A stretch of DNA of 64,000 bases from an uncultured Thermoproteaceae archaeon (GTDB lineage: Archaea > Thermoproteota > Thermoprotei > Thermoproteales > Thermocladiaceae): contig CAZNTG010000007.1 of the NCBI GenBank assembly GCA_964575955.1, positions 65,277 through 129,276 on the forward strand, written 5' to 3'. Shown in pieces: positions 1 to 64,000 of this stretch. How positions within the stretch are numbered: position 1 is the first letter of the stretch; the number at the start of each line of letters is the position of its first letter. The notes below the pieces were generated by a model. That model made no database searches, was not told the origin of the DNA, and saw nothing but the letters and a program-made list of their open reading frames with translations. The translations under genes were made by a program, and so were the position numbers.

Positions 1-1230
1 CTTAGTTATCCCTATGAAGCTAGTTAGAGATCTATTATCAACCCTTGCATATCTTATGAATGTACTTAAACATATCGACCTTATGCTCTTAGGTACTGGT
101 ATATAACCCCTAACATATGTGTTATTCATAGACCAGACCACCGATAAGAATCTATATACTGCGATGGCCTTTAGAGGATTTTTGTAATATAGCTTAACTG
201 TTAAGTGTGAGAAGAATATTATTGGATAACTGTCGTTTCCGGGAGGATTCAATATTTTCTCAAATATCTTCTCCTTCCATAGATCTCCTAGTGGATTAAA
301 CTTTTCCTTTCTCAGTATTTCTGCAGCATTTTCAAATGCTTCTACAATATTTCTATATGATGGATATACAAAATTTCCGTATCTGTTCAATATTCTTGCC
401 ATATTTAAGTTAGAGAATATTGCATAGCTCCATTCAACATAGCCTATTGAACCCGGAGTACGTTTGACTGTTGATGCAATTCCATAATTGCCTGATGCGT
501 ATATTCCATAAGCTATAGTATGTGCATATTCTCTCCAAATACTTGACCAGTCAGGTCTAAAGTATGCCATGGGACCTCTTTTACTGTACTGTATTCTCAT
601 TATCTTTCTGAATGTATTTGACACAATAGTTAGATAAGTTACAAATATGAATGTTGTTCCACTAGCTTCTCTTCTAACTACTGGTATTATAGGTATGTAA
701 TAGTGATGATCTTTACATGTCTTAATAAGACCCTTATTATACCTTAGGATCTCTTTATTACACCAATTTCTTATTTTTCCTATGAATATGTTAGCTATTA
801 TCTCTCCAGTTAAGTTTAATGTTCCAGAGATTCCAGGAATGTTATATATTAATACGACTGCGCCACCAACGTCAGGACATTCAAGTAATGGCCCATATTT
901 TCTATATGCTTCTTCCCACTGCTGTGTTGGCATTGGTGGATCATGAAGCGCTATATCATATATCCCTTCTAAAAAGCCAGCAATACCTTTACCGCTACCG
1001 ACTGCATCATATATCACCGTTATGTTTGGGTACCTTTTCTCTAAAATACTTATCCATTTCTCAATTTGGTACATTGGCGCTGTTGCTCCACCTATTCTAA
1101 TCACTATAGATGATCTTTGAGGTGCTTTTTCTACCTGTTTCACACTATGTGCAGTGTATAAGTAGATTGCTATACCGAGAACTACAGCTACAACTAGTAT
1201 AGTAATCAATATGTATTGTGTCTTAGCCAT
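1..1230 (-). CDS. pstS: Phosphate ABC transporter substrate-binding protein (runs off left edge)
   Basis: Not in ORF track. Manual translation from ATG at 1230 gives MAKTQYILITILVVAVVLGIAIY (anchor), GGATAPMYQIEKW, YDAVGSGKG, VVRREASGTTFIF, which are PstS motifs; divergent from pstB. Confidence 0.85.
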   Translation of the reverse strand, partial: MAKTQYILITILVVAVVLGIAIYLYTAHSVKQVEKAPQRSSIVIRIGGATAPMYQIEKWISILEKRYPNITVIYDAVGSGKGIAGFLEGIYDIALHDPPMPTQQWEEAYRKYGPLLECPDVGGAVVLIYNIPGISGTLNLTGEIIANIFIGKIRNWCNKEILRYNKGLIKTCKDHHYYIPIIPVVRREASGTTFIFVTYLTIVSNTFRKIMRIQYSKRGPMAYFRPDWSSIWREYAHTIAYGIYASGNYGIASTVKRTPGSIGYVEWSYAIFSNLNMARILNRYGNFVYPSYRNIVEAFENAAEILRKEKFNPLGDLWKEKIFEKILNPPGNDSYPIIFFSHLTVKLYYKNPLKAIAVYRFLSVVWSMNNTYVRGYIPVPKSIRSICLSTFIRYARVDNRSLTSFIGITK

Positions 1231-1376
1231 GGGATATCAATGAACTATATATTTTTAAGTTGTACCTCTATAATTGTAGGTAAGTCTTTTATATAGCTAT
1301 ATAGATTATGTATATCGCTACATAATCTAAGTAAGACATTACTATTTTAAAACCAACTTCTAGAGTATTAAGTAAC

Positions 1377-2165
1377 GTGGGTCAAGACTTACTATTCACT
1401 ATAGAGAGGTTGAATGTCTGGTATAGACAGGGTAGAAAGATAGTACATGCATTAAAAGATGTTACAGTATCAATTCCTAGGAGAAAGTTAACTGTAATTA
1501 TTGGAAGATCTGGTAGTGGTAAATCAACATTCTTAAGAACTTTAAATAGAGTTATAGAAGTATATAATGCGAAGATTAGCGGTAAAGTATTGTTTAAGGG
1601 TGAAGATATATTTAAATTAAATCCACAAGAACTTAGAACTAGAGTTGTAATGGTTCTTCAAAGACCTATAGCATTACCAATGAGCATATTTGACAATATT
1701 GCATATCCATTGAAATCTATAAGAAAGATTAAGGATAAGAATGAGATTAAGATTAGAGTTGAAGAAGCTTTAAAACTTGCAAATCTGTGGAATGAGGTTA
1801 AAGATAGACTACATCTACCTGCTACAAATCTATCTGGTGGTCAAATTCAGAGACTTGCAATTGCTAGAGCAATTGCCCTAAATCCTGAAGTGTTACTCTT
1901 AGATGAACCTACAGCACATCTAGATCCAGAATCTACTAGATATATCGAGAATACAATACTTAAATTGAAAGAGAAGATTGATATAATATTTGTAACACAC
2001 TCAATAGAACAGGCAAGAAGACTTGCAGAATATGTAATATATTTTGAAGATGGGAGAGTAGTAGAGGCAGGACCAGCAGACGAGATATTGGAAAGACCTA
2101 GAAGTGAAGAGTTGAGAAGGTTTTTAAATATATTTGAAAGAAGAGAGATTAAGATTACAGTATAG
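1377..2165 (+). CDS. pstB: Phosphate ABC transporter ATP-binding protein
   Basis: GRSGSGKSTFLRTLNR, PMSIFDNIAY, LWNEVKDRL, LSGGQIQRLAIARA, LLLDEPT. Confidence 0.9.
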   Translation: MGQDLLFTIERLNVWYRQGRKIVHALKDVTVSIPRRKLTVIIGRSGSGKSTFLRTLNRVIEVYNAKISGKVLFKGEDIFKLNPQELRTRVVMVLQRPIALPMSIFDNIAYPLKSIRKIKDKNEIKIRVEEALKLANLWNEVKDRLHLPATNLSGGQIQRLAIARAIALNPEVLLLDEPTAHLDPESTRYIENTILKLKEKIDIIFVTHSIEQARRLAEYVIYFEDGRVVEAGPADEILERPRSEELRRFLNIFERREIKITV

Positions 2166-2168
2166 TTT

Positions 2169-3584
2169 TTATGAAGGTGGTGTAAATACAGACTTTAAAT
2201 ATTCAACAATCTTACCTGTCTCTAAGTTCCACATACCTACAAGTTTCCATTCACATCCTGTCTTTGTCTTTGCTGGTATTACTGCGTATATGTTGTAGTT
2301 AGCTCCTGCTCTGTCGTGGTATTTGTCTAGTGTTATTGGTCCTGTTAGTGCTCCTTTACCCCATAGTTTTCCTGTTACCCATGGTCCTGTTAGTGGTCCT
2401 TTCTTTGTTGGTATTGGTTTTCCTTCACTGTATAGTTTTGCTACTTGTGGTAGTATTTCGTTTATGTATGTTGTGTTTAGTGTTCCAGTGTCTATGTATG
2501 ACTTTATTATTGATAGTGCTGCAATCCATACTGCGTCATATTCTATTGATGCATATTCCCATGTTCCAACAACACCTGGATGTTCTTTCAATATTCTCTC
2601 TTTTAACCAGTTCATTCTACTTTCAGGTAGTCCAACTACTGTTGATAGTAGTCTAACTTTTGTAGCTATTGGACATACCTTATATACTGCTGGACTACCT
2701 GCAAATCCATCACATCCAAGCCATATAACCTTCATTAGTGTTGGATAGCTTGATGCTGTCTTTAGAATGTATGCTATTTCGTCAAATGTTATTGCTTCAA
2801 CAGCTACATGTGCAATACCGTACTTAGCTACGAAGGATTTAATACATGAGTCAAGTCTAGCTACATAGCTTGTAAATGTGCTTGCAGATGGTGGATATCC
2901 AATTGCTACATACTTAATACCATACTTATCAAGATTCTTCTCTAAATACTCAGTCAATCCTTTACCCCATGGATCAACACGGTAGATTATACATACAGCC
3001 TTAATTCCAAGATCTTTAATTATTGTTGCTAATGCCTTACTCTGCCACATGTCTGGTGGTGCTAGTCTAAATACGTATGGCTTAACAACATGTAGACTCA
3101 TAGCTGTTGATGATTGTGAAATAACAATAATACGGTCAGCTTCAGCCATCTTGTATATTGCTGTCAATGCAAGACTACTCATAGGACCAATAATAACCTT
3201 AATACCAGCACTCTTAGCAGCTTGATAAGCCTTAACAGCACCTTGATAAGTGGTCGATGTATCGTAGAAAGCAGCCCTAAACCTATATGGTAATCCAACA
3301 CTTGCAAGCCAACTATTAATATCATGAATAGCAAGCTCAGCAACATACTTATTCAAAACACCATCACTAGCTAAACCACCAGACAAAGGCAAAAGAAAAC
3401 CTAGAGTTACAGTAGTTACAGCCGTGGGCTTTGTTGGTTTTGTTGGTTTCTTTGCTGTTACTGTTGGTGCAGCCTTTGTTGGTGCTTTATGTGATATTGC
3501 ATACCAAACTCCAACACCTATAACTATTATTGCTATTATGACTCCAGCTATTATAGCTCCTACCTTCTTGCTAACCATAGTCAA
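2169..3584 (-). CDS. Branched-chain amino acid ABC substrate-binding protein (LivK-like)
   Basis: N-terminal TM, P/T/K linker, LGFLLPLSG, IIGPMSS, YVFRLAPPD, YDAVWIAAL. Confidence 0.85.
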   Translation of the reverse strand: MTMVSKKVGAIIAGVIIAIIVIGVGVWYAISHKAPTKAAPTVTAKKPTKPTKPTAVTTVTLGFLLPLSGGLASDGVLNKYVAELAIHDINSWLASVGLPYRFRAAFYDTSTTYQGAVKAYQAAKSAGIKVIIGPMSSLALTAIYKMAEADRIIVISQSSTAMSLHVVKPYVFRLAPPDMWQSKALATIIKDLGIKAVCIIYRVDPWGKGLTEYLEKNLDKYGIKYVAIGYPPSASTFTSYVARLDSCIKSFVAKYGIAHVAVEAITFDEIAYILKTASSYPTLMKVIWLGCDGFAGSPAVYKVCPIATKVRLLSTVVGLPESRMNWLKERILKEHPGVVGTWEYASIEYDAVWIAALSIIKSYIDTGTLNTTYINEILPQVAKLYSEGKPIPTKKGPLTGPWVTGKLWGKGALTGPITLDKYHDRAGANYNIYAVIPAKTKTGCEWKLVGMWNLETGKIVEYLKSVFTPPS

Positions 3585-3767
3585 ATCCTAGTATTATCAA
3601 CTACTTTTAAGTTGTATCACAAGTTGTGTCTAGTAGTGACGTTATAGGTGTAGCAATCTGATCAATATACTCAATGATGTCCATCTAGAAGTGTTATAAT
3701 TCTCAATAAGTTTAAAATATGTACATCTGATAACATTTAAATCCTCGTATATGCGTATCTTCGAATT

Positions 3768-4682
3768 ATGATTAGTTCCTTCATTATTCAAGCTGTGTGT
3801 TACAGTAATATAATAGCTCTACTAACTATTAGTCTAACTTTAACATACATGACTACTAAAGTGCCAAACTTTATGCAGGGAAGTTTTGCTATGGTTGGTA
3901 CGTATGTAGCTACAGCTATGTACTATCTACTACATATACATCCATACTTCTCACTATCTGTTGAGTGTATTATTGGTGCGATAGTTGGCATATTGGTATA
4001 CTACCTGATTATAAGACCATTGATTAGGAGAGGTGCATCTATAGTAATGCTCATGATAGCTACATTTGCTGGAGACTTCATACTATGTGGACTATTGTTC
4101 ATATATGCTAACTATCTTCAAGATCTTGGAATACAGGTTAGACCTCTATGGTATGCATCTGACTTCACTATAGGTTCAATACCTATGTTACTCATATTCT
4201 CAACATTGTCGATAGCTGTACTTTACATAATACTATTCACAATACTTTACAAGACTAAGTTTGGAATAGCTGTAAGAGCAGCTGTAGAAAATCCATCACT
4301 TGCTCAAACTCTTGGAGTTAATTTAGAAGCTGTGAGAGTATTTTCATGGGCTCTCTCAGGTCTCTTATCAGCATATGCTGGAGTTTTATGGCCATTAATA
4401 CCGAGTGTCAGTGTTACAGACCCATCATATGGGTCAAGTCAGCTACCACTAATATTTGCGTCAAGCATTGTTGGAGGACTTGATAGTCTTATAGGTGCTA
4501 TAATTGGTGGATATGTTATAGGACTGTCACAGATATTTCTACCATACATAACAGGATATACAGAGCTAGGCTATGTATTTCCTCTAATAATAATGGTTAT
4601 AGTATTGCTAATATGTCCTAAAGGTATTGGTAGTTTAATAGAAAGATTATTAGGTAGAAAAGTTATCACACGTAGAGTGTAG
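3768..4682 (+). CDS. Branched-chain amino acid ABC permease (LivH-like)
   Basis: VPNFMQGSFAMVG, KTKFGIAVRAAVENPSLAQTLGVN, IVGGLDS. Confidence 0.88.
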   Translation: MISSFIIQAVCYSNIIALLTISLTLTYMTTKVPNFMQGSFAMVGTYVATAMYYLLHIHPYFSLSVECIIGAIVGILVYYLIIRPLIRRGASIVMLMIATFAGDFILCGLLFIYANYLQDLGIQVRPLWYASDFTIGSIPMLLIFSTLSIAVLYIILFTILYKTKFGIAVRAAVENPSLAQTLGVNLEAVRVFSWALSGLLSAYAGVLWPLIPSVSVTDPSYGSSQLPLIFASSIVGGLDSLIGAIIGGYVIGLSQIFLPYITGYTELGYVFPLIIMVIVLLICPKGIGSLIERLLGRKVITRRV

Positions 4683-4684
4683 CT

Positions 4685-5659
4685 ATGTCAAGCATAGTAC
4701 CACTACTAGAGTATATAGGTGTGTGGTTTGGACTCTACCTGCTAGTATCATCAGGACTTAATATAGAGGTTGGATATGCAGGAATTCCAAACTTCGGTAA
4801 AGCTATGTCATATGCTGTTGGAATGTTAGCAGTATACCCACTGTGGAATTGGGCATTGAAGTATGTTCAAGGAAATGCACTTGCATCAATAGGACTTCTA
4901 ATAGCTATTGTCATAACAAGCTTCATAATAGGATTTGCTGTTGGAGCTGTATCTATAATACCTGCTGTAAGATTGAAAGAGGATTACCTAGCCATGTATC
5001 TACTAGGAATAGCAGAAATAACAATATACTTACTATACCTCAAAGTATTTACACCACTAGGACAACCTCTTAGTGGAGATATATTTGCATGGGCAGGACC
5101 TTATGAAGATAAGGTCTCTGTACTATGCATAGTCATAATAGCCATAGTAGTATTCTACATACTTAACAGACTATGTAATACACCATTTGGAAGAGTATTA
5201 AGAGCAATGAGAGAAAATGAGCTTGTTGTACAGACATTAGGAAGAAATGTCACAATATTAAGAATAATAGCAATGGGAATAGGATCAGGAGTAGCAGCAA
5301 TAGCAGGTGCATTAAATGCACTATATCTACAGGCAGCAGCTGTAGGAGTAATGGCTAGACTATACTGGACATTCATACCATGGCTAATAATACTACTAGG
5401 AGGAGTAGGAGGATTAATAGGAACACTCGTAGGAACACTAATCTACGTAATAATTAGAGCACTAATAAGAACATATGGACCACTAACAGCACTACCATTC
5501 CCACCAAACTACCTATTCCTATGGGTAATGTTTGGAGTAGTAATAATCATAATACTACTATTCAGACCAGAAGGATTAATACCAGAAAAACCAATATTCA
5601 CGAAACCAATGAAGAAATTGAAAGAACTAATGAAAAACAGGAAAAACAAAGAGAAATAA
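4685..5659 (+). CDS. Branched-chain amino acid ABC permease (LivM-like)
   Basis: GLNIEVGYAGIPNFG, RLKEDYLA, PFGRVLRAMRENE, FRPEGL. Confidence 0.88.
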   Translation: MSSIVPLLEYIGVWFGLYLLVSSGLNIEVGYAGIPNFGKAMSYAVGMLAVYPLWNWALKYVQGNALASIGLLIAIVITSFIIGFAVGAVSIIPAVRLKEDYLAMYLLGIAEITIYLLYLKVFTPLGQPLSGDIFAWAGPYEDKVSVLCIVIIAIVVFYILNRLCNTPFGRVLRAMRENELVVQTLGRNVTILRIIAMGIGSGVAAIAGALNALYLQAAAVGVMARLYWTFIPWLIILLGGVGGLIGTLVGTLIYVIIRALIRTYGPLTALPFPPNYLFLWVMFGVVIIIILLFRPEGLIPEKPIFTKPMKKLKELMKNRKNKEK

Positions 5660-5675
5660 GCAAGATCGAAAACAA

Positions 5676-5753
5676 TGGAGCCCCGGCCGGGATTTGAACC
5701 CGGGACCTGCCGATTACCAGTCGGCCGCTCTAACCGGGCTGAGCTACCGGGGC
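5676..5753 (-). tRNA. tRNA-Thr(GGT), CCA encoded
   Basis: Revcomp GCCCCGG-TAGCTCAG...GCCGA-CTGGTAA-TCGGC...GGTTCAAATCC...CCGGGGC-T-CCA. Confidence 0.97.
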
Positions 5754-5874
5754 TTTACAGTCGTAGTTTCACAATATTGTTATTTTAAAAACTTTCCTTT
5801 ACGTAAGGTTGATGTAATAGAAAGTTTGCATAGAGATAGATTTAAAAATAGTCTGTAATCTAGACATGTTCGAA

Positions 5875-5952
5875 GGCCCCGTAGCTCAGCCTGGATAGAG
5901 CGGCGGCCTTCTAAGCCGTAGGTCCCGGGTTCAAATCCCGGCGGGGCCGCCA
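5875..5952 (+). tRNA. tRNA-Arg(TCT), CCA encoded
   Basis: GGCCCCG...GCGGC-CTTCTAA-GCCGT...GGTTCAAATCC...CGGGGCC-G-CCA; divergent from tRNA-Thr with TTTAAA boxes between. Confidence 0.97.
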
Positions 5953-6675
5953 GAGTGTCTCTATGATGACCTTTCTATACCTTATTTCGTTTTTCACTAT
6001 CCTGCTTATTATGTCTTCAAGTTTTGTGTTTTCTAGGTTTTGTATGTATTTTTGTATTATGTTTCTATAAACTATTCTTGATAATTTATTTCCTATTGTT
6101 GTAACTATACTACATGTTGTATATCCTTTATAGTCTATTGGTGCTGATATTGTTAATGTGTCTGTCATTGTTCCTGTTGGTCTCGAATTACATTCTAGTA
6201 ATGTATCTACAATTGCTATTGTCTTAGCTTCTATAATAGTCCTGTATAGGTCTAGTAATCCTTGAGGTGTTAATTTAGTATCGGTACATACTACTATGTT
6301 TATAGTTCCACCAACTAGTGGTGTATATATTTTGTCATAGTCTATACATACTACAGGTTCTAGACCTATAGTCATTACAACATCTATAGTATTATCTTCT
6401 ACATTTTCGATAATTCTAACTCTATCATTAACATCAACACATGTTAACAATACCACAGTCTCATTAGGTAGGTTATATTTGTCTAATATCTCTCTTCTAC
6501 ACCACTTATATACATCTCTCTCATTAAAATCTCTTGATACAGTCTTCAAAATTATGTATCTATACTTTCCAAATCCTCCAAATATTCCTGAAGATATTGT
6601 AGTGTAGTTTTCAGGTATTTCATACAGTATTGTGTATTTTTCAAGTCTCTTCTCTCTTAATAATCCTCTAGTCAT
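5911..6675 (-). CDS. Adenosylcobinamide amidohydrolase (CbiZ)-like protein
   Basis: TISSGIFGG, GGTINIVV, TIIEAKT, TGTMTD motifs; C-terminus overlaps tRNA-Arg antisense. Confidence 0.7.
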   Translation of the reverse strand: MTRGLLREKRLEKYTILYEIPENYTTISSGIFGGFGKYRYIILKTVSRDFNERDVYKWCRREILDKYNLPNETVVLLTCVDVNDRVRIIENVEDNTIDVVMTIGLEPVVCIDYDKIYTPLVGGTINIVVCTDTKLTPQGLLDLYRTIIEAKTIAIVDTLLECNSRPTGTMTDTLTISAPIDYKGYTTCSIVTTIGNKLSRIVYRNIIQKYIQNLENTKLEDIISRIVKNEIRYRKVIIETLWRPRRDLNPGPTA

Positions 6676-6715
6676 ATTGTCTAAAGCTTGAGGTATAGTT
6701 TATATATAGTGACTG

Positions 6716-7945
6716 ATGGGTGTAGAAGAGGGTGGTCACTATACGAACAAGAAGATTTCTAGAGTTGTTCTAGCATACTCAGGTGGTCTAGATACTTCTA
6801 TATGTATAAAATGGTTAATAGAGAAGTATGGTTGTGAAGTTATTACAGTAACTGTAGATGTTGGTCAGGGTGATGATTTTAGAGAAATTGAAGAACGTGC
6901 ATATAGGATTGGTGCAGTTAAACACTACACTATCGATGCTAAGGAAGAATTTGTAAATAACTACATTGCACAGGCAATTAAAGCTAATGCATTTTATGAA
7001 GGAAAATATCCTCTAGGTACTGCACTTGCAAGACCATTAATTGCTGAGAAGGTTGTTGAAATAGCTAAGAAGGAGAGTGCAGATGCGATAGCTCATGGAT
7101 GTACATCGAAAGGTAATGATCAGATACGTTTTGAGGCAGTTATTAGAGCTTTAGCACCTGAAATTGAGATATTAGCACCTGTTAGATGTTGGAATATGAC
7201 TAGAGCTGAAGAGATCGAGTATGCTAGAAAACATGGAATACCAATACCTGAAATACATAAGAGATTTAGTATCGATGCAAACATATGGTCAAGAAGTATT
7301 GAAGGTCCAGAACTAGATGATCCTATGGTTGAAGTTCCTGAAGATGCTCTTGAATGGGTTACACCAATAGAGAAAGCTCCAGATAAACCACTATATTTAG
7401 AGATAGAGTTTAGAGATGGTATACCAATATCTATAAATGGTGAAAAGATGAAACTTATAGACATCATAAACACATTAAATAGACTAGCTGGAAGTTGTGG
7501 TGTTGGACTTATAGACCATATAGAGAATAGAACTGTAGGTTTTAAGAGTAGAGAAGTATATGAAGCACCTGCAGCTGTGACAATATTTGAGGCACATAGA
7601 GAAATTGAAAAGATAGTATACACACCACATGAATGGAGATTTAAACAGATAGTAGATATGACATGGAGTGACCTAGTGTATAGAGGACTATGGCTAGAAC
7701 CACTACGTATAGAATTGTCAAAACTTGTAGAAGAGATGAACAGGTGGATAAGTGGAGTTGTAAAACTCAAACTATATAAAGGAAATGTAGTACCTGTAGG
7801 TAGATGGAGTGAATATGCAAGCTATGATAAAGAACTTGCAGACTATATAAAAGGTTGGTATCCTACAGATGAAGAAGCTAGAGGATTCATAATAATGCAT
7901 ACACAACATTCAACAATAGCATACTTGAAGAGATTTAAAAAATGA
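6716..7945 (+). CDS. argG: Argininosuccinate synthase
   Basis: LAYSGGLDTS, YPLGTALARPLIA, AHGCTSKGNDQIRFE, KSREVYEAP. Confidence 0.97.
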   Translation: MGVEEGGHYTNKKISRVVLAYSGGLDTSICIKWLIEKYGCEVITVTVDVGQGDDFREIEERAYRIGAVKHYTIDAKEEFVNNYIAQAIKANAFYEGKYPLGTALARPLIAEKVVEIAKKESADAIAHGCTSKGNDQIRFEAVIRALAPEIEILAPVRCWNMTRAEEIEYARKHGIPIPEIHKRFSIDANIWSRSIEGPELDDPMVEVPEDALEWVTPIEKAPDKPLYLEIEFRDGIPISINGEKMKLIDIINTLNRLAGSCGVGLIDHIENRTVGFKSREVYEAPAAVTIFEAHREIEKIVYTPHEWRFKQIVDMTWSDLVYRGLWLEPLRIELSKLVEEMNRWISGVVKLKLYKGNVVPVGRWSEYASYDKELADYIKGWYPTDEEARGFIIMHTQHSTIAYLKRFKK

Positions 7946-7991
7946 TGAACAACGGCCGACCTGAATGGTGAAGAAGCTTGCTACTAACTGA
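7942..7991 (+). ncRNA. Box C/D methylation guide sRNA
   Basis: ATGATGA-12nt-CTGA-ATG-GTGAAGA-13nt-CTGA; C box overlaps argG stop, D box overlaps next gene start. Confidence 0.85.
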
Positions 7992-8832
7992 AAATATTAA
8001 AAATATAGTAAAAGAATTGATATATAGAGCACAGATAGAACTTCCAGAAGATGTATATAGAAAACTATTAGAAATATATAATAGCTATAAGATATCTGAC
8101 ACCTGTAGGAAGGTTCTAGAATGTATTATTGAGAATATTAAACTTGCTAGAGAATTAAGAAGACCTATATGTCAAGATACTGGAACTCACATATTTTTTA
8201 TAAGAGGTTCAAAGATATGCATAGATAATAAGTTTATAGATATTTTGAAGAGAGCTGTTGAAGAAGCTACTAGAGAAATTCCACTTAGACCAAACGCTGT
8301 AGATGTCTTAACGAATAGAAATACAGGAACAGGAGTTGGTAAAGGCATTCCTGACGTTGAAATATTTATTGAAGATTTTGAAAATAACATTATTGAAATT
8401 ACGTACATACCGAAAGGTGGTGGTTGTGAATTACCATGTAGAGCATTTACAGTACCACCCACACTAGGTTTTAAATTTTTGAAGAAGGCTGTTGTTAAAT
8501 TAGTAAAATCATTAGGAAGATATGCATGTCCACCACTCACACTAGGTGTTGGTATAGGTGCAACAATAAGCATAGCTGTGAAAAATGCTATGAAAGCACT
8601 CTATCTAAGAGAGATAGATACTAGATCTGAAGATGAGAAAATAGCTAAAATTGAGGAAGAACTAATAGAACTATGCAATAAGACAAATATTGGAATACAA
8701 GGTCTAGGTGAAGGACCTACAGTACTAGATGTACATTTAGAAGTGAGCTGTAGACATCCAGCAACATTCTCAATAGCTATCGTAACATCATGCTGGGCTT
8801 TAAGAAGAGCTAAAACTTCCATAGTGTTATAG
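7978..8832 (+). CDS. Class I fumarate hydratase / tartrate dehydratase alpha subunit
   Basis: RPICQDTG, PLRPNAV, PKGGGCE, ACPP, GIQGLG, RHPA, SCWALRRA. Confidence 0.92.
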   Translation: MLLTENIKNIVKELIYRAQIELPEDVYRKLLEIYNSYKISDTCRKVLECIIENIKLARELRRPICQDTGTHIFFIRGSKICIDNKFIDILKRAVEEATREIPLRPNAVDVLTNRNTGTGVGKGIPDVEIFIEDFENNIIEITYIPKGGGCELPCRAFTVPPTLGFKFLKKAVVKLVKSLGRYACPPLTLGVGIGATISIAVKNAMKALYLREIDTRSEDEKIAKIEEELIELCNKTNIGIQGLGEGPTVLDVHLEVSCRHPATFSIAIVTSCWALRRAKTSIVL

Positions 8833-9552
8833 TCCTTCAATTTGTAGTACTAGTTCTCTAAATTTACAGCAGTAGTGTAGTGGTATTTGTCCAGGTGCTG
8901 TACCTTCATCGAGAGGACAAAACATCAATTTTGAACCTAGTAAGGGTGGTATTAGTCTATATATCTTCACGTTACCCATAGGGAATATTGCTAGATATGG
9001 TCTTTCTCTTCTATTTGCTATTCTTAAAAGTTCTATTATATCACTATCTGATGTTACTATTGATGCAATTTTTATAATATCAACTTCAGGAATTTTCAAA
9101 GCTTCATTAATAGTTATTGTTAGTTCTCTCTCTGTTGGTCTTTCATAGAAGTAGTGTTTTGAAATTATTAATCCTTCATATTCTGTTGTTTTAATATTCC
9201 TATAATACTTTCTATAAAACTCTAACTCTATATCTACATACGTGTTAGTCTTCCTCTCAAGAATTTCTAAAATCTTAAGTTTTAAATATGGTGATACTTC
9301 TCTAAAACCTCCTTCAGATTTTTCTCGAATTGTTATTATTTTTGGATAGTTAAACTCTTTAATAATTCTAATTACAGATTCTACATATTCTGAGCTGTCT
9401 GTTATCATTAGATAATCTATTCTAAATTCTACAAGATCAGCACCTTCACTAATAGCTTTCTCTGCCTGATGTATTGCTATGTCAACATTTTTTGTAGGTA
9501 TTGGACATGCTATCAGGAATTTTCTAGTATTTAATAATTCTCTAAGTTTCAC
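8827..9552 (-). CDS. aroD: Type I 3-dehydroquinate dehydratase
   Basis: GADLVEFRIDY, TIREKSEGG, YVDIEL, IISKH, TAPGQ. Confidence 0.88.
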   Translation of the reverse strand: MKLRELLNTRKFLIACPIPTKNVDIAIHQAEKAISEGADLVEFRIDYLMITDSSEYVESVIRIIKEFNYPKIITIREKSEGGFREVSPYLKLKILEILERKTNTYVDIELEFYRKYYRNIKTTEYEGLIISKHYFYERPTERELTITINEALKIPEVDIIKIASIVTSDSDIIELLRIANRRERPYLAIFPMGNVKIYRLIPPLLGSKLMFCPLDEGTAPGQIPLHYCCKFRELVLQIEGL

Positions 9553-9623
9553 AGAATGTTAAGATTATAATCTCTTAAAATTAAGAGATAGACATGTGTA
9601 TATTGTGCATATTTGGTAATAAA

Positions 9624-10919
9624 TTAATGTATTTCAAGTCTTACACCCAATTTTCTTAATATATTCCAATACTCAGGCCATGACTTATTTACACACTCAG
9701 CATTTCTCAATACTGTGACACCATCAACTCTACATGCAATAACACTACACATCATTGCAATTCTATGATCATCTGGTAGATCTATATTTGCAGCCTTATA
9801 ATCTCTTCCTGGAACTATCTCTATATATCCTCTCTCCTCATCAATATTTGTCTTAATATTAAATTCCCTGAGTGTTCTACTAATCTCTCTAAGTCTATTG
9901 CTCTCCTTATGTATTAAATGTTTAACATTTCTTATAATAGATTTACCATTTGAAAATGAGGCTACAGCTACTATAGGCATTACAAGATCAGGATTGTCAT
10001 GAAGATCTAGATCACATGGTTCAATATTGTCTGAATATGATACATATACTAGATCTCCAATCTTTTTAACATTTATATTCATATCTTTAAAGTATTGTAA
10101 AATTTCTATATCTACACTATTTAGATAATCATTAAAACCTCTAATAACTACCTCTTCACCACATACTGCAGCGATAGACATTATGAATGCACTTAATGCA
10201 TAATCTCCAGGAACTTCTAGATTAAATGTATCAATATCTGAAGGATATGAAAATATTGTATATCCCTCTTCTTCATCACCTTCAATATCAACATCAGCTC
10301 CAAGATTTTTCAATAATTTAACTGTAAGTAACATGTATGGTTTTGATACTATTGGCGGTTTTACATTAATTTCAATACCATCTTCACTTCTAATACCTGC
10401 ATATATTAGTGAACTTATGTATTGACTAGATATATCACCTCTAATACTAACTTTACCACCTTTCAATGGTCCTCTAACTCTAACAGGTGGATATCCTGGT
10501 TCTTCAATATATTGTATCTGTGCACCAAGCTTCTTCAATGCTTCTACTAGGTCAGATATGGGTCTTCTTCTCATACTTCTTCCACATTCAAGAACTACTG
10601 CTTCTCTAAATGTTGATGCTAGACCTATAGCAATTCTATATGTTGTTCCACTATCACCTAGATCTATAATATTCTTCTTTAATTCTAATTCTTCAGGTAT
10701 TTTGAATATATATACACCATTATCTTCATAATATTCTACATTTGTAGATTTTACAAAATTTAGACTAGATAAAACGTCTCCACATTTTGGAATTCTTCTT
10801 AAAGTTATAGTTCCTGGTTTTGAGAGTAATGTTGCTAATATCAATCTCTGTGCAACACTTTTTGATGGTGGTGCATCTACTATGCCTCTAATACTTGACT
10901 TCTCTATCGTAACTATCAT
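9624..10919 (-). CDS. aroA: 3-phosphoshikimate 1-carboxyvinyltransferase
   Basis: APPSKS, GDSGTTYR, ISSQYISSL, KESNRL, DDHRIAM, KSWPEYW. Confidence 0.95.
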   Translation of the reverse strand: MIVTIEKSSIRGIVDAPPSKSVAQRLILATLLSKPGTITLRRIPKCGDVLSSLNFVKSTNVEYYEDNGVYIFKIPEELELKKNIIDLGDSGTTYRIAIGLASTFREAVVLECGRSMRRRPISDLVEALKKLGAQIQYIEEPGYPPVRVRGPLKGGKVSIRGDISSQYISSLIYAGIRSEDGIEINVKPPIVSKPYMLLTVKLLKNLGADVDIEGDEEEGYTIFSYPSDIDTFNLEVPGDYALSAFIMSIAAVCGEEVVIRGFNDYLNSVDIEILQYFKDMNINVKKIGDLVYVSYSDNIEPCDLDLHDNPDLVMPIVAVASFSNGKSIIRNVKHLIHKESNRLREISRTLREFNIKTNIDEERGYIEIVPGRDYKAANIDLPDDHRIAMMCSVIACRVDGVTVLRNAECVNKSWPEYWNILRKLGVRLEIH

Positions 10920-11010
10920 GCTATAACTATGATATGTTCAATAGCTTATAAATAATGTATCTATTTTTCAAGAGAGAACATTTATAGACTTGTAAGAGAG
11001 TAATACCTGT

Positions 11011-11457
11011 ATGACATCAGAAGAACGTAGAATAATTACAATAAGAGGTATTAGCATGCCTATATATGAGAGAGCTCTCAGACTTGCAAGAGAGCTTGGA
11101 ATAACTATTGGAGAATTAATAAATGAAGCATTAAAAAGATACATAACTACACTAGAAGCAATTCATAAAGCAATAGAATCACATTTAGAAACTCTTGCAA
11201 AGACTGGAGATGTTGTAATTGTTAGTAATATAGACTATCTAAATGTTAGACGTAAAGATCTTGAAGCAGTACCTCGTAAAATAGTTTTTAAAGATATTAA
11301 AGAGTTAGAATTTTCAGATGATATAACTGAAGACATATTTAATGAGAAAGTTTATGAGATTGTTCGTGTAGACAAGGTCATAGTACCAAAAACATTATCA
11401 ACACTATTAGTAGCATCTAAATGTAAGTTAGTACATAAGATAACACATAAAGAGTGA
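11011..11457 (+). CDS. Hypothetical protein with ribbon-helix-helix-like N-terminus
   Basis: IITIRGISMPIYERALRLARELGITIGELINEALKRY resembles RHH. Confidence 0.6.
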   Translation: MTSEERRIITIRGISMPIYERALRLARELGITIGELINEALKRYITTLEAIHKAIESHLETLAKTGDVVIVSNIDYLNVRRKDLEAVPRKIVFKDIKELEFSDDITEDIFNEKVYEIVRVDKVIVPKTLSTLLVASKCKLVHKITHKE

Positions 11458-11473
11458 AAGATATTTAAAATAT

Positions 11474-12211
11474 TTGATGTATAGAAAACCAATACATATA
11501 AAAGCAAGTCCTGAAAAAGTTTCTGAAAAAATAATCGTCGTAGGAGATCCAGATAGGACAAAGTTCATAACAACATTCTTAAACGATGTTGAAGAAGTTA
11601 ATACACATAGAGGATTTCTACTATACACAGGTAAGTATAATGGAGAGAGAATAAGTGTTGCATGTCATGGTGTAGGTGCACCTTCAGCTGCTATAGTTTT
11701 TGAAGAATTAATAATGCTTGGTGCTAAGATTATGATTAGACTTGGAACAACAGGATCATTAATACCTGATTTAAGAAGAGGAGATGTTGTAGTTGTTTCA
11801 GGAGCAGGATATTTCACTACAAGTCCTATACTTCAATTAACTGAGAATGTCATTGTACCAGCAGTTCCTGATATAGAAATAGCTCTAGAATTGTACAAAT
11901 TTATTAAGCAGAGATTAAGTAATAGAAAGGTTATTCTAGGAAATGTAATTAGTAATGACATGTTCTACGTTGAAAATCCTGAACTTGCAAAAAGATTATC
12001 TAAACTCGGATTTGTAAGTATTGAGATGGAATGTGCAACATTATTCACAATATCGAAAATTAGAGGCATAAAGTCTGGAGCTATACTGTTGGTATCTAAT
12101 AGTCTTGTAAATCCTGAAGAGTATGAAATACCACATTCTTCAGAAATTAATAAATACTACTCTGAAATTGTTCCAATAGTCTTAGAGTACTTATCTAAGG
12201 TTACTTTGTAG
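11474..12211 (+). CDS. Purine nucleoside phosphorylase (DeoD/UDP family)
   Basis: VGDPDR, HGVGAPS, IRLGTTG, IEMECATLF. Confidence 0.92.
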   Translation: MMYRKPIHIKASPEKVSEKIIVVGDPDRTKFITTFLNDVEEVNTHRGFLLYTGKYNGERISVACHGVGAPSAAIVFEELIMLGAKIMIRLGTTGSLIPDLRRGDVVVVSGAGYFTTSPILQLTENVIVPAVPDIEIALELYKFIKQRLSNRKVILGNVISNDMFYVENPELAKRLSKLGFVSIEMECATLFTISKIRGIKSGAILLVSNSLVNPEEYEIPHSSEINKYYSEIVPIVLEYLSKVTL

Positions 12212-13586
12212 ATTTTGATTCTTTCCTCTTTAAGTACTCTATACCTATCCTAATGACTTTATATACAACATCTATAGGATCTTTACCAAAAACTCTAATC
12301 TGTGGCTCCTTACCCCATGCACCTTTATCATAAATTATGTCAGGTGGTTCTTTAAGACCTTTTATAGCCTTCTCAATTCCCCAAGGTATTGAAAGTCCTT
12401 CAACCTTCCTAACTTCTTCAGGTTCTTCAGATCTATCGAAAAAGGCTATTTTCATTCCTAAACTTCTAGCAATATCTATAAGTTCTTCACTATACTTTAT
12501 ATTCATACATGCTCTATATTCTGGAAAATACTTCATAAATGTTAAGACAGCCCTACCCACATGCCATGTAGCTCCAAATTTAGGTTCTGAGAAGCAAGTA
12601 ATCTTACCATCAACAACAGTTATTCTTCCAGGTATTCCTGCAACATCTTCAATACCCTTAACATACTCTATAGGTAGTGCATATGCTATGTTTGATCTAA
12701 CTTCAGGTATTAAATCAACAACATATTCACTACTTTGCTTAAGTATCTCTATAGCTTGTCTCAACTTATCTAATACATTAAATCTCTCTAATTGAACTTC
12801 TACGAATGAATATACATTAGATAGATTTCTACTATATCCAAGATCTATACTAAACTCTATACAATACTCAACAATCTTCTTAGCTTCTTTAACAGCTGTT
12901 GAAATATCATATCCATGTGCTAGATATGCTGCTATAGCTGATGAAAGTACACAACCTGTACCATGCACATCCTTAACTCTTAATCTTTTAGTTGTAAGTG
13001 TGATAAATGTACCCTTATCGTAGAGTATATCTATAACATTTTCACTTTCCCTCATAAGATGTCCGCCTTTGATCAACACGTGTTCAATACCGTACTTCTT
13101 AGCTATTATCTCTGCCGCAGATTTCATATCATCTACAGTCTTTATCTCCATTCCTGCAAGTATCTCAGCTTCATGAATATTTGGAGTTATTATTGTACTT
13201 CTAGGTATAATCTTGTCTTCAATTATCTTCAAAGTTTTCGGATCTGTGAGCAGTGTACCATCACCAGCTCTAATCACTGGATCTAGAACTATTGGACAGT
13301 CAATACCTGATAATCTATCAGCTACTATATTTGCAATTTCTGAATCACCTAAAACACCTATCTTAACTACATCAATTTGAAATGTTGATAACATTCTATC
13401 CAGAACCTCTCTAACATAGTTAGATTCTAACCTCTTCACAAGAATAACCTTATCAGGAGATTGTACAGTTAGTACCGTAATAACACTGACAGGATATACT
13501 CTAAGAATTCTAAATGTTAGACAATCAAGAATAACACCAGCACTTCCAGTTGGATCATACCCCGCTATTACAAGTCCAAATTTCAT
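12201..13586 (-). CDS. thiDN: Bifunctional HMP kinase / thiamine-phosphate synthase ThiDN
   Basis: IAGYDPTGSAG, TPNIHEA, HGTGC; C-terminal ThiN IPEVRSN, DKGAWGKEP. Confidence 0.92.
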   Translation of the reverse strand: MKFGLVIAGYDPTGSAGVILDCLTFRILRVYPVSVITVLTVQSPDKVILVKRLESNYVREVLDRMLSTFQIDVVKIGVLGDSEIANIVADRLSGIDCPIVLDPVIRAGDGTLLTDPKTLKIIEDKIIPRSTIITPNIHEAEILAGMEIKTVDDMKSAAEIIAKKYGIEHVLIKGGHLMRESENVIDILYDKGTFITLTTKRLRVKDVHGTGCVLSSAIAAYLAHGYDISTAVKEAKKIVEYCIEFSIDLGYSRNLSNVYSFVEVQLERFNVLDKLRQAIEILKQSSEYVVDLIPEVRSNIAYALPIEYVKGIEDVAGIPGRITVVDGKITCFSEPKFGATWHVGRAVLTFMKYFPEYRACMNIKYSEELIDIARSLGMKIAFFDRSEEPEEVRKVEGLSIPWGIEKAIKGLKEPPDIIYDKGAWGKEPQIRVFGKDPIDVVYKVIRIGIEYLKRKESKSTK

Positions 13587-13619
13587 ATGTATAATCGTAG
13601 AGTATAGATTATCGATATG

Positions 13620-16040
13620 TTAAGTATTTCTGAACGTAGATTCACCCTTCTCATTTACAAATTCTACTCTGATAACATTATCAGCAACAGTCTCAAATGC
13701 ATCTACATGACTAGTAATGATTATCATACCTACATCACCACTAATATCTTTCAACCATTGTGCAATCCTTCTACGATGTTCATCATCTAGATGCTCTGTA
13801 GGTTCATCAAGAATTATGAATGGTATATTTCCAAGAACAACCTTTGCAAGAGCATATCTGAATAGTAGTGCTATGAGATTTTTCTCACCAACAGATAGAG
13901 ATTCAACACTAAGCTCAACACCATCTCTCCTTTTAACAAAAATCTCATAATCTTCAGTAACTCTAATACCCACAAATGCAGATTTATGACAAACTTCTAG
14001 AAACATAGAATTCAACTCCATATTTAACATCTCTAAAAATATCTTCCTAATTACAGGTTTTATCTTATCGACAGTATCTGTGACCTTACTAATAAATCTA
14101 TGAGCTCTAATATACCTATCATACTCCTCTAAAAGAGAATTTTTCAACCTCTTCTTCTCTTCAAGCTCTCTCTTAAATCTTTCAATCTGATTCTCGATCA
14201 TCTGAATTCTACCCTTAACCTGATTCAAACTTTCAATAATACTTCTCTCCTCCTCAAGTATAGACTCTAACTCACTTCTAACACAATCATAATCCTTTAC
14301 AAGACTACTAAACTTCTCAATCTCTCTACTCAAACTTTCAATCTCACACTCAACATCCCTAATACGCTGTCTAACACTTTCAATCTCCTTAACAGCAGCA
14401 TAACAAGTTGAAAGTTTTTTCAAAATCTCATCTCTCATCTTTAATCTATTTTCAACATCTTCAATCTCTCTATCAATATTGAATAATTCAGACTCTAAAC
14501 TTCTCAATCTATTTTCAATACTATTCTTATTTTGAACTAAACTTCTCAATCTACTAATCTCAATCTCGATATCTCTAATACCATTTTCAATTTCTTTAAT
14601 CCTCCTCTCTAATTCACTCTTTCTACTAACCTTCTCTCTAATAGTATAGTACTTCTCTTGTATCTCTTTCTCCTTAGAAACATACCCTTCAAACTTTTCA
14701 ATTCTACTTCTAAGATCTTTAAGTCTATTTTCAATATCCTTAATTTCTCTCTCCTTCTCTTCTATAAGTCTAGATCTAGTAGCATTATCAAGCTCTCTTC
14801 TACATAATGGACATACACCTGAACTTTGTCTTAATAATCTAAGTTCCTCATTCAATCTCTCTAACCTAGTTTTAAGAGAGATCTCCTCCTGTTTCAATTT
14901 ATCTAACTTATCCTTAAATTTCTCAATCTTCTTCATCTTAACTTCTAAAACTTTCAACTTATCCTCAAGTTTCGAAATCTCTTCTAACTCAGATCTCAGT
15001 TTCTCAAGTTCTTTCTGTTGATTTTCAAATATTTGTTGAAGTTTATTATACAGTTTTTCACTATCTTTAACTCTAGAAATTTCATACTCTAAGACACTCT
15101 TCTCTTTAAGCAACTCCTCTCTTCTAAGTCTCAATTTATTAAGTTTTTCAGTTAGCTTATCTAAATTTTTTAATTCATTTTCAAGTTTCTCTATATCACT
15201 TATAGTTTTAGATAACTCTAACTCTCTAACCTTCAATTCTTCCAAAATTCTCTTCTTTTCATTTAACTTCATCTCTAACTCTTTCAATCTTCCTAACTTA
15301 TCCTCATAGCTTCTCAATTTATCTTCTAACTCTTTCCTCCTCTGCTCAATATTTAAATACTTGTTTTCTAATTCTTTCAAGATTTTTATACTATCCTCAT
15401 ACTCCTTCTCGAGATTCTTTATATTATTTGATAATTTGTTAATTTCATCATTCAATATACTTAACTTACCTTCAATCCTCCTTATATGTAATTCTGCTAA
15501 TTTTCTAATCTCTCTTAAATAGTCTGTTCTCAATTTTTCAAGTGTTTCTATTCTCAAAACTTTGTCTAGTCTAGTCTCTGTCTTTCTACTACTTTCTAGA
15601 ATATCTCTTAATTCTCCCTGTCTAACATATAGAAGTTCTGTAAAGACACTTAATGGTATATTTAGAATCTTCTCAACATATTGAGTAACTTCTCTATCTC
15701 TAGATGCTATTCTTCTTCCTGATTCATCAAGTATGTACGTGTTTGCTTCAATACTCTTTTCAGGAGTTATAGCTCTCTGTATAGTATATATCTTACCATC
15801 TACTCCTCTGACTTTAACACGAATAATTCCAAATCTAGATTTAACACGAACAATATCTGAAAGTCTTAATTTACACCTTCTTAACCACTCTGAACCATAT
15901 AATGCAAATGCTAATGCATCTAATATCGAAGATTTACCAGCACCATTAGGACCGTATATGAAGTTTATACCATCTGTAAACTTTGCCTTACCTGACACTA
16001 TAGACTTTATATTTTCTATATGAATCTCTACAATAGACAT
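13620..16040 (-). CDS. rad50: DNA double-strand break repair ATPase Rad50
   Basis: GPNGAGKSS, YVRQGE, long coiled coil, CPLC zinc hook, LSVGE, ILDEPT. Confidence 0.95.
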   Translation of the reverse strand: MSIVEIHIENIKSIVSGKAKFTDGINFIYGPNGAGKSSILDALAFALYGSEWLRRCKLRLSDIVRVKSRFGIIRVKVRGVDGKIYTIQRAITPEKSIEANTYILDESGRRIASRDREVTQYVEKILNIPLSVFTELLYVRQGELRDILESSRKTETRLDKVLRIETLEKLRTDYLREIRKLAELHIRRIEGKLSILNDEINKLSNNIKNLEKEYEDSIKILKELENKYLNIEQRRKELEDKLRSYEDKLGRLKELEMKLNEKKRILEELKVRELELSKTISDIEKLENELKNLDKLTEKLNKLRLRREELLKEKSVLEYEISRVKDSEKLYNKLQQIFENQQKELEKLRSELEEISKLEDKLKVLEVKMKKIEKFKDKLDKLKQEEISLKTRLERLNEELRLLRQSSGVCPLCRRELDNATRSRLIEEKEREIKDIENRLKDLRSRIEKFEGYVSKEKEIQEKYYTIREKVSRKSELERRIKEIENGIRDIEIEISRLRSLVQNKNSIENRLRSLESELFNIDREIEDVENRLKMRDEILKKLSTCYAAVKEIESVRQRIRDVECEIESLSREIEKFSSLVKDYDCVRSELESILEEERSIIESLNQVKGRIQMIENQIERFKRELEEKKRLKNSLLEEYDRYIRAHRFISKVTDTVDKIKPVIRKIFLEMLNMELNSMFLEVCHKSAFVGIRVTEDYEIFVKRRDGVELSVESLSVGEKNLIALLFRYALAKVVLGNIPFIILDEPTEHLDDEHRRRIAQWLKDISGDVGMIIITSHVDAFETVADNVIRVEFVNEKGESTFRNT

Positions 16041-16042
16041 AT

Positions 16043-17323
16043 TTAGAATAGTAGTGATCTAATATCACCTTCCTGTTTTAGTTGTATATTTAGAACTTTT
16101 TCAAAAATCTTAACAACGCTATACTTATCACCTCTCTCAACACTATCTAATAATTCTAAAATTATATTTTCAATAATCTCAACATCAGGATCATTCTTAA
16201 GAACCTCTCTTATAGCTCTCTTAATTATTGTATCAATACCATAGTATGTACCTGTCCTAACACTAGAGCCAGATTTTGGAGAAGATACTTCTCTAGAAAT
16301 ATCAAGCTTAAAATCCACCTTCAAAACATTCTTAAACATTCTTCTAAATTGAGAACATTGTAAATCTCTTGAAGTATACCCTCTCTCAAGTTTTCCAGAA
16401 ACTTCAATCTGAACGTATGCATTTGGAATATCAAATTTCTCAATGATATCGATCATGTCACGTTTAAACTTCATTGGATCTATAGTGTCATATTTCAACT
16501 CTAGCTTTATCATTCTTCTAGATGGTTCTATCTTTATAGGTTTAACTTTAAATTTTCCTGTACTTTCATCAATATCTATTATTAAAAAGCCTTTATCAGA
16601 CATGTCTTTTATTTTAACAAACTTACCATTTTCATATGTATAAGTTTCAAATTCTTTAGAATCCCAAATCTCTAAACTTCCTGGATATAGAACAGGATAT
16701 TGTGGATGTCTTAAATTAAAATCATGGATATGACCGCACAGGAATATGCAATCACGACCATCCATTAGAGATTTCACAATTTTTGAACTTATAGTATAGT
16801 AATCTATGTTAGGCATGGGATATGTGTATGGTGTTCCCTCAATATATTGATGTAGAAGTATTATATTAATATCATTGCTCGATACAGTATTCATGAGATA
16901 TGCATATAACTTATTCTGATGTTCTGTATATATACATCCATGACCTATAAATAGTACTTTATCAAGTTTTATACAACCCCTCTCTAAGTATTTTATTAAA
17001 TTCATTGATGCTAATACATTTAGTGGGTTTTCAGTAGGATTTACTACCGAAGCTTCATGATTACCTCTAATAGCTATTATCGGTATTCCAACTTCTCTAA
17101 TTCTTCTTAGACAGTCTATAGCTTGTAGGTATGATATTGGGCTAGGTTTTGCATTATCAAATAAGTCTCCTGAAATTACAACAACATCAATATGCTTATC
17201 TTCATGAATTTCTAACAACTTGTCTACAGCCTTCTTGAAAGTTCTTGCATAATCTTCAGCACGTTGATCAAGACCATACTGTCTATGTCCTATATGTATA
17301 TCTGCTAAATGAGCTATTATCAT
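16043..17323 (-). CDS. mre11: DNA repair nuclease Mre11
   Basis: HLADIHIG, SGDLFD, GNHE, GHIH, YPGSLE; SD GGGTGAG upstream. Confidence 0.93.
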   Translation of the reverse strand: MIIAHLADIHIGHRQYGLDQRAEDYARTFKKAVDKLLEIHEDKHIDVVVISGDLFDNAKPSPISYLQAIDCLRRIREVGIPIIAIRGNHEASVVNPTENPLNVLASMNLIKYLERGCIKLDKVLFIGHGCIYTEHQNKLYAYLMNTVSSNDINIILLHQYIEGTPYTYPMPNIDYYTISSKIVKSLMDGRDCIFLCGHIHDFNLRHPQYPVLYPGSLEIWDSKEFETYTYENGKFVKIKDMSDKGFLIIDIDESTGKFKVKPIKIEPSRRMIKLELKYDTIDPMKFKRDMIDIIEKFDIPNAYVQIEVSGKLERGYTSRDLQCSQFRRMFKNVLKVDFKLDISREVSSPKSGSSVRTGTYYGIDTIIKRAIREVLKNDPDVEIIENIILELLDSVERGDKYSVVKIFEKVLNIQLKQEGDIRSLLF

Positions 17324-17352
17324 TATCTCACCCTATAGTACTACTAAATCAT

Positions 17353-19314
17353 TTAAGACCCTTCTAACCTCAGCTTACCATCAAGAAATGCCTTAGCAAG
17401 TAACATCATTACGTGAGTACATGGTGTAAGCATTATACCATTACACTTCGTACATGACCAAGATTTCTCACCAACTCTAACTTCAACATACGTACCCTTA
17501 ACACTTCCTGAAAGTACACCATCTTCAAAGTTGTACCTATCAACGCTGGAGTTTGCTAATATTAATGCTCTCTCTGCGTCGAGTCTAGAGATATTTACAT
17601 CCAATATCTCATTTACAATCTTTCTAAATAATTCACATTTATCATACTCTAAACCAGTACTACTCTTACTCCACTCTGCAATTATGTCAATATCACCACC
17701 ACCATAGTCAAGTATACGATCACGAAGTCTAACAATTACAGGCATTGGAACTATAGGTCCTGTAATTATTGCTTCACCAACATTTAACTGTGGTATTAAT
17801 TTTGAAATTTCTGAATCAACAACTTCACTAGCTTGAACAACAGCATCAATATCTCTAGGATTTATTAATCTCAAAATTATCTGACTATTACATTGACTAA
17901 GAACATCTGGATCTATACGTGATGGTCTTTGAGTAATAACTACAAGATAGACACCGAATTTTCTACCTTCACATGCTATCTTCGTAATTGTATCAGTACT
18001 CCACTTTTTCTCTCTACTACGTGGAGGTACAAATCTATGTGCCTCTTCAACAATAACAACAACAGGATAGGGATATTTTGGACCTCTTAAACCTCTAACA
18101 TATCTAATACGTGCACTCAATACTCTAGAAAGTACGTGATGTACAACATGATCTTGAACTTCGTCACTAACACCTGCTAAGTTTAGTATTGTTACATGTC
18201 TAGGTTTTAGTAATTTGAAGAGTGATGTAGAGTAGTAGGTATATATACCCAATCTCTCCAACTTTCTTAACCTTATAAGTACTGAAAATGCTACAGCTCT
18301 ATTACGTTTATCATCAGAAAACTGTTTAATATCATTAACAATATTCTCAATACGCTTCCTAATTTTTAAATTACTATTAAGTGTAGATAAATCAATCTTC
18401 GGCTTAATTATATGTACTAGAGAGTTTATTGATTTAAAATTACCACTATGAACAGCCTTTAATATCCTTCTAATATTCTTCAAAGTACATACACGCTTAT
18501 CTCCCGTAATCTCTCTCAGTAACTTGACAAGACTATGCGCAAGATGTAGAATATGTCTCATCTTTACAGCTGTTGGAGGTATCTTCATCAATGTTGCAAG
18601 TGTGTCAGAGTCTATTGATGCAATATTTATACGATACTTACTCTCACCAACCTGATATTTAGCAACTTTAAAGACGGATACGGAGTTTCTAAATTCAGGA
18701 CCTAACCTTTCAATCGATCTTTTAATAGGCACATACTCGCCATGAGGATCTATTACAAGTATTGTTGCACCTTTCCTCAAGAGCTCTTCAATGAGTAGTA
18801 TACTTGTCCAAGTCTTACCACTACCTGTTGCAGCTATGATTGCTAGATGTCTTCTTATACCATTAACATCTATGAATACTGGAATTGAAGGTCTGGTAAC
18901 TAGATATCCAATATGTAGACCTCTATACTCAGGAACTTCTATCAACTTTCTAACATCTAGATCATCAGCAAGATATACAGGACTACCAACAGGTGGTACT
19001 GATCTAGGTTTAAGTATTACATCACCTCTCCTAAATCCTAAAGTAATAACCTTACCTGACAATACCTCAATTAGACTATCCTGTGGTGTTGACTCTATTA
19101 TATCTGCAATATATGACTCAGGTGTTAGTCTATAAGGTTCTCTCTTTATATCCAATATCTGTCCAATAACTCTAATTTCAGAGACCTTACCATCAATCTT
19201 ATCAACAACATTAAAATAGACATAGTCGTATCTTGAAATATTCAACTTCTTCAATGCAACTGAAAGAATGCCACCACCTTCTGCAGATACTATGTAGCCT
19301 ATAGGCTCACTCAT
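17353..19314 (-). CDS. herA: HerA DNA helicase/translocase with C-terminal SWIM-like Zn finger
   Basis: RHLAIIAATGSGKT, IDPHGEY, EEAHRF, EGRKFG, TQRPS; operon context. Confidence 0.92.
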   Translation of the reverse strand: MSEPIGYIVSAEGGGILSVALKKLNISRYDYVYFNVVDKIDGKVSEIRVIGQILDIKREPYRLTPESYIADIIESTPQDSLIEVLSGKVITLGFRRGDVILKPRSVPPVGSPVYLADDLDVRKLIEVPEYRGLHIGYLVTRPSIPVFIDVNGIRRHLAIIAATGSGKTWTSILLIEELLRKGATILVIDPHGEYVPIKRSIERLGPEFRNSVSVFKVAKYQVGESKYRINIASIDSDTLATLMKIPPTAVKMRHILHLAHSLVKLLREITGDKRVCTLKNIRRILKAVHSGNFKSINSLVHIIKPKIDLSTLNSNLKIRKRIENIVNDIKQFSDDKRNRAVAFSVLIRLRKLERLGIYTYYSTSLFKLLKPRHVTILNLAGVSDEVQDHVVHHVLSRVLSARIRYVRGLRGPKYPYPVVVIVEEAHRFVPPRSREKKWSTDTITKIACEGRKFGVYLVVITQRPSRIDPDVLSQCNSQIILRLINPRDIDAVVQASEVVDSEISKLIPQLNVGEAIITGPIVPMPVIVRLRDRILDYGGGDIDIIAEWSKSSTGLEYDKCELFRKIVNEILDVNISRLDAERALILANSSVDRYNFEDGVLSGSVKGTYVEVRVGEKSWSCTKCNGIMLTPCTHVMMLLAKAFLDGKLRLEGS

Positions 19315-20723
19315 TAATGAACACCCATTATCAACGTATGTATTCTACGTCCTCTAACATTTTCAAGATTCTTAATAGTCATCATTACATATTCATTAAA
19401 TTCACTATCTCTAAATGTTACATAGTTATGTGCAAGCCATAGCATTCTATTATAATGATACGGATCCTTATATTCTGAAAATAGTACTTCCAAAATATTC
19501 CACATATTAAAACTATCATAAAATATTTTTGGAGGAATAGTATCATCAAATAACCTCCACTTATTTACTGGAATCTCGATCAGCATTGGTGAATCATCTT
19601 TCCTAAACTTAACATATGCAAGTAGTATTCTAGGTAGTATGTTTAGTTTATCTCTAATCTTCTCAGCAAATCTTCTATACATCTCAGCCTCATTATCATC
19701 ACACATTCTCAACATTATACTATCTTCAACTCTGTCAATTATCATTCTATATATTGAGTCTGGACTTGTCAACTTTTTATCATTCATATATGCATCTACA
19801 ATACCTATCAAGAGTTTTCTAGATATTGCACAAGATAGTCCACATCTATGTGCTAAGTATTCTAATATACATGTATCTGTTATAGATTGTGAAATAACTA
19901 TCTTAATACCATTTCTAATCAAGTCTCTATTTGAACCATTATACTCTCTTGCAAGCTCTACAAGTTTCTTTCTATATTTTCTAAGCCATACAATACTATA
20001 CCACTCTGACCCTCTAGTAAATATTTCATATATTTCTGTTGAGAATTTTAAACCAACATCTCTTTTGAATGCCTCTTTTAGTAGTGTAAACATTATGTGA
20101 TCTTTCAATATTTTTAGGCTAGAGTTTTTAGATACGAATATTGGTTGAATGCCATAGCTTGCACATTCTTCTAGCAGTGTACATAGTTTGTATAGGTTTT
20201 CCATAATTTCAGGAACGTAGTATAGATCTAGAAATCCTCTAGTTAATATTAGATTATGTACTGCTCCTATCAGTCTTGCATATAGACTTCCATCTATGAG
20301 TAGGTATTTCTCTCTATTCTCTGGAAGTTTTGAAAGTTGTTCAATTACACATTTCATACATGTTTCAAGTTCTGCAAGTCCTAGATATGCCCAATATGCT
20401 GCACTGCTCGGTACAGGGAGATAGTGTGCTCTTACTGTTCTTATTGGCTTATCTCCGAAGTTGTTTACTGCTATTGCTCTAGCAATTACAATTTCCGAAC
20501 CGTCTGTGAATGATATTGTTCTTATACCTCCATCTACAGCAGCGACATAGTAATCATCTCTCTTTGATAAACCTTTCAATTCCCTCCACATCTCGTCTGG
20601 TCTAACATTGTCCAATACCTTGAGTAGGTATGTTGATGAACTTCTACGATCAGCACCGTCAAGTCTCGGCTTTATATTTTCCTCAAACTCCTTAACATAT
20701 AGATCGAAAAATAGGTCAGGCAT
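19314..20723 (-). CDS. nurA: NurA nuclease
   Basis: AAVDGG, LLIDGSL, VSKNS, LWLAHNYV; first gene of nurA-herA-mre11-rad50. Confidence 0.88.
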   Translation of the reverse strand: MPDLFFDLYVKEFEENIKPRLDGADRRSSSTYLLKVLDNVRPDEMWRELKGLSKRDDYYVAAVDGGIRTISFTDGSEIVIARAIAVNNFGDKPIRTVRAHYLPVPSSAAYWAYLGLAELETCMKCVIEQLSKLPENREKYLLIDGSLYARLIGAVHNLILTRGFLDLYYVPEIMENLYKLCTLLEECASYGIQPIFVSKNSSLKILKDHIMFTLLKEAFKRDVGLKFSTEIYEIFTRGSEWYSIVWLRKYRKKLVELAREYNGSNRDLIRNGIKIVISQSITDTCILEYLAHRCGLSCAISRKLLIGIVDAYMNDKKLTSPDSIYRMIIDRVEDSIMLRMCDDNEAEMYRRFAEKIRDKLNILPRILLAYVKFRKDDSPMLIEIPVNKWRLFDDTIPPKIFYDSFNMWNILEVLFSEYKDPYHYNRMLWLAHNYVTFRDSEFNEYVMMTIKNLENVRGRRIHTLIMGVH

Positions 20724-20860
20724 CTCGCAATTTTCAACATGCTTTTGTGATTTATTGACCTATCGTGTACCTGCACTTACTTAGTGTGAGATAAAAGTTT
20801 CGGAAAGTATATCTAGCTAGGACTTAACTAGATATTAATCCCCTAAACGTAGAGTAATCC

Positions 20861-21751
20861 ATGCAAAGAGTTAGAGAACCAGCAGTAGCTGGGGCATTCT
20901 ATGAGGCAGATAGAGAAGCTCTAATAAGACAAATCGAGTGGTGTATAAACCATCCTATAGGTCCTGGAAAGATTGAAAGAGAGAAAGAGCCAGATGTAAC
21001 TACAGTACCCATAGTCATATCACCACATGCAGGATACATATTCTCAGGACCTGTAGCAGCACACTCATTCTTAGAATTGAGTAGATATACTCAACCAAAA
21101 ACTGTGATCATAGTTGGACCAAACCACTACGGTATTGGTGCACCTGTAGCAATAATGAATGAAGGTATTTGGAGAACACCATTAGGAGAAGTTGAGGTTG
21201 ATAGTGAAGTTGCTAGAGAGCTATTGAAGATATGTAAAATACTTGAAGTTGACTGGTATGCATTCATTAGAGAACACTCACTTGAAGTACAAATACCATT
21301 TCTACAATACTTCTTCAATAACAAGTTTAAGATAGTTCCAATATGCATGTTCTATCAGGGAAGTGATGCAGCAGAACAGCTTGGACATGCAATAGCAGAA
21401 GTTATGAAGATGTATAAACCTGGAGAGATAGTTCTAGTAGTTTCAACAGATTGGAATCACTACGAACCTCATGAAGTAACTGTTAAGAAAGATATGAAAG
21501 CTATTGAGAAAGTTCTAGAACTTGATTTAAAAGGATTTTATAGAGTATTATCAGAATATTCAATATCTGTATGTGGATATGGACCTGTAGGTACAGCAAT
21601 AGTAACTGCAAAAGAGATTGGTGTTAAGAAAGTTAAACTTCTAAAACATGCAACATCTGGAGATGTTGTTAGAGTAAATCCTGAAATGTATGGAGAGCTT
21701 GCATATAGTGATGAAGTTGTTGGATATGCAGCTATAGCTTTCTACCTATAA
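20861..21751 (+). CDS. MEMO1-family protein (AmmeMemoRadiSam B)
   Basis: REPAVAGAFY, PHAGYIFSG, GPNH, EHSLEVQIPFLQ, CGYGP, VVGYAA. Confidence 0.93.
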   Translation: MQRVREPAVAGAFYEADREALIRQIEWCINHPIGPGKIEREKEPDVTTVPIVISPHAGYIFSGPVAAHSFLELSRYTQPKTVIIVGPNHYGIGAPVAIMNEGIWRTPLGEVEVDSEVARELLKICKILEVDWYAFIREHSLEVQIPFLQYFFNNKFKIVPICMFYQGSDAAEQLGHAIAEVMKMYKPGEIVLVVSTDWNHYEPHEVTVKKDMKAIEKVLELDLKGFYRVLSEYSISVCGYGPVGTAIVTAKEIGVKKVKLLKHATSGDVVRVNPEMYGELAYSDEVVGYAAIAFYL

Positions 21752-22190
21752 CATGTTCAATAATATCTACAAATTTTTTAGCAATTCTATATATAGAATA
21801 TTCAGGTACAATCCTACCATCACATAAAACTCTAACAATTCTCAATTTACCATTTGCCTGGAGTTTAAATACATATCCATCTCTAGACTGTTCAATATCT
21901 ATAATTCTCCATTCAGGATATCTTCTAGTTATCATAACTATTGCAGACTTCTTATCAATACAAAATGCGTTAGATTGAACTTCAATATTTACAATCTCTT
22001 CAATAGACTTAATTTCACCACTAGGACTAGCAATTACCTTGAATGTTCTATAGCTATATGTAAAGTATAGAATTAGATCACTTCTATCAAATTCAACTCT
22101 TAAAAACTTTATACCTCTCTCATCTATATTCATCACATTCGATATTACACGCTTAGCTCTAGCTATAATTGATTGAAGATTTTCTATCAT
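21732..22190 (-). CDS. Hypothetical protein (possibly PepSY-like repeats)
   Basis: ORF in operon-like run; two helix+beta units; no firm motif. Confidence 0.5.
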   Translation of the reverse strand: MIENLQSIIARAKRVISNVMNIDERGIKFLRVEFDRSDLILYFTYSYRTFKVIASPSGEIKSIEEIVNIEVQSNAFCIDKKSAIVMITRRYPEWRIIDIEQSRDGYVFKLQANGKLRIVRVLCDGRIVPEYSIYRIAKKFVDIIEHVIGRKL

Positions 22191-22227
22191 CTAACTAGTA
22201 CGTATCAATACCCTATATATTCTAAAC

Positions 22228-22800
22228 TTACAAAATAGAAACCTCATTCCAAAATCTTTCTAAGATCTCGATAAGCTTTTCTAGGTTAAAAACTTCATAA
22301 TTCATAAATATGTTGTAGTGAATATTAATCTCCTTAATATATTCTAAAAGCCATCTTCTTTCAAAACTTAAATCAATACCATACTTAACTAGTAGACAAG
22401 AATCATCAATTCCAGATATCTTCAATGGATATGCTCTACATGCCATTGGTCTAACAGGATATATTGTACATCTATTATTTTTCAAAAATATACAATCACT
22501 ATCTATCTTTCTCAGTTTTATAATTAGCATATATTTGAAGTATTTTCCAAATTTTCTCTCTAACTCTCTAACTGTTTCATAACTTATAGCTACATTATAG
22601 TTTCTTGGTAGTATTTTTGTTATATATTCTTCATGTGTATAATATTCGAAGTATTGTACTACATCTCTAGGTTTTTTATTTAAATACTTCAATATTCTAA
22701 CTATGTCAAATATTGTTATATTTGGACTAGGACCTTTACAACATCTTGCTCCACATTCTTCACATATTTTAACTATTTCTTCTCTTTCTTTCTGAACCAC
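22228..22800 (-). CDS. YkgJ-family Fe-S/Zn cysteine cluster protein
   Basis: CEECGARCC, CIFL, CTIYPVRPMACRAYP. Confidence 0.88.
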   Translation of the reverse strand: MVQKEREEIVKICEECGARCCKGPSPNITIFDIVRILKYLNKKPRDVVQYFEYYTHEEYITKILPRNYNVAISYETVRELERKFGKYFKYMLIIKLRKIDSDCIFLKNNRCTIYPVRPMACRAYPLKISGIDDSCLLVKYGIDLSFERRWLLEYIKEINIHYNIFMNYEVFNLEKLIEILERFWNEVSIL

Positions 22801-23545
22801 CTTTAAGTACAGCTTTTACAATGTTTCTAAGTTTATCTGGATTTTTCTCAACTACAGTTCCTGTAACTACTATATCTGCACCTGCTTTAGCTATACTATA
22901 TGCAGATTCTTCACTTCTAATACCTCCTCCGACAATTAGTACATTATTAAACACTTTCCTACACATTGCTACTATGTCAGGTGGGATATGTTGTTTAGCA
23001 CCACTTCCAGCTTCTATATAGAGGAATGGATATTCAAGATATCTAGCTGCTAATACATATGCAATTATTAGTTCAGGTTTGTCGTATGGTATTATTCTAG
23101 CTTGACTAACATATCCAACAGCACCACCATCACCAACTATGAGATATGCGAGTGGTATAGTTTCTAGGTCTCTATACTTTTTGAAGAGTATCACTGAAGC
23201 TTGAACTTGTGCATCAATTATGTAGTATATGTTTGAACTATTTATGACAGTTATAAACCATAGTGCATCTGCATACCTACTTATTGATGCTATATTTCCT
23301 GGAAATAGTATGACTGGAATTGAAATATTTCTCTTCAACTCTCTAATATATTCATCTAGTATAGACTCATTAACACCTAGTGAACCACCGACCATTATTG
23401 CTGAAGAACCACACTCTTCTGCATATTTTCCAAGTTTTACAAAATTCTCAATATCAACCTTATCTGGATCTAGTAGTGTTATATGTATACTGCCATACTT
23501 TTCAATTTGTTCATATAGATAATTTCTAACTTTTCTACAATTCAC
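22769..23545 (-). CDS. Geranylgeranylglyceryl phosphate synthase
   Basis: LLDPDK, IMVGGS, PVILFPG, YIEAGSGA, VGGGIRS, GADIVVTGT. Confidence 0.93.
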   Translation of the reverse strand: MNCRKVRNYLYEQIEKYGSIHITLLDPDKVDIENFVKLGKYAEECGSSAIMVGGSLGVNESILDEYIRELKRNISIPVILFPGNIASISRYADALWFITVINSSNIYYIIDAQVQASVILFKKYRDLETIPLAYLIVGDGGAVGYVSQARIIPYDKPELIIAYVLAARYLEYPFLYIEAGSGAKQHIPPDIVAMCRKVFNNVLIVGGGIRSEESAYSIAKAGADIVVTGTVVEKNPDKLRNIVKAVLKGGSERKRRNS

Positions 23546-23559
23546 GTACTATTCTAAAT

Positions 23560-23973
23560 TTAAGAACTTTCTTCACTTTCACTCTCAGTCTCAACTTCTT
23601 CAGACTCTGATTTTGTAACACTCTCACTTTCAACCTCTTCAATAGATTCTTCACCACTTGTTGCCAATTCTGACTCTTCACCTATCTCACTTTTCAATTC
23701 TTCTAATGTTAACACTTCCTCTTTCTGTGGTTTTATAACACCTTCGTAGTATAGATCTACAAACTTGTTGTAGTAGTCTACAGGTAGTAGTCCATCTACA
23801 AGTTCAAACTCTGCTGCAAGTCTACAATTTCCACATACGACTCTAACCTTTCTATTCTTCTTATCCTGCTTCACATTTACTACAGTACTACCACAGTTGG
23901 GACATGTAAATATCTTAGGAAGCTTCTTTTGAGGTCTAACTATAATACGTTTTCTCTTACGTCTTCTACCCAT
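23560..23973 (-). CDS. elf1: Transcription elongation factor Elf1
   Basis: MGRRRK, KLPKIFTCPNC, CGNC, PVDYYNKFVD, acidic tail. Confidence 0.88.
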   Translation of the reverse strand: MGRRRKRKRIIVRPQKKLPKIFTCPNCGSTVVNVKQDKKNRKVRVVCGNCRLAAEFELVDGLLPVDYYNKFVDLYYEGVIKPQKEEVLTLEELKSEIGEESELATSGEESIEEVESESVTKSESEEVETESESEESS

Positions 23974-24029
23974 TACTAGTTACCTATACCTGAGAGATTA
24001 TATAAGCATGTTGTTAAGATGTGTGTGTT

Positions 24030-26708
24030 TTAAGTTACTGGAATTCCAGCTCTTCTAAGTAGTTCATCAACATTTATTCTACCATTATCACTTCTAGATA
24101 CATCAATACCATCTTCACCATATCTATACTGTACTATTATTCCAGAACCACCTCTAACAGTTCCATCATATGCAACATATATGTCCTGTAGTGCATTTAT
24201 CAATCTTCTCTGCATATATCCTGACTGTGCTGTACGTACTGCTGTATCTACTAGACCGTCTCTACCACCAGCTGCGTGGAAGAAGTATTCTACAGGTGGT
24301 AGACCTTTTCTAAAGCATGATTTTACAAATCCTCTACATTCTGGACCTAGATCTCCAGGTGTGAAGTGTGCTGTTGTTCTACCTTCAAAACCTCTCTTAA
24401 TTCTCTCACCACGAATACTTTGTTGACCTATCATTGCGACCATCTGCATTATGTTTAGAATACTACCTCTAGCTCCTGTCTTAGCCATTATATATGCGTC
24501 AGACTTCTTATTTATGTACTTCTCAGTAATCTTCTGTGCTTCTTCTCTAACTCTTACCAATATCTTATTTATGTAGTCTTCTAACGTCTCTTCAACTGTT
24601 AATCCAGGCTCTGCCTGTAACGTTCCCTCTCTATACATCTGTATATATCTTTCAACCTCCTCCTTAGCCTTCTTGTATATCTCCTCAAGTTCTTTATAAG
24701 CATCTTCAGGCATTACTAGACTATCGAGACCCATTGTAAATCCTCTCAAATCTAAATATCTAAGTAACATTCTGAGTACTGAGTCAATCCACTTTCTAGC
24801 ATACTCATTACCATACCTCTTAACAATTACATGCCATAGTGAGTTTACCTGTTCAGCACCTATAGACTTCTTATCTATGACACCTGTAGCCATATATCCT
24901 TTAACAACTATTATATACTCATCTGTGTTACATGTGTATGGGTCTGTGCATTTTGACTTTATTGCAGTAGGCTGTACCCAATCTAGATCTTTTGGAAGTA
25001 GCATCGATATTACCTGCTTACCTGTCCATGCTTCAACTGGGTGCATTATTGCTGGTTCTTCAATCTCTCCATCATAGTTTGCAGCTGCTAGAAGGTACAT
25101 TAGTGTCTTCTTATCTATAAATGTGTCTTTCTTAGTTAGTAAATATCCACCAGTTATGTAGTCTTGTCTAGCACCTATTATAGGTCCTCCATATCTTGGA
25201 GTTATTATATGCTTCTCAACTAGTGTTAATGTTCTAGCTTCAGCTCTAGCTTCCTCATTTTGTGGAACATGTAGATTCATCTCATCTCCATCAAAATCTG
25301 CATTATATGGTGGACATACTGCTAGGTGTAGTCTAAATGTTCTTCCTGGAAGGACTTTAACTATGTGTCCCATCATTGACATTCTGTGTAGACTTGGCTG
25401 TCTGTTGAATAGGACAATATCACCGTCCATTAGATGTCTCTCAACTATCCATCCTGGCTCTAGCTGTTCTGCAAGTCTCTTTCTATCTTTCATATATCTC
25501 AAGTCTATTCTTCTACCGCCAGGCATTATGACGTAGTTTGCTCCAGGCCATATTTCAGGTCCATTAATTACTAACTGTCTAAGCCATTCAATATTCCACT
25601 CAGTAACGACTTCAGGAACTGTCAATATCTTTGCAATATCTATAGGTACACCAACCTCATTAATGCTTAAGTTTGGATCTGGACTTATTACTGTTCTTGC
25701 TGAGAAGTCTACTCTCTTACCTGATAGAGAACCTCTAAATCTACCTTCCTTACCTTTCAATCTCTGTGCTAGTGTCTTTAGTGGTCTACCACTTCTATGT
25801 TTTGCAGGTGCTAGATTTGGTAATTCATTGTTGAAGTATGTTGCTACATGGTATTGTAGTAGTTCCCATAGATCTTCTATAACACTTGCAGGTGCTCCTG
25901 ACTCGATAGCGTTTCTAAGCTTCTCATTTGTTCTAACAATATCTACAAGCTTGTGTGTTAGATCATCCTCACTTCTAATACCTGTCTCTAACTGTATTGA
26001 TGGTCTAACATGTGGTGGTGGTACTGGAAGTACTTCAAGTATTGCCCATTCAGGTCTTGCAAATTTTGGATCAATACCAAGAACCTCTAAATCACGGTCA
26101 GGAATTTTCTCAAGTCTCTCTCTAATCTTTACAGGATCTAGCTTTACAAGACCACCATCTTCAAGTTCTTCATAGAAGTGGTATGGTCTTTCAAAGACTA
26201 TCTTTCTCTGCTTAGCACCACAGTGTGGACATGTATCTCTTTCCTGTGCTTTCTTTAAGATCCTCTTAGTTAACATCTCTGCAATAGGTCTCCAATGCTT
26301 TCTCAATTTCTCAAGTCTTCTCCTATACTTCTCAATTTCAGAGTCTGTTAATAGAAGTCTACCACACTCTCTACATGTAGCTCTAAGTAGTTCATATATG
26401 TACTTTGCAAATTCTACATGAATAACAGGTCTTGCAAGTTCAATTCTACCAAAATGACCAGGACATCTATCATGAGTATTACCACACTTCTCACATCTAG
26501 CACCTGGCTCGACAACTCCAAGTCTTCTATCCATTAAACCTCCACGAACAGGTTGACCAGCTTCATCATAAGTTTCTGAAGTTGTTATCTCGATAACTGA
26601 TAACTTTCTGATAAGATCAGGAGATAAAATGCCAAACTTTATCTCCTTAATCACTTTAAGCGGAACCTCTACCTCAGTCTCAAGTTCTCGAGAAGTGATT
26701 GTAGACAC
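24030..26708 (-). CDS. rpoA1: DNA-directed RNA polymerase subunit A' (Rpo1N)
   Basis: [10 protein letters not shown] catalytic motif, [22 protein letters not shown]. Confidence 0.98.
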
Positions 26709-26791
26709 GGTATCTCAACCATACTATTCAAATATTTTAAAAACCTTTCTCAGACAAAACGTTCATAAGCTCTAGATAGATTAACTAGATA

Positions 26792-26865
26792 AGCCCCTCC
26801 GGCGTGGGTCGGGCAAGTAGGTCGTTGACCTTCGATGAGCCCGACCCCTCCAAGGGGGCTATACA
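26792..26865 (+). ncRNA. Box H/ACA pseudouridylation guide sRNA
   Basis: Lower stem AGCCCCT/GGGGGCT, pocket CCGGCGT/CTCCAA, upper stem GGGTCGGGC/GCCCGACCC, K-turn-like GATGA bulge with AGGTC/GACCT cap, ACA 15 nt after the upper stem. Confidence 0.85.
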
Positions 26866-26919
26866 ACATAAACATTTTAAGATTGTCAATATGCAGAGTT
26901 AGTAGAGATTAAAATTGCT

Positions 26920-28455
26920 ATGAGGAGTGTATGTAAAGGTCTAGTAGCTAAGGATAGACTATTTAGAAATGTTAAGAAGCCTGTAAGAACGATATCAGGA
27001 GTTGTACCTATAGCTGTAATGACCAGACCAGCACCATGTCCCGGAAAGTGTATATACTGTCCTGGTGGTCTACAATTATCAACTCCAAAAAGCTACATGC
27101 CTGATAGTCCAGTAGTACTTAGAGCAGTACCTGTAAACTATGATCCATATCTACAAGTTGTGAAGAGAGTTAAATCATACATATACATGGGTCATAGAGT
27201 ATCTAAAGTTGAGATAATTGTGATGGGTGGAACATTTACAGCACTACCATTAGAGTATCAGAGATGGTTTATAGCTAACATATATAAGGCATTGAATGAC
27301 TATCCTGTATGGGAACAAAAATCTTCAGATAATGTAAATCTTGAAGTAGAAATGAAGAGAAATGAGAAGGCTAAGATTAGAGTTGTTGTACTAAATATAG
27401 AGACAAGGCCAGACTACATAAATGAGAAGATAATTGACAACCTGCTAGACATGGGTGTCACGAGAGTTGAGATTGGTGTACAGTCCATATATGATGATGT
27501 TTTAAGAATAGTTAAGAGAGGTCATACTGTTAAGGAAGTTATTGAAGCTACGAGAATGTTGAAAGATTCAGCATTTAAAGTATGTTATCACATAATGCCA
27601 GGACTTCCAGGTTCAGATCCTGATAGAGATTTAGAGATGTTGAAGACAATATTTGAAGATCCAAACTTTAGACCTGACTGTTTAAAGATATATCCAACAC
27701 TTGTAATACCAGGTACTGAACTATATGAGATGTGGAAGAGAGGAGAGTATAGAAGTTATGATCAAGAAACTTGGATAGAACTACTCTCAAAAATGTTAAG
27801 CATTGTTCCAAGATGGGTTAGGGTTATGAGATTTGGTAGAGATATACCACTACACTGGGTTGTTGATGGACCAAAGATTGGAAATCTTAGACAGGTAGTT
27901 CTAGACTACATGAGTAGTAGAGGTATGATGTGTGTTGAGATTAGGTGTAGAGAGGCTGGTCATAGGATGTTAGAGAGAGGTGAGATGTTAAATCCTGATA
28001 AGATATATATTAGAAAGACTGTATATGAAGCCTCTGGTGGAATTGAAATATTTCTAGAAGCTGTAGATAGTGAAGATACACTATATGGAATACTTAGACT
28101 TAGAATACCTAGCGACAACGCTCATAGACCAGAAATCAAGATTGGAAGAGCAGCATTAGTTAGAGAACTACACGTATATAGTCCACAAGTACCAATAAGT
28201 ATGAGAGATGAAAAATCATGGCAACATAGAGGTATTGGAAGAAGACTACTAGCAGAAGCTGAGAGAATAGCATATGAAGAATTTTCAAGATATAGAATGT
28301 TCATAATATCTGCAGTAGGAGTCAGAGAATACTACAGAAAGTTAGGATATAGAAAATATCCAGGAAGTTTCTACATGTTTAAAGATCTTAGAAAAAATAT
28401 GATTAACTTAGAAACTTCCGAAATTGATGAAGAATATTTTGAATCTCCTCCCTAA
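26920..28455 (+). CDS. elp3: tRNA uridine(34) acetyltransferase Elp3 (radical SAM + GNAT)
   Basis: CPGKCIYCP, MGGTF, ETRPD, LKIYPT, VRELHVY, QHRGIG. Confidence 0.95.
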   Translation: MRSVCKGLVAKDRLFRNVKKPVRTISGVVPIAVMTRPAPCPGKCIYCPGGLQLSTPKSYMPDSPVVLRAVPVNYDPYLQVVKRVKSYIYMGHRVSKVEIIVMGGTFTALPLEYQRWFIANIYKALNDYPVWEQKSSDNVNLEVEMKRNEKAKIRVVVLNIETRPDYINEKIIDNLLDMGVTRVEIGVQSIYDDVLRIVKRGHTVKEVIEATRMLKDSAFKVCYHIMPGLPGSDPDRDLEMLKTIFEDPNFRPDCLKIYPTLVIPGTELYEMWKRGEYRSYDQETWIELLSKMLSIVPRWVRVMRFGRDIPLHWVVDGPKIGNLRQVVLDYMSSRGMMCVEIRCREAGHRMLERGEMLNPDKIYIRKTVYEASGGIEIFLEAVDSEDTLYGILRLRIPSDNAHRPEIKIGRAALVRELHVYSPQVPISMRDEKSWQHRGIGRRLLAEAERIAYEEFSRYRMFIISAVGVREYYRKLGYRKYPGSFYMFKDLRKNMINLETSEIDEEYFESPP

Positions 28456-29026
28456 ACTCACTACACTTAATATAGTTTAACAATCTAACAACTTCACTAG
28501 TATAATTATGTATTAAATCAATAACCTGTCTATAACCACGTAAGTAGTATGATAACGCTCTCAATAATGTTGATAATTTATCAGCAATATTTGTAATCAA
28601 TGCTTCGATAGATTTAGATTCTCTATAATTTAGAAATTTCATACCAACATACTGTCTAATATATTTAGGATAATCTTTCAATAGCTCTTCAAGCTGCTTA
28701 AGCTCGATCTGTCTGAAGTTTGGTATTAATTTTCTAACATTTCCAGAAATATTACCAATATTTGCTTCATGTAGATCATGTATTAGGCATAGCGTAACTA
28801 CACTATCACAATTAACATCTTTATCTTCACAAATTTCTCTATATTCACAACATAGTGAAAGACCTACATAAGATGTTAATAGTATATGTTTACCAACATC
28901 CTCAGCTTCAAACTTACTTAATCCTCTTTGAACCCACCCAACTCTAGGTATAGACGATAGAGTATCTACAATATTTACAATATTCAATAACTTATCTATA
29001 TTCAATCTTTCTTCACTACTCAACAT
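28403..29026 (-). CDS. HD-domain hydrolase (YfbR/HDDC2-like)
   Basis: IPRVGW, EDVGKH, LIHDLHEA, ADKL. Confidence 0.85.
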   Translation of the reverse strand: MLSSEERLNIDKLLNIVNIVDTLSSIPRVGWVQRGLSKFEAEDVGKHILLTSYVGLSLCCEYREICEDKDVNCDSVVTLCLIHDLHEANIGNISGNVRKLIPNFRQIELKQLEELLKDYPKYIRQYVGMKFLNYRESKSIEALITNIADKLSTLLRALSYYLRGYRQVIDLIHNYTSEVVRLLNYIKCSEFREEIQNILHQFRKFLS

Positions 29027-29057
29027 CTAGAAGGAAATATTTAACATGTAGTAAAAT

Positions 29058-29948
29058 ATGTATTACTACTTGAGGAGTATTGAGATGAAGATAGATGTAG
29101 ATTATGAAGACATTGTTAAAATATTTAAAAGACTTCCAGAAGATGTTAATAGACTTACCTCAAAAATATTAGTTAATACTACTAGAAGAATTATTAAAAC
29201 TACACGAATAATTCCAAAGAAAAATCTAGGTCAACACTTCTTAATTAATGCTAAAGTTTTTAAAAATATTGTAAATATTTTATCAAAATTTGACAAAATT
29301 TTAGAAGTAGGATCAGGATTTGGAATATTGACATACTACATATCTCATAACGCATATGTAGTCGGTACTGAAATTGACTCTAGATTTTTCAAAATTTTAA
29401 AATATTTAAAAGAAATTAGACAAAATTTAGATATCTTCCTATGTGATATATTGACTATTAAAATACCTGAGAATTATGTAGTTTTTTCAAATCTACCATT
29501 CTACATAACTAGTGAGTTCATTGTAAAGGTTGTTAAAGATAAAGTACGTAGAGTTTTCATAACTATCCAGAAAGAGGTTGCTGATAGAATTTTATCAAAA
29601 CCTGGATCTAATGATTATGGTAGGATTAGTGTTTTAGTATCATGTTTTTATGATGCTAAGAAGATAATGTTTATTGATAGAAGAAGTTTTATACCGATTC
29701 CTGAAGTTGATGCATGTATGATTGAACTATGTTTGAAGAGTAGTTCAAATTTTTGTATAGATTATAAATATGTTGAGAAATTTGAAAAATTTACATCTAT
29801 AATATTCTCACAGAGAAATAAGCTTATAAATAAGGTTCTTAGAGAGTTTTTTAATATTGAAATTCCAAATTTTGAAAGTAAGAGAGTTTATCAACTTTCA
29901 CCAAGCGAGATTGCTTCTATATTTGAGAAAGTTCTGGATAGGTTGTAG
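29058..29948 (+). CDS. rsmA: 16S rRNA dimethyladenosine transferase KsgA/Dim1
   Basis: LGQHFL, LEVGSGFG, SNLPFYIT, QKEVADR, YGRISV; true start may be 29085. Confidence 0.92.
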   Translation: MYYYLRSIEMKIDVDYEDIVKIFKRLPEDVNRLTSKILVNTTRRIIKTTRIIPKKNLGQHFLINAKVFKNIVNILSKFDKILEVGSGFGILTYYISHNAYVVGTEIDSRFFKILKYLKEIRQNLDIFLCDILTIKIPENYVVFSNLPFYITSEFIVKVVKDKVRRVFITIQKEVADRILSKPGSNDYGRISVLVSCFYDAKKIMFIDRRSFIPIPEVDACMIELCLKSSSNFCIDYKYVEKFEKFTSIIFSQRNKLINKVLREFFNIEIPNFESKRVYQLSPSEIASIFEKVLDRL

Positions 29949-29981
29949 AGGTAAGATTTATAAAGATATGCACGAAGCTAA

Positions 29982-32900
29982 GTGAGGGTCATTACTGCGA
30001 ACCTTAGAGAGACTATTAAGAGCGTGCTAATAATTGGGTCGGGCCCTATCAAGATTGCAGAGGCTGCAGAATTCGACTATTCCGGTACTCAAGCTCTCAA
30101 GGCTGTTAAGGAAGAGGGTATTAAGACTATCCTAGTTAATCCGAACGTTGCGACTATTCAGACATCTCACCTCTTTGCTGATCGTGTCTATCTTATTCCA
30201 TTGAAAGTTGAATATGTTGCTAAGGTTATTGAACGTGAACGTCCTGACGGTATAATGATAGGTTTTGGTGGTCAAACAGCTTTGAGTATTGGTGTAGAAC
30301 TTTGGAAGAGGGGTATACTTGACATGTATGGTGTTAAAGTACTTGGAACTCCAATTGAGGGTATTGAAGCTGCTCTTGATCGTGATAAATTTAGAAACTT
30401 GATGATTAAACATGGAATTCCAGTACCACCAAGTAAGGCTGCTTACAGTCCTGAAGAGGCTATTGAGATAGCTCAAGAGATTGGATTTCCTGTAATTGTT
30501 AGAGTTAGCTTCAACCTTGGAGGTTCAGGATCTTTCGTTGCTTGGAATTTAGAAGATTTGAAAGAGAAGATCTATAGAGCATTTGCAAATGCAGGTCTTG
30601 TAAAGTCTGTACTTGTTGAAAAATATCTACACTTTTGGAAAGAGGTTGAGTATGAAATTATGCGTGATTACAAGGATAATGCGGTGTCTATTGCATGTAT
30701 GGAAAATATGGATCCTATGGGTGTACATACTGGAGAGTCTATAGTTGTTGCTCCATGTCAAACACTTACAGATAGAGAATATCAACATGGTAGAGACCTA
30801 TCTATAGCTGTTGCAAGAGCTATAAAACTTGTAGGTGAGTGTAATGTACAGGTAGCATTATCACCAAATAGTGAAGATGCGTATGTAATTGAGACAAATC
30901 CAAGAATGTCTAGATCTAGCGCACTTGCAAGTAAAGCAACAGGATATCCACTAGCCTACATCGCTGCAAAACTTGCACTTGGATATACCCTAGATGAACT
31001 ACTTAATAGAGTTACAGGTAGGACAAGTGCATGTTTTGAACCAAGTTTAGACTACATAGTTGTTAAAGTACCAAGATGGGACTTACAGAAATTTGACTAC
31101 GTTGATAGAAGTATTGGTTCAGAAATGATGAGTGTTGGAGAAGTTATGGCTATTGGAAGAACACTTGAAGAAGCATTACAGAAAGCATTCAGGATGTTAG
31201 ATATTGGAGAGCCAGGAATTGTTGGTGGACCAACATATGAGGAAGAGATGAGTCTTGAAGAAGTTATTGAAAAGTTGAAGAAGAGAGAACCATACTGGCC
31301 CTTATGGGCTGCGAAGGCGTTTAAGATGGGCTTAACTGTAGATGATGTATATAATCTAACTGGAGTTGACAGATTTTTCTTAAATGCTATTAAGAGGATT
31401 GTAGACATGTATGAGAAATTGAAATCTTTATCAAACTGTGATGATGAGCTTGAACTTGTGAAGTATATAGTTGAAGCTAAGAGATTAGGCTTTTCAGATA
31501 GACAAATTGCTAAAGCATTATCAAAGTCTGAAATTGAGATTAGAAATTTGAGAAAGAAGTATATTGAACCTGTTGTAAAGCAGATAGATACATTAGCCGC
31601 TGAGTGGCCTGCACAGACAAACTATCTATATATGACGTATGGTGGTGATGAAGATGATATAGAGTTTAGATCTGAAAAACCTAAGATTGTTGTTCTAGGT
31701 GCTGGAGGATTTAGAATTGGTGTTAGTGTAGAGTTTGATTGGGCTACAGTAAACTACACATACTACGCTAGACAACTTGGATATGAGGTAATTGTAGTGA
31801 ACTACAATCCTGAGACAGTATCTACAGACTGGGATATGAATGAGAAATTGTATTTTGATGAGATTACTGTTGAGAGAATTTTAGACATATGTGAGAAGGA
31901 GAAGCCTATAGGTGTAGTAGCTTTTGTAGGTGGTCAAATAGCTAATAACATAGCTAAGAAACTTGAAGATCTTGGAGTTAATCTGATAGGTACTAAGGGT
32001 AGAAATGTTGATAGAGCTGAAGATAGAGAGAAGTTTAGTAAACTACTAGACAAACTTGGAATTAAACAACCACCATGGATATCTGCAAGATCTATAGATG
32101 AGGTATTATCATTTGCTGAAGAAGTTGGATATCCTGTAATTGTTAGACCAAGCTATGTTCTTAGTGGATCAGCAATGGCTATAGCATATTCAAAAGAAGA
32201 ATTGTTAAAATATCTAAAAGCTGCAGCTAAAGTATCTCCAGAATATCCAGCAGTTGTTAGTAAGTTTATAGATGGTGCAATTGAAGCCGAGATTGACGCA
32301 GTTTCAGATGGTGGTAAGCATACTGTAGGAATATTGAATGAACATGTAGAACATGCAGGTGTTCATAGTGGTGATGCAATGATAGTAATACCAACATTTA
32401 GATTATCGAGAAATGTTATTGATAAGATGATAGATATAGCAGTAACACTTGCAAATGAGCTTGAGATTAAAGGACCATTCAATATTCAATATCTTATAAA
32501 GGATGGTGATGTCTATGTTATAGAACTTAACTTAAGAGCTAGTAGATCTATGCCATTTGCAAGTAAGGCTAAGGGTATAAACTTGATGGAACTTGCAGTA
32601 AAAGCAACACTTGGAGATGGATTAGGTATAGATTCAGAATTTTATGAACCACCTAGTAGATGTTGGGCTGTTAAGACACCACAATTCTCATGGATAAAAC
32701 TTAGGAAAGCATATCCATACCTAGGACCTGAAATGAGGAGTACTGGTGAAGTTGCAAGTTTAGGAAGAACACTCTATGATGCAATGTTGAAATCTTGGCT
32801 TTCAACAACTCCAAGCAAAATTCCTGAGAAAGCAATACTAGTATACACATACTATGAGAAATCTCTCGATAAGTTAGCTAAAGTTGCTAAACAACTATCA

Positions 32901-33191
32901 GAGTACAGATATGTACTAACTATTGAAGGCTCTCTACTAGACACGTTAAATATAGTAGAATCATATAGTCAGGATAAGATTGTAGAAATGATGCTTAGAG
33001 GTGAAATTGATCTAGTGATTACAAGTGGATACACACCTGATAAAGATTATAGAGTTAGAAGATCTGCAATTGATCTAAACATACCTGTAATACTTCACCA
33101 CGATACTGCTACAGCATTGACAGAGTGCTTCATATGGTATTGGAATGGCGGTAATGTAACTATAGAAGAGATGGGTGAATATTGGAAATAG
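29982..33191 (+). CDS. carB: Carbamoyl-phosphate synthase large subunit
   Basis: [41 protein letters not shown], duplicated ATP-grasp, MGS-like tail. Confidence 0.97.
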
Positions 33192-33239
33192 TCAGTTGTA
33201 GATTCATCTTCATCAATCTGTATATCCCGTCATCATCAT
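33192..33239 (-). ncRNA. Box C/D sRNA
   Basis: Revcomp ATGATGA-TGACGGGATATA-CAGA-TTG-ATGAAGA-TGAATCTACAA-CTGA. Confidence 0.82.
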
Positions 33240-33249
33240 GCATATATTG

Positions 33250-35223
33250 TTAGAGTTCTATACTTTCCTTAAGTTTTGACATCAAATTTTCAATCTCCTC
33301 AATCTCATTCTTAAAGAATATTGATAATGTTTTACCCCACTTCTCTTTAACTATATTTAGAAGTTCTGAAGCTTCTTCAACTTTCTCTCTAGCTTTATCG
33401 AAAAGTAGATTATTTATTAATGCTTTAGCTTCATTTAGAAGTTCATAAAGTCTTACAAGTTCATCAGGCATGTGTGCCTTAACGAATGTGTAATATTCAT
33501 TTAATTGATCTCTACTACTTACTAAATACTTCAATACTCTCAATGTTGCTATTCTAAGTAGTGTTGAGTCAATCTTCAATTCTCCAAGCTCTAGTGCTGA
33601 TAGTGCAACTACGTATAGTGCAACTTTAACTCTAGTTCTATTACTAATCTGTACATGTTCTACAAAACTTGCAATTATTGGTGATATATGTTTAGCAATA
33701 TCGTTAAGATTACCATATACGTAGTTTAGTATAGTGTCATGACAGGTATGTACATCCTTCATACTTGCTAATGGTTGAAGCTTCTCTAACTCCATTCTAA
33801 GTTGCCAACCTTTTACTATCAAATTCTCAGTTTCTTCAGGAGATGCATAGTTTAGAAATGATCTAAGTGGAAATCTATCATACAACGCTTGTAGTTCTTC
33901 TTCATCAGGAACTCTATTAGATGATGCATATACAGTCCAAGTTTTTACAGGTATAACCTTATCACCATCATATATAACTCTCTCATTTAATATTGATAGT
34001 AATGTGTTTAATATTGCACTCGATGCATTAAAAATCTCGTCGAGAAGTGCTAGATCTGATTCAACAATACTATTTGAATATATTCTAACAACCTTACCTT
34101 TCAAAAGTTCTGCAATATCTATAGGTCCTAAGATCTCTTCAAGATCTGTAAATTTTGTTAATTGTCTATAGAACCATTTAGCATTTAGAAGTTTAGACAA
34201 TGTGTATATTAGTGTTGTCTTTCCAGTTCCTGGTGGTCCTACTAGAACGTAGTTTTCTCTAGATAGTAATGCTATGAATATTCCTGTAATCTCATCGCTA
34301 AGTTTGTAGAACATTGTCAACATCTTAGAATATGCTTTCCTAACTCTCTCTAGACTTTCCTCAAATATACTTTCCACGTCTAGTTTACGAATATGCATAT
34401 TTATAGGTCTTCCACCAATACACATTATGAATACTGACGCAATTATTAGAGACATACCGAACATATCTAGGTAATTTAGACTTACTTTGAACATAGCTTC
34501 CTCAATCAATGTTGCAGATATAGGTTCAAGACTTAGCGCAAATGCTACTACTGTTGGATTTAACTCTTCATGTGATAATCCTTCAAGCATGTAGCATATG
34601 TACACTATAGCACTTAATGCTAAACATGAAACTACTAGATATGTTATGTTTGAAATTTTATATCCATAAAATGTTGAAAGTATACCACTTAAAAATGCTG
34701 TCTGTATATATGTAACTTCATTAACAACTTCATAACCATACACAACACATAGTCTATTGTAGATCACTACGTATATTGTATATATTAATGCAAGTAGTAT
34801 ACCTGCCACTATACCTATAATACTACAACTTCCAGCATGGAATAGTAATATTAGTCCTGTAACGTATAGTAGTGCTACTATTATCATAATTCTACTATCA
34901 TAACCATCTATGAGCATTGTTAATATTGGATATAGCTGTGATATGAATGCTATTAACGCAGCATTTGTATATTCAATACCAATGTAGAATATAGCCATAC
35001 TAGCAATATTCAATATTGAGAGTAGTGTACCTCCAAGAAGACTTCGATAATCAATACTTAAATTTTTTCTATAAACTTCAAAAAATCCAACAATCGATAA
35101 TGTTAAGTAAATTAGGAAAGTGACAACTAGGTAGTTTCCTAGAGTAAGGGCTACTTCAGTGAGAGGATACGTGAGACCCCAGAGTATCCCCGCAGCAATT
35201 GCGTACAACACTGCACGTCTCAT
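33250..35223 (-). CDS. In-frame DMT/EamA transporter + MoxR/RavA-type AAA+ ATPase (ATPase probably also starts on its own at GTG 34377)
   Basis: First ~270 aa are ten hydrophobic segments (AGILWG, LEPISA); rest has GPPGTGKT, LLDEIFNASSAILNTLL, ALYDRF. Confidence 0.8.
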   Translation of the reverse strand: MRRAVLYAIAAGILWGLTYPLTEVALTLGNYLVVTFLIYLTLSIVGFFEVYRKNLSIDYRSLLGGTLLSILNIASMAIFYIGIEYTNAALIAFISQLYPILTMLIDGYDSRIMIIVALLYVTGLILLFHAGSCSIIGIVAGILLALIYTIYVVIYNRLCVVYGYEVVNEVTYIQTAFLSGILSTFYGYKISNITYLVVSCLALSAIVYICYMLEGLSHEELNPTVVAFALSLEPISATLIEEAMFKVSLNYLDMFGMSLIIASVFIMCIGGRPINMHIRKLDVESIFEESLERVRKAYSKMLTMFYKLSDEITGIFIALLSRENYVLVGPPGTGKTTLIYTLSKLLNAKWFYRQLTKFTDLEEILGPIDIAELLKGKVVRIYSNSIVESDLALLDEIFNASSAILNTLLSILNERVIYDGDKVIPVKTWTVYASSNRVPDEEELQALYDRFPLRSFLNYASPEETENLIVKGWQLRMELEKLQPLASMKDVHTCHDTILNYVYGNLNDIAKHISPIIASFVEHVQISNRTRVKVALYVVALSALELGELKIDSTLLRIATLRVLKYLVSSRDQLNEYYTFVKAHMPDELVRLYELLNEAKALINNLLFDKAREKVEEASELLNIVKEKWGKTLSIFFKNEIEEIENLMSKLKESIEL

Positions 35224-35341
35224 AATCTCACCCCCTGAAATGTTCTCTAACTGAACTAGGGAAACTTAGATCAAGTAGTACAACTACGAACTATATTATA
35301 AACCCTCCTCAATATAGTTTAAATAACTTCTAAAAACAAGT

Positions 35342-36343
35342 ATGATACTGTATATGGGTAAGATATTTCAAAAATCTATTGAATATAAAGGTGTAGAGAT
35401 TGAAGATGTTAAAGTTGAAGCATTTAAAGGAATTTATATGAGAATATTAGTAACTGCTGAGAGAGGATTAAAATCTACAGATATTCTAAGTCCATGGCTT
35501 GAAGATGACGAACTCAGATGGATTGCATATAGAGCAACTTCAACACCTTCAATTGTTGTTGGGAGAATTGAGGCAGGTTTTGAAAAGTTTTTAAAAGCTA
35601 GTGAAACTCCAGATGGTAGAGAAGGTGTTATAATTCAATATTGGTATTCTTATAGAAGTGATATACCAATTGAAGAACAGATAAAGAAATTTTGGAAAGA
35701 AGTTTCTATAAGAATAAGACAGGATATTCTATCATGTTCAGGAGGTACATCGAGAGTATTTAACTACCTACCTGAAAAATACACTATAGGCTATATAGAT
35801 ACTTACGAACTTGTAGGTAAGTGTGGTGGTGGTTATGAGAAGATTGAGTATAAGTATGGTAGAGAGATGATAATTATACCGCTAATGAGTGGATTTGATT
35901 TTGAAATTGAGAGAAGACTTGGGTATGGAATTGGTATTGCAGGAGCAGCACTTTGGATATTTTGTAGAGATGTAGATTCTTGTAGAGAAGCATGTAGAGA
36001 GGCTGTCAAGAGATTGCACATGGTTGAAGGATGTATAGCACCGTTTGGTGCCTGTCCTTCAGGTTCACTTCCTGAAAACTATCCACCTATAGGACCACCA
36101 ACAAACTACTACTACTGTCCATCTTTGAGAAGTGTTTTAAAAGATTTGAGTAAAGTTCCTGAAGGTGTTAATTCGATATTTGAGATAGTTATAAATGCAA
36201 TATCTATAGAATATTTGAAGAGAGCTTTCAAGGAGTGTATAGATATTTTAGTTAGATATCCAGGTGTTTTAGGTATATCTGCAGCTAACTATGGAGGAAA
36301 GCTTGGAGAATTGATTATGAGTCTTAGAGATGTTCTAACTTGA
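35342..36343 (+). CDS. ftr: Formylmethanofuran:tetrahydromethanopterin formyltransferase (Ftr)-like protein
   Basis: IEDVKVEAF, RILVTA, TPDGREGVIIQ, RIRQDIL, EIVINA, ISAANYGGKLG. Confidence 0.85.
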   Translation: MILYMGKIFQKSIEYKGVEIEDVKVEAFKGIYMRILVTAERGLKSTDILSPWLEDDELRWIAYRATSTPSIVVGRIEAGFEKFLKASETPDGREGVIIQYWYSYRSDIPIEEQIKKFWKEVSIRIRQDILSCSGGTSRVFNYLPEKYTIGYIDTYELVGKCGGGYEKIEYKYGREMIIIPLMSGFDFEIERRLGYGIGIAGAALWIFCRDVDSCREACREAVKRLHMVEGCIAPFGACPSGSLPENYPPIGPPTNYYYCPSLRSVLKDLSKVPEGVNSIFEIVINAISIEYLKRAFKECIDILVRYPGVLGISAANYGGKLGELIMSLRDVLT

Positions 36344-36670
36344 CAATGCCTCTAGTATGAGTTTCTCAGCATGACTTGGATTATTCTTAGCAATCTCCCA
36401 TAAAAACATTCCTTCATGAACAACATAGTTTAGAGATCTGGATTTTTGAAATCTTTTTCTAACCTCACTTTTTAGAAGCTTCTTTAAGACAAGTCTCTTT
36501 AATAGCATTGATACTCTAACAATACTACTCTGATCTATGTTCTCACCTGCAATCTTAAGTAGAAGTTTTGCACGAATTGTAACTCTCTTACCACGACTTT
36601 CATATATTAACTTGATTAATGCTTTCACAAGTCTTAACTCGAAATCTCTATTAGACGAGTCTTCGTTCAC
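36335..36670 (-). CDS. Small basic winged-helix-like protein
   Basis: Basic helical ORF ending in a wing-like beta hairpin. Confidence 0.5.
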   Translation of the reverse strand: MNEDSSNRDFELRLVKALIKLIYESRGKRVTIRAKLLLKIAGENIDQSSIVRVSMLLKRLVLKKLLKSEVRKRFQKSRSLNYVVHEGMFLWEIAKNNPSHAEKLILEALSS

Positions 36671-36719
36671 GCTCTCTCCTCTAGATATTGCTTTTCTGTG
36701 AGTTTAATTAAGATTTCTT

Positions 36720-37349
36720 CTATACTAATTTTGCAACTTTTTGAATAAAATACTTGAATACTCTAGTATCTTTAGTAAGTTCTGGATGAAATGCTGCTGC
36801 TAGAATATGTTCTTCACGTGCCATAACTATCAAATCTCCAAATTTTACATGTTTTACAGATGCTAGTGGTCTAGCGTTACCCCAACATCTTATTGCTGCA
36901 GGAGCTCTTATGAATACTGCTCTTATAGGTTTTTCATCTATCTCTGGAATTTTTAAATCTACTTCAAAAGATTCTCTCTGTCTGCCAAACACGTTTCTAA
37001 TAACTGAAATATTCATAACTCCTAAAATTGGTTGACCAGTCTCACCTACAACAGCATCTTTAACTTCTTTAGCAAGCATTATCATTCCAGCACATGTACC
37101 AAATACTGGAAGTCCATTTAGAATTTTTTCACGAAGTTTATCTAAAATACCTGTTCTTCTTGAAAGTACTCCTATTGTTGTTGATTCACCACCGGGTATA
37201 GATATGCAGTCTATCTGTTCGAGATGTTCTGGCTTTTTTACAAGAACTATCCTATACTTAACTCCAAGTTCTTCAAAAGCATTTTTGAAAGCATATACAT
37301 GTTCTTCAATATCTCCCTGAAGAGCTAAAACACCGGCATTGATAGTCAT
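36720..37349 (-). CDS. pdxT: PLP synthase glutaminase subunit
   Basis: GVLALQGD, IPGGESTT, GTCAGMI, GRQRESFE, FIRAP, FHPEL. Confidence 0.96.
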   Translation of the reverse strand: MTINAGVLALQGDIEEHVYAFKNAFEELGVKYRIVLVKKPEHLEQIDCISIPGGESTTIGVLSRRTGILDKLREKILNGLPVFGTCAGMIMLAKEVKDAVVGETGQPILGVMNISVIRNVFGRQRESFEVDLKIPEIDEKPIRAVFIRAPAAIRCWGNARPLASVKHVKFGDLIVMAREEHILAAAFHPELTKDTRVFKYFIQKVAKLV

Positions 37350-37410
37350 ACTTTACATCTATGTAGACGTGTAGTCTCAATTTTAAATTATTCGCTATAG
37401 TCATGATATG

Positions 37411-37461
37411 TCAGTCATGACCTACTCTTCACCAAGTATCAGTATACCCGTTAATCATCAC
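37411..37461 (-). ncRNA. Box C/D sRNA
   Basis: Revcomp GTGATGA-TTAACGGGTATA-CTGA-TACTTG-GTGAAGA-GTAGGTCATGA-CTGA. Confidence 0.85.
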
Positions 37462-37501
37462 GACATTTATATCTTGTCAAGTCTGTTAAATATGTGTAAC
37501 T

Positions 37502-38497
37502 ATGGTTCAGGTAGTTAGATTTGAACAGCTTTGGGTTGAGAAGTATCGTCCTAGGAGGATTGACGATATTATAGATCAAGATCATGTTAAAGAGAGAATT
37601 AAGGAATTTCTAAACATTGGTGATCTTCCTCATATGCTTTTTTATGGTCCTCCTGGTGTTGGTAAGACTACTATGGCTCTTGCAATTGCATATGAACTTT
37701 ATGGTGATTCATGGAGAGAAAATGTATTAGAACTAAACGCAAGCGACGAAAGAGGAATTGCAGTTATTAGAGAGAAGGTTAAGGAATTTGCTAGAAGTAT
37801 ACCTACTTCAGGAAAGGTATCGTTTAGACTTATAATACTTGATGAGGCTGACAATATGACTGAAGATGCTCAACAAGCTTTGAGACGTATAATGGAAATA
37901 TACTACTCAACTGCTAGATTTATACTAATAGCAAACTACGTGTCAGGTATTATTGAGCCTATACAGTCTAGATGTGCAGTGTTTAGATTCACACTAATAC
38001 CTAAGGAGGCTGTATTTGAGAGATTGAGATATATAGCAAAATGTGAAGGTCTTGAGGTTTCTGATGATGGTCTTGAAGCTATTTGGGACATATCTCAAGG
38101 AGATATGAGAAAAGCAATAAACACACTACAAGCAGCAGCAGCAATATCAAGAAAGATTGATGCTGAGACAGTGTATAAAGCTCTTGGAAAGGCAAGTCCA
38201 TCATTGATGAGAGCTTTCGTTCAGGAAGCTATACAGGGAGAATTTAGTAAAGCTATGAAGAGATTAGAAGAGCTTTTCAACATATATTGTGCAGATCCTA
38301 TAGATATTGTAAAGACTATCCATAGAGAAGTTATGTCACCATACTCAACATTGAAAATTCCTGAAGAGTTGAAACCTAAGATAATAGCGTTAATAGGAGA
38401 AGCACATTACAGAATACTTAGAGGTGCTGATCCAAGATTGCAAATTCTAGGTCTTTTATGTAAAATTAGGAATTACATTTCGGAAGCTGGAAAGTAG
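37502..38497 (+). CDS. rfcS: Replication factor C small subunit (no intein)
   Basis: WVEKYRP, GPPGVGKTT, ELNASDERG, LDEAD, IQSRC, GDMRKAIN. Confidence 0.96.
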   Translation: MVQVVRFEQLWVEKYRPRRIDDIIDQDHVKERIKEFLNIGDLPHMLFYGPPGVGKTTMALAIAYELYGDSWRENVLELNASDERGIAVIREKVKEFARSIPTSGKVSFRLIILDEADNMTEDAQQALRRIMEIYYSTARFILIANYVSGIIEPIQSRCAVFRFTLIPKEAVFERLRYIAKCEGLEVSDDGLEAIWDISQGDMRKAINTLQAAAAISRKIDAETVYKALGKASPSLMRAFVQEAIQGEFSKAMKRLEELFNIYCADPIDIVKTIHREVMSPYSTLKIPEELKPKIIALIGEAHYRILRGADPRLQILGLLCKIRNYISEAGK

Positions 38498-38597
38498 AGT
38501 AAAACATAAACAGGGACATATCTATACACTGTTTACAGCGAAAGGTTTTTAAAAGTCTTTTCACTTACTCAAACACAAAGCTTAAAAGGGTGCTAGT

Positions 38598-39692
38598 ATG
38601 AGTACAACATTCCCAACCCCAGACTCCGGAAAGACCGAAGAGAGGAAGATAGCAAGTACAAGCGACCAAAGTTCAACACAGTCAAAGCCAACTCCAACAT
38701 CAGTACTTGAGAAGCTGTACTCTATACATAAGAAAGCAAAAACTGAACAGGTACAGCAAGTACAGGAGCGTGAATCTCAAGAACATGCACTAGTATGTCC
38801 ACACTGTGGATCTACTAGAATCATAAAGAATGAACTTGGACAGCTTGTATGTGAGAGGTGTGGATTTGTTCTTGAAGATAGACCAATAGATCTAGGACCT
38901 GAGTGGAGAGCATTTACACCAGAGGAGAAGGATGCTAGAGCTAGAACTGGAGGACCATTAAGACATGTTGGTCTAACTAGTGAATCATTAACTACGAAGA
39001 TAGAGCTTGTACATAAAGACTCTAGTGGTAAAGAGTTATCACTAAAGCAGAAGCTTGAGATAATAAAGTTCAGGAAGTGGCAACAGAGAATTAGAATTCA
39101 GACAAGTCATGAGAGAAATACATTGCAAGCACTTAATGAGCTTAATAGACTTGCATCACAGTTAAATATTCCAAAAGCAGTAATTGATGAAGCACTTGCA
39201 ATATATATGAAGGTTCTAGAACAGGGACTTGTAAAGGGTAGAAGTATTGAAGCTATTGTTGCAGCATGTCTACATATGGCATGTAGAAAACACAACATAC
39301 CGAGAAGCTTAGATGAGATAGCACAATATACAAAGGCTACACGTAAAGAAATAGCTAGATGTTTTAGACTAATTGCAAGAGAGCTAGGTATTAGACTACC
39401 ACTAGCAGATCCAAGGACGTATGTTCCAAGAATATGTGATCAATTGAAGCTTAGTGGTGAAATTATGAAAGAAGCTATAAGAATACTTGAAGAAGCTAAA
39501 CGTAGAGGATTAACAGCAGGTAAAGATCCAGCAGGACTGGCAGCAGCTGCAGTATACATAGCATCTCTACTCAAGGGTGAGATTAGAACTCAGAAAGAGG
39601 TTGCAATGGCTGCACAGGTAACCGAGGTAACTGTTAGAAATAGGTATAAAGAACTTGCAAAAGAGCTTAACATAAAGATACCAATTAAGTAA
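38598..39692 (+). CDS. tfb: Transcription initiation factor TFB
   Basis: CPHC..CERC zinc ribbon, GPEWRAF, GRSIE, GKDPAGLAAA, VTEVTVRNRYKEL. Confidence 0.96.
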   Translation: MSTTFPTPDSGKTEERKIASTSDQSSTQSKPTPTSVLEKLYSIHKKAKTEQVQQVQERESQEHALVCPHCGSTRIIKNELGQLVCERCGFVLEDRPIDLGPEWRAFTPEEKDARARTGGPLRHVGLTSESLTTKIELVHKDSSGKELSLKQKLEIIKFRKWQQRIRIQTSHERNTLQALNELNRLASQLNIPKAVIDEALAIYMKVLEQGLVKGRSIEAIVAACLHMACRKHNIPRSLDEIAQYTKATRKEIARCFRLIARELGIRLPLADPRTYVPRICDQLKLSGEIMKEAIRILEEAKRRGLTAGKDPAGLAAAAVYIASLLKGEIRTQKEVAMAAQVTEVTVRNRYKELAKELNIKIPIK

Positions 39693-39726
39693 AATAGTTA
39701 AATATACACATAAAATTCAGCTAATA

Positions 39727-40161
39727 ATGTTCGTTAAAGGAGTAAAATATGTTGAACTCTGTAAGATATGTGACGCTATTAGAAGTAGAAAGTTTGTAAT
39801 AGATGAAGATGATAATTACATAGTATATGTATGTGAAAGACCGTACAACAATGGTCATATCGTAGTTGCACTTAAAGAGCATAAATCTATAGATGATGTT
39901 AATGAATACACTATATGCGAAATGTTTAAAATAGTTAAAAGATGTTTAAAAGTTCTATCTGAAGCATATACTCCTCATGGATTTAATATCGATATTATAT
40001 ACAGACCACACCTAGCAATGCAGGTTGTTCCAAGATGGAATGGTGATGCTAGTTTTGTATCTGTTTTCCATAATACTAGAGTAATTGCAGAACCACCACA
40101 ATATACATTAAAGCATATTAAAGAGGTTATCAATAATTTAGGTATTAAAATTTTAGAGTAG
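39727..40161 (+). CDS. HIT-family protein with degenerate histidine triad
   Basis: CKIC, PYNNGHI, PHGFNI, HLAMQVVPRWNGD. Confidence 0.8.
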   Translation: MFVKGVKYVELCKICDAIRSRKFVIDEDDNYIVYVCERPYNNGHIVVALKEHKSIDDVNEYTICEMFKIVKRCLKVLSEAYTPHGFNIDIIYRPHLAMQVVPRWNGDASFVSVFHNTRVIAEPPQYTLKHIKEVINNLGIKILE

Positions 40162-40530
40162 ATGTTTGTTTATGATGTTGTATTTTCTATAATAGTTGTA
40201 TCTATAAATCTCATAATGTTTATTAGATTAGTAAATGATTATAAACTCATATTTACAGTATCTAAATTATTAAGAAAGGAGTATAAAGTAACTCCTAGAA
40301 GACCATTAATAATTCCACTTGGTTTAAATATGTTCTTATCAAATTATGAAATTACTAAAGTTGAATGTCCTACAGGTGAGGTATCTCTAATACATCCAGA
40401 CACGTTATATATCAAAGATATACAACCTGACATATATACAGGAAAAGCATATCTATATGTTAGTGTTAGAGTTTATGGTAGACTAGGTACTTATGAGATT
40501 ACTAGAAGAATAACTTTATCGTTCGTATAG
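40162..40530 (+). CDS. Hypothetical protein, N-terminal TM
   Basis: ORF abutting HIT gene stop. Confidence 0.55.
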   Translation: MFVYDVVFSIIVVSINLIMFIRLVNDYKLIFTVSKLLRKEYKVTPRRPLIIPLGLNMFLSNYEITKVECPTGEVSLIHPDTLYIKDIQPDIYTGKAYLYVSVRVYGRLGTYEITRRITLSFV

Positions 40531-40531
40531 A

Positions 40532-40885
40532 CTATCTTCTCTTCAAAATTTCAATACTTAACAATGTAAATATTATATCTATGAGAAAATTACTTGTAAA
40601 TGCTACATATATTGTTAAAATTCTAAGTCCTGACATGAGTAGTACTATTAGAAGTACTAGATCTGCAAATATGCAGGTTAGTGCGGATATCAGAAGTAGT
40701 ATTTTTCCTTTTTCTTGAGCGATACTATATGTTAGTAATGATATCAATACTATACATAGTTCAAATATCTGTAATGCTATTATTAATCTTGTATAGAGTA
40801 GAAACATGAAACTTGTCAATAGTAGATATATTAATGCTAATTCTATTCCTCTAACATATAGCAACACTGCTAATATCCTCTTCAT
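40532..40885 (-). CDS. Hypothetical 4-TM membrane protein
   Basis: Four hydrophobic segments; fills the gap between genes. Confidence 0.55.
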   Translation of the reverse strand: MKRILAVLLYVRGIELALIYLLLTSFMFLLYTRLIIALQIFELCIVLISLLTYSIAQEKGKILLLISALTCIFADLVLLIVLLMSGLRILTIYVAFTSNFLIDIIFTLLSIEILKRR

Positions 40886-40951
40886 TATTTAAGCTAGTGC
40901 TATGTATGGAGGAACATTTTTAAAGTGTAGCATGTATGTAAGCTGAGTAAA

Positions 40952-41434
40952 ATGTCATCTACATCATCTACAGGTCAGGTAAGGGTAGAACCACCACCTC
41001 CACCATTAGTTAAAGTTCCAAGATTGATACAGTATGGTGGATTACCACCACGTGAGTGGAAGGTTGGTAGAGGATATTCTATTGGTGAGATTAAGGCACT
41101 TGGACTATCTGTTAGAGATGCTAGACTACTAGGCATATATGTTGATGAGAGAAGAAAGACAGTATGGCAACACAATATTGAGAGATTGAGAGAGTGGCTC
41201 ATCAAGGTTTTGAAAGGTGAGATATTACCACCTGACCCAACATTACCAAAGGTGATTAAGATTAAGAGAAAGAGAGGAAGAGTGTTTAGAGGATTGACAC
41301 CTGCAGGTAGGAGAATGAGAGGATTGATGTCAGTTAAGTTGAAGGAGACTCATAGACATAAGTGGAAGAAGAAGCAGAAGGAGAGAGAGTTGAAGAAGAG
41401 GCATGAAGCAGTGAGAGCTAAGGGAGGTCATTAA
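40952..41434 (+). CDS. rpl13e: 50S ribosomal protein L13e (extended C-terminus)
   Basis: [29 protein letters not shown]; basic tail. Confidence 0.9.
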
Positions 41435-41467
41435 GAATTTATAAGTATAGAAGTCCTAACTATCTAA

Positions 41468-42172
41468 TCATCCCAAGATTATTGGTATTATCTCTGTGAG
41501 TTTACTTACTGAAAAGTCAGGTACTATATCAGTCTTCCTACTAAGCCTATTTACAAATATTATTTTCAGTCCTACAAGCTTAGAACCTATTAAATCTTCT
41601 AAAAGACCGCTAACAATTACTGAATTATCTTTACTAGCTTTTGCACGTGTTAATGCTGCTTGGTAGATCTTTAATGATGGTTTACCAGCTCTTGAAAGAT
41701 CTGAACTAATAACACCTCTAAAATATTTTAACATGTTATATCTTAGTAGTATCTTCTTAGCAATATCATTATCGAGATTTGTCAATACGTACATATCTAC
41801 ATTGTTTTCACTTAATTTAGAGATTGTCTCTGAAACATCTTCATAAAGTTCTGCCTGTTCTACAAATATTGAAGATATTGCATTACTGAAGTAGTCTAGT
41901 TCTTGAGGACTTAGACTTAGTGTATATTGTTTAACTACTGTTATCACAACTTCTCTAGCTAATTGTCTAAGTGATCTGTAGATACCCTTACTTATAAGTG
42001 CATTATACTTATTAGACCACTCATTACGTACCTTATCTGTAATTTCTTCATATGTTGCTGGTAGTCTTAATTCACTTAGCAGTAATCTAGCTATCTCTTC
42101 ATAAAGTCTCTCAACTTTAATCAACGTATCTAAAAGCTCAAAGAACACAACTTTAAATCTCATGAACTTCAT
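41468..42172 (-). CDS. HAD-family protein with degenerate motif I
   Basis: VVFFELLDTL, LTN, SSDLSRAGKPSLKIY, EDLIGS. Confidence 0.8.
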   Translation of the reverse strand: MKFMRFKVVFFELLDTLIKVERLYEEIARLLLSELRLPATYEEITDKVRNEWSNKYNALISKGIYRSLRQLAREVVITVVKQYTLSLSPQELDYFSNAISSIFVEQAELYEDVSETISKLSENNVDMYVLTNLDNDIAKKILLRYNMLKYFRGVISSDLSRAGKPSLKIYQAALTRAKASKDNSVIVSGLLEDLIGSKLVGLKIIFVNRLSRKTDIVPDFSVSKLTEIIPIILG

Positions 42173-42211
42173 GAAGTTATTTTAGAGTTTTAAAAAATTC
42201 ACTATGTATAG

Positions 42212-42958
42212 TTAAAATTCTGCTAACGAACCTAGTCTTCTCAAGTTTCTGATAATATCACTAACGCTCAATTTTGTAACTACTAGAGGTATTCTATCTC
42301 TCTTAGCAATTTCAACACCTAGAGGATCTGGCTTATCAACACCATGTAGTACAACTACTGCAGGTCTTAAATCTGTAAATGCTAGAAATGTGTGAATTGC
42401 TATTAGTGGAGATCTACCATATTTAACATTTGTAAATATTGCAGCTCTCTCTGTTGTTGTACCGTATAGTTTAAAATATTCTTGTGGAGAAACTTCAAGA
42501 ACAAGTCTAATACTGTCAACTATTGTATAGCCATGAATATCTATTTTTTGAAATTCAGGCATTACAACTACCTCACCATCAATAGCTTTTAAAAAATCTT
42601 CAAATGATACAGGTTTTGGAAATTCCATCATATCTATGACAGCTATGAGATATCTATCACTCATACTTAACTGTCTCATAAGTAGTTCAAGTCTTCGACC
42701 ACCTCTCTCAAGCTCTATAGATATTAATGTTGATACAAATTTCTTAATGAAGTAAGATCCAGGACTTCTTCTCCTACCTGACTCATAGTCACTAATAACG
42801 CTTGGAGTTGTACCCATCCTCTCAGCAAGCTCTGCCTGTGATACTTCAAAATACTCTCTCCACTTCCTCATAACTTTGCCAGGATTATCAGAAAGTACTA
42901 TCTCTCCTGCAATTAGTCTAGAAATATCTGAGAGTAAATCTCTACCAAAGTCTAGCAT
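42212..42958 (-). CDS. XRE-type HTH transcriptional regulator (archaeal COG1709-like)
   Basis: IAGEIVLS, MRKWREYFEVSQAELA, SVISDYESGRR, GRSPLIA. Confidence 0.88.
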   Translation of the reverse strand: MLDFGRDLLSDISRLIAGEIVLSDNPGKVMRKWREYFEVSQAELAERMGTTPSVISDYESGRRRSPGSYFIKKFVSTLISIELERGGRRLELLMRQLSMSDRYLIAVIDMMEFPKPVSFEDFLKAIDGEVVVMPEFQKIDIHGYTIVDSIRLVLEVSPQEYFKLYGTTTERAAIFTNVKYGRSPLIAIHTFLAFTDLRPAVVVLHGVDKPDPLGVEIAKRDRIPLVVTKLSVSDIIRNLRRLGSLAEF

Positions 42959-43014
42959 TCATAATGTACCTTAAGAACAACGTTTAAAACCTTCATCATA
43001 TATACAACGGAGAA

Positions 43015-44004
43015 ATGTTGATAAACTTAGAAGAACTTGAGAGACAACTTCAAGAAATTGAAAATAAGTTTAATCAGATAAATTCACAAATAGAAGAGAG
43101 ATTAAATACTATAGCACAATTGAAATCTGAATTAAATAACATTAGAAGTGAAATTGATAAGGTAAGATCACAATTAGAGAAGTTGAATAATGAATTATCT
43201 GAAAAGAGAAGAAGATTACAAGAATTGAAAAATAGAAAACAAGAGCTAGTATCAAGACTTAGAGAATTGAAACAGAGGAAGAGAGATTTAACAAATGAGT
43301 TAAAAATTAAAAGAGAATTAATTAAGAAGCTTGGAAATCTAATAAGTGAGTTAAAACAAAATGTTAGACTTGGAAAGAAGTTAAGTAAAGAAGATATTAA
43401 GAAGATAATTGAACAATTAGAACTTGAACATGAGATATCTCCAACAGATCCTGAGAGAGAGTGGGAATTTTTCAGAAAGATAATGTCTCTAGAACGTGAA
43501 TTAAATATTATGGAGCTTATAGATAAGCTTAGAGAGAAAGCTAACAATCTTGTAATGGATGTTGACTATATTAAAAGTGAGATTGTACTAACTAGTGAAG
43601 AGATTAGAAGAATATCTGAAAAAGAGATTCCAAATATTGTTCAAGAAATTGAGAAGACTAGACAAGAAATTGGTAATCTTGTTGAAAATATTAGAAGTCT
43701 CATTAGTAAGAGAGAGGAGTTGAAGAGGAGGAGAGATTCTATTAAGGAGGAGATTTTGAGAAATTATGCAGAGATTAAGAAGTTGAGAGAACAGCTCTCA
43801 AGTTTGAGAGAAGAGCTTGAGAAGATTCAAATATTGAAGATTGCTGCTGAGAAGAGTCAAAGATTGATGCAGAGAATTCAGAAGAAGCTTGAGCTTAAGA
43901 GGAGTCTTGAAGAGAGGTTTAGACAAGCGTATGAGAGATTGATGCGTGGTGAGAGAGTTAGTCTTGAGGAGTTAAATATTGCTGAATATCTAGAGAAAGA
44001 GTAG
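43015..44004 (+). CDS. Archaeal long coiled-coil protein
   Basis: Heptad-rich E/K/L/R; ends with GERVSLEEL. Confidence 0.75.
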   Translation: MLINLEELERQLQEIENKFNQINSQIEERLNTIAQLKSELNNIRSEIDKVRSQLEKLNNELSEKRRRLQELKNRKQELVSRLRELKQRKRDLTNELKIKRELIKKLGNLISELKQNVRLGKKLSKEDIKKIIEQLELEHEISPTDPEREWEFFRKIMSLERELNIMELIDKLREKANNLVMDVDYIKSEIVLTSEEIRRISEKEIPNIVQEIEKTRQEIGNLVENIRSLISKREELKRRRDSIKEEILRNYAEIKKLREQLSSLREELEKIQILKIAAEKSQRLMQRIQKKLELKRSLEERFRQAYERLMRGERVSLEELNIAEYLEKE

Positions 44005-44007
44005 TAG

Positions 44008-45096
44008 ATGTCTACTCCAGCACGTAAAATATTGGTACTATGTATTGATAGAGATAATGATGTAGGTGAGAGACTTGGAATACCAACACCTGTAATTGGT
44101 CGTGACGCATTGCTAAATGTTGCAATACAGTACATATTGAGATATCCAGATGATTCAGATGCAAATGCGATGTTTGGTGCAGTACAGCTATATGATAATC
44201 TTGTAGCATCTCTAGGTAGAGAAAATGTTGAAGTAGCACTTGTTACAGGAGCTGGTAGTGAAGATACTATGGCAGATTTGAAACTTATAGGTGAGGTTGA
44301 TAGAGTATTACAGCAGTTTAATGCTGATGCATTTATAGTAGTATCTGACAGTCCTACAGATGAGGCAGTTGTACCATTACTACAATCTAGAAGACCTGTA
44401 ATATCTGTTAGAAGGATAGTTGTTAGACAATCTAGAGGTTTTGAAGAATTTGCAGTACTTGCAAAATACTACTTAACAAAACTATTCATGGAACCTAAAT
44501 ATAGGAAATATGCACTTGGACTACCAGGACTAATACTACTACTGTATGGTATAGCTAGCATATTAGCATATAAGCTACCTGCAGTAGTTGCAGCACTTGC
44601 AGGATCAACATTCGTACTATGTATTGGAGTATTTGCACTACTGGTAGCATTTAACATACATGAAAAAATTTTGAAATTTATAAGAAAGTATGAGTTAACA
44701 TTCTTCACAATTGTAGTATCTGCAATGTTATTAATACTATACCCACTAGTAAACTTGTACATTCTTGAAGTACCTGCTATGAGTATAGTAATTTCAAGAC
44801 CAACAATATTTGACATACTTAGTATTGCTATAGCAATTGCACTATTTACAAACATTGTAGAGATATACGCTAAGAGGGGAGTAATACCATTGAGAAAAGT
44901 TGTTCTTGCAGTAGCAATAACACTATTTCCAGCATTGATAATAAATGGCATGGTATGGTTCATATTTAAAGTAATAAAATTTGCAGAATTCTTAGCATTA
45001 GTTACAGGTTATGTCATAATAAATATAGTAACTATAGGAATAGTCTTAAAGCTATCTAAGAGATATGCAGAAAGCATTAGCTATTCTAAGTATTAG
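44008..45096 (+). CDS. DUF373-family membrane protein
   Basis: LVLCIDRDND, TPVIGR, PDDSDANA, SVRRIVVRQS; C-terminal TMs. Confidence 0.88.
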   Translation: MSTPARKILVLCIDRDNDVGERLGIPTPVIGRDALLNVAIQYILRYPDDSDANAMFGAVQLYDNLVASLGRENVEVALVTGAGSEDTMADLKLIGEVDRVLQQFNADAFIVVSDSPTDEAVVPLLQSRRPVISVRRIVVRQSRGFEEFAVLAKYYLTKLFMEPKYRKYALGLPGLILLLYGIASILAYKLPAVVAALAGSTFVLCIGVFALLVAFNIHEKILKFIRKYELTFFTIVVSAMLLILYPLVNLYILEVPAMSIVISRPTIFDILSIAIAIALFTNIVEIYAKRGVIPLRKVVLAVAITLFPALIINGMVWFIFKVIKFAEFLALVTGYVIINIVTIGIVLKLSKRYAESISYSKY

Positions 45097-45832
45097 AGAA
45101 GACATTACTAAAAATATAATTTTTGAAGAAATAAAAACACTTGCAGAGATGTATAATGTCTATATTGAAGATTTTAAATCAAACGAGGTAATTCTTAGAG
45201 GTAATTTAGAAAATATTTTAGAAATGTCTTGTAGAAGTGTATTTATTAAAGAATTAAAAATTGATGGAGGTATAAGATTTCCAAGATCTTACATAGTGTA
45301 TAAGAGACCTCTAGAGAGAGTTGATACATGTTCTGCACCTCTTGAAATATTTCTATCAAGATTATTACTAAATTTATCAAAGGTTAGAGAAGGTTGTAAA
45401 GTTCTTGATCCATTTTCAGGTGTTGGTGGTATACTTTTTGAAGCTAGGATGCTTGGTGCATATACTCTAGGATTAGATATATGTGAAAAGTATGTGAAAG
45501 TTCAGAAGAGAAATTTAGACTACAACTCTGATCAAGTAGTCTCAGATTCTTCAAAATTTTTAGGTATAATGTGTAGATTTGATGCTGTAGTCTCAGATCC
45601 ACCATATTCAAAATTATCTATAACTGATTTAGATCTAGACATACTCTATATGTCTCTTGTAAAGATTGCACATGCAGCTCTTAAGAGTAGCGGTGTTTTA
45701 GCTATATCCTGTATATGTACTATACCTATTGAAGAATATTTACAAGATTATGATTTTGATATTTGTTGTATTGGTTATCAATATGTTCATAAAACTCTTA
45801 TTCGTAAGATAGTTAAAGCAGTAAAATTGTGA
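45065..45832 (+). CDS. TRM11-like SAM-dependent amino-methyltransferase
   Basis: VLDPFSGVGGILFEA, DAVVSDPPY, YVHKTLIRKI. Confidence 0.82.
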   Translation: MQKALAILSIREDITKNIIFEEIKTLAEMYNVYIEDFKSNEVILRGNLENILEMSCRSVFIKELKIDGGIRFPRSYIVYKRPLERVDTCSAPLEIFLSRLLLNLSKVREGCKVLDPFSGVGGILFEARMLGAYTLGLDICEKYVKVQKRNLDYNSDQVVSDSSKFLGIMCRFDAVVSDPPYSKLSITDLDLDILYMSLVKIAHAALKSSGVLAISCICTIPIEEYLQDYDFDICCIGYQYVHKTLIRKIVKAVKL

Positions 45833-45834
45833 TA

Positions 45835-46104
45835 TTATACAAGTCCTAATCTTGAAAGTAGATCCATAGCACTATACTCAGGACTAAGCTTTACATATGC
45901 TTTCTTCTCTCCTTCAGGTGTTATTAATGTATTTACTTTAACAACCTTAACATTGTACAACTTTTCTATTGCTTCTCTAATCTGCTTTTTAGTAGCTTCT
46001 CTCCTAACTATTACTGTAATCTTATTTTCACGTTCTGCAAGTCTAAGACTCTTCTCTGTAAGTACGAATCTCACAATTATGTCATATGGATTTGTAGTTG
46101 TCAT
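45835..46104 (-). CDS. rpl23: 50S ribosomal protein L23
   Basis: TEKS, ATKKQI, KVNTLITPEGEKKAYVKL. Confidence 0.96.
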   Translation of the reverse strand: MTTTNPYDIIVRFVLTEKSLRLAERENKITVIVRREATKKQIREAIEKLYNVKVVKVNTLITPEGEKKAYVKLSPEYSAMDLLSRLGLV

Positions 46105-46934
46105 ACCTTGAAGAGATTTGCTAGCCTTCTTAAAGCTTCATCTGTCCATAGTGTTAACCTGCCTGGAACACCGCCAGGAGCTAATACCAACATGTTTAGC
46201 ATATCAACTTTAACAACATCTACACCTGGCAAGTTTCTCAATGCGTTAATTACAGGACATTTATCACTTACAACTACTAGTAGACTTTTTGGACATTTGT
46301 ATCTTCTACCACGTCTCTTACCTTTACCTGCTCTAATTCTAATTTTCTCATGAGCTCTCTCAATATCATCCCAAAGTCCTAATCTCCTTAACACTCTCTT
46401 AACATCACTTGTATATTGAATGTTTTCAAAATCTTTAATAACTACTGGCGGTATCTGTACGACACTATCAATTATGTGTCCTCTAGCTTTTACTAGATCT
46501 GGAATTGCTGTTGCAGCAATGGCAGATCTGATAGCTAGTTTTCTCTCCTTCTTATTAATATATTCATGAATCTTCTTCTCGACTTTTGGTGGATGTGCTC
46601 TTCTACCACCAACACACATTGGTGCAAATGCAGCTCTTGGCCATAGATGACCTTTAATTCTGGGAACTCTAGCAAGTCCAAGACCAACACCAAAAGATTC
46701 TGCAGTTGTTCTCTTACCTGCCATTGGGTCAGTACCTTTTGGCTGTAGTCTCTTTGTAAATGCACTAAGGAAAGCTCTTCTAATAAGGTCAATCCTTACA
46801 GGAGTTCTAAAATGATCAGGAAGTTCTATCTCACCAACAGGATTACCATCAAGATCAAACACCTTAACAACTCTAGGAACTTCCCACTTAGGTCTAATCC
46901 ATGGCGAGAGATCTAGCTCAGGTACTATAGCCAT
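46101..46934 (-). CDS. rpl4: 50S ribosomal protein L4
   Basis: AGKRTTAESFG, GGRRAHPP, RAGKGKRRGRRY, LAPGGVPGRLTLWT. Confidence 0.97.
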   Translation of the reverse strand: MAIVPELDLSPWIRPKWEVPRVVKVFDLDGNPVGEIELPDHFRTPVRIDLIRRAFLSAFTKRLQPKGTDPMAGKRTTAESFGVGLGLARVPRIKGHLWPRAAFAPMCVGGRRAHPPKVEKKIHEYINKKERKLAIRSAIAATAIPDLVKARGHIIDSVVQIPPVVIKDFENIQYTSDVKRVLRRLGLWDDIERAHEKIRIRAGKGKRRGRRYKCPKSLLVVVSDKCPVINALRNLPGVDVVKVDMLNMLVLAPGGVPGRLTLWTDEALRRLANLFKV

Positions 46935-46992
46935 CCTAACTCTCGAGAAGGTCTAGACTAGCATTTATAAACTTTGAGGTTATTGTGTAGAA

Positions 46993-48105
46993 GTGAGAAG
47001 AATATTGGAGGAATTGAAAAATCTATCACAGAGATGTATAACATATCAAGATCCAACACTAGAGATAGATCCAAGACAAATATCTATAAGACTACTATTT
47101 AATGAAAATCTAGTACTTCCAAAAGAATATTATGAAGAAATAGTGAAATATATAAAAGAAAATATAGATCTAGCATTAAGATACTACCCATCTGCAAAAA
47201 TTAGAAAAAAGATAACAGAAGAAATAGCAAAAATATATAAAATAGATGAAAACATGATATATCTAACAGCAGGAGCTGATGAAGCAATGAAATTAATATT
47301 CGACATATGTAATGCAAGGGTAGATAAGATATTAATATTAAGACCATGCTATGGAATGCCACTAGTATATGCACATAATACAAATATGAAAATAATAAGT
47401 AAAGTATTAACAAGAGACTATAAAATACCTAAGGAAGAAATTGTAGAACATGTAAATAGTGAAAATATAGAATTAATATATATATGCAATCCAAACAATC
47501 CACTAAGCATAGAATTCAATATAGAAGATATAGAGTATATTGTTAAGAATGTAGATTCAATAGTTATGATAGATGAAACATACCACGACTATGGTGATCA
47601 AGATCACTCTAAACTAGTTAAAAAGTATGAAAATGTCATAGTTATAAGATCATTATCAAAAAGTTGGGGATTAGCAGGACTTAGAGTTGGCTACATGATA
47701 GCAAGTGAATATATATGTAAACTAGCTAACGCATTTGCACAACCATTCAACATTAGTAGTATTGCTCTAATAGCATTAGAAAAAGCAATACAACTATACG
47801 ACATAGTTAAGAAGTATGTAGAATATGTTAAAGATATTAGGAAAGAAATTATAGAGAAAATTAAAAATATAAAACATGTAGTAGAAGTATTTAACTCAAA
47901 AACAAACTTCATAACATTTAGATTAGACTCAAAAATTAGTGCAGTTGAAGTTAAGGAGAAATTAAAAAATTATGGATACTATGTTAGACTTAGTAATGAA
48001 CCAATGTTAGAAAATTGTCTTAGAGTAACAATTGCAAGTAGAGACATAATGTATAACTTTATAGATACATTAGAGAAGATACTTAATGAATATAGATTGG
48101 AATAA
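46993..48105 (+). CDS. hisC: Histidinol-phosphate aminotransferase-family PLP enzyme
   Basis: NEN, GADE, CNPNNP, IDETY, RSLSKSWGLAGLRVGY; could be a CobD-like paralogue. Confidence 0.75.
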   Translation: MRRILEELKNLSQRCITYQDPTLEIDPRQISIRLLFNENLVLPKEYYEEIVKYIKENIDLALRYYPSAKIRKKITEEIAKIYKIDENMIYLTAGADEAMKLIFDICNARVDKILILRPCYGMPLVYAHNTNMKIISKVLTRDYKIPKEEIVEHVNSENIELIYICNPNNPLSIEFNIEDIEYIVKNVDSIVMIDETYHDYGDQDHSKLVKKYENVIVIRSLSKSWGLAGLRVGYMIASEYICKLANAFAQPFNISSIALIALEKAIQLYDIVKKYVEYVKDIRKEIIEKIKNIKHVVEVFNSKTNFITFRLDSKISAVEVKEKLKNYGYYVRLSNEPMLENCLRVTIASRDIMYNFIDTLEKILNEYRLE

Positions 48106-48445
48106 AGTTAAGGAAGTTGTTGATAAGATAGATTGGGATATTGAAGATGGAGCATTAGTAATATATGTAGGAATAGTTAAAGGTATGAAAGATGGTAGAA
48201 TTGTAAGAGAAATAGAGGTTGTACATGATGAATATTCTATACATAGTGAAATTAATAGAAAACTTAAAGATGATTTAGAGAATAGGAAAATTGCATACAA
48301 ACTCACTAAAGGTAAATTAAAACCAGGAGATAATATTACAATAATAGCAGTATGCTCAAAAGATAGGTATGATGCAACTATAAAATTATTAAAAATTTTA
48401 GATATAGTTAAGAGAAATGTTAGGATTTTAGAAAAGTATGAGTAA
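48086..48445 (+). CDS. MoaE-like (molybdopterin synthase large subunit), divergent
   Basis: DGALVIYVGIVKG, GKLKPGDNI, SKDRYDA, VKRNV..EKY. Confidence 0.6.
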   Translation: MNIDWNKVKEVVDKIDWDIEDGALVIYVGIVKGMKDGRIVREIEVVHDEYSIHSEINRKLKDDLENRKIAYKLTKGKLKPGDNITIIAVCSKDRYDATIKLLKILDIVKRNVRILEKYE

Positions 48446-48950
48446 TCTTCCTTAACTTTTCAAAACATATTCTTCCTAAAGTTGCAAAATTTGAGTTATA
48501 GTTAAAACCAAGCAACATAAATAGATAGTGAAGTATATGTACATTACTACATGATACAACTCTAATAAATCTACTAACAATATAATCATTTAGGATAAAT
48601 ATTATACCAATTTTACGACAAATTTCTAAATAGCTAGATGATATGTATGGAAATATTCTACTATCTATAGCAATCTTCCTTATACAATCTTGAGGTATTT
48701 TAATTAATTTGCTAATAATCTTCTTACTTAATAACGTTGAAGTACATATTGATCCTCTGGATATTAGAGAGTTTAGATATTCATAATCTATATTATCTCT
48801 ACTATATACCTTATAATTTACAACTTCACATTTTATATATACATCTCTTAGACTTATCTTTAGTGAGCTCTTAACTGAGCCTAGAATTATGTTGATATTA
48901 TGTTTACGATCTGTGTCTACGTATATTACATTGTACAGTTTTTCAATCAC
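48420..48950 (-). CDS. Hypothetical protein (weak resemblance to RNase P Rpp30)
   Basis: ORF; only faint C-terminal pattern similarity. Confidence 0.4.
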   Translation of the reverse strand: MIEKLYNVIYVDTDRKHNINIILGSVKSSLKISLRDVYIKCEVVNYKVYSRDNIDYEYLNSLISRGSICTSTLLSKKIISKLIKIPQDCIRKIAIDSRIFPYISSSYLEICRKIGIIFILNDYIVSRFIRVVSCSNVHILHYLFMLLGFNYNSNFATLGRICFEKLRKITHTFLKS

Positions 48951-48961
48951 TATATCAGGTG

Positions 48962-49393
48962 TTATTCAAGTACTATGTTCAATCTTTTAAATAAATCTCT
49001 AACATATTTAAGATCAATTTCATAACTACTAGATCTTAATCTCCATATATTTTTAGTTCCATTCCATGATTTTAATCTAAAAAATTCAACTATACATCTT
49101 CTAGATATTGTTACTTTAATCATTGTATCATCTTCTACTCTTCTAATAACATTATCTATATAGTTTTTAAATGTTTTATAGACATCTACTAGATCTTTTA
49201 TTGGTTTTGCATCTACTTCAGTATTTGTTAATACTACTCTTAACGGCAGGATTCTTCTTGTACTTATATACGTTATATATCTTCTATCTCCATATGCTAG
49301 TATTAGCTTATCTCCATAGCTTAATTCTACTCTTCTTGGTATTGGTAGTTCACTTATGTATTTCCACTTTTTGCATTTTAATAACATAGTCAT
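48962..49393 (-). CDS. Hypothetical protein
   Basis: ORF co-oriented with 48420-48950. Confidence 0.5.
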   Translation of the reverse strand: MTMLLKCKKWKYISELPIPRRVELSYGDKLILAYGDRRYITYISTRRILPLRVVLTNTEVDAKPIKDLVDVYKTFKNYIDNVIRRVEDDTMIKVTISRRCIVEFFRLKSWNGTKNIWRLRSSSYEIDLKYVRDLFKRLNIVLE

Positions 49394-49482
49394 GTTTTTC
49401 TTTGTCTATTTTTTATATCATTGTCTATGGGAGTTTATGATGTGTGTAGTATAAATATCATGTCTTTAATAATTTAATTATT

Positions 49483-50292
49483 ATGAATTGGGAATGGTAT
49501 ATTCCTGCTATTGCAGGTATTGTAAATGTGTGTTATGGAGTTGTTATGCATATTTTAGGACCTACATCAAGTATTAGGAGGAGAGGTCTTGAACATATTT
49601 ACGATACTTTGATAGCTTTTATAATATTTTCAATATTTTTAATATTCTTTGAAAATCTTCAATATTTTATACATGTTTTAGCTAGATCTCTTGGCTTAGA
49701 TACAAGATACATTGATGGTAAGTCTACTATAGATGTTCTAGATAGTGCTTCTAAATATTTTTTAGATAGTTTTAATAATGTTAAGAATATGTTAACAACA
49801 TTATATATTGTTTGTATGACTTTAAATATTGTTCCATATACAGTACCTGCTGCATACTATCTTTCACAATCTACACAATATCTTCAATGGATGGCTCATT
49901 GGGCATTGATAAATCTATACATGTACTATGTATTATCTAAGATAGGTGTTAACTGTATTGCAATTTCAGGTATTGGATTTGGACTTCTAGTTCCAAGACA
50001 GACTAGGAGTATTGGGGCACTATTGACAGCTTTAAGTATAGTACTACCTGCACAGGTAGAGATGATATATCTGTGGGAAGTCAATAATGAAGTACACATA
50101 GTACTACCACATAGCATAAATATCTCAAATGCATTAAAGATAGCTAGAGATATAGCACTTGGAGGATACGAAATAGCAAAAGCATTACAAGAACAAAACA
50201 TAATAATGGATATAGCATCAGCAATATCAGGAGTACTAATATTCACAATAACAAAAATAATAGACGAAACAGGACACTACCTAAAAATCTAA
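49483..50292 (+). CDS. CedA/TedA-like (VirB6-like) DNA-import membrane protein
   Basis: YG..M.ILGPT...RRRGLEHIYD and GFGLLVPRQTRSIGALLTALSIV resemble recalled CedA N-terminal patterns. Confidence 0.55.
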   Translation: MNWEWYIPAIAGIVNVCYGVVMHILGPTSSIRRRGLEHIYDTLIAFIIFSIFLIFFENLQYFIHVLARSLGLDTRYIDGKSTIDVLDSASKYFLDSFNNVKNMLTTLYIVCMTLNIVPYTVPAAYYLSQSTQYLQWMAHWALINLYMYYVLSKIGVNCIAISGIGFGLLVPRQTRSIGALLTALSIVLPAQVEMIYLWEVNNEVHIVLPHSINISNALKIARDIALGGYEIAKALQEQNIIMDIASAISGVLIFTITKIIDETGHYLKI

Positions 50293-50346
50293 AAGTGAGA
50301 AACATTTAAAAACTAACCATAAAAAAACTCGAACAGATAGACAAAA

Positions 50347-50424
50347 GCCCCGGTAGTATAGCCCGGTCAAGTATGCGGGCCTCTCGAGCCCGTGACCCGG
50401 GTTCAAATCCCGGCCGGGGCACCA
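50347..50424 (+). tRNA. tRNA-Glu(CTC), CCA encoded
   Basis: GCCCCGG-TAGTATAG...CGGGC-CTCTCGA-GCCCG...GGTTCAAATCC...CCGGGGC-A-CCA. Confidence 0.97.
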
Positions 50425-50626
50425 TTAGAAATCTCTTTTCACTAAAGAGAGAGTTCTTTCACAATTCCACTGTCTAATGTCATCATTTCTAAACATGCAG
50501 GAAATGTAGTTGAAAATTTCTCAACGTAGGTGCATCGTTGTACATGACTTAAGATCTAGTTATGGAGACTGTTATCAATATTGTTATAGAGACCTAATAC
50601 GTAGATTAGATTTGAGACAGAGTCAG

Positions 50627-51985
50627 ATGTACCCCAAGGTCACTGTACAGAATTTTGGATCGTTTGAGTATGCAGAACTTGAGCTTAGACCGCTTACCAT
50701 ACTCATAGGCAAGAATAGTGTAGGCAAGTCCATGTTAGTGTACCCAGTGTGGACATTAGCATCAACAATGCCTGATTTCGAAAAATTAGCAGAGATTGTC
50801 GAGGAACATGGTGTTGAAGAGATTGCGACTAGAATTGTAAGGGCTCTTGAGAAGGGGGGGAAAAATCCACATGATGACTTTAGGAGACTTGTCGAGCTAC
50901 ACATTGAGGCATTACATGAAGCAATAGCATCAGGTGTCGGTGAGGCACTTAAGGAGACATTCGCTACTGAATTGAGAGATCTCATTCTTGAAAATAGGCA
51001 AAGAGCATTAATCAAAGTACGGGAAGCTAAAGCAATGTTAACATTAGTAATAGAGGAAGATAGAGTTTACGTTAATAACTATGTGCCATATCGTGAATTT
51101 ATTGAAAATCTACATATCAAAATTCCAGCACCAGGCAGGTTGAAGATTGTAATTCCTCATGAAGAACCTCTCGACTTCTACGTTGCTGGAGTGGGAGACT
51201 TAGTGCAACTTATTGTTAGGCTCCTTGCCATCTATGTACGTAAAGCATTTAACATGTTCTTTACAACAGAGAGTGTCGCCGCTCTCTTAGTTGATGGTAG
51301 AGCAGGCATAGCCAGAACCTTACTTAGACCTTATCCTAGTCCGAGAGTTGTTAAAGGTATAACATATCTCGACGAGTATTTTGTACGCCTATACTATAGA
51401 CTAGCCGAAATGTTGTACCATAACCTTATACACATAGACCTGGTGGAGGACATTCTCAGAGAGTTAGGCTGTAAAATAGAGCCAGTATTTGAGAGAGGGA
51501 CCTATACAATATACATACAGACTTGGACTGGTAAGAGAGTTCCGTTTGAGAAAGCCCCATCGGGAATTCGTGAAACCTTAGTTGCAGCTCTTGCACTAGC
51601 CTCTGGAGGTAATCCATACGTTGTATTTATTGAGGAACCTGAAGCTCATCTACATCCGAGAGCTCAAAGATTGCTTACAAGGCTAATCGCTAGGGCGATA
51701 AATGAGCTTGGTAAGATTGTTGTGATAACAACACACAGTGACTACATAGTCTATAGCTTAAGCAACCTCATAGCCCTATCATCGTCAAGAGAGAAGGCGA
51801 GACAACTAAGCTACACCGAGTCTGAAATCTTGGAACCTAGCAAGGTAGCTGCATATATTGTCAAGCCTAGCGAAGGAAAGGCAGTTGTTGAGCGTCTCGA
51901 AGTAGCTCAGGAAGGTATACCTGAAGATGAGTTTGCAGAAATAGCAAGAGTGCTGGCTGATGAGCGAGCATACATCCTCACATAG
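50627..51985 (+). CDS. ABC-type (AAA_15/AAA_21) ATPase, defence/toxin-associated type
   Basis: MYPKVTVQNFG, LRPLTILIGKNSVGKS, APSGIRE, FIEEPEAHLHP, ITTHSDY; ATG 50627 preferred over 50510; visibly more GC-rich than host genes. Confidence 0.85.
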   Translation: MYPKVTVQNFGSFEYAELELRPLTILIGKNSVGKSMLVYPVWTLASTMPDFEKLAEIVEEHGVEEIATRIVRALEKGGKNPHDDFRRLVELHIEALHEAIASGVGEALKETFATELRDLILENRQRALIKVREAKAMLTLVIEEDRVYVNNYVPYREFIENLHIKIPAPGRLKIVIPHEEPLDFYVAGVGDLVQLIVRLLAIYVRKAFNMFFTTESVAALLVDGRAGIARTLLRPYPSPRVVKGITYLDEYFVRLYYRLAEMLYHNLIHIDLVEDILRELGCKIEPVFERGTYTIYIQTWTGKRVPFEKAPSGIRETLVAALALASGGNPYVVFIEEPEAHLHPRAQRLLTRLIARAINELGKIVVITTHSDYIVYSLSNLIALSSSREKARQLSYTESEILEPSKVAAYIVKPSEGKAVVERLEVAQEGIPEDEFAEIARVLADERAYILT

Positions 51986-52383
51986 AAACTTCATTGAGAT
52001 TGATATTGAGAAGCTTGCTAAAGAGATCAAATGGCAGGAAAAAACACGCCGACAAGCTCTGGATAATTAACGACATTGTGATTATAATTGAAGAAACGCG
52101 AGGTAGAGCAAAGCCAGACGACATTGATAAGCTTGACAAAACAATAAGAGCATTGCTAAAAGGATCTCTCAGATCTCACATCCCTCTTCCAGAAAACATC
52201 TCCAAGATAGTAGTAATTGTCCATTCAGAAGGCAAAGTTGACTCAATGGTGCCAAAACTAGTAGCTAATAAAAATAGCGAGTGGAAGAGAACACTCACAA
52301 ATACAGGAATAGCCCTTCTGATAGTACATTGCAATAAGGAGCTTATAAGCAAGTTATAGGAATATGGAATACGACTAAAATAA
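51960..52383 (+). pseudogene. Frameshifted small PD-(D/E)xK-like nuclease partner of the ATPase
   Basis: ATG 51960 overlaps ATPase end; an extra A in the A6 run 52039-52044 separates MSEH...IKWQEK from HADKLWIINDIVIIIEET...; TAG at 52357-52359 precedes EYGIRLK*. Confidence 0.6.
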
Positions 52384-52622
52384 CTTCCCTATAGATGTTG
52401 CAATTGCTTTACCTACATAAACTACCTCGAGCTCTGTGACATGATATCTAGCAGTCTCGGATTCAGATAATGACGAACATGTGATTAATTATCTGATAAA
52501 ATAATTATGTCTTTAATTGAGAAAGTTCGAGTTTTTGTAAAACTCTTGTTAGGATATTTATGATTCAAAGGTTGAATGTTAAGCGAGCAGGTTAGCAAAA
52601 TGCATATAAGTTTTTCTAATTT

Positions 52623-52922
52623 TTGAACTATGCTATGAATAAGGCATATGTAAATTATATACTTACAATAGTGATGATTGTGCTTGGCATAGTTGTGCTA
52701 GTTACAGGGGTTATGTTGTGGTATTCGTTTACAGTTCTTGGAGGTCAGGTTAAGGGTCCTTACGCATTTAAGAAACATCCATATAGAAATGTGGTTAGGA
52801 ATATACATCTATATGCAGCACTAACATTATTTGGAGTATGTCTACTACACTTTATATTGAATATAGATTGGTTTATTGCAATGACTAAGAGAATAGGAAG
52901 AGGAAGATCAGGTGGTAGATAG
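52623..52922 (+). CDS. DUF4405-like small membrane (haem-binding?) protein
   Basis: VTGVMLW, NIHLY, LLHFILNIDWF; start may be ATG 52635. Confidence 0.75.
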   Translation: MNYAMNKAYVNYILTIVMIVLGIVVLVTGVMLWYSFTVLGGQVKGPYAFKKHPYRNVVRNIHLYAALTLFGVCLLHFILNIDWFIAMTKRIGRGRSGGR

Positions 52923-52978
52923 GTACATTCCGTATGGGGTAGAGATGGTTTTTTAAGTTTAATTATTTAGAATTTTAT

Positions 52979-53548
52979 ATGATATACATCCCTGAGAGAA
53001 AGTTTGATAGAGTTGGAAAGTTGTTGCTTTATGCAAATTTTGTATTTATAATATTCATAGTTTTATTATCAATATTCTTCTACTATACATTGCCTGATGT
53101 TGTACCTGTACATTTTGATTATAGAGGACTTCCAGATTCTTATGGTAGTAAGATTGTCATACTCTACATTGCTATGGCTTTAATATCTGCACAGATAATT
53201 CTTCTATTGGTTGTGGTTTATAGATTTAAGATTGTTAATAAGTATCCATATTTAGTAAGTTATCCATTAATAACGATATTGATAGGTAGTGATAGGATAA
53301 GTCCAGATAGAAAATCTCACTATATTAATGAGATTGGTAAGGTAACATTGATAGAAAATTTGTTACTAGGTATTTTAAATGTGTATATTCTATACGATAC
53401 TTACATATCTATGATATGTAGATATGTGGTATATCCACTATGGACTGTAGTATTTATGATAATTCCAATAGTTATATATCCAATAATTGCTTATAGAAGA
53501 CTGTACTCTAGATTGAAGAGTGAGATTGACGGCCCCGCCGGGATTTGA
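52979..53548 (+). CDS. DUF1648 (SdpI-like) membrane protein
   Basis: YYTLPDVVPVHFDYRGLPDSYGSK; four TMs; stop lies inside antisense tRNA. Confidence 0.8.
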   Translation: MIYIPERKFDRVGKLLLYANFVFIIFIVLLSIFFYYTLPDVVPVHFDYRGLPDSYGSKIVILYIAMALISAQIILLLVVVYRFKIVNKYPYLVSYPLITILIGSDRISPDRKSHYINEIGKVTLIENLLLGILNVYILYDTYISMICRYVVYPLWTVVFMIIPIVIYPIIAYRRLYSRLKSEIDGPAGI

Positions 53549-53603
53549 ACCCGGGACCAGCGGCTCCGGTGGCCGCCGCTCTTCCTGGCTGAGCTACGGG
53601 GCC
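53530..53603 (-). tRNA. tRNA-Arg(CCG) with A at position 33; CCA not encoded
   Basis: Revcomp GGCCCCG-TAGCTCAG...GCGGC-CACCGGA-GCCGC...GGTTCAAATCC...CGGGGCC-G. Confidence 0.9.
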
Positions 53604-53644
53604 TTTAATCATGTTTTTATACTGTGTATAATATCTATTTCTGT

Positions 53645-53693
53645 ATGATGAACATGGGAACGACAGATTGGTGAAGATGGCTTGATATGCTGA
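53645..53693 (+). ncRNA. Box C/D sRNA
   Basis: ATGATGA-ACATGGGAACGA-CAGA-TTG-GTGAAGA-TGGCTTGATATG-CTGA. Confidence 0.85.
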
Positions 53694-53727
53694 TTTGTTA
53701 AATACGTGCTAGAGTTTTAGTATATCA

Positions 53728-53757
53728 ATGATGAGCGCTCTGTATCTTAGGTAGATG
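53728..53757 (+). ncRNA. 5' half of a box C/D sRNA interrupted by the TnpB element
   Basis: ATGATGA-GCGCTCTGTAT-CTTA-GGTAG-ATG| joins |ATAA-ACTCGGATACGG-CTGA at 55368-55387. Confidence 0.7.
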
Positions 53758-53951
53758 CTGAGAAAGAACCCGGGTTTCTGTCCGCATATGCTTTCATGTG
53801 TGCATATGCGGTTTTTTCTTCTCATTCTTTCGGGTCTTCTGTTCCATCTTCATAAACCCGTGCCTCGTGGAGTCCCCTACTCGAGGTTTATCCGTGGGAC
53901 GGGAACTTCAGCCCCACGGACACATCCCTCGGTTCAGGAACCCCACGGTAC
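53740..53951 (-). ncRNA. Putative TnpB omega-RNA (scaffold 53951-53758 plus flanking guide)
   Basis: Hairpins CCGCATATGC/GCATATGCGG, TCCGTGGG/CCCACGGA, CCTCG/CGAGG inside ATAAACC/GGTTTAT; BRE-TATA GAGAAAAG-TTTAAA about 29 nt upstream on the minus strand. Confidence 0.65.
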
Positions 53952-53952
53952 A

Positions 53953-54026
53953 TTAGAAACCTTGTTTAACAGGATTTAAACTTTTCTCTAACGAAAAGGT
54001 TAGAAACCTCAGGGGCATTTTCTAAC
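53953..54026. promoter_or_regulatory. Divergent promoters with operator-like repeats
   Basis: TTAGAAACCT at 53953-53962 and 54000-54009; inverted repeat GTTAGAAA (53999-54006) / TTTCTAAC (54019-54026); TTTAAA at 53975-53980. Confidence 0.6.
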
Positions 54027-54028
54027 GT

Positions 54029-54217
54029 ATGAAGACTCTTGTTGCTATAGGCAAGATATACAAGTTTGGGGACAAGGTACAGATCTATGTTCAGGCAGAC
54101 TATGCTCAATTGTTTGAGGAACATATAAACAAGCCATGTCAACTAATTGTCCTAGTTCCTGAAAACGAAGCTGAGGAACTTGTCCTACAGAAACAGTTTG
54201 CAAGAAGAAAACAATGA
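54029..54217 (+). CDS. Small AbrB/MazE-like swapped-hairpin protein
   Basis: IGKIYKFGDKVQIYVQADYAQLFE...KPCQLIVLV pattern; ATGA overlap with tnpB. Confidence 0.6.
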   Translation: MKTLVAIGKIYKFGDKVQIYVQADYAQLFEEHINKPCQLIVLVPENEAEELVLQKQFARRKQ

Positions 54218-55371
54218 GCTACAGAACTATTAATTTACCATTCAAACTGTCGGGAGATGTTGCAAATAAACTAATCTTCACAGCATGGATGTTTAGGAGC
54301 GCAGTAACGACAGTATTTGAAAAAGTCAAACAGATTTGCAATGGTTATCCAACAAAGAGTTTTATCGAAAAGAATTTTGCAGATGTTGCAAAGAGGTTTC
54401 TACCCCTAGCACATTATGCTTATACTGCATGCAGATTAGTATACGAAATCTGTGCAAGTTGTAGAGAACTCAAGGTACCTCTACAAGATGTCGAATTTAG
54501 CAACTGGCTCTTTGTCGAATGTAGAGGTGACCCTAGTGCAAAAGGTAATCAAGGAATAAAACTACTAGACTTAACAACATGTAGGGCAAAGCTCTTAGTT
54601 GAACATGGTAGACTTAGCGAGTTCACCTTTAAGGTCACCCTACCCAAGTCAAGACGTTTCAGATACATGCTAGAGGAACTTCTACAATTATGTCAGGTAA
54701 AGAAGGCAAGCTATGATGCTAGACTGTACATTAACTCTTACTGTCCAAATAGGGTTTATGGTGTCTTACAAGTAACTGTTCTTGAACATATTTGGAGAAA
54801 GTATGTGCAAAGAGACTCTGAAGTAATTACTCCAAGAGATGCTGAGTATGTGCTTGGGTTTGATGTAAATGCGGATAATATTGCATACTGTTTAGTAGAT
54901 CTTGATGGCAAGCTAGTTGAGCATGGTGCAATTTACTTTACGCACCTAGTCACGCAGGGTAGATGCAGTAAAGGTGCTAGGGGTTTTGTCATCAGGGAGC
55001 TTCACAAGCTCTTTGCAGAGCAGAAACTGTACAGGGAGAGGAAGTTCGTAGTTGCAGTAGAGAATCCAGAGGTTCTGAGCAAGTTAAAGCTTGTGTGGAT
55101 AAGGCATGGAGAGAGAAAACATGAACATTATAACTACTGGGTCTCAATCTTCAGACCATCACTTGCACACAACATTGTGCAAGCAGCAGATGAATGGGGA
55201 ATAACATGTATATTCGTTAATCCTAGAGGAACAACACACTCAGGAGAACATAAGCAGATAATGAAAACATTCGGAATAGATAGACACAGAGCATCAGCCT
55301 ACCTGATAGCAAAGAGAGCACTAGAACAACTTAGACAGGGCAAGAATATACAAACATATTCGCTCATATAA
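54214..55371 (+). CDS. tnpB: TnpB-related RuvC protein lacking the zinc finger
   Basis: RuvC-I VLGFDVN, RuvC-II VAVENP, VNPRGTT, RuvC-III variant DRHRASAYLIAKRAL; no CxxC pairs. Confidence 0.85.
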   Translation: MSYRTINLPFKLSGDVANKLIFTAWMFRSAVTTVFEKVKQICNGYPTKSFIEKNFADVAKRFLPLAHYAYTACRLVYEICASCRELKVPLQDVEFSNWLFVECRGDPSAKGNQGIKLLDLTTCRAKLLVEHGRLSEFTFKVTLPKSRRFRYMLEELLQLCQVKKASYDARLYINSYCPNRVYGVLQVTVLEHIWRKYVQRDSEVITPRDAEYVLGFDVNADNIAYCLVDLDGKLVEHGAIYFTHLVTQGRCSKGARGFVIRELHKLFAEQKLYRERKFVVAVENPEVLSKLKLVWIRHGERKHEHYNYWVSIFRPSLAHNIVQAADEWGITCIFVNPRGTTHSGEHKQIMKTFGIDRHRASAYLIAKRALEQLRQGKNIQTYSLI

Positions 55372-55387
55372 ACTCGGATACGGCTGA
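55368..55387 (+). ncRNA. 3' half of the interrupted box C/D sRNA
   Basis: ATAA-ACTCGGATACGG-CTGA, an orphan 12-nt guide plus D box. Confidence 0.65.
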
Positions 55388-55388
55388 T

Positions 55389-55439
55389 TCAGCTAACTCT
55401 GACATCTTCATTATTTCTGTTTGGCGAAGCTTTCATCAC
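55389..55439 (-). ncRNA. Box C/D sRNA; D guide matches 23S helix 69
   Basis: Revcomp GTGATGA-AAGCTTCGCCAAA-CAGA-AATA-ATGAAGA-TGTCAGAGTTAG-CTGA; GTCAGAGTTA is complementary to recalled archaeal 23S UAACUCUGAC. Confidence 0.87.
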
Positions 55440-55451
55440 TTCACACTTCTA

Positions 55452-55907
55452 CTATAGTATCTTTTCAGCTATTTGAAGATTTATTGGATGCATACATGGT
55501 ATCTCTCTTATACCTTTCAAATTGTTTATAAACTTCATTAACTCATCTTCAGATTTCTCTTTAACTAGTTTAGATACCTTATCTATAACATTCCTAATCT
55601 TATCTTCGAGATTATTATAAATCTTCTCAGCTTCCTCTCTATTAGAGATCTTGTAAACTCCACCTTCTTGCTTCACTATCTTTGTATCATTTATCAATTC
55701 ATCAAGAACATTTTGAACATCATGTCTATTATCAGGATATATAGAGTAGTGATATTTTTTCCATTGAAGTCCTGTTATAGGTCTACCGATATCTACTTGA
55801 GATACATAATCTACGAGAAGTAGAAATTGAAACAGTTTTGTTCTACTCAACCCATCACACCTATATATTCCAGATAGAACTATCTCAGTCAAACACGTCA
55901 TACACAT
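55452..55907 (-). CDS. Panacea/SocA (DUF4065)-like antitoxin, divergent
   Basis: RTKLFQFLLLVD...GRPITGLQWKKYHYSIY resembles TKL.KLLY..D...G.PITG......YGP. Confidence 0.6.
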   Translation of the reverse strand: MCMTCLTEIVLSGIYRCDGLSRTKLFQFLLLVDYVSQVDIGRPITGLQWKKYHYSIYPDNRHDVQNVLDELINDTKIVKQEGGVYKISNREEAEKIYNNLEDKIRNVIDKVSKLVKEKSEDELMKFINNLKGIREIPCMHPINLQIAEKIL

Positions 55908-55939
55908 TTAAATAGCTCTAACCAATGTTTAAATATTAA

Positions 55940-55989
55940 ATGATGAGTGCGGTCGAAGCAGACTTATGAAGAGGGCTTAACGGAACTGA
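55940..55989 (+). ncRNA. Box C/D sRNA; D guide matches 16S rRNA
   Basis: ATGATGA-GTGCGGTCGAAG-CAGA-CTT-ATGAAGA-GGGCTTAACGGAA-CTGA; GGGCTTAACGG is complementary to recalled crenarchaeal 16S CCGUUAAGCCC. Confidence 0.88.
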
Positions 55990-56026
55990 TTTACGATAAC
56001 GTTTTTATAAAAGGTAGTGCCTCTAT

Positions 56027-56827
56027 ATGAACGTGGTAATAAGAGTTAAAGACCTCGTTGTGAAATTGAAATCTGAGCCCATACTTAAGAAAGTTAACAT
56101 GGAGATTTCAGGTAAATGTATACTACTAGGACCAAATGGAAGTGGAAAGACAACACTTATCAAAACCATATTAGGAATGTTGAATATTGATGATGGAGAT
56201 GTTGAAATTGATGGTAAGAGTATTAAGGAGATCAGTAGAGCTCTAGGTTACGTATCTACAAATCTAATTGATGCATATACGTTAATACCAACGAATTTGA
56301 GAAATACATTCCTACTATATAACGATCTGCTGAATGTAGATTTATCTCTTGCAAATGAGATGTTAGAAATGTTTTCTATGAGTAAAGACGTGCTTAAGAA
56401 GAATATATGGGAACTCTCTACAGGACAAAGAAAGATCGTTACTCTAATACTCGCACTATCTTCAAAATGTAGACACATACTTCTAGATGAACCATTTGAA
56501 GATGTAGATCCAGCTAGGAAAAAGAAAATAATAGATCTACTTAAAACAATAAATTCAAATGTACTACTAAGCATTCATGAGACTTGGCTATTAAACATAT
56601 TTAAAGACTGGAACTGCTACATAATGATAAGTGGAAAAGCTTATGGTCCTGTCAAAATTGCAGATCTACTAGAAGCAAGAATTGTTAGGGGATCTCACGA
56701 GAGATCTATACTCACTATAACTATAGGAGACAGTACTATAAGCATTGTTAAGGACGTTGATGAAGGTATCCCGATAAGCCAAATCTCAACTCTCGATAGA
56801 ATATTCGAAGTGGTATACTATTACTAA
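56027..56827 (+). CDS. ABC exporter ATP-binding protein
   Basis: GPNGSGKTT, LSTGQRK, LLDEPFE. Confidence 0.88.
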   Translation: MNVVIRVKDLVVKLKSEPILKKVNMEISGKCILLGPNGSGKTTLIKTILGMLNIDDGDVEIDGKSIKEISRALGYVSTNLIDAYTLIPTNLRNTFLLYNDLLNVDLSLANEMLEMFSMSKDVLKKNIWELSTGQRKIVTLILALSSKCRHILLDEPFEDVDPARKKKIIDLLKTINSNVLLSIHETWLLNIFKDWNCYIMISGKAYGPVKIADLLEARIVRGSHERSILTITIGDSTISIVKDVDEGIPISQISTLDRIFEVVYYY

Positions 56828-56918
56828 ATGCGACATTATTAAAAATGTTTAAGTATCGAAGTAGGAGTTTTGAGATGGAGTAATATTTATAGAATCTCGT
56901 AACGTATAATCATCGTCA

Positions 56919-57740
56919 ATGTTTAGTAGGTATCTCATGTATAGAGTAAAGGAGGGGGGTCTAAGTAAACATGCAATCTTTTGGGGACTTTTATTCATAG
57001 AGTTTTGGATATTTATGGATGTTCTAGTGTTTGGAAAGAACATACCCAATTTATTGCCTGTCATAAGATCATACGCTGGTAGTGTATATGCAACACTTAT
57101 ACCATTAACATTAGCGTCATTAAGTATAAGTTTCTATTTTATAACACTTTATGGATTAGCATCATTCAGATATGTTACAAAATTTGGGAAGTATACTAGC
57201 CTAAGAATATTAGCTGAAGATATAATAGCTGTAATAGTTACATCAGTACTATATGGAACTTTAGTTTTGATCTCTGTGATAGCATTATTTCAACTATACA
57301 AAGGTGTCCCAGTAATCCCATCAAACGTTCCAGGACTATACCTAAACATCGTGTTAATGGGTATTGAAGTTTATCTTCTTGGGTATGTACTATCTCTACT
57401 TGTCGCTAAGGTTGGTGCTGTTAGAAGTGCTAAGTATATACCATTCGCAATATTGATGCTTGCATTTCTCACATTTATACCTGCATCAACTGATTTTGGA
57501 AACTTGATATATGTATTACCAATACTTAACTGTGCTGGTTTAATATTTTGGAGCTTTATTGGAAAGATACCTCCTAGAGGAGGTTGGTGGTATTCTACAA
57601 TGTTTTCAGGAAGTTATCCTCAGCTTAATATAGGTCTATGCTACGTCTCAACTATTGTGTGGATAGTCGTGCTATTCTTAATATCTTTAAGATTGTTAAA
57701 GACTACAAATCCCATACCTGTTGAAGAACTTGTAAGGTAA
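56919..57740 (+). CDS. ABC-2-type membrane permease
   Basis: About six TMs; follows ABC ATPase. Confidence 0.65.
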   Translation: MFSRYLMYRVKEGGLSKHAIFWGLLFIEFWIFMDVLVFGKNIPNLLPVIRSYAGSVYATLIPLTLASLSISFYFITLYGLASFRYVTKFGKYTSLRILAEDIIAVIVTSVLYGTLVLISVIALFQLYKGVPVIPSNVPGLYLNIVLMGIEVYLLGYVLSLLVAKVGAVRSAKYIPFAILMLAFLTFIPASTDFGNLIYVLPILNCAGLIFWSFIGKIPPRGGWWYSTMFSGSYPQLNIGLCYVSTIVWIVVLFLISLRLLKTTNPIPVEELVR

Positions 57741-57791
57741 GTTTGAAGATACTTCCCTAAGCTTTAAATTTCTAGCTAGCTAAACTATAGC

Positions 57792-59171
57792 TTGATGTCT
57801 AGATATCCTCGACTCTTTGGTACTAATGGTGTTAGAGGTGTTGTAAATGTTGAACTTACACCACAATTTGTAACAAGGCTTGGACTTGCAATAGGTACAT
57901 ACTTTTCAGGTAAGGAAGTTCTTGTAGGTTGGGATTCTAGAACATCTAGTGAATATGTTGCAAATATAGTTAAGGGTTGTCTAGTTGCTTGTGGATGTGA
58001 TGTATATGAGGTTGGTCTAGCACCAACACCAACAATACAATACCTAGTTAAGAGACATGGTTTTGATGGTGCTGTCATAGTAACAGCTAGCCATAATCCA
58101 CCACAGTATAATGGTATTAAGGTTGTTGGTCCTAGAGGAATAGAAATTCCTAGAGGAGAAGAGGAGGAGATTGAAGAACTTTACTGGGAAGAGAAGTTTA
58201 GCTTAAAACCATATAACGAGCTTGGAAATATTCATGATGCTAGATATCTCCTAAATACATATATTGAAGATGTTTTAAGTAGAGTTGATATTGATAAGAT
58301 AAGGAGAGCTAATCTTAAAGTTGTTATAGATTGTGCAAATGGTGCAGGGTCACTTATAATACCTGAAATTTTGAAAAGAGCGGGAGTTAGATATCTAGCA
58401 TTGAACTCCTATCCTGATGGTAGATTTCCAGATAGACCACCAGAGCCAAGACCAGACACAGTTGTAGATTTGATAAAGACTGTTAAAGATCTTGGATGTA
58501 TAGGTATTGCATATGATGGTGATGCTGATAGATCAATATTCATAGATGAGACAGGAGAGTTTTTATGGGGTGATAGGTCAGGTACGATAATTGCACAACA
58601 CATAGTTGATAGAGAGAAAGATTATAGTAGAATTGTTGTAACACCTGTATCATCATCAAAACTTGTTGAAGAAGTTTTAGAGAAGTATGATATAAAGATT
58701 GAGTGGACTCCTGTAGGTGCTATAAATGTATCATATAAGATTCTTGATACAGGAGCATTCTGCGGCTTTGAGGAAAATGGAGGATTCCTCTACACTAGAC
58801 ATAACCCCGTTCGTGATGGTCCTATGACAACGATGTTAATGCTAAATCTACTTGCAGAACTTGGAGTAAAACTACATGAACTTTATGAAAAACTTCCAAA
58901 GTACTATGCAGTGAAGATTAGAGTTGAAGTAAAACCTGAAGAGAAGGAGAAATTTGGAAAAGTTATAGAAATTTTGAAAGAAGAATATTCGAAATATAGA
59001 CAGATATTTCTAGATGGTATTAGAGTTGATATGGAAGATGGATGGTTTCTTGTTAGACCTAGTGGTACAGAGCCTATTATTAGGATATTTGTAGAACATA
59101 GAGATCCAGAAAAAGCTCAAGAACTTGCTAATAAGCTTAAGAATGTTGTAGAAAAAGTGTTGAAAGGTTAG
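57792..59171 (+). CDS. Phosphoglucosamine / phosphomanno-glucomutase
   Basis: LFGTNGVRG, TASHNPPQYNGIK, DGDADR, GFEENGG, VRPSGTEP. Confidence 0.95.
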   Translation: MMSRYPRLFGTNGVRGVVNVELTPQFVTRLGLAIGTYFSGKEVLVGWDSRTSSEYVANIVKGCLVACGCDVYEVGLAPTPTIQYLVKRHGFDGAVIVTASHNPPQYNGIKVVGPRGIEIPRGEEEEIEELYWEEKFSLKPYNELGNIHDARYLLNTYIEDVLSRVDIDKIRRANLKVVIDCANGAGSLIIPEILKRAGVRYLALNSYPDGRFPDRPPEPRPDTVVDLIKTVKDLGCIGIAYDGDADRSIFIDETGEFLWGDRSGTIIAQHIVDREKDYSRIVVTPVSSSKLVEEVLEKYDIKIEWTPVGAINVSYKILDTGAFCGFEENGGFLYTRHNPVRDGPMTTMLMLNLLAELGVKLHELYEKLPKYYAVKIRVEVKPEEKEKFGKVIEILKEEYSKYRQIFLDGIRVDMEDGWFLVRPSGTEPIIRIFVEHRDPEKAQELANKLKNVVEKVLKG

Positions 59172-59227
59172 TAATTTACAACATTTTCCGATACAGTTAT
59201 CAATTAGGTAGAATAACATTAAGATAC

Positions 59228-59695
59228 ATGTCTTCCCAACAGGTAGTTGTAGCTGAGAGAAAGGTTAGAAAGGTCAAAGGTAGAAGACTTGTAGTTCGTG
59301 ACTATGAGTCATGTGTTGGATGTGGATTATGCATGCTAGCATGCTCACGTAGACAGGGATATTTAGGATTTGGTAAATCTGCAATAGTTGTAAGATCTAT
59401 GGGTGGATTTGAGAGAGGATTTTCAATAATTGTATGTAGACTATGTCAAGATCCACCGTGTGTACGTGCATGTCCAATGGATGCAATTGAGAGAAGGGGA
59501 ATAGTACTATATGTAAATTATGATAAGTGTATTGGATGTAAGAAGTGTGTTGATGCATGTATAGTAGGTGCAATACAGTGGGATGAAGAACAGAATAAGC
59601 CACTAATGTGTACACATTGTGGATTTTGTGCAATGTTTTGCCCACATAACGTACTTACAGTTGAGGAAATTGAGCTTGAAATACCTGAAGAGTGA
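59228..59695 (+). CDS. 4Fe-4S dicluster (DmsB/HydN-like) electron-transfer protein
   Basis: CVGCGLCMLAC, CRLCQDPPCVRACP, CIGCKKCVDAC, CTHCGFCAMFCP. Confidence 0.92.
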   Translation: MSSQQVVVAERKVRKVKGRRLVVRDYESCVGCGLCMLACSRRQGYLGFGKSAIVVRSMGGFERGFSIIVCRLCQDPPCVRACPMDAIERRGIVLYVNYDKCIGCKKCVDACIVGAIQWDEEQNKPLMCTHCGFCAMFCPHNVLTVEEIELEIPEE

Positions 59696-59741
59696 AACCT
59701 TAATCTAAAAATATCTCCTCAAGTAAAATACTTGGCAATCT

Positions 59742-61418
59742 GTGCCTGTAATATCATTCACAAAGTGGGATTTGGAGAGGCTAGTTGGTGAGAAGTTGAG
59801 TGAAGATGAGTTGAAGAGACTACTTTCAAATCTCAAAGGTGAGATAGAGAAGATTGAGGATGAATGTATAGAGATGGAGATTACTCACGATAGACCAGAC
59901 ATGTTCTCTGTAGAGGGAATTGCAAGAACTTTAAAAGGTATTTTAGAAATTGAGATCGGTCCTCCAAAAGTTGATGTAAAATTTGGAACATATGTCATGT
60001 ATGTTGACTATGTTCCATGGAGAAGATTTGTAGTAACTAGTATTGTTAGAGATGTTGTACTAGATGATGAAGCTATTAGACAACTAATGCAACTACAGGA
60101 AAAACTTCATCAAACATATGGTAGAGATAGAAGAGTAGTAGCTATCGGACTCTATGATGCTGATTTAATAAAATTTCCAATAAGATATACATCTAGAAAT
60201 GTAGATTCTGTAAGATATAGACCACTAGGATATGATAGATATATGTCAGGTAGAGAAGTTTTGAAAGAAACTGAGAAAGGTCAAAAGTATGGATATATAG
60301 CTCTTGGAGAAGGTAATAAAGTTCCAATCATACTAGATTCAGAAGATAACTGTCTAGTAATAATACCAATATTAAATTCTGATGATTATAAAGTTACTGA
60401 AAATACTAAAAATATAATGATTGACATTACAGGAACAGACTTGAGAAGAGTATTAGACGTATATAAGGTAGTTATATACAACGTATTAGAGAGAAGTAGA
60501 AGTAAGATTATTGAAATACCGAAAATAATATTTTCAGAAGAAGTACCAAACTACAGTAAGGATGTTGAAAGTTCTTTTGAATTTCAAACATATAGTATTA
60601 GTAGTTATGAGGTATATGATATATCTGGTGTAGATTTAAAAGATGAAGATATAGTAAAACTACTATTAAAATCTAGATATGGTGTTGATATTAGTAATGG
60701 TATTATAAATGTTAAAGTTCCTCCATATAGAATAAATGTTCTACATAAGGTAGATATAATTGAAGATGTATTAATAATGTATGGTTATGATAATATTGTT
60801 AGAGAATTACCAACACAGCCAACACATGGTAGAGTTAGTATAATTACAAGAATTGTAGATTGTATTAGAAATATTTTGAGAGGTATGATGTTTTATGAAG
60901 TTATGACATATGTTATGACTAGTAGAAGACTTTTAGAATTATGTGAACAGGAAGGTATTATTGAAGTTTTAAATCCAAAATCCGAACTATATAATTGTGT
61001 TAGAACTAGCATATGGCCACAACTTCTAGATTTCATAATTAGTAATGAAGCTAGAGCAAGATCAGGATTTAAGATATTTGATATTGGTGATGTAGCATGG
61101 CATTCTAATGGAAAAGTATTTCAAGATATTCATCTTGGAATTGCAATAACAGGTAGAGAAGTAACATTAACAGACATGTTAACAACATTGAGAACACTCT
61201 TCAAACTACTATCAATAGATCCAAAATATGTTAAATCAAATATTAGAGGTCTAATTCCAGAAAGAACAGCATTAATATACGATAAGTATAGTGAAGTAGA
61301 GATTGGGTATGTTGGTGAAGTTCATCCAAAAGTTTTAACAAGTTTAGAATATTATAATCCTGTCGTAATAGCAGAAATATCAATAACAAAAATACAGGAA
61401 GTACTATCTAGAAGATGA
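59742..61418 (+). CDS. pheT: Phenylalanyl-tRNA synthetase beta subunit
   Basis: DRPDMFSVEGIAR, QEKLHQTYGR, PPYRINVLHKVDIIED, GEVHP. Confidence 0.95.
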   Translation: MPVISFTKWDLERLVGEKLSEDELKRLLSNLKGEIEKIEDECIEMEITHDRPDMFSVEGIARTLKGILEIEIGPPKVDVKFGTYVMYVDYVPWRRFVVTSIVRDVVLDDEAIRQLMQLQEKLHQTYGRDRRVVAIGLYDADLIKFPIRYTSRNVDSVRYRPLGYDRYMSGREVLKETEKGQKYGYIALGEGNKVPIILDSEDNCLVIIPILNSDDYKVTENTKNIMIDITGTDLRRVLDVYKVVIYNVLERSRSKIIEIPKIIFSEEVPNYSKDVESSFEFQTYSISSYEVYDISGVDLKDEDIVKLLLKSRYGVDISNGIINVKVPPYRINVLHKVDIIEDVLIMYGYDNIVRELPTQPTHGRVSIITRIVDCIRNILRGMMFYEVMTYVMTSRRLLELCEQEGIIEVLNPKSELYNCVRTSIWPQLLDFIISNEARARSGFKIFDIGDVAWHSNGKVFQDIHLGIAITGREVTLTDMLTTLRTLFKLLSIDPKYVKSNIRGLIPERTALIYDKYSEVEIGYVGEVHPKVLTSLEYYNPVVIAEISITKIQEVLSRR

Positions 61419-62260
61419 TAGTCCTATTCTTCTCAAATGTAGATAAATTTTCAAAAAATGTATTTACAAGTATTAAAGATAAGCTTAACAGTATTGAAGA
61501 TAGTTTAACATATTCAATATACACGTATGGAGATACGTATGTAGTATATTTAAAAGATATAGATCTACCACTTGTAGATAGAGAAACTTTAGAGAAGATA
61601 ATACAGAAAATTGATACTAGTAGAAGTTTGAGAATAATATTCATTAGTCGTCATGAGATGAAAAATCCAAAACCATTACTAACAGTACATACTAGTGGTA
61701 ACTGGTCTAAAGCTGAGTATGGTGGTTATGATTATGAAATTTCTATAAGTAATGCATGTTTAAATTCGAACATTTTAAGAATGTTAAACAAGCTTGCTCA
61801 AGAAAATTCACTATTAGATAAGTACTCTATAAGTATGGAAGCAACACATCACGGACCATCTATAGATTATGAATCATGTTTTATAGAAGTTGGATCAACA
61901 ATAGAAGAGTGGTCTGATATTAGATGTATAAAGATATTTCAATACTTGATAGAAGATATTGTACAAAACTATGAAAAATATTTGAAGAAGGTAGGTAAAA
62001 TTTCTATATCAATAGGAGATTTACACTACTGCACACTTACAAATCATGTACTTTCAGGTGAGTATGATATTGGACATACAATACCTAAGTATATTGAAAA
62101 TATTATAGAGAAGAATATTGTTGATAGTATATTAAAAACAAGACCAGATGTTGAATGTGTTATAATACATTGGAAATCTTTGAAGAAAGATGTTAGAGAG
62201 TTTGTGATAAATATTGTAAAATCTAGATTTCCAAATATTGAAATTATAAAACGTAAGTAG
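61415..62260 (+). CDS. dtdA: D-aminoacyl-tRNA deacylase (archaeal DTD2)
   Basis: FISRH, LTVHTSGNW, EATHHGP, FIEVGST, GHTIPKY. Confidence 0.9.
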   Translation: MIVLFFSNVDKFSKNVFTSIKDKLNSIEDSLTYSIYTYGDTYVVYLKDIDLPLVDRETLEKIIQKIDTSRSLRIIFISRHEMKNPKPLLTVHTSGNWSKAEYGGYDYEISISNACLNSNILRMLNKLAQENSLLDKYSISMEATHHGPSIDYESCFIEVGSTIEEWSDIRCIKIFQYLIEDIVQNYEKYLKKVGKISISIGDLHYCTLTNHVLSGEYDIGHTIPKYIENIIEKNIVDSILKTRPDVECVIIHWKSLKKDVREFVINIVKSRFPNIEIIKRK

Positions 62261-62298
62261 TCTATACGTTAAATATTAAAGTTCTCTATCTATGCTTT

Positions 62299-64000
62299 TC
62301 ATCCTCCCATTATTACTCTTCTTAATTCTCTCGCCATCTCTTCATACCTTCTAACCTGTTCTGGTGATAGTGATGGTTGTACTCTTCTTAATGCTTCTTC
62401 GAAGTGTCTTTTCTCTACTGGTTTTAGTGTTCCTGACTTTATAGATTCTCTAAGTGCTAACATTGCTGCTTCTCTTACAAGTGCTGCTAAGTCAGCACCT
62501 GTGTAGTATTCTGTTCTTTTAGCTAGCTCTCTCAAGTATTTGTAATCTCCATCTTTAATTTCATCAGCTACCTTAATCTTCTTTACATGTACTTTCAATA
62601 TTTCAAATCTTGCTTCTTCATCTGGTGGTGGTATGTATATTATTCTGTCGAATCTTCCTGGTCTTAGTAATGCTGGGTCTAATATGTCTGGTCTATTTGT
62701 TGCCGCAATAACGACAACATTCTTTAATGGTGCTATACCGTCAAGCTCTGCAAGTAGCTGATTTACAATTCTGTCAGTTACACCACTAGTATCATGTCTA
62801 AGTCCTCTTGCTGGTGCTATTGCGTCTATCTCATCGAAGAATACTACGCATGGTGCTGCCATACGAGCCTTCTTGAAGATCTCTCTTATAGCTCTCTCAG
62901 ATTCTCCAACCCACTTACTCAATATTTCTGGTCCCCTTATAGCTACGAAGTTTGCACCACTCTCAGTAGCAACAGCCTTAGCCAACAACGTCTTACCACA
63001 ACCAGGAGGACCAAAGAGTAGTATTCCCTTTGGTGGTTCTACACCTAGTTCTTCGAAGTATTTTGGATATTTTAATGGCCATTCAACAACTTCACGTAGC
63101 TCCTGCTTAACCTGTTCATAACCTCCAATATCATCCCAATGTACTTCTGGTACCTCTATAATTACCTCTCTTAGAACTGTTGGTTGTACATACTTTAATG
63201 CTTCCATGAAGTCTGACATTCCTATCTTAATCTTCTGTAGTTGGTCTGGTGGTACTTCAGGTTGTTCAATATCTATCTCCTTTCTCTCAATAGCTTTCCT
63301 AAGTCTAATCATTGCTGCTTCTTTCACAAGTGCTGCTAGGTCTGCTCCTGTGTATCCATGTGTCATCTCTGCAAGTTTATCTAGATCAACTTCATCACCT
63401 TCAGCACATATCTTCTTTTCAACATCCTCCTTAGTGCATAGTGGCACATTTCTAGTATGTACTGCCAATATCTCCTTTCTAGCACGCTTATCAGGCATTC
63501 CAATATAGATCTCTCTGTCGAATCTTCCTGGTCTTCTTAGTGCTGGGTCTACTGCTTCTGGTCTGTTTGTTGCTCCTATGACTATTACTTGTCCTCTTTC
63601 TTGCAATCCATCCATCAAAGTCAATAACTGCGCAACTACACGCTTTTCAACTTCTCCAGTAACCTCATCTCTCTTGGGTGCTATTGCGTCTATCTCATCT
63701 ATGAATATTATTGCTGGAGCATTCTTCTTAGCTTCTTCAAAAATTTCTCTCAACCTAGCCTCAGACTCACCATAGTACTTACTCATTATCTCTGGACCGT
63801 TGATATGTATGAAGTATGCGTTAGCCTCGTTAGCTACTGCCTTTGCTAGTAATGTTTTTCCACATCCTGGTGGTCCGTATAGAAGTATTCCTTTCGGAGG
63901 TTCAATTCCCAAATGCTTAAAAATCTCAGGATGACGAAGAGGAAGCTCAACCAACTCACGAATCTTCTGCTTAGCCTCCTCCAAATCACCAATATCCTCC
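62299..64000 (-). CDS. cdc48: CDC48/VCP AAA+ ATPase (N-terminus beyond right edge)
   Basis: Two AAA modules GPPGCGKT / DEID / RPGRFDR; frame stays open to the window end. Confidence 0.96.

What the first reader, a model, noticed from the sequence alone, without database searches (positions are those of the whole stretch)
53728..55387. TnpB element inserted inside a box C/D sRNA gene; excision restores the sRNA
Seen: deleting 53758-55367 gives ATGATGA-GCGCTCTGTAT-CTTA-GGTAG-ATG|ATAA-ACTCGGATACGG-CTGA, a 50-nt C/D'/C'/D sRNA with the same spacing as the other sRNAs here. The junction splits C' (ATGATAA), which itself supplies most of the TTTAT motif. The element end (TCAG, read CTGA on +) also gives the orphaned C box a new D box: ATGATGA-23nt-CTGA. 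Inference: C'-type boxes could act as targets, scarless excision would switch the guide back on, and the omega-RNA guide is antisense to the sRNA 5' half.
Basis: partly seen in the sequence, partly recalled or inferred. Interest (0 to 1): 0.8.

Follow-up and report, generated by a model that had tools for sequence, protein, structure and literature searches.

The report
Mobile nuclease gene splits a guide-RNA gene

Summary
Partly right. The element is 53773-55382 (3-nt CGG ambiguity). It lies between the D guide and the D box (CTGA, 55384-55387). Intact homologues in 4 of 6 same-genus genomes run straight from the D guide into CTGA. The C' box (ATGCTGA, 53755-53761) is native and unbroken.

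The 385-aa protein matches no model in the local Pfam copy. It has a Cas12f/TnpB fold, a conserved D/E/D triad and no zinc finger. Its family is PF27229 "SSO2105_N".

Every homologue has a conserved structured RNA upstream of the gene, on the opposite strand. That RNA ends exactly at the element boundary in a K-turn or box C/D-like module, and shares a palindromic TATA box with the gene. I read it as a divergently encoded omega-RNA whose guide is antisense to the sRNA.

Preference for C/D genes is unproven: 3 of 75 insertions, against 0.09-3.3 expected. A reversible switch is unsupported: G000 has no Y1 transposase, and no empty-site contig was found.

The parts
53728..53772 (+). 5' part (45 nt) of box C/D sRNA 'B'. 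C box ATGATGA 53728-53734; D' guide 53735-53745; D' box CTTA 53746-53749; spacer 53750-53754; C' box ATGCTGA 53755-53761; D guide from 53762.
   Evidence: Sequence. Intact homologues in G001, G002, G004 and G003 (alignment A6).
55383..55387 (+). 3' end of sRNA 'B': the last guide G plus the D box CTGA (55384-55387).
   Evidence: In A6 this stretch aligns with the ...CCCGG/T-CTGA of the four intact homologues.
53773..55382. Inserted element, 1610 bp. The ends are ambiguous by 3 nt (CGG at both junctions). I saw no terminal inverted repeat when reading the two ends (no repeat search was run). There is no target duplication beyond the ambiguous CGG.
   Evidence: Homology to intact sRNAs ends and resumes here. 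The left-end motif GGTYTC is shared by 10 of 10 class W relatives. The right-end tail is shared with paralogues.
53773..53951 (-). Structured RNA (predicted omega-RNA-like scaffold) read on the minus strand. Its 3' end is at the element boundary. The 5' end is inferred from promoter geometry. Features in + coordinates: terminal stem 53773-53776 with 53855-53859; D-like box CAGA 53777-53780; hairpin 53782-53811; C-like box AUGAAGA 53847-53853.
   Evidence: Minus strand -83.4 kcal/mol, z -8.65; plus strand -63.0, z -4.19. Class W alignment: covariation 0.406 against 0.216 in shuffles, 0 of 500 shuffles as high. No T5+ runs on this strand.
53753..53772 (-). Predicted guide segment: the flank directly 3' of the RNA scaffold, antisense to the D guide and C' box of sRNA 'B'. 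The 20-nt length is assumed.
   Evidence: Inference by analogy with TnpB omega-RNAs, whose guide is the flank next to the transposon end. No RNA data.
53975..53980 (.). Palindromic TATA-like hexamer TTTAAA between the RNA and the genes: a candidate bidirectional promoter.
   Evidence: In 59 of 63 class M loci such a hexamer lies between RNA and gene. Its centre is 24-27 nt from the RNA's 5' edge in 52 of them (median 26) and a median of 25 nt from the start codon.
54029..54217 (+). 62-aa ORF, overlapping the start of the nuclease gene by 4 nt. Function unknown.
   Evidence: A counterpart is present in the window and in all 10 class W loci of the set, and in no class M locus as a convincing ORF. 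No Pfam hit. Model pLDDT 86. No Foldseek PDB match at E <= 0.001.
54214..55371 (+). 385-aa TnpB/Cas12f-fold RuvC nuclease gene of family PF27229 'SSO2105_N'. Putative catalytic D217, E283, D356. No zinc-finger cysteines.
   Evidence: AF2 pLDDT 87.5. Foldseek top hit AsCas12f 8j3r_A, E 2.4e-8, 60 matches at E <= 0.001 including Cas12f/k/m, Fanzor2, ISFba1 TnpB and RuvC. D217 and E283 are invariant in 29 sequences. Atlas family name.
55344..55361 (.). Sub-terminal hairpin GAATAT-ACAAAC-ATATTC, 21 nt inside the right end and overlapping the 3' end of the ORF.
   Evidence: Sequence. Largely conserved in the two paralogous right ends in this genome. Its role as a recombination site is only inferred.
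53812..53817 (+). T6 run after the hairpin, on the plus strand. It would end read-through from the sRNA promoter. This implies a truncated, D-box-less sRNA transcript and argues against a long plus-strand RNA.
   Evidence: Sequence. T5+ runs occur on the plus strand in 9 of 10 class W RNA regions and on the minus strand in 0 of 10. That oligo-T terminates archaeal transcription is established knowledge.

Best explanation
A 1610-bp IS-like element (53773-55382) is inserted between the D guide and the D box of a box C/D methylation-guide sRNA gene. This cuts off the D box and probably inactivates the sRNA. The element has three parts: a compact TnpB/Cas12f-fold RuvC nuclease without a zinc finger (385 aa, family PF27229), a 62-aa ORF of unknown role, and a structured RNA of about 180 nt. 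The RNA is transcribed in the opposite direction from a shared palindromic TATA box. Its 3' end sits exactly at the element's left boundary and carries a K-turn-type motif, which in this subfamily looks like a box C/box D pair with a terminal stem. I propose that this RNA is the family's omega-RNA. Transcription would run out of the element into the flank, so the guide would be the flank sequence, here antisense to the sRNA. The nuclease would then recognise the uninterrupted site next to a short motif (5'-AGC on the RNA strand), as canonical TnpB does, and the K-turn would recruit host L7Ae. Shown: the insertion point, the fold, the conserved RNA and its strand, and the motifs. Inferred: transcription itself, guide use, cleavage, L7Ae binding and the means of mobility.
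For: Insertion. Intact homologues in 4 of 6 same-genus genomes continue from the D guide straight into CTGA. The window's homology breaks at 53772/3 and CTGA resumes at 55384. Element DNA gave no match in 5 of those 6 genomes and only a 76-nt match at a contig edge in G002.

Protein. pLDDT 87.5. Cas12f/TnpB fold, best E 2.4e-8. D217 and E283 are invariant in 29 sequences. The family has copies in many places: 146 confirmed stretches in genomes and at least 459 in metagenomes, and 5 matches each in G008 and G017.

RNA strand. The RNAalifold energy is -15.4 on the minus strand against -7.6 on the plus strand for class M, and -18.0 against -4.9 for class W. In the predicted pairs there are 101 G-U but only 7 A-C. 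Of 12 consensus pairs in 63 sequences, 11 show compensatory changes. The window folds at -83.4 kcal/mol (z -8.65) on minus and -63 (z -4.19) on plus. T5+ runs occur in 0 of 73 RNA regions on the minus strand and 16 of 73 on the plus strand. A palindromic TATA hexamer lies a median of 26 nt from the RNA edge and 25 nt from the start codon.

K-turn. A strict canonical pattern is met in 29 of 63 class M RNAs, with C-stem covariation (CCGU/ACGG, GCGU/ACGC, CCGC/GCGG). A further 23 of 63 have a symmetric GAGA/GAGA loop. All 10 class W RNAs end in CUGA (CAGA in the window) plus ACC, with an AUGAUGA-like box upstream.

Target motif. The right flank starts with GCT in 8 of 10 class W insertions. In the window the CT of that GCT is the D box, so it is flank and not element.
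Against: There is no RNA evidence: no RNA run was listed and only contigs could be laid. Nuclease activity, guide use and L7Ae binding are untested. In class W the 5' half of the proposed terminal stem can also pair with a nearby GACC(C) repeat to form a local hairpin. The box C/box D pairing is therefore not the only fold, and its stem has just one covarying pair. In class M, 34 of 63 RNAs do not meet the strict K-turn pattern. No Y1 transposase was found in G000, and only 1 of 5 other carrier genomes has one, next to a canonical TnpB, so mobility is unexplained. The arrangement, with the RNA upstream and antisense, has no characterised precedent known to me among TnpB systems. The intact homologues are not in the same gene order: sRNA 'A' and 'B' are swapped relative to the window. 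They are therefore homologous genes, not a strict empty allele.
Confidence: 0.55

Rival explanations
1. The element is 53758-55367, it splits a C' box (ATGATAA) that supplies a TTTAT target motif, and C'-type boxes are the targets.
For: Deleting those coordinates gives a 50-nt string with C/D-like spacing. The deletion has the same length as the true one.
Against: Four intact homologues share 15-16 more nucleotides with the window beyond 53757, including the C' box and D guide. The supposed right-hand guide is the conserved tail of the element, including the ORF's stop codon. Relatives' left ends begin with GGTYTC, which is 53773 here.
Confidence: 0.02
2. The conserved upstream block is not a guide RNA. 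It would instead be the element's DNA end (hairpins for a single-strand transposase), or an antisense or leader RNA that only regulates the nuclease operon. The nuclease would act without a flank-derived guide.
For: IS200/IS605 ends do carry sub-terminal hairpins (established knowledge). The terminal hairpin lies at the very end of the element. No RNA data exist. The local literature passages I read describe antisense RNAs opposite transposase genes in Sulfolobus (PMC3432209, passages).
Against: About 130-180 nt, far more than an end hairpin, are conserved with compensatory changes, strand-specific G-U pairs and no T-runs. The promoter spacing fits an RNA that starts at the edge of the conserved block. 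The block does not overlap the coding region, so it cannot pair with the ORF. TnpB/Cas12-fold proteins are RNA-guided wherever they have been tested (established knowledge).
Confidence: 0.2
3. Box C/D sRNA genes are preferred landing sites of this family. The cause could be the target motif, L7Ae/K-turn-mediated targeting, or homology between the element's C/D-like module and sRNA genes.
For: A regex sRNA detector calls an sRNA across the rejoined junction in 3 of 75 distinct insertions: the window, L055 and L153. It gives 126 hits in G000 against 5 in the reversed control. Two more insertions have an intact sRNA within 30 nt (L098, L088), and the window has a convergent sRNA 6 nt away. Against all flanking DNA, 0.09 are expected (P about 1e-4, or 0.003 without the discovery case). 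Against the whole G000 genome, 0.26 are expected.
Against: 28 of 75 insertions lie in non-ORF DNA, and sRNAs fill 4.4% of such DNA in G000. That null expects 3.3 of 75 (P = 0.65). With the flanks' non-ORF density, P is 0.057 once the discovery case is removed. The three insertion points differ (before the D box, after the C box, and at a C box with an ambiguous junction). The inferred target motif is only about 3 nt. The L055 sRNA could not be confirmed by a homologue (0 of 29 other genomes).
Confidence: 0.2
4. The sRNA fragment and the element are adjacent through a rearrangement or through capture, not through a simple insertion. The sRNA would have been a dead remnant before the element arrived.
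For: The local order of sRNA genes differs from that in the sister genomes (tRNA-B-A there, tRNA-A-B here). sRNA genes in this family of archaea are known to be rearranged (PMC6009581, passages).
Against: The break falls exactly at the element's two conserved termini. The missing D box stands directly at the other terminus. By chance that has a probability of about 1 in 256 per position.
Confidence: 0.05

Closest known systems
IS200/IS605-family TnpB with omega-RNA (for example ISDra2 TnpB; ISFba1 TnpB, PDB 8iaz)
   Same: Compact RuvC nuclease of the same fold. A conserved structured RNA abuts one transposon end so that the flank can serve as guide. I saw no terminal inverted repeats on reading the ends (no repeat search was run) and there is no real target duplication. 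A short conserved motif lies on the opposite flank. Many diverged copies occur per genome.
   Different: No hit to the TnpB Pfam models. No zinc finger. The RNA lies upstream of the gene on the opposite strand and has its own (shared) promoter, instead of overlapping the gene's 3' end. It has a K-turn-type 3' module. There is no linked or consistently co-resident Y1 transposase.
Cas12f (type V-F CRISPR effectors, for example AsCas12f, PDB 8j3r)
   Same: Best structural matches: E 2.4e-8, TM about 0.5. Similar size.
   Different: I saw no repeat-spacer array next to the gene in the window or in the upstream and downstream stretches printed for the loci (no repeat-finder was run). Sequence identity is 9-12%. 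The NCBIfam Cas12f2 match is only 12.9 bits against a cut-off of 450.
IscB/IsrB omega-RNA systems
   Same: The guide RNA gene lies upstream of the nuclease gene, at a transposon end.
   Different: Those RNAs are on the same strand as the gene, with the guide at the 5' end. The proteins have a different architecture (this is recalled knowledge, not tested here). Here four independent strand tests favour the opposite strand.
Archaeal box C/D sRNAs and other L7Ae-bound K-turn RNAs
   Same: The interrupted gene is a typical member. The element's RNA carries C-like and D-like boxes with a terminal stem (class W), or a canonical K-turn (29 of 63 class M).
   Different: The element RNA is about 180 nt. 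Its 'guide' positions are occupied by a hairpin, and it lacks the 12-nt spacer layout. It is not a methylation guide by anatomy. L7Ae binding is untested.
MITE-like elements resembling C/D sRNAs in Pyrobaculum calidifontis (Lui et al. 2018, PMC6009581; passages seen)
   Same: Mobile DNA linked to C/D-box-like sequence in Thermoproteales.
   Different: Those are short non-coding inverted-repeat elements that are themselves sRNA-like. This is a 1.6-kb protein-coding element inserted into an sRNA gene.

Membership tests
TnpB (IS200/IS605 accessory nuclease) | RuvC-like fold with a D-E-D catalytic triad | tested here: met
   Foldseek hits to Cas12f, Cas12k, Cas12m, Fanzor2, ISFba1 TnpB and RuvC; 60 matches at E <= 0.001. 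D217 and E283 are invariant in 29 homologues. D356 is conserved in most copies by my reading.
TnpB (IS200/IS605 accessory nuclease) | Match to the family's sequence models (OrfB_IS605, the zinc-ribbon/TNB domain) | tested here: not met
   0 Pfam families at E <= 0.1. The PF07282 search of G000 finds a different, canonical gene and not this one. No CxxC pairs in the C-terminal region (sequence).
TnpB (IS200/IS605 accessory nuclease) | Omega-RNA overlapping the 3' end of the gene on the same strand, with the guide beyond the right end | tested here: not met
   The conserved structured RNA is 5' of the gene and on the opposite strand. Only 11 nt separate the stop codon from the right end.
IS200/IS605 transposon | Y1 (HUH) transposase TnpA in the element or the genome | tested here: not met
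   PF01797: 0 hits in G000 (94.7% complete). It is found in 1 of 5 other carrier genomes, beside a canonical 439-aa TnpB.
IS200/IS605 transposon | No terminal inverted repeats, no target duplication, insertion next to a short specific motif | tested here: inconclusive
   I saw no inverted repeat on reading the two ends (no repeat search was run). Only an ambiguous 3-nt CGG stands at both junctions. GCT starts the right flank in 8 of 10 class W copies. The sample is small and the ends of class M are uncertain by a few nt.
Box C/D sRNA (the interrupted gene) | C, D', C' and D boxes with guides of about 12 nt, and homologues in related genomes | tested here: met
   The boxes and spacers are met once the 1610 bp are set aside. 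Homologues are found in 4 of 6 same-genus genomes.
Box C/D sRNA (the interrupted gene) | A guide complementary to an rRNA or tRNA target | tested here: inconclusive
   No complement of 10 nt or more exists in the G000 assembly apart from the gene itself. rRNA genes may be missing from this 15-contig assembly.
K-turn RNA (L7Ae ligand) | C stem, 3-nt bulge, tandem G.A/A.G pairs, NC stem | tested here: inconclusive
   The strict pattern is met in 29 of 63 class M RNAs, with covarying stems. Class W and the window have a box C/box D form, but an alternative local hairpin exists. Protein binding cannot be tested here.

The most novel reading that the evidence does not exclude
A widespread, uncharacterised clade of zinc-finger-less TnpB-like nucleases in hyperthermophilic Thermoproteota (PF27229 'SSO2105_N') works with an omega-RNA that is encoded upstream of the gene on the opposite strand. 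A single palindromic TATA box drives both the RNA and the leaderless mRNA. The RNA ends in a K-turn or box C/D-like module that recruits the host's L7Ae, and perhaps more of the C/D RNP. That would make it an RNA-guided DNA nuclease that borrows the cell's methylation-guide machinery. It may also explain why copies turn up in or beside C/D sRNA genes, and why the class W module looks like a captured sRNA.
Probability: 0.3. Interest if true: 0.85.

Novelty: new variant of a known kind. Interest (0 to 1): 0.55.

Why it matters
An insertion sequence inside an sRNA gene is, by itself, an ordinary event. It is worth recording because it removes one methylation guide from this organism. The element family is the more valuable result. 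Its nuclease has the TnpB/Cas12f fold but matches no model in the local Pfam copy; its only family tag, PF27229 'SSO2105_N', names an uncharacterised N-terminal domain. It is common in hot-spring and vent archaea (146 confirmed stretches in genomes, at least 459 in metagenomes). It always comes with a conserved RNA in an arrangement not described for TnpB in any paper my searches found. If the RNA is the guide, three things follow. The architecture of OMEGA systems is more flexible than thought. There would be a naturally thermostable 385-aa RNA-guided nuclease. And there would be a first link between transposon guide RNAs and the archaeal K-turn/L7Ae world.

Tried and rejected
- **Sequence-based naming of the 385-aa protein.** Pfam gave 0 families. 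NCBIfam gave only a 12.9-bit Cas12f2 match. PDB sequences gave nothing below E = 1. The plasmid collection gave one weak Priestia match and the phage collection none.
- **PF27229.** It is not in the local Pfam library. The name came from the Atlas.
- **Rfam on the whole window.** It found only 4 tRNAs at gathering score, so neither the sRNAs nor the element RNA belong to a curated family.
- **Empty site in reads.** One source run and one small-share run were found, both held as contigs only. There was no joint across the element and no RNA holder was listed. This is uninformative.
- **Homologue of the second interrupted sRNA (L055).** None was found in the 29 other genomes of the family.
- **Targets of the sRNA 'B' guides in G000.** None was found.
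- **Other copies of the element RNA in G000.** None was found by nhmmer.
- **The 62-aa ORF.** There was no Pfam hit for 8 homologues and no Foldseek match at E <= 0.001. The top rows (VapB1, MazE, E 2-5) are not significant, so my first impression of an AbrB-like fold is dropped.
- **Enrichment of C/D genes at insertion sites.** The result depends on the null and is left open. Before that count I dropped loci without a full-length gene, loci without at least 70 nt of flank on both sides, loci without a definable end (for example L065, L155, L185, L149), and duplicates of the same insertion. This left 75 of the 123 full-length loci (plus the window).
- **Earlier notes of this scan.** Nothing was found.
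- **Literature.** I searched for 'TnpB + L7Ae + archaea', 'TnpB + kink-turn', 'SSO2105', 'L7Ae + transposase + antisense + Sulfolobus solfataricus', 'TnpB + Thermoproteota' and 'Pyrobaculum/box sRNA/transposase/K-turn'. No description of this family or arrangement came up. Supplements were closed, so tables of L7Ae-bound RNAs (PMC5539422) could not be checked.
Full report
**1. What is at the coordinates**

The window is G000:C7:65277-129276, from a 1.52-Mb, 15-contig, AT-rich archaeal assembly that is 94.7% complete. Record titles of relatives place the wider family among Thermoproteaceae and Desulfurococcales.

From left to right the region holds:
- tRNA-Arg(CCG) on the minus strand, 53530-53603;
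- an intact box C/D sRNA 'A' at 53645-53693, whose core is conserved in 9 of 40 other genomes of the order;
- the start of a second sRNA 'B' at 53728;
- a GC-rich non-coding stretch;
- a 62-aa ORF (54029-54217) and a 385-aa ORF (54214-55371);
- CTGA at 55384-55387;
- a convergent minus-strand sRNA 'C' at 55389-55439.

**2. The true junction**

A 15-nt pattern from the C box and D' guide of sRNA 'B' was searched in 31 genomes of the family. It hit the window, 4 of the 6 other same-genus genomes (G001, G002, G004 exactly; G003 with one mismatch), and two unrelated places (G008, G009). On inspection those two are not this sRNA.

The four homologues are complete sRNAs: C box, 11-nt D' guide, D' box, spacer, C' box (ATGCTGA, GTGCTGA or GTGACGA), a 12-nt D guide ending ...GAACCCGT or ...GAACCCGG, then CTGA.

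Alignment A6 shows that the window follows them through its own C' box (ATGCTGA, 53755-53761) and D guide (GAAAGAACCCGG). It departs from them at 53773. The window's right junction (...ATACGG then CTGATT) aligns with their ...CCCGG/T CTGA.

The insertion therefore lies between the D guide and the D box. CGG stands at both junctions, so the element may start anywhere from 53771 to 53774. I use 53773-55382, for two reasons. All class W relatives begin with GGTYTC. The paralogous right ends in this genome share the tail up to about ...GGATNCG.

That is why it also produced a 50-nt product. Its 'C' box' and 'D guide' are element sequence, including the ORF's stop codon at 55369-55371.

**3. The protein**

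No Pfam, NCBIfam or PDB-sequence match names it. The 5.8-billion-protein index holds only 36 relatives. Most carry PF27229, which the Atlas names 'SSO2105_N' and whose clusters are labelled hypothetical.

An AlphaFold model built from 29 homologues is confident (pLDDT 87.5). It matches Cas12f structures best (8j3r_A, E 2.4e-8). Cas12k, Cas12m, Fanzor2, ISFba1 TnpB and RuvC follow, with 60 matches at E <= 0.001.

D217 (GFDVN) and E283 (VAVENP) are invariant. The third acidic residue (D356, in ...DRH...) is kept in most copies I read. The stretch where TnpB has its zinc ribbon holds no cysteine pairs.

So the fold and probable chemistry are TnpB-like. Membership of the defined TnpB families fails on sequence models and on the zinc finger.

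**4. A family with many copies in many places**

- Degenerate-pattern scans confirmed 146 stretches in species-representative genomes. These are Thermoproteaceae, Caldivirga, Vulcanisaeta, Ignisphaera, Desulfurococcales and Acidilobaceae, plus one Thermococcus MAG and one Stygiolobus.
- At least 459 stretches were confirmed in metagenomes.
- G008 and G017 each gave 5 DNA matches.
- G000 itself has the full copy, a 49%-identical paralogue cut by a contig end (C10), and a 58-nt right-end remnant (C8).
- Element DNA gave no match in 5 of the 6 same-genus genomes, and only a 76-nt match at a contig edge in G002.
- I saw no terminal inverted repeat when reading the two ends (no repeat search was run), and there is no duplication beyond the ambiguous CGG.
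- No Y1 transposase is found in G000. Among five other carriers only G008 has one, and it sits beside a canonical 439-aa TnpB.

How the element moves is therefore open.

**5. The conserved RNA and its strand**

Upstream of every full-length homologue lies a GC-rich conserved block. There are two classes:
- class M, whose left end is R|CCGTTC...;
- class W, which includes the window and whose left end is GGTYTC...

Four independent tests put the RNA on the strand opposite to the gene.
- **(i) Folding.** RNAalifold gives -15.4 against -7.6 kcal/mol for class M and -18.0 against -4.9 for class W. The window's 188 nt fold at -83.4 (z -8.65) on the minus strand and -63.0 (z -4.19) on the plus strand.
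- **(ii) Wobble asymmetry.** The predicted pairs hold 101 G-U against 7 A-C. In the tool's own fold of 63 sequences, 11 of 12 pairs have compensatory changes and one pair is U-G in 45 of 63. On the other strand those would be mismatches.
- **(iii) Terminators.** T5+ runs occur in 0 of 73 RNA regions on the minus strand but in 16 of 73 on the plus strand, including 9 of 10 class W.
- **(iv) Promoter geometry.** In 59 of 63 class M loci a palindromic TATA-like hexamer lies between RNA and gene. Its centre is 24-27 nt from the RNA's 5' edge in 52 of them, and a median of 25 nt from the start codon. This is the spacing expected for archaeal promoters firing in both directions: one product is a leaderless mRNA, the other the RNA. 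The window has TTTAAA at 53975-53980, which predicts an RNA start near 53951.

For class W, my structure has 85% of cells paired and a covariation score of 0.406, against 0.216 in shuffles (0 of 500 as high) and at most 0.244 when slid.

**6. The 3' module**

The RNA's last helix ends exactly at the element boundary.

In class M, 29 of 63 RNAs meet a strict K-turn pattern: a 4-bp C stem, a 3-nt bulge, GA, then GA plus the C stem on the other strand, and an NC stem. The C stem covaries. A further 23 have a symmetric GAGA/GAGA loop, and 11 are variants.

In class W the same place looks like a box C/D pair: an AUGAUGA-like box, then CUGA followed by (A/G)ACC at the very end, with GGUU/AACC or GGUC/GACC as terminal stem. 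The window has AUGAAGA (53847-53853) and CAGA (53777-53780), with GGGUU/AACCC.

One caveat applies. The 5' half of that stem can also pair with a nearby GACC(C) repeat, so the C/D-type fold is plausible but not unique.

K-turns are the binding site of archaeal L7Ae (established knowledge; PMC5539422 abstract and passages). Binding here is an inference.

**7. Likely mechanism**

By analogy with TnpB, an RNA that runs out of the element across its end acquires flank sequence as a guide. Here the flank is 53772 downward, which is antisense to the D guide and C' box of sRNA 'B'.

The opposite flank would supply the target-adjacent motif. The right flank begins with GCT in 8 of 10 class W insertions. 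In the window the CT of that GCT is the D box, so it belongs to the flank and not to the element. On the RNA strand this reads 5'-AGC directly before the target. That is the geometry of a TnpB target-adjacent motif.

Cutting of the uninterrupted site, use of the guide and any homing remain untested.

On the plus strand, the sRNA promoter now reads into the element's hairpin and T6 run (53782-53817). The likely product is a truncated, D-box-less RNA.

**8. Are C/D genes preferred targets?**

I mapped both ends for 75 distinct insertions (74 plus the window). Left ends came from profile matches. Right ends came from where related copies stop aligning, with 17 of them fixed by eye.

A regex detector for complete sRNAs finds 126 hits in G000 against 5 in the reversed control. 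It calls an sRNA across the rejoined junction in 3 of 75: the window, L055 (cut just after the C box), and L153. The L153 junction is ambiguous, because a 10-nt string that includes the C box stands at both ends. Intact sRNAs lie within 30 nt in L098 and L088, and 6 nt away in the window.

| Null model | Expected of 75 |
|---|---|
| All flanking DNA | 0.09 |
| Whole G000 genome | 0.26 |
| Non-ORF flanking DNA | 0.39 |
| Non-ORF DNA of G000 (4.4% is sRNA) | 3.3 |

28 of 75 insertions are in non-ORF DNA. Without the discovery case, P ranges from 0.003 to 0.84 across these nulls. The idea is alive but unproven, and the three cuts do not share a box.

**9. Verdict**

It is a real insertion in a real sRNA gene, with a wrong junction. 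Exact removal would restore the gene, and the RNA is antisense. Split C' boxes as targets, a new D box and a working switch are not supported.

The insertion itself is ordinary. The element family, with its divergently encoded K-turn RNA, is the part that deserves follow-up.

Noticed in passing
window 53645-53693 (+): Intact box C/D sRNA 'A'. Its core matched in 9 of 40 other genomes of the order, across three families (81-90% identity over about 45 nt).
   Followed up: partly
window 55389-55439 (-): Box C/D sRNA 'C', convergent with sRNA 'B'. Their D boxes are 1 nt apart and form a GCTGA-T-TCAGC palindrome. A homologue is present in G006:C67.
   Followed up: partly
L030, L031, L032 (G004, G002, G001) against window 53530-53760: Gene order differs. 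The sister genomes have tRNA-Arg, then sRNA 'B', then sRNA 'A'. The window has tRNA-Arg, 'A', then 'B'. In G003 sRNA 'B' sits in another context altogether. sRNA genes have been shuffled within the genus.
   Followed up: no
G000 whole genome: A simple regex for complete C/D sRNAs gives 126 hits against 5 in the reversed-sequence control. They cover 4.4% of DNA outside open frames of 80 aa or more. This is a very sRNA-rich small genome.
   Followed up: partly
G000:C10:55325-56059 (L002/L005) and G000:C8:26747-26804 (L003): C10 holds a second, 49%-identical copy of the nuclease gene, cut by the contig end and with one TAA inside the match. C8 holds a 58-nt orphan right end. Only one copy of the RNA module exists in the assembly.
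   Followed up: partly
L153 (metagenome contig), element ends at 1272 and about 2620: The 10-nt string TGTGATGAGC, which includes a C box, stands at both junctions. The element's usual terminal GTAACAGCC is replaced by GTGATGAGCC. A complete C/D sRNA follows directly. Possible causes are conversion between the ends, a duplication, or selection of a site that resembles the element's own end.
   Followed up: partly
L098, 20-70 nt right of the element: An intact C/D sRNA lies 20 nt from the right end, and a further C-box-like start lies about 30 nt beyond it.
   Followed up: no
window 55452-55907 (-): A 151-aa ORF with a SocA/Panacea antitoxin-like domain (E 3.7e-6, above the Pfam cut-off) lies directly right of the sRNA cluster.
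   Followed up: no
Atlas clusters near the 385-aa protein: Feature-space neighbours include an 8041-member cluster, 59% from viruses (Uroviricota), in which 44% of members carry PF27229. A bacterial 'TnpB-related' cluster appears as a structural neighbour. The family may have phage relatives.
   Followed up: no
class W loci (L055, L109, L135, L136, L139, L141-L143, L145) and window 54029-54217: A 45-65-aa ORF sits between the RNA and the nuclease gene in the window and in all 10 class W loci, and in no class M locus as a convincing ORF. It is only 15-27% identical among copies and matches no known family or fold.
   Followed up: yes
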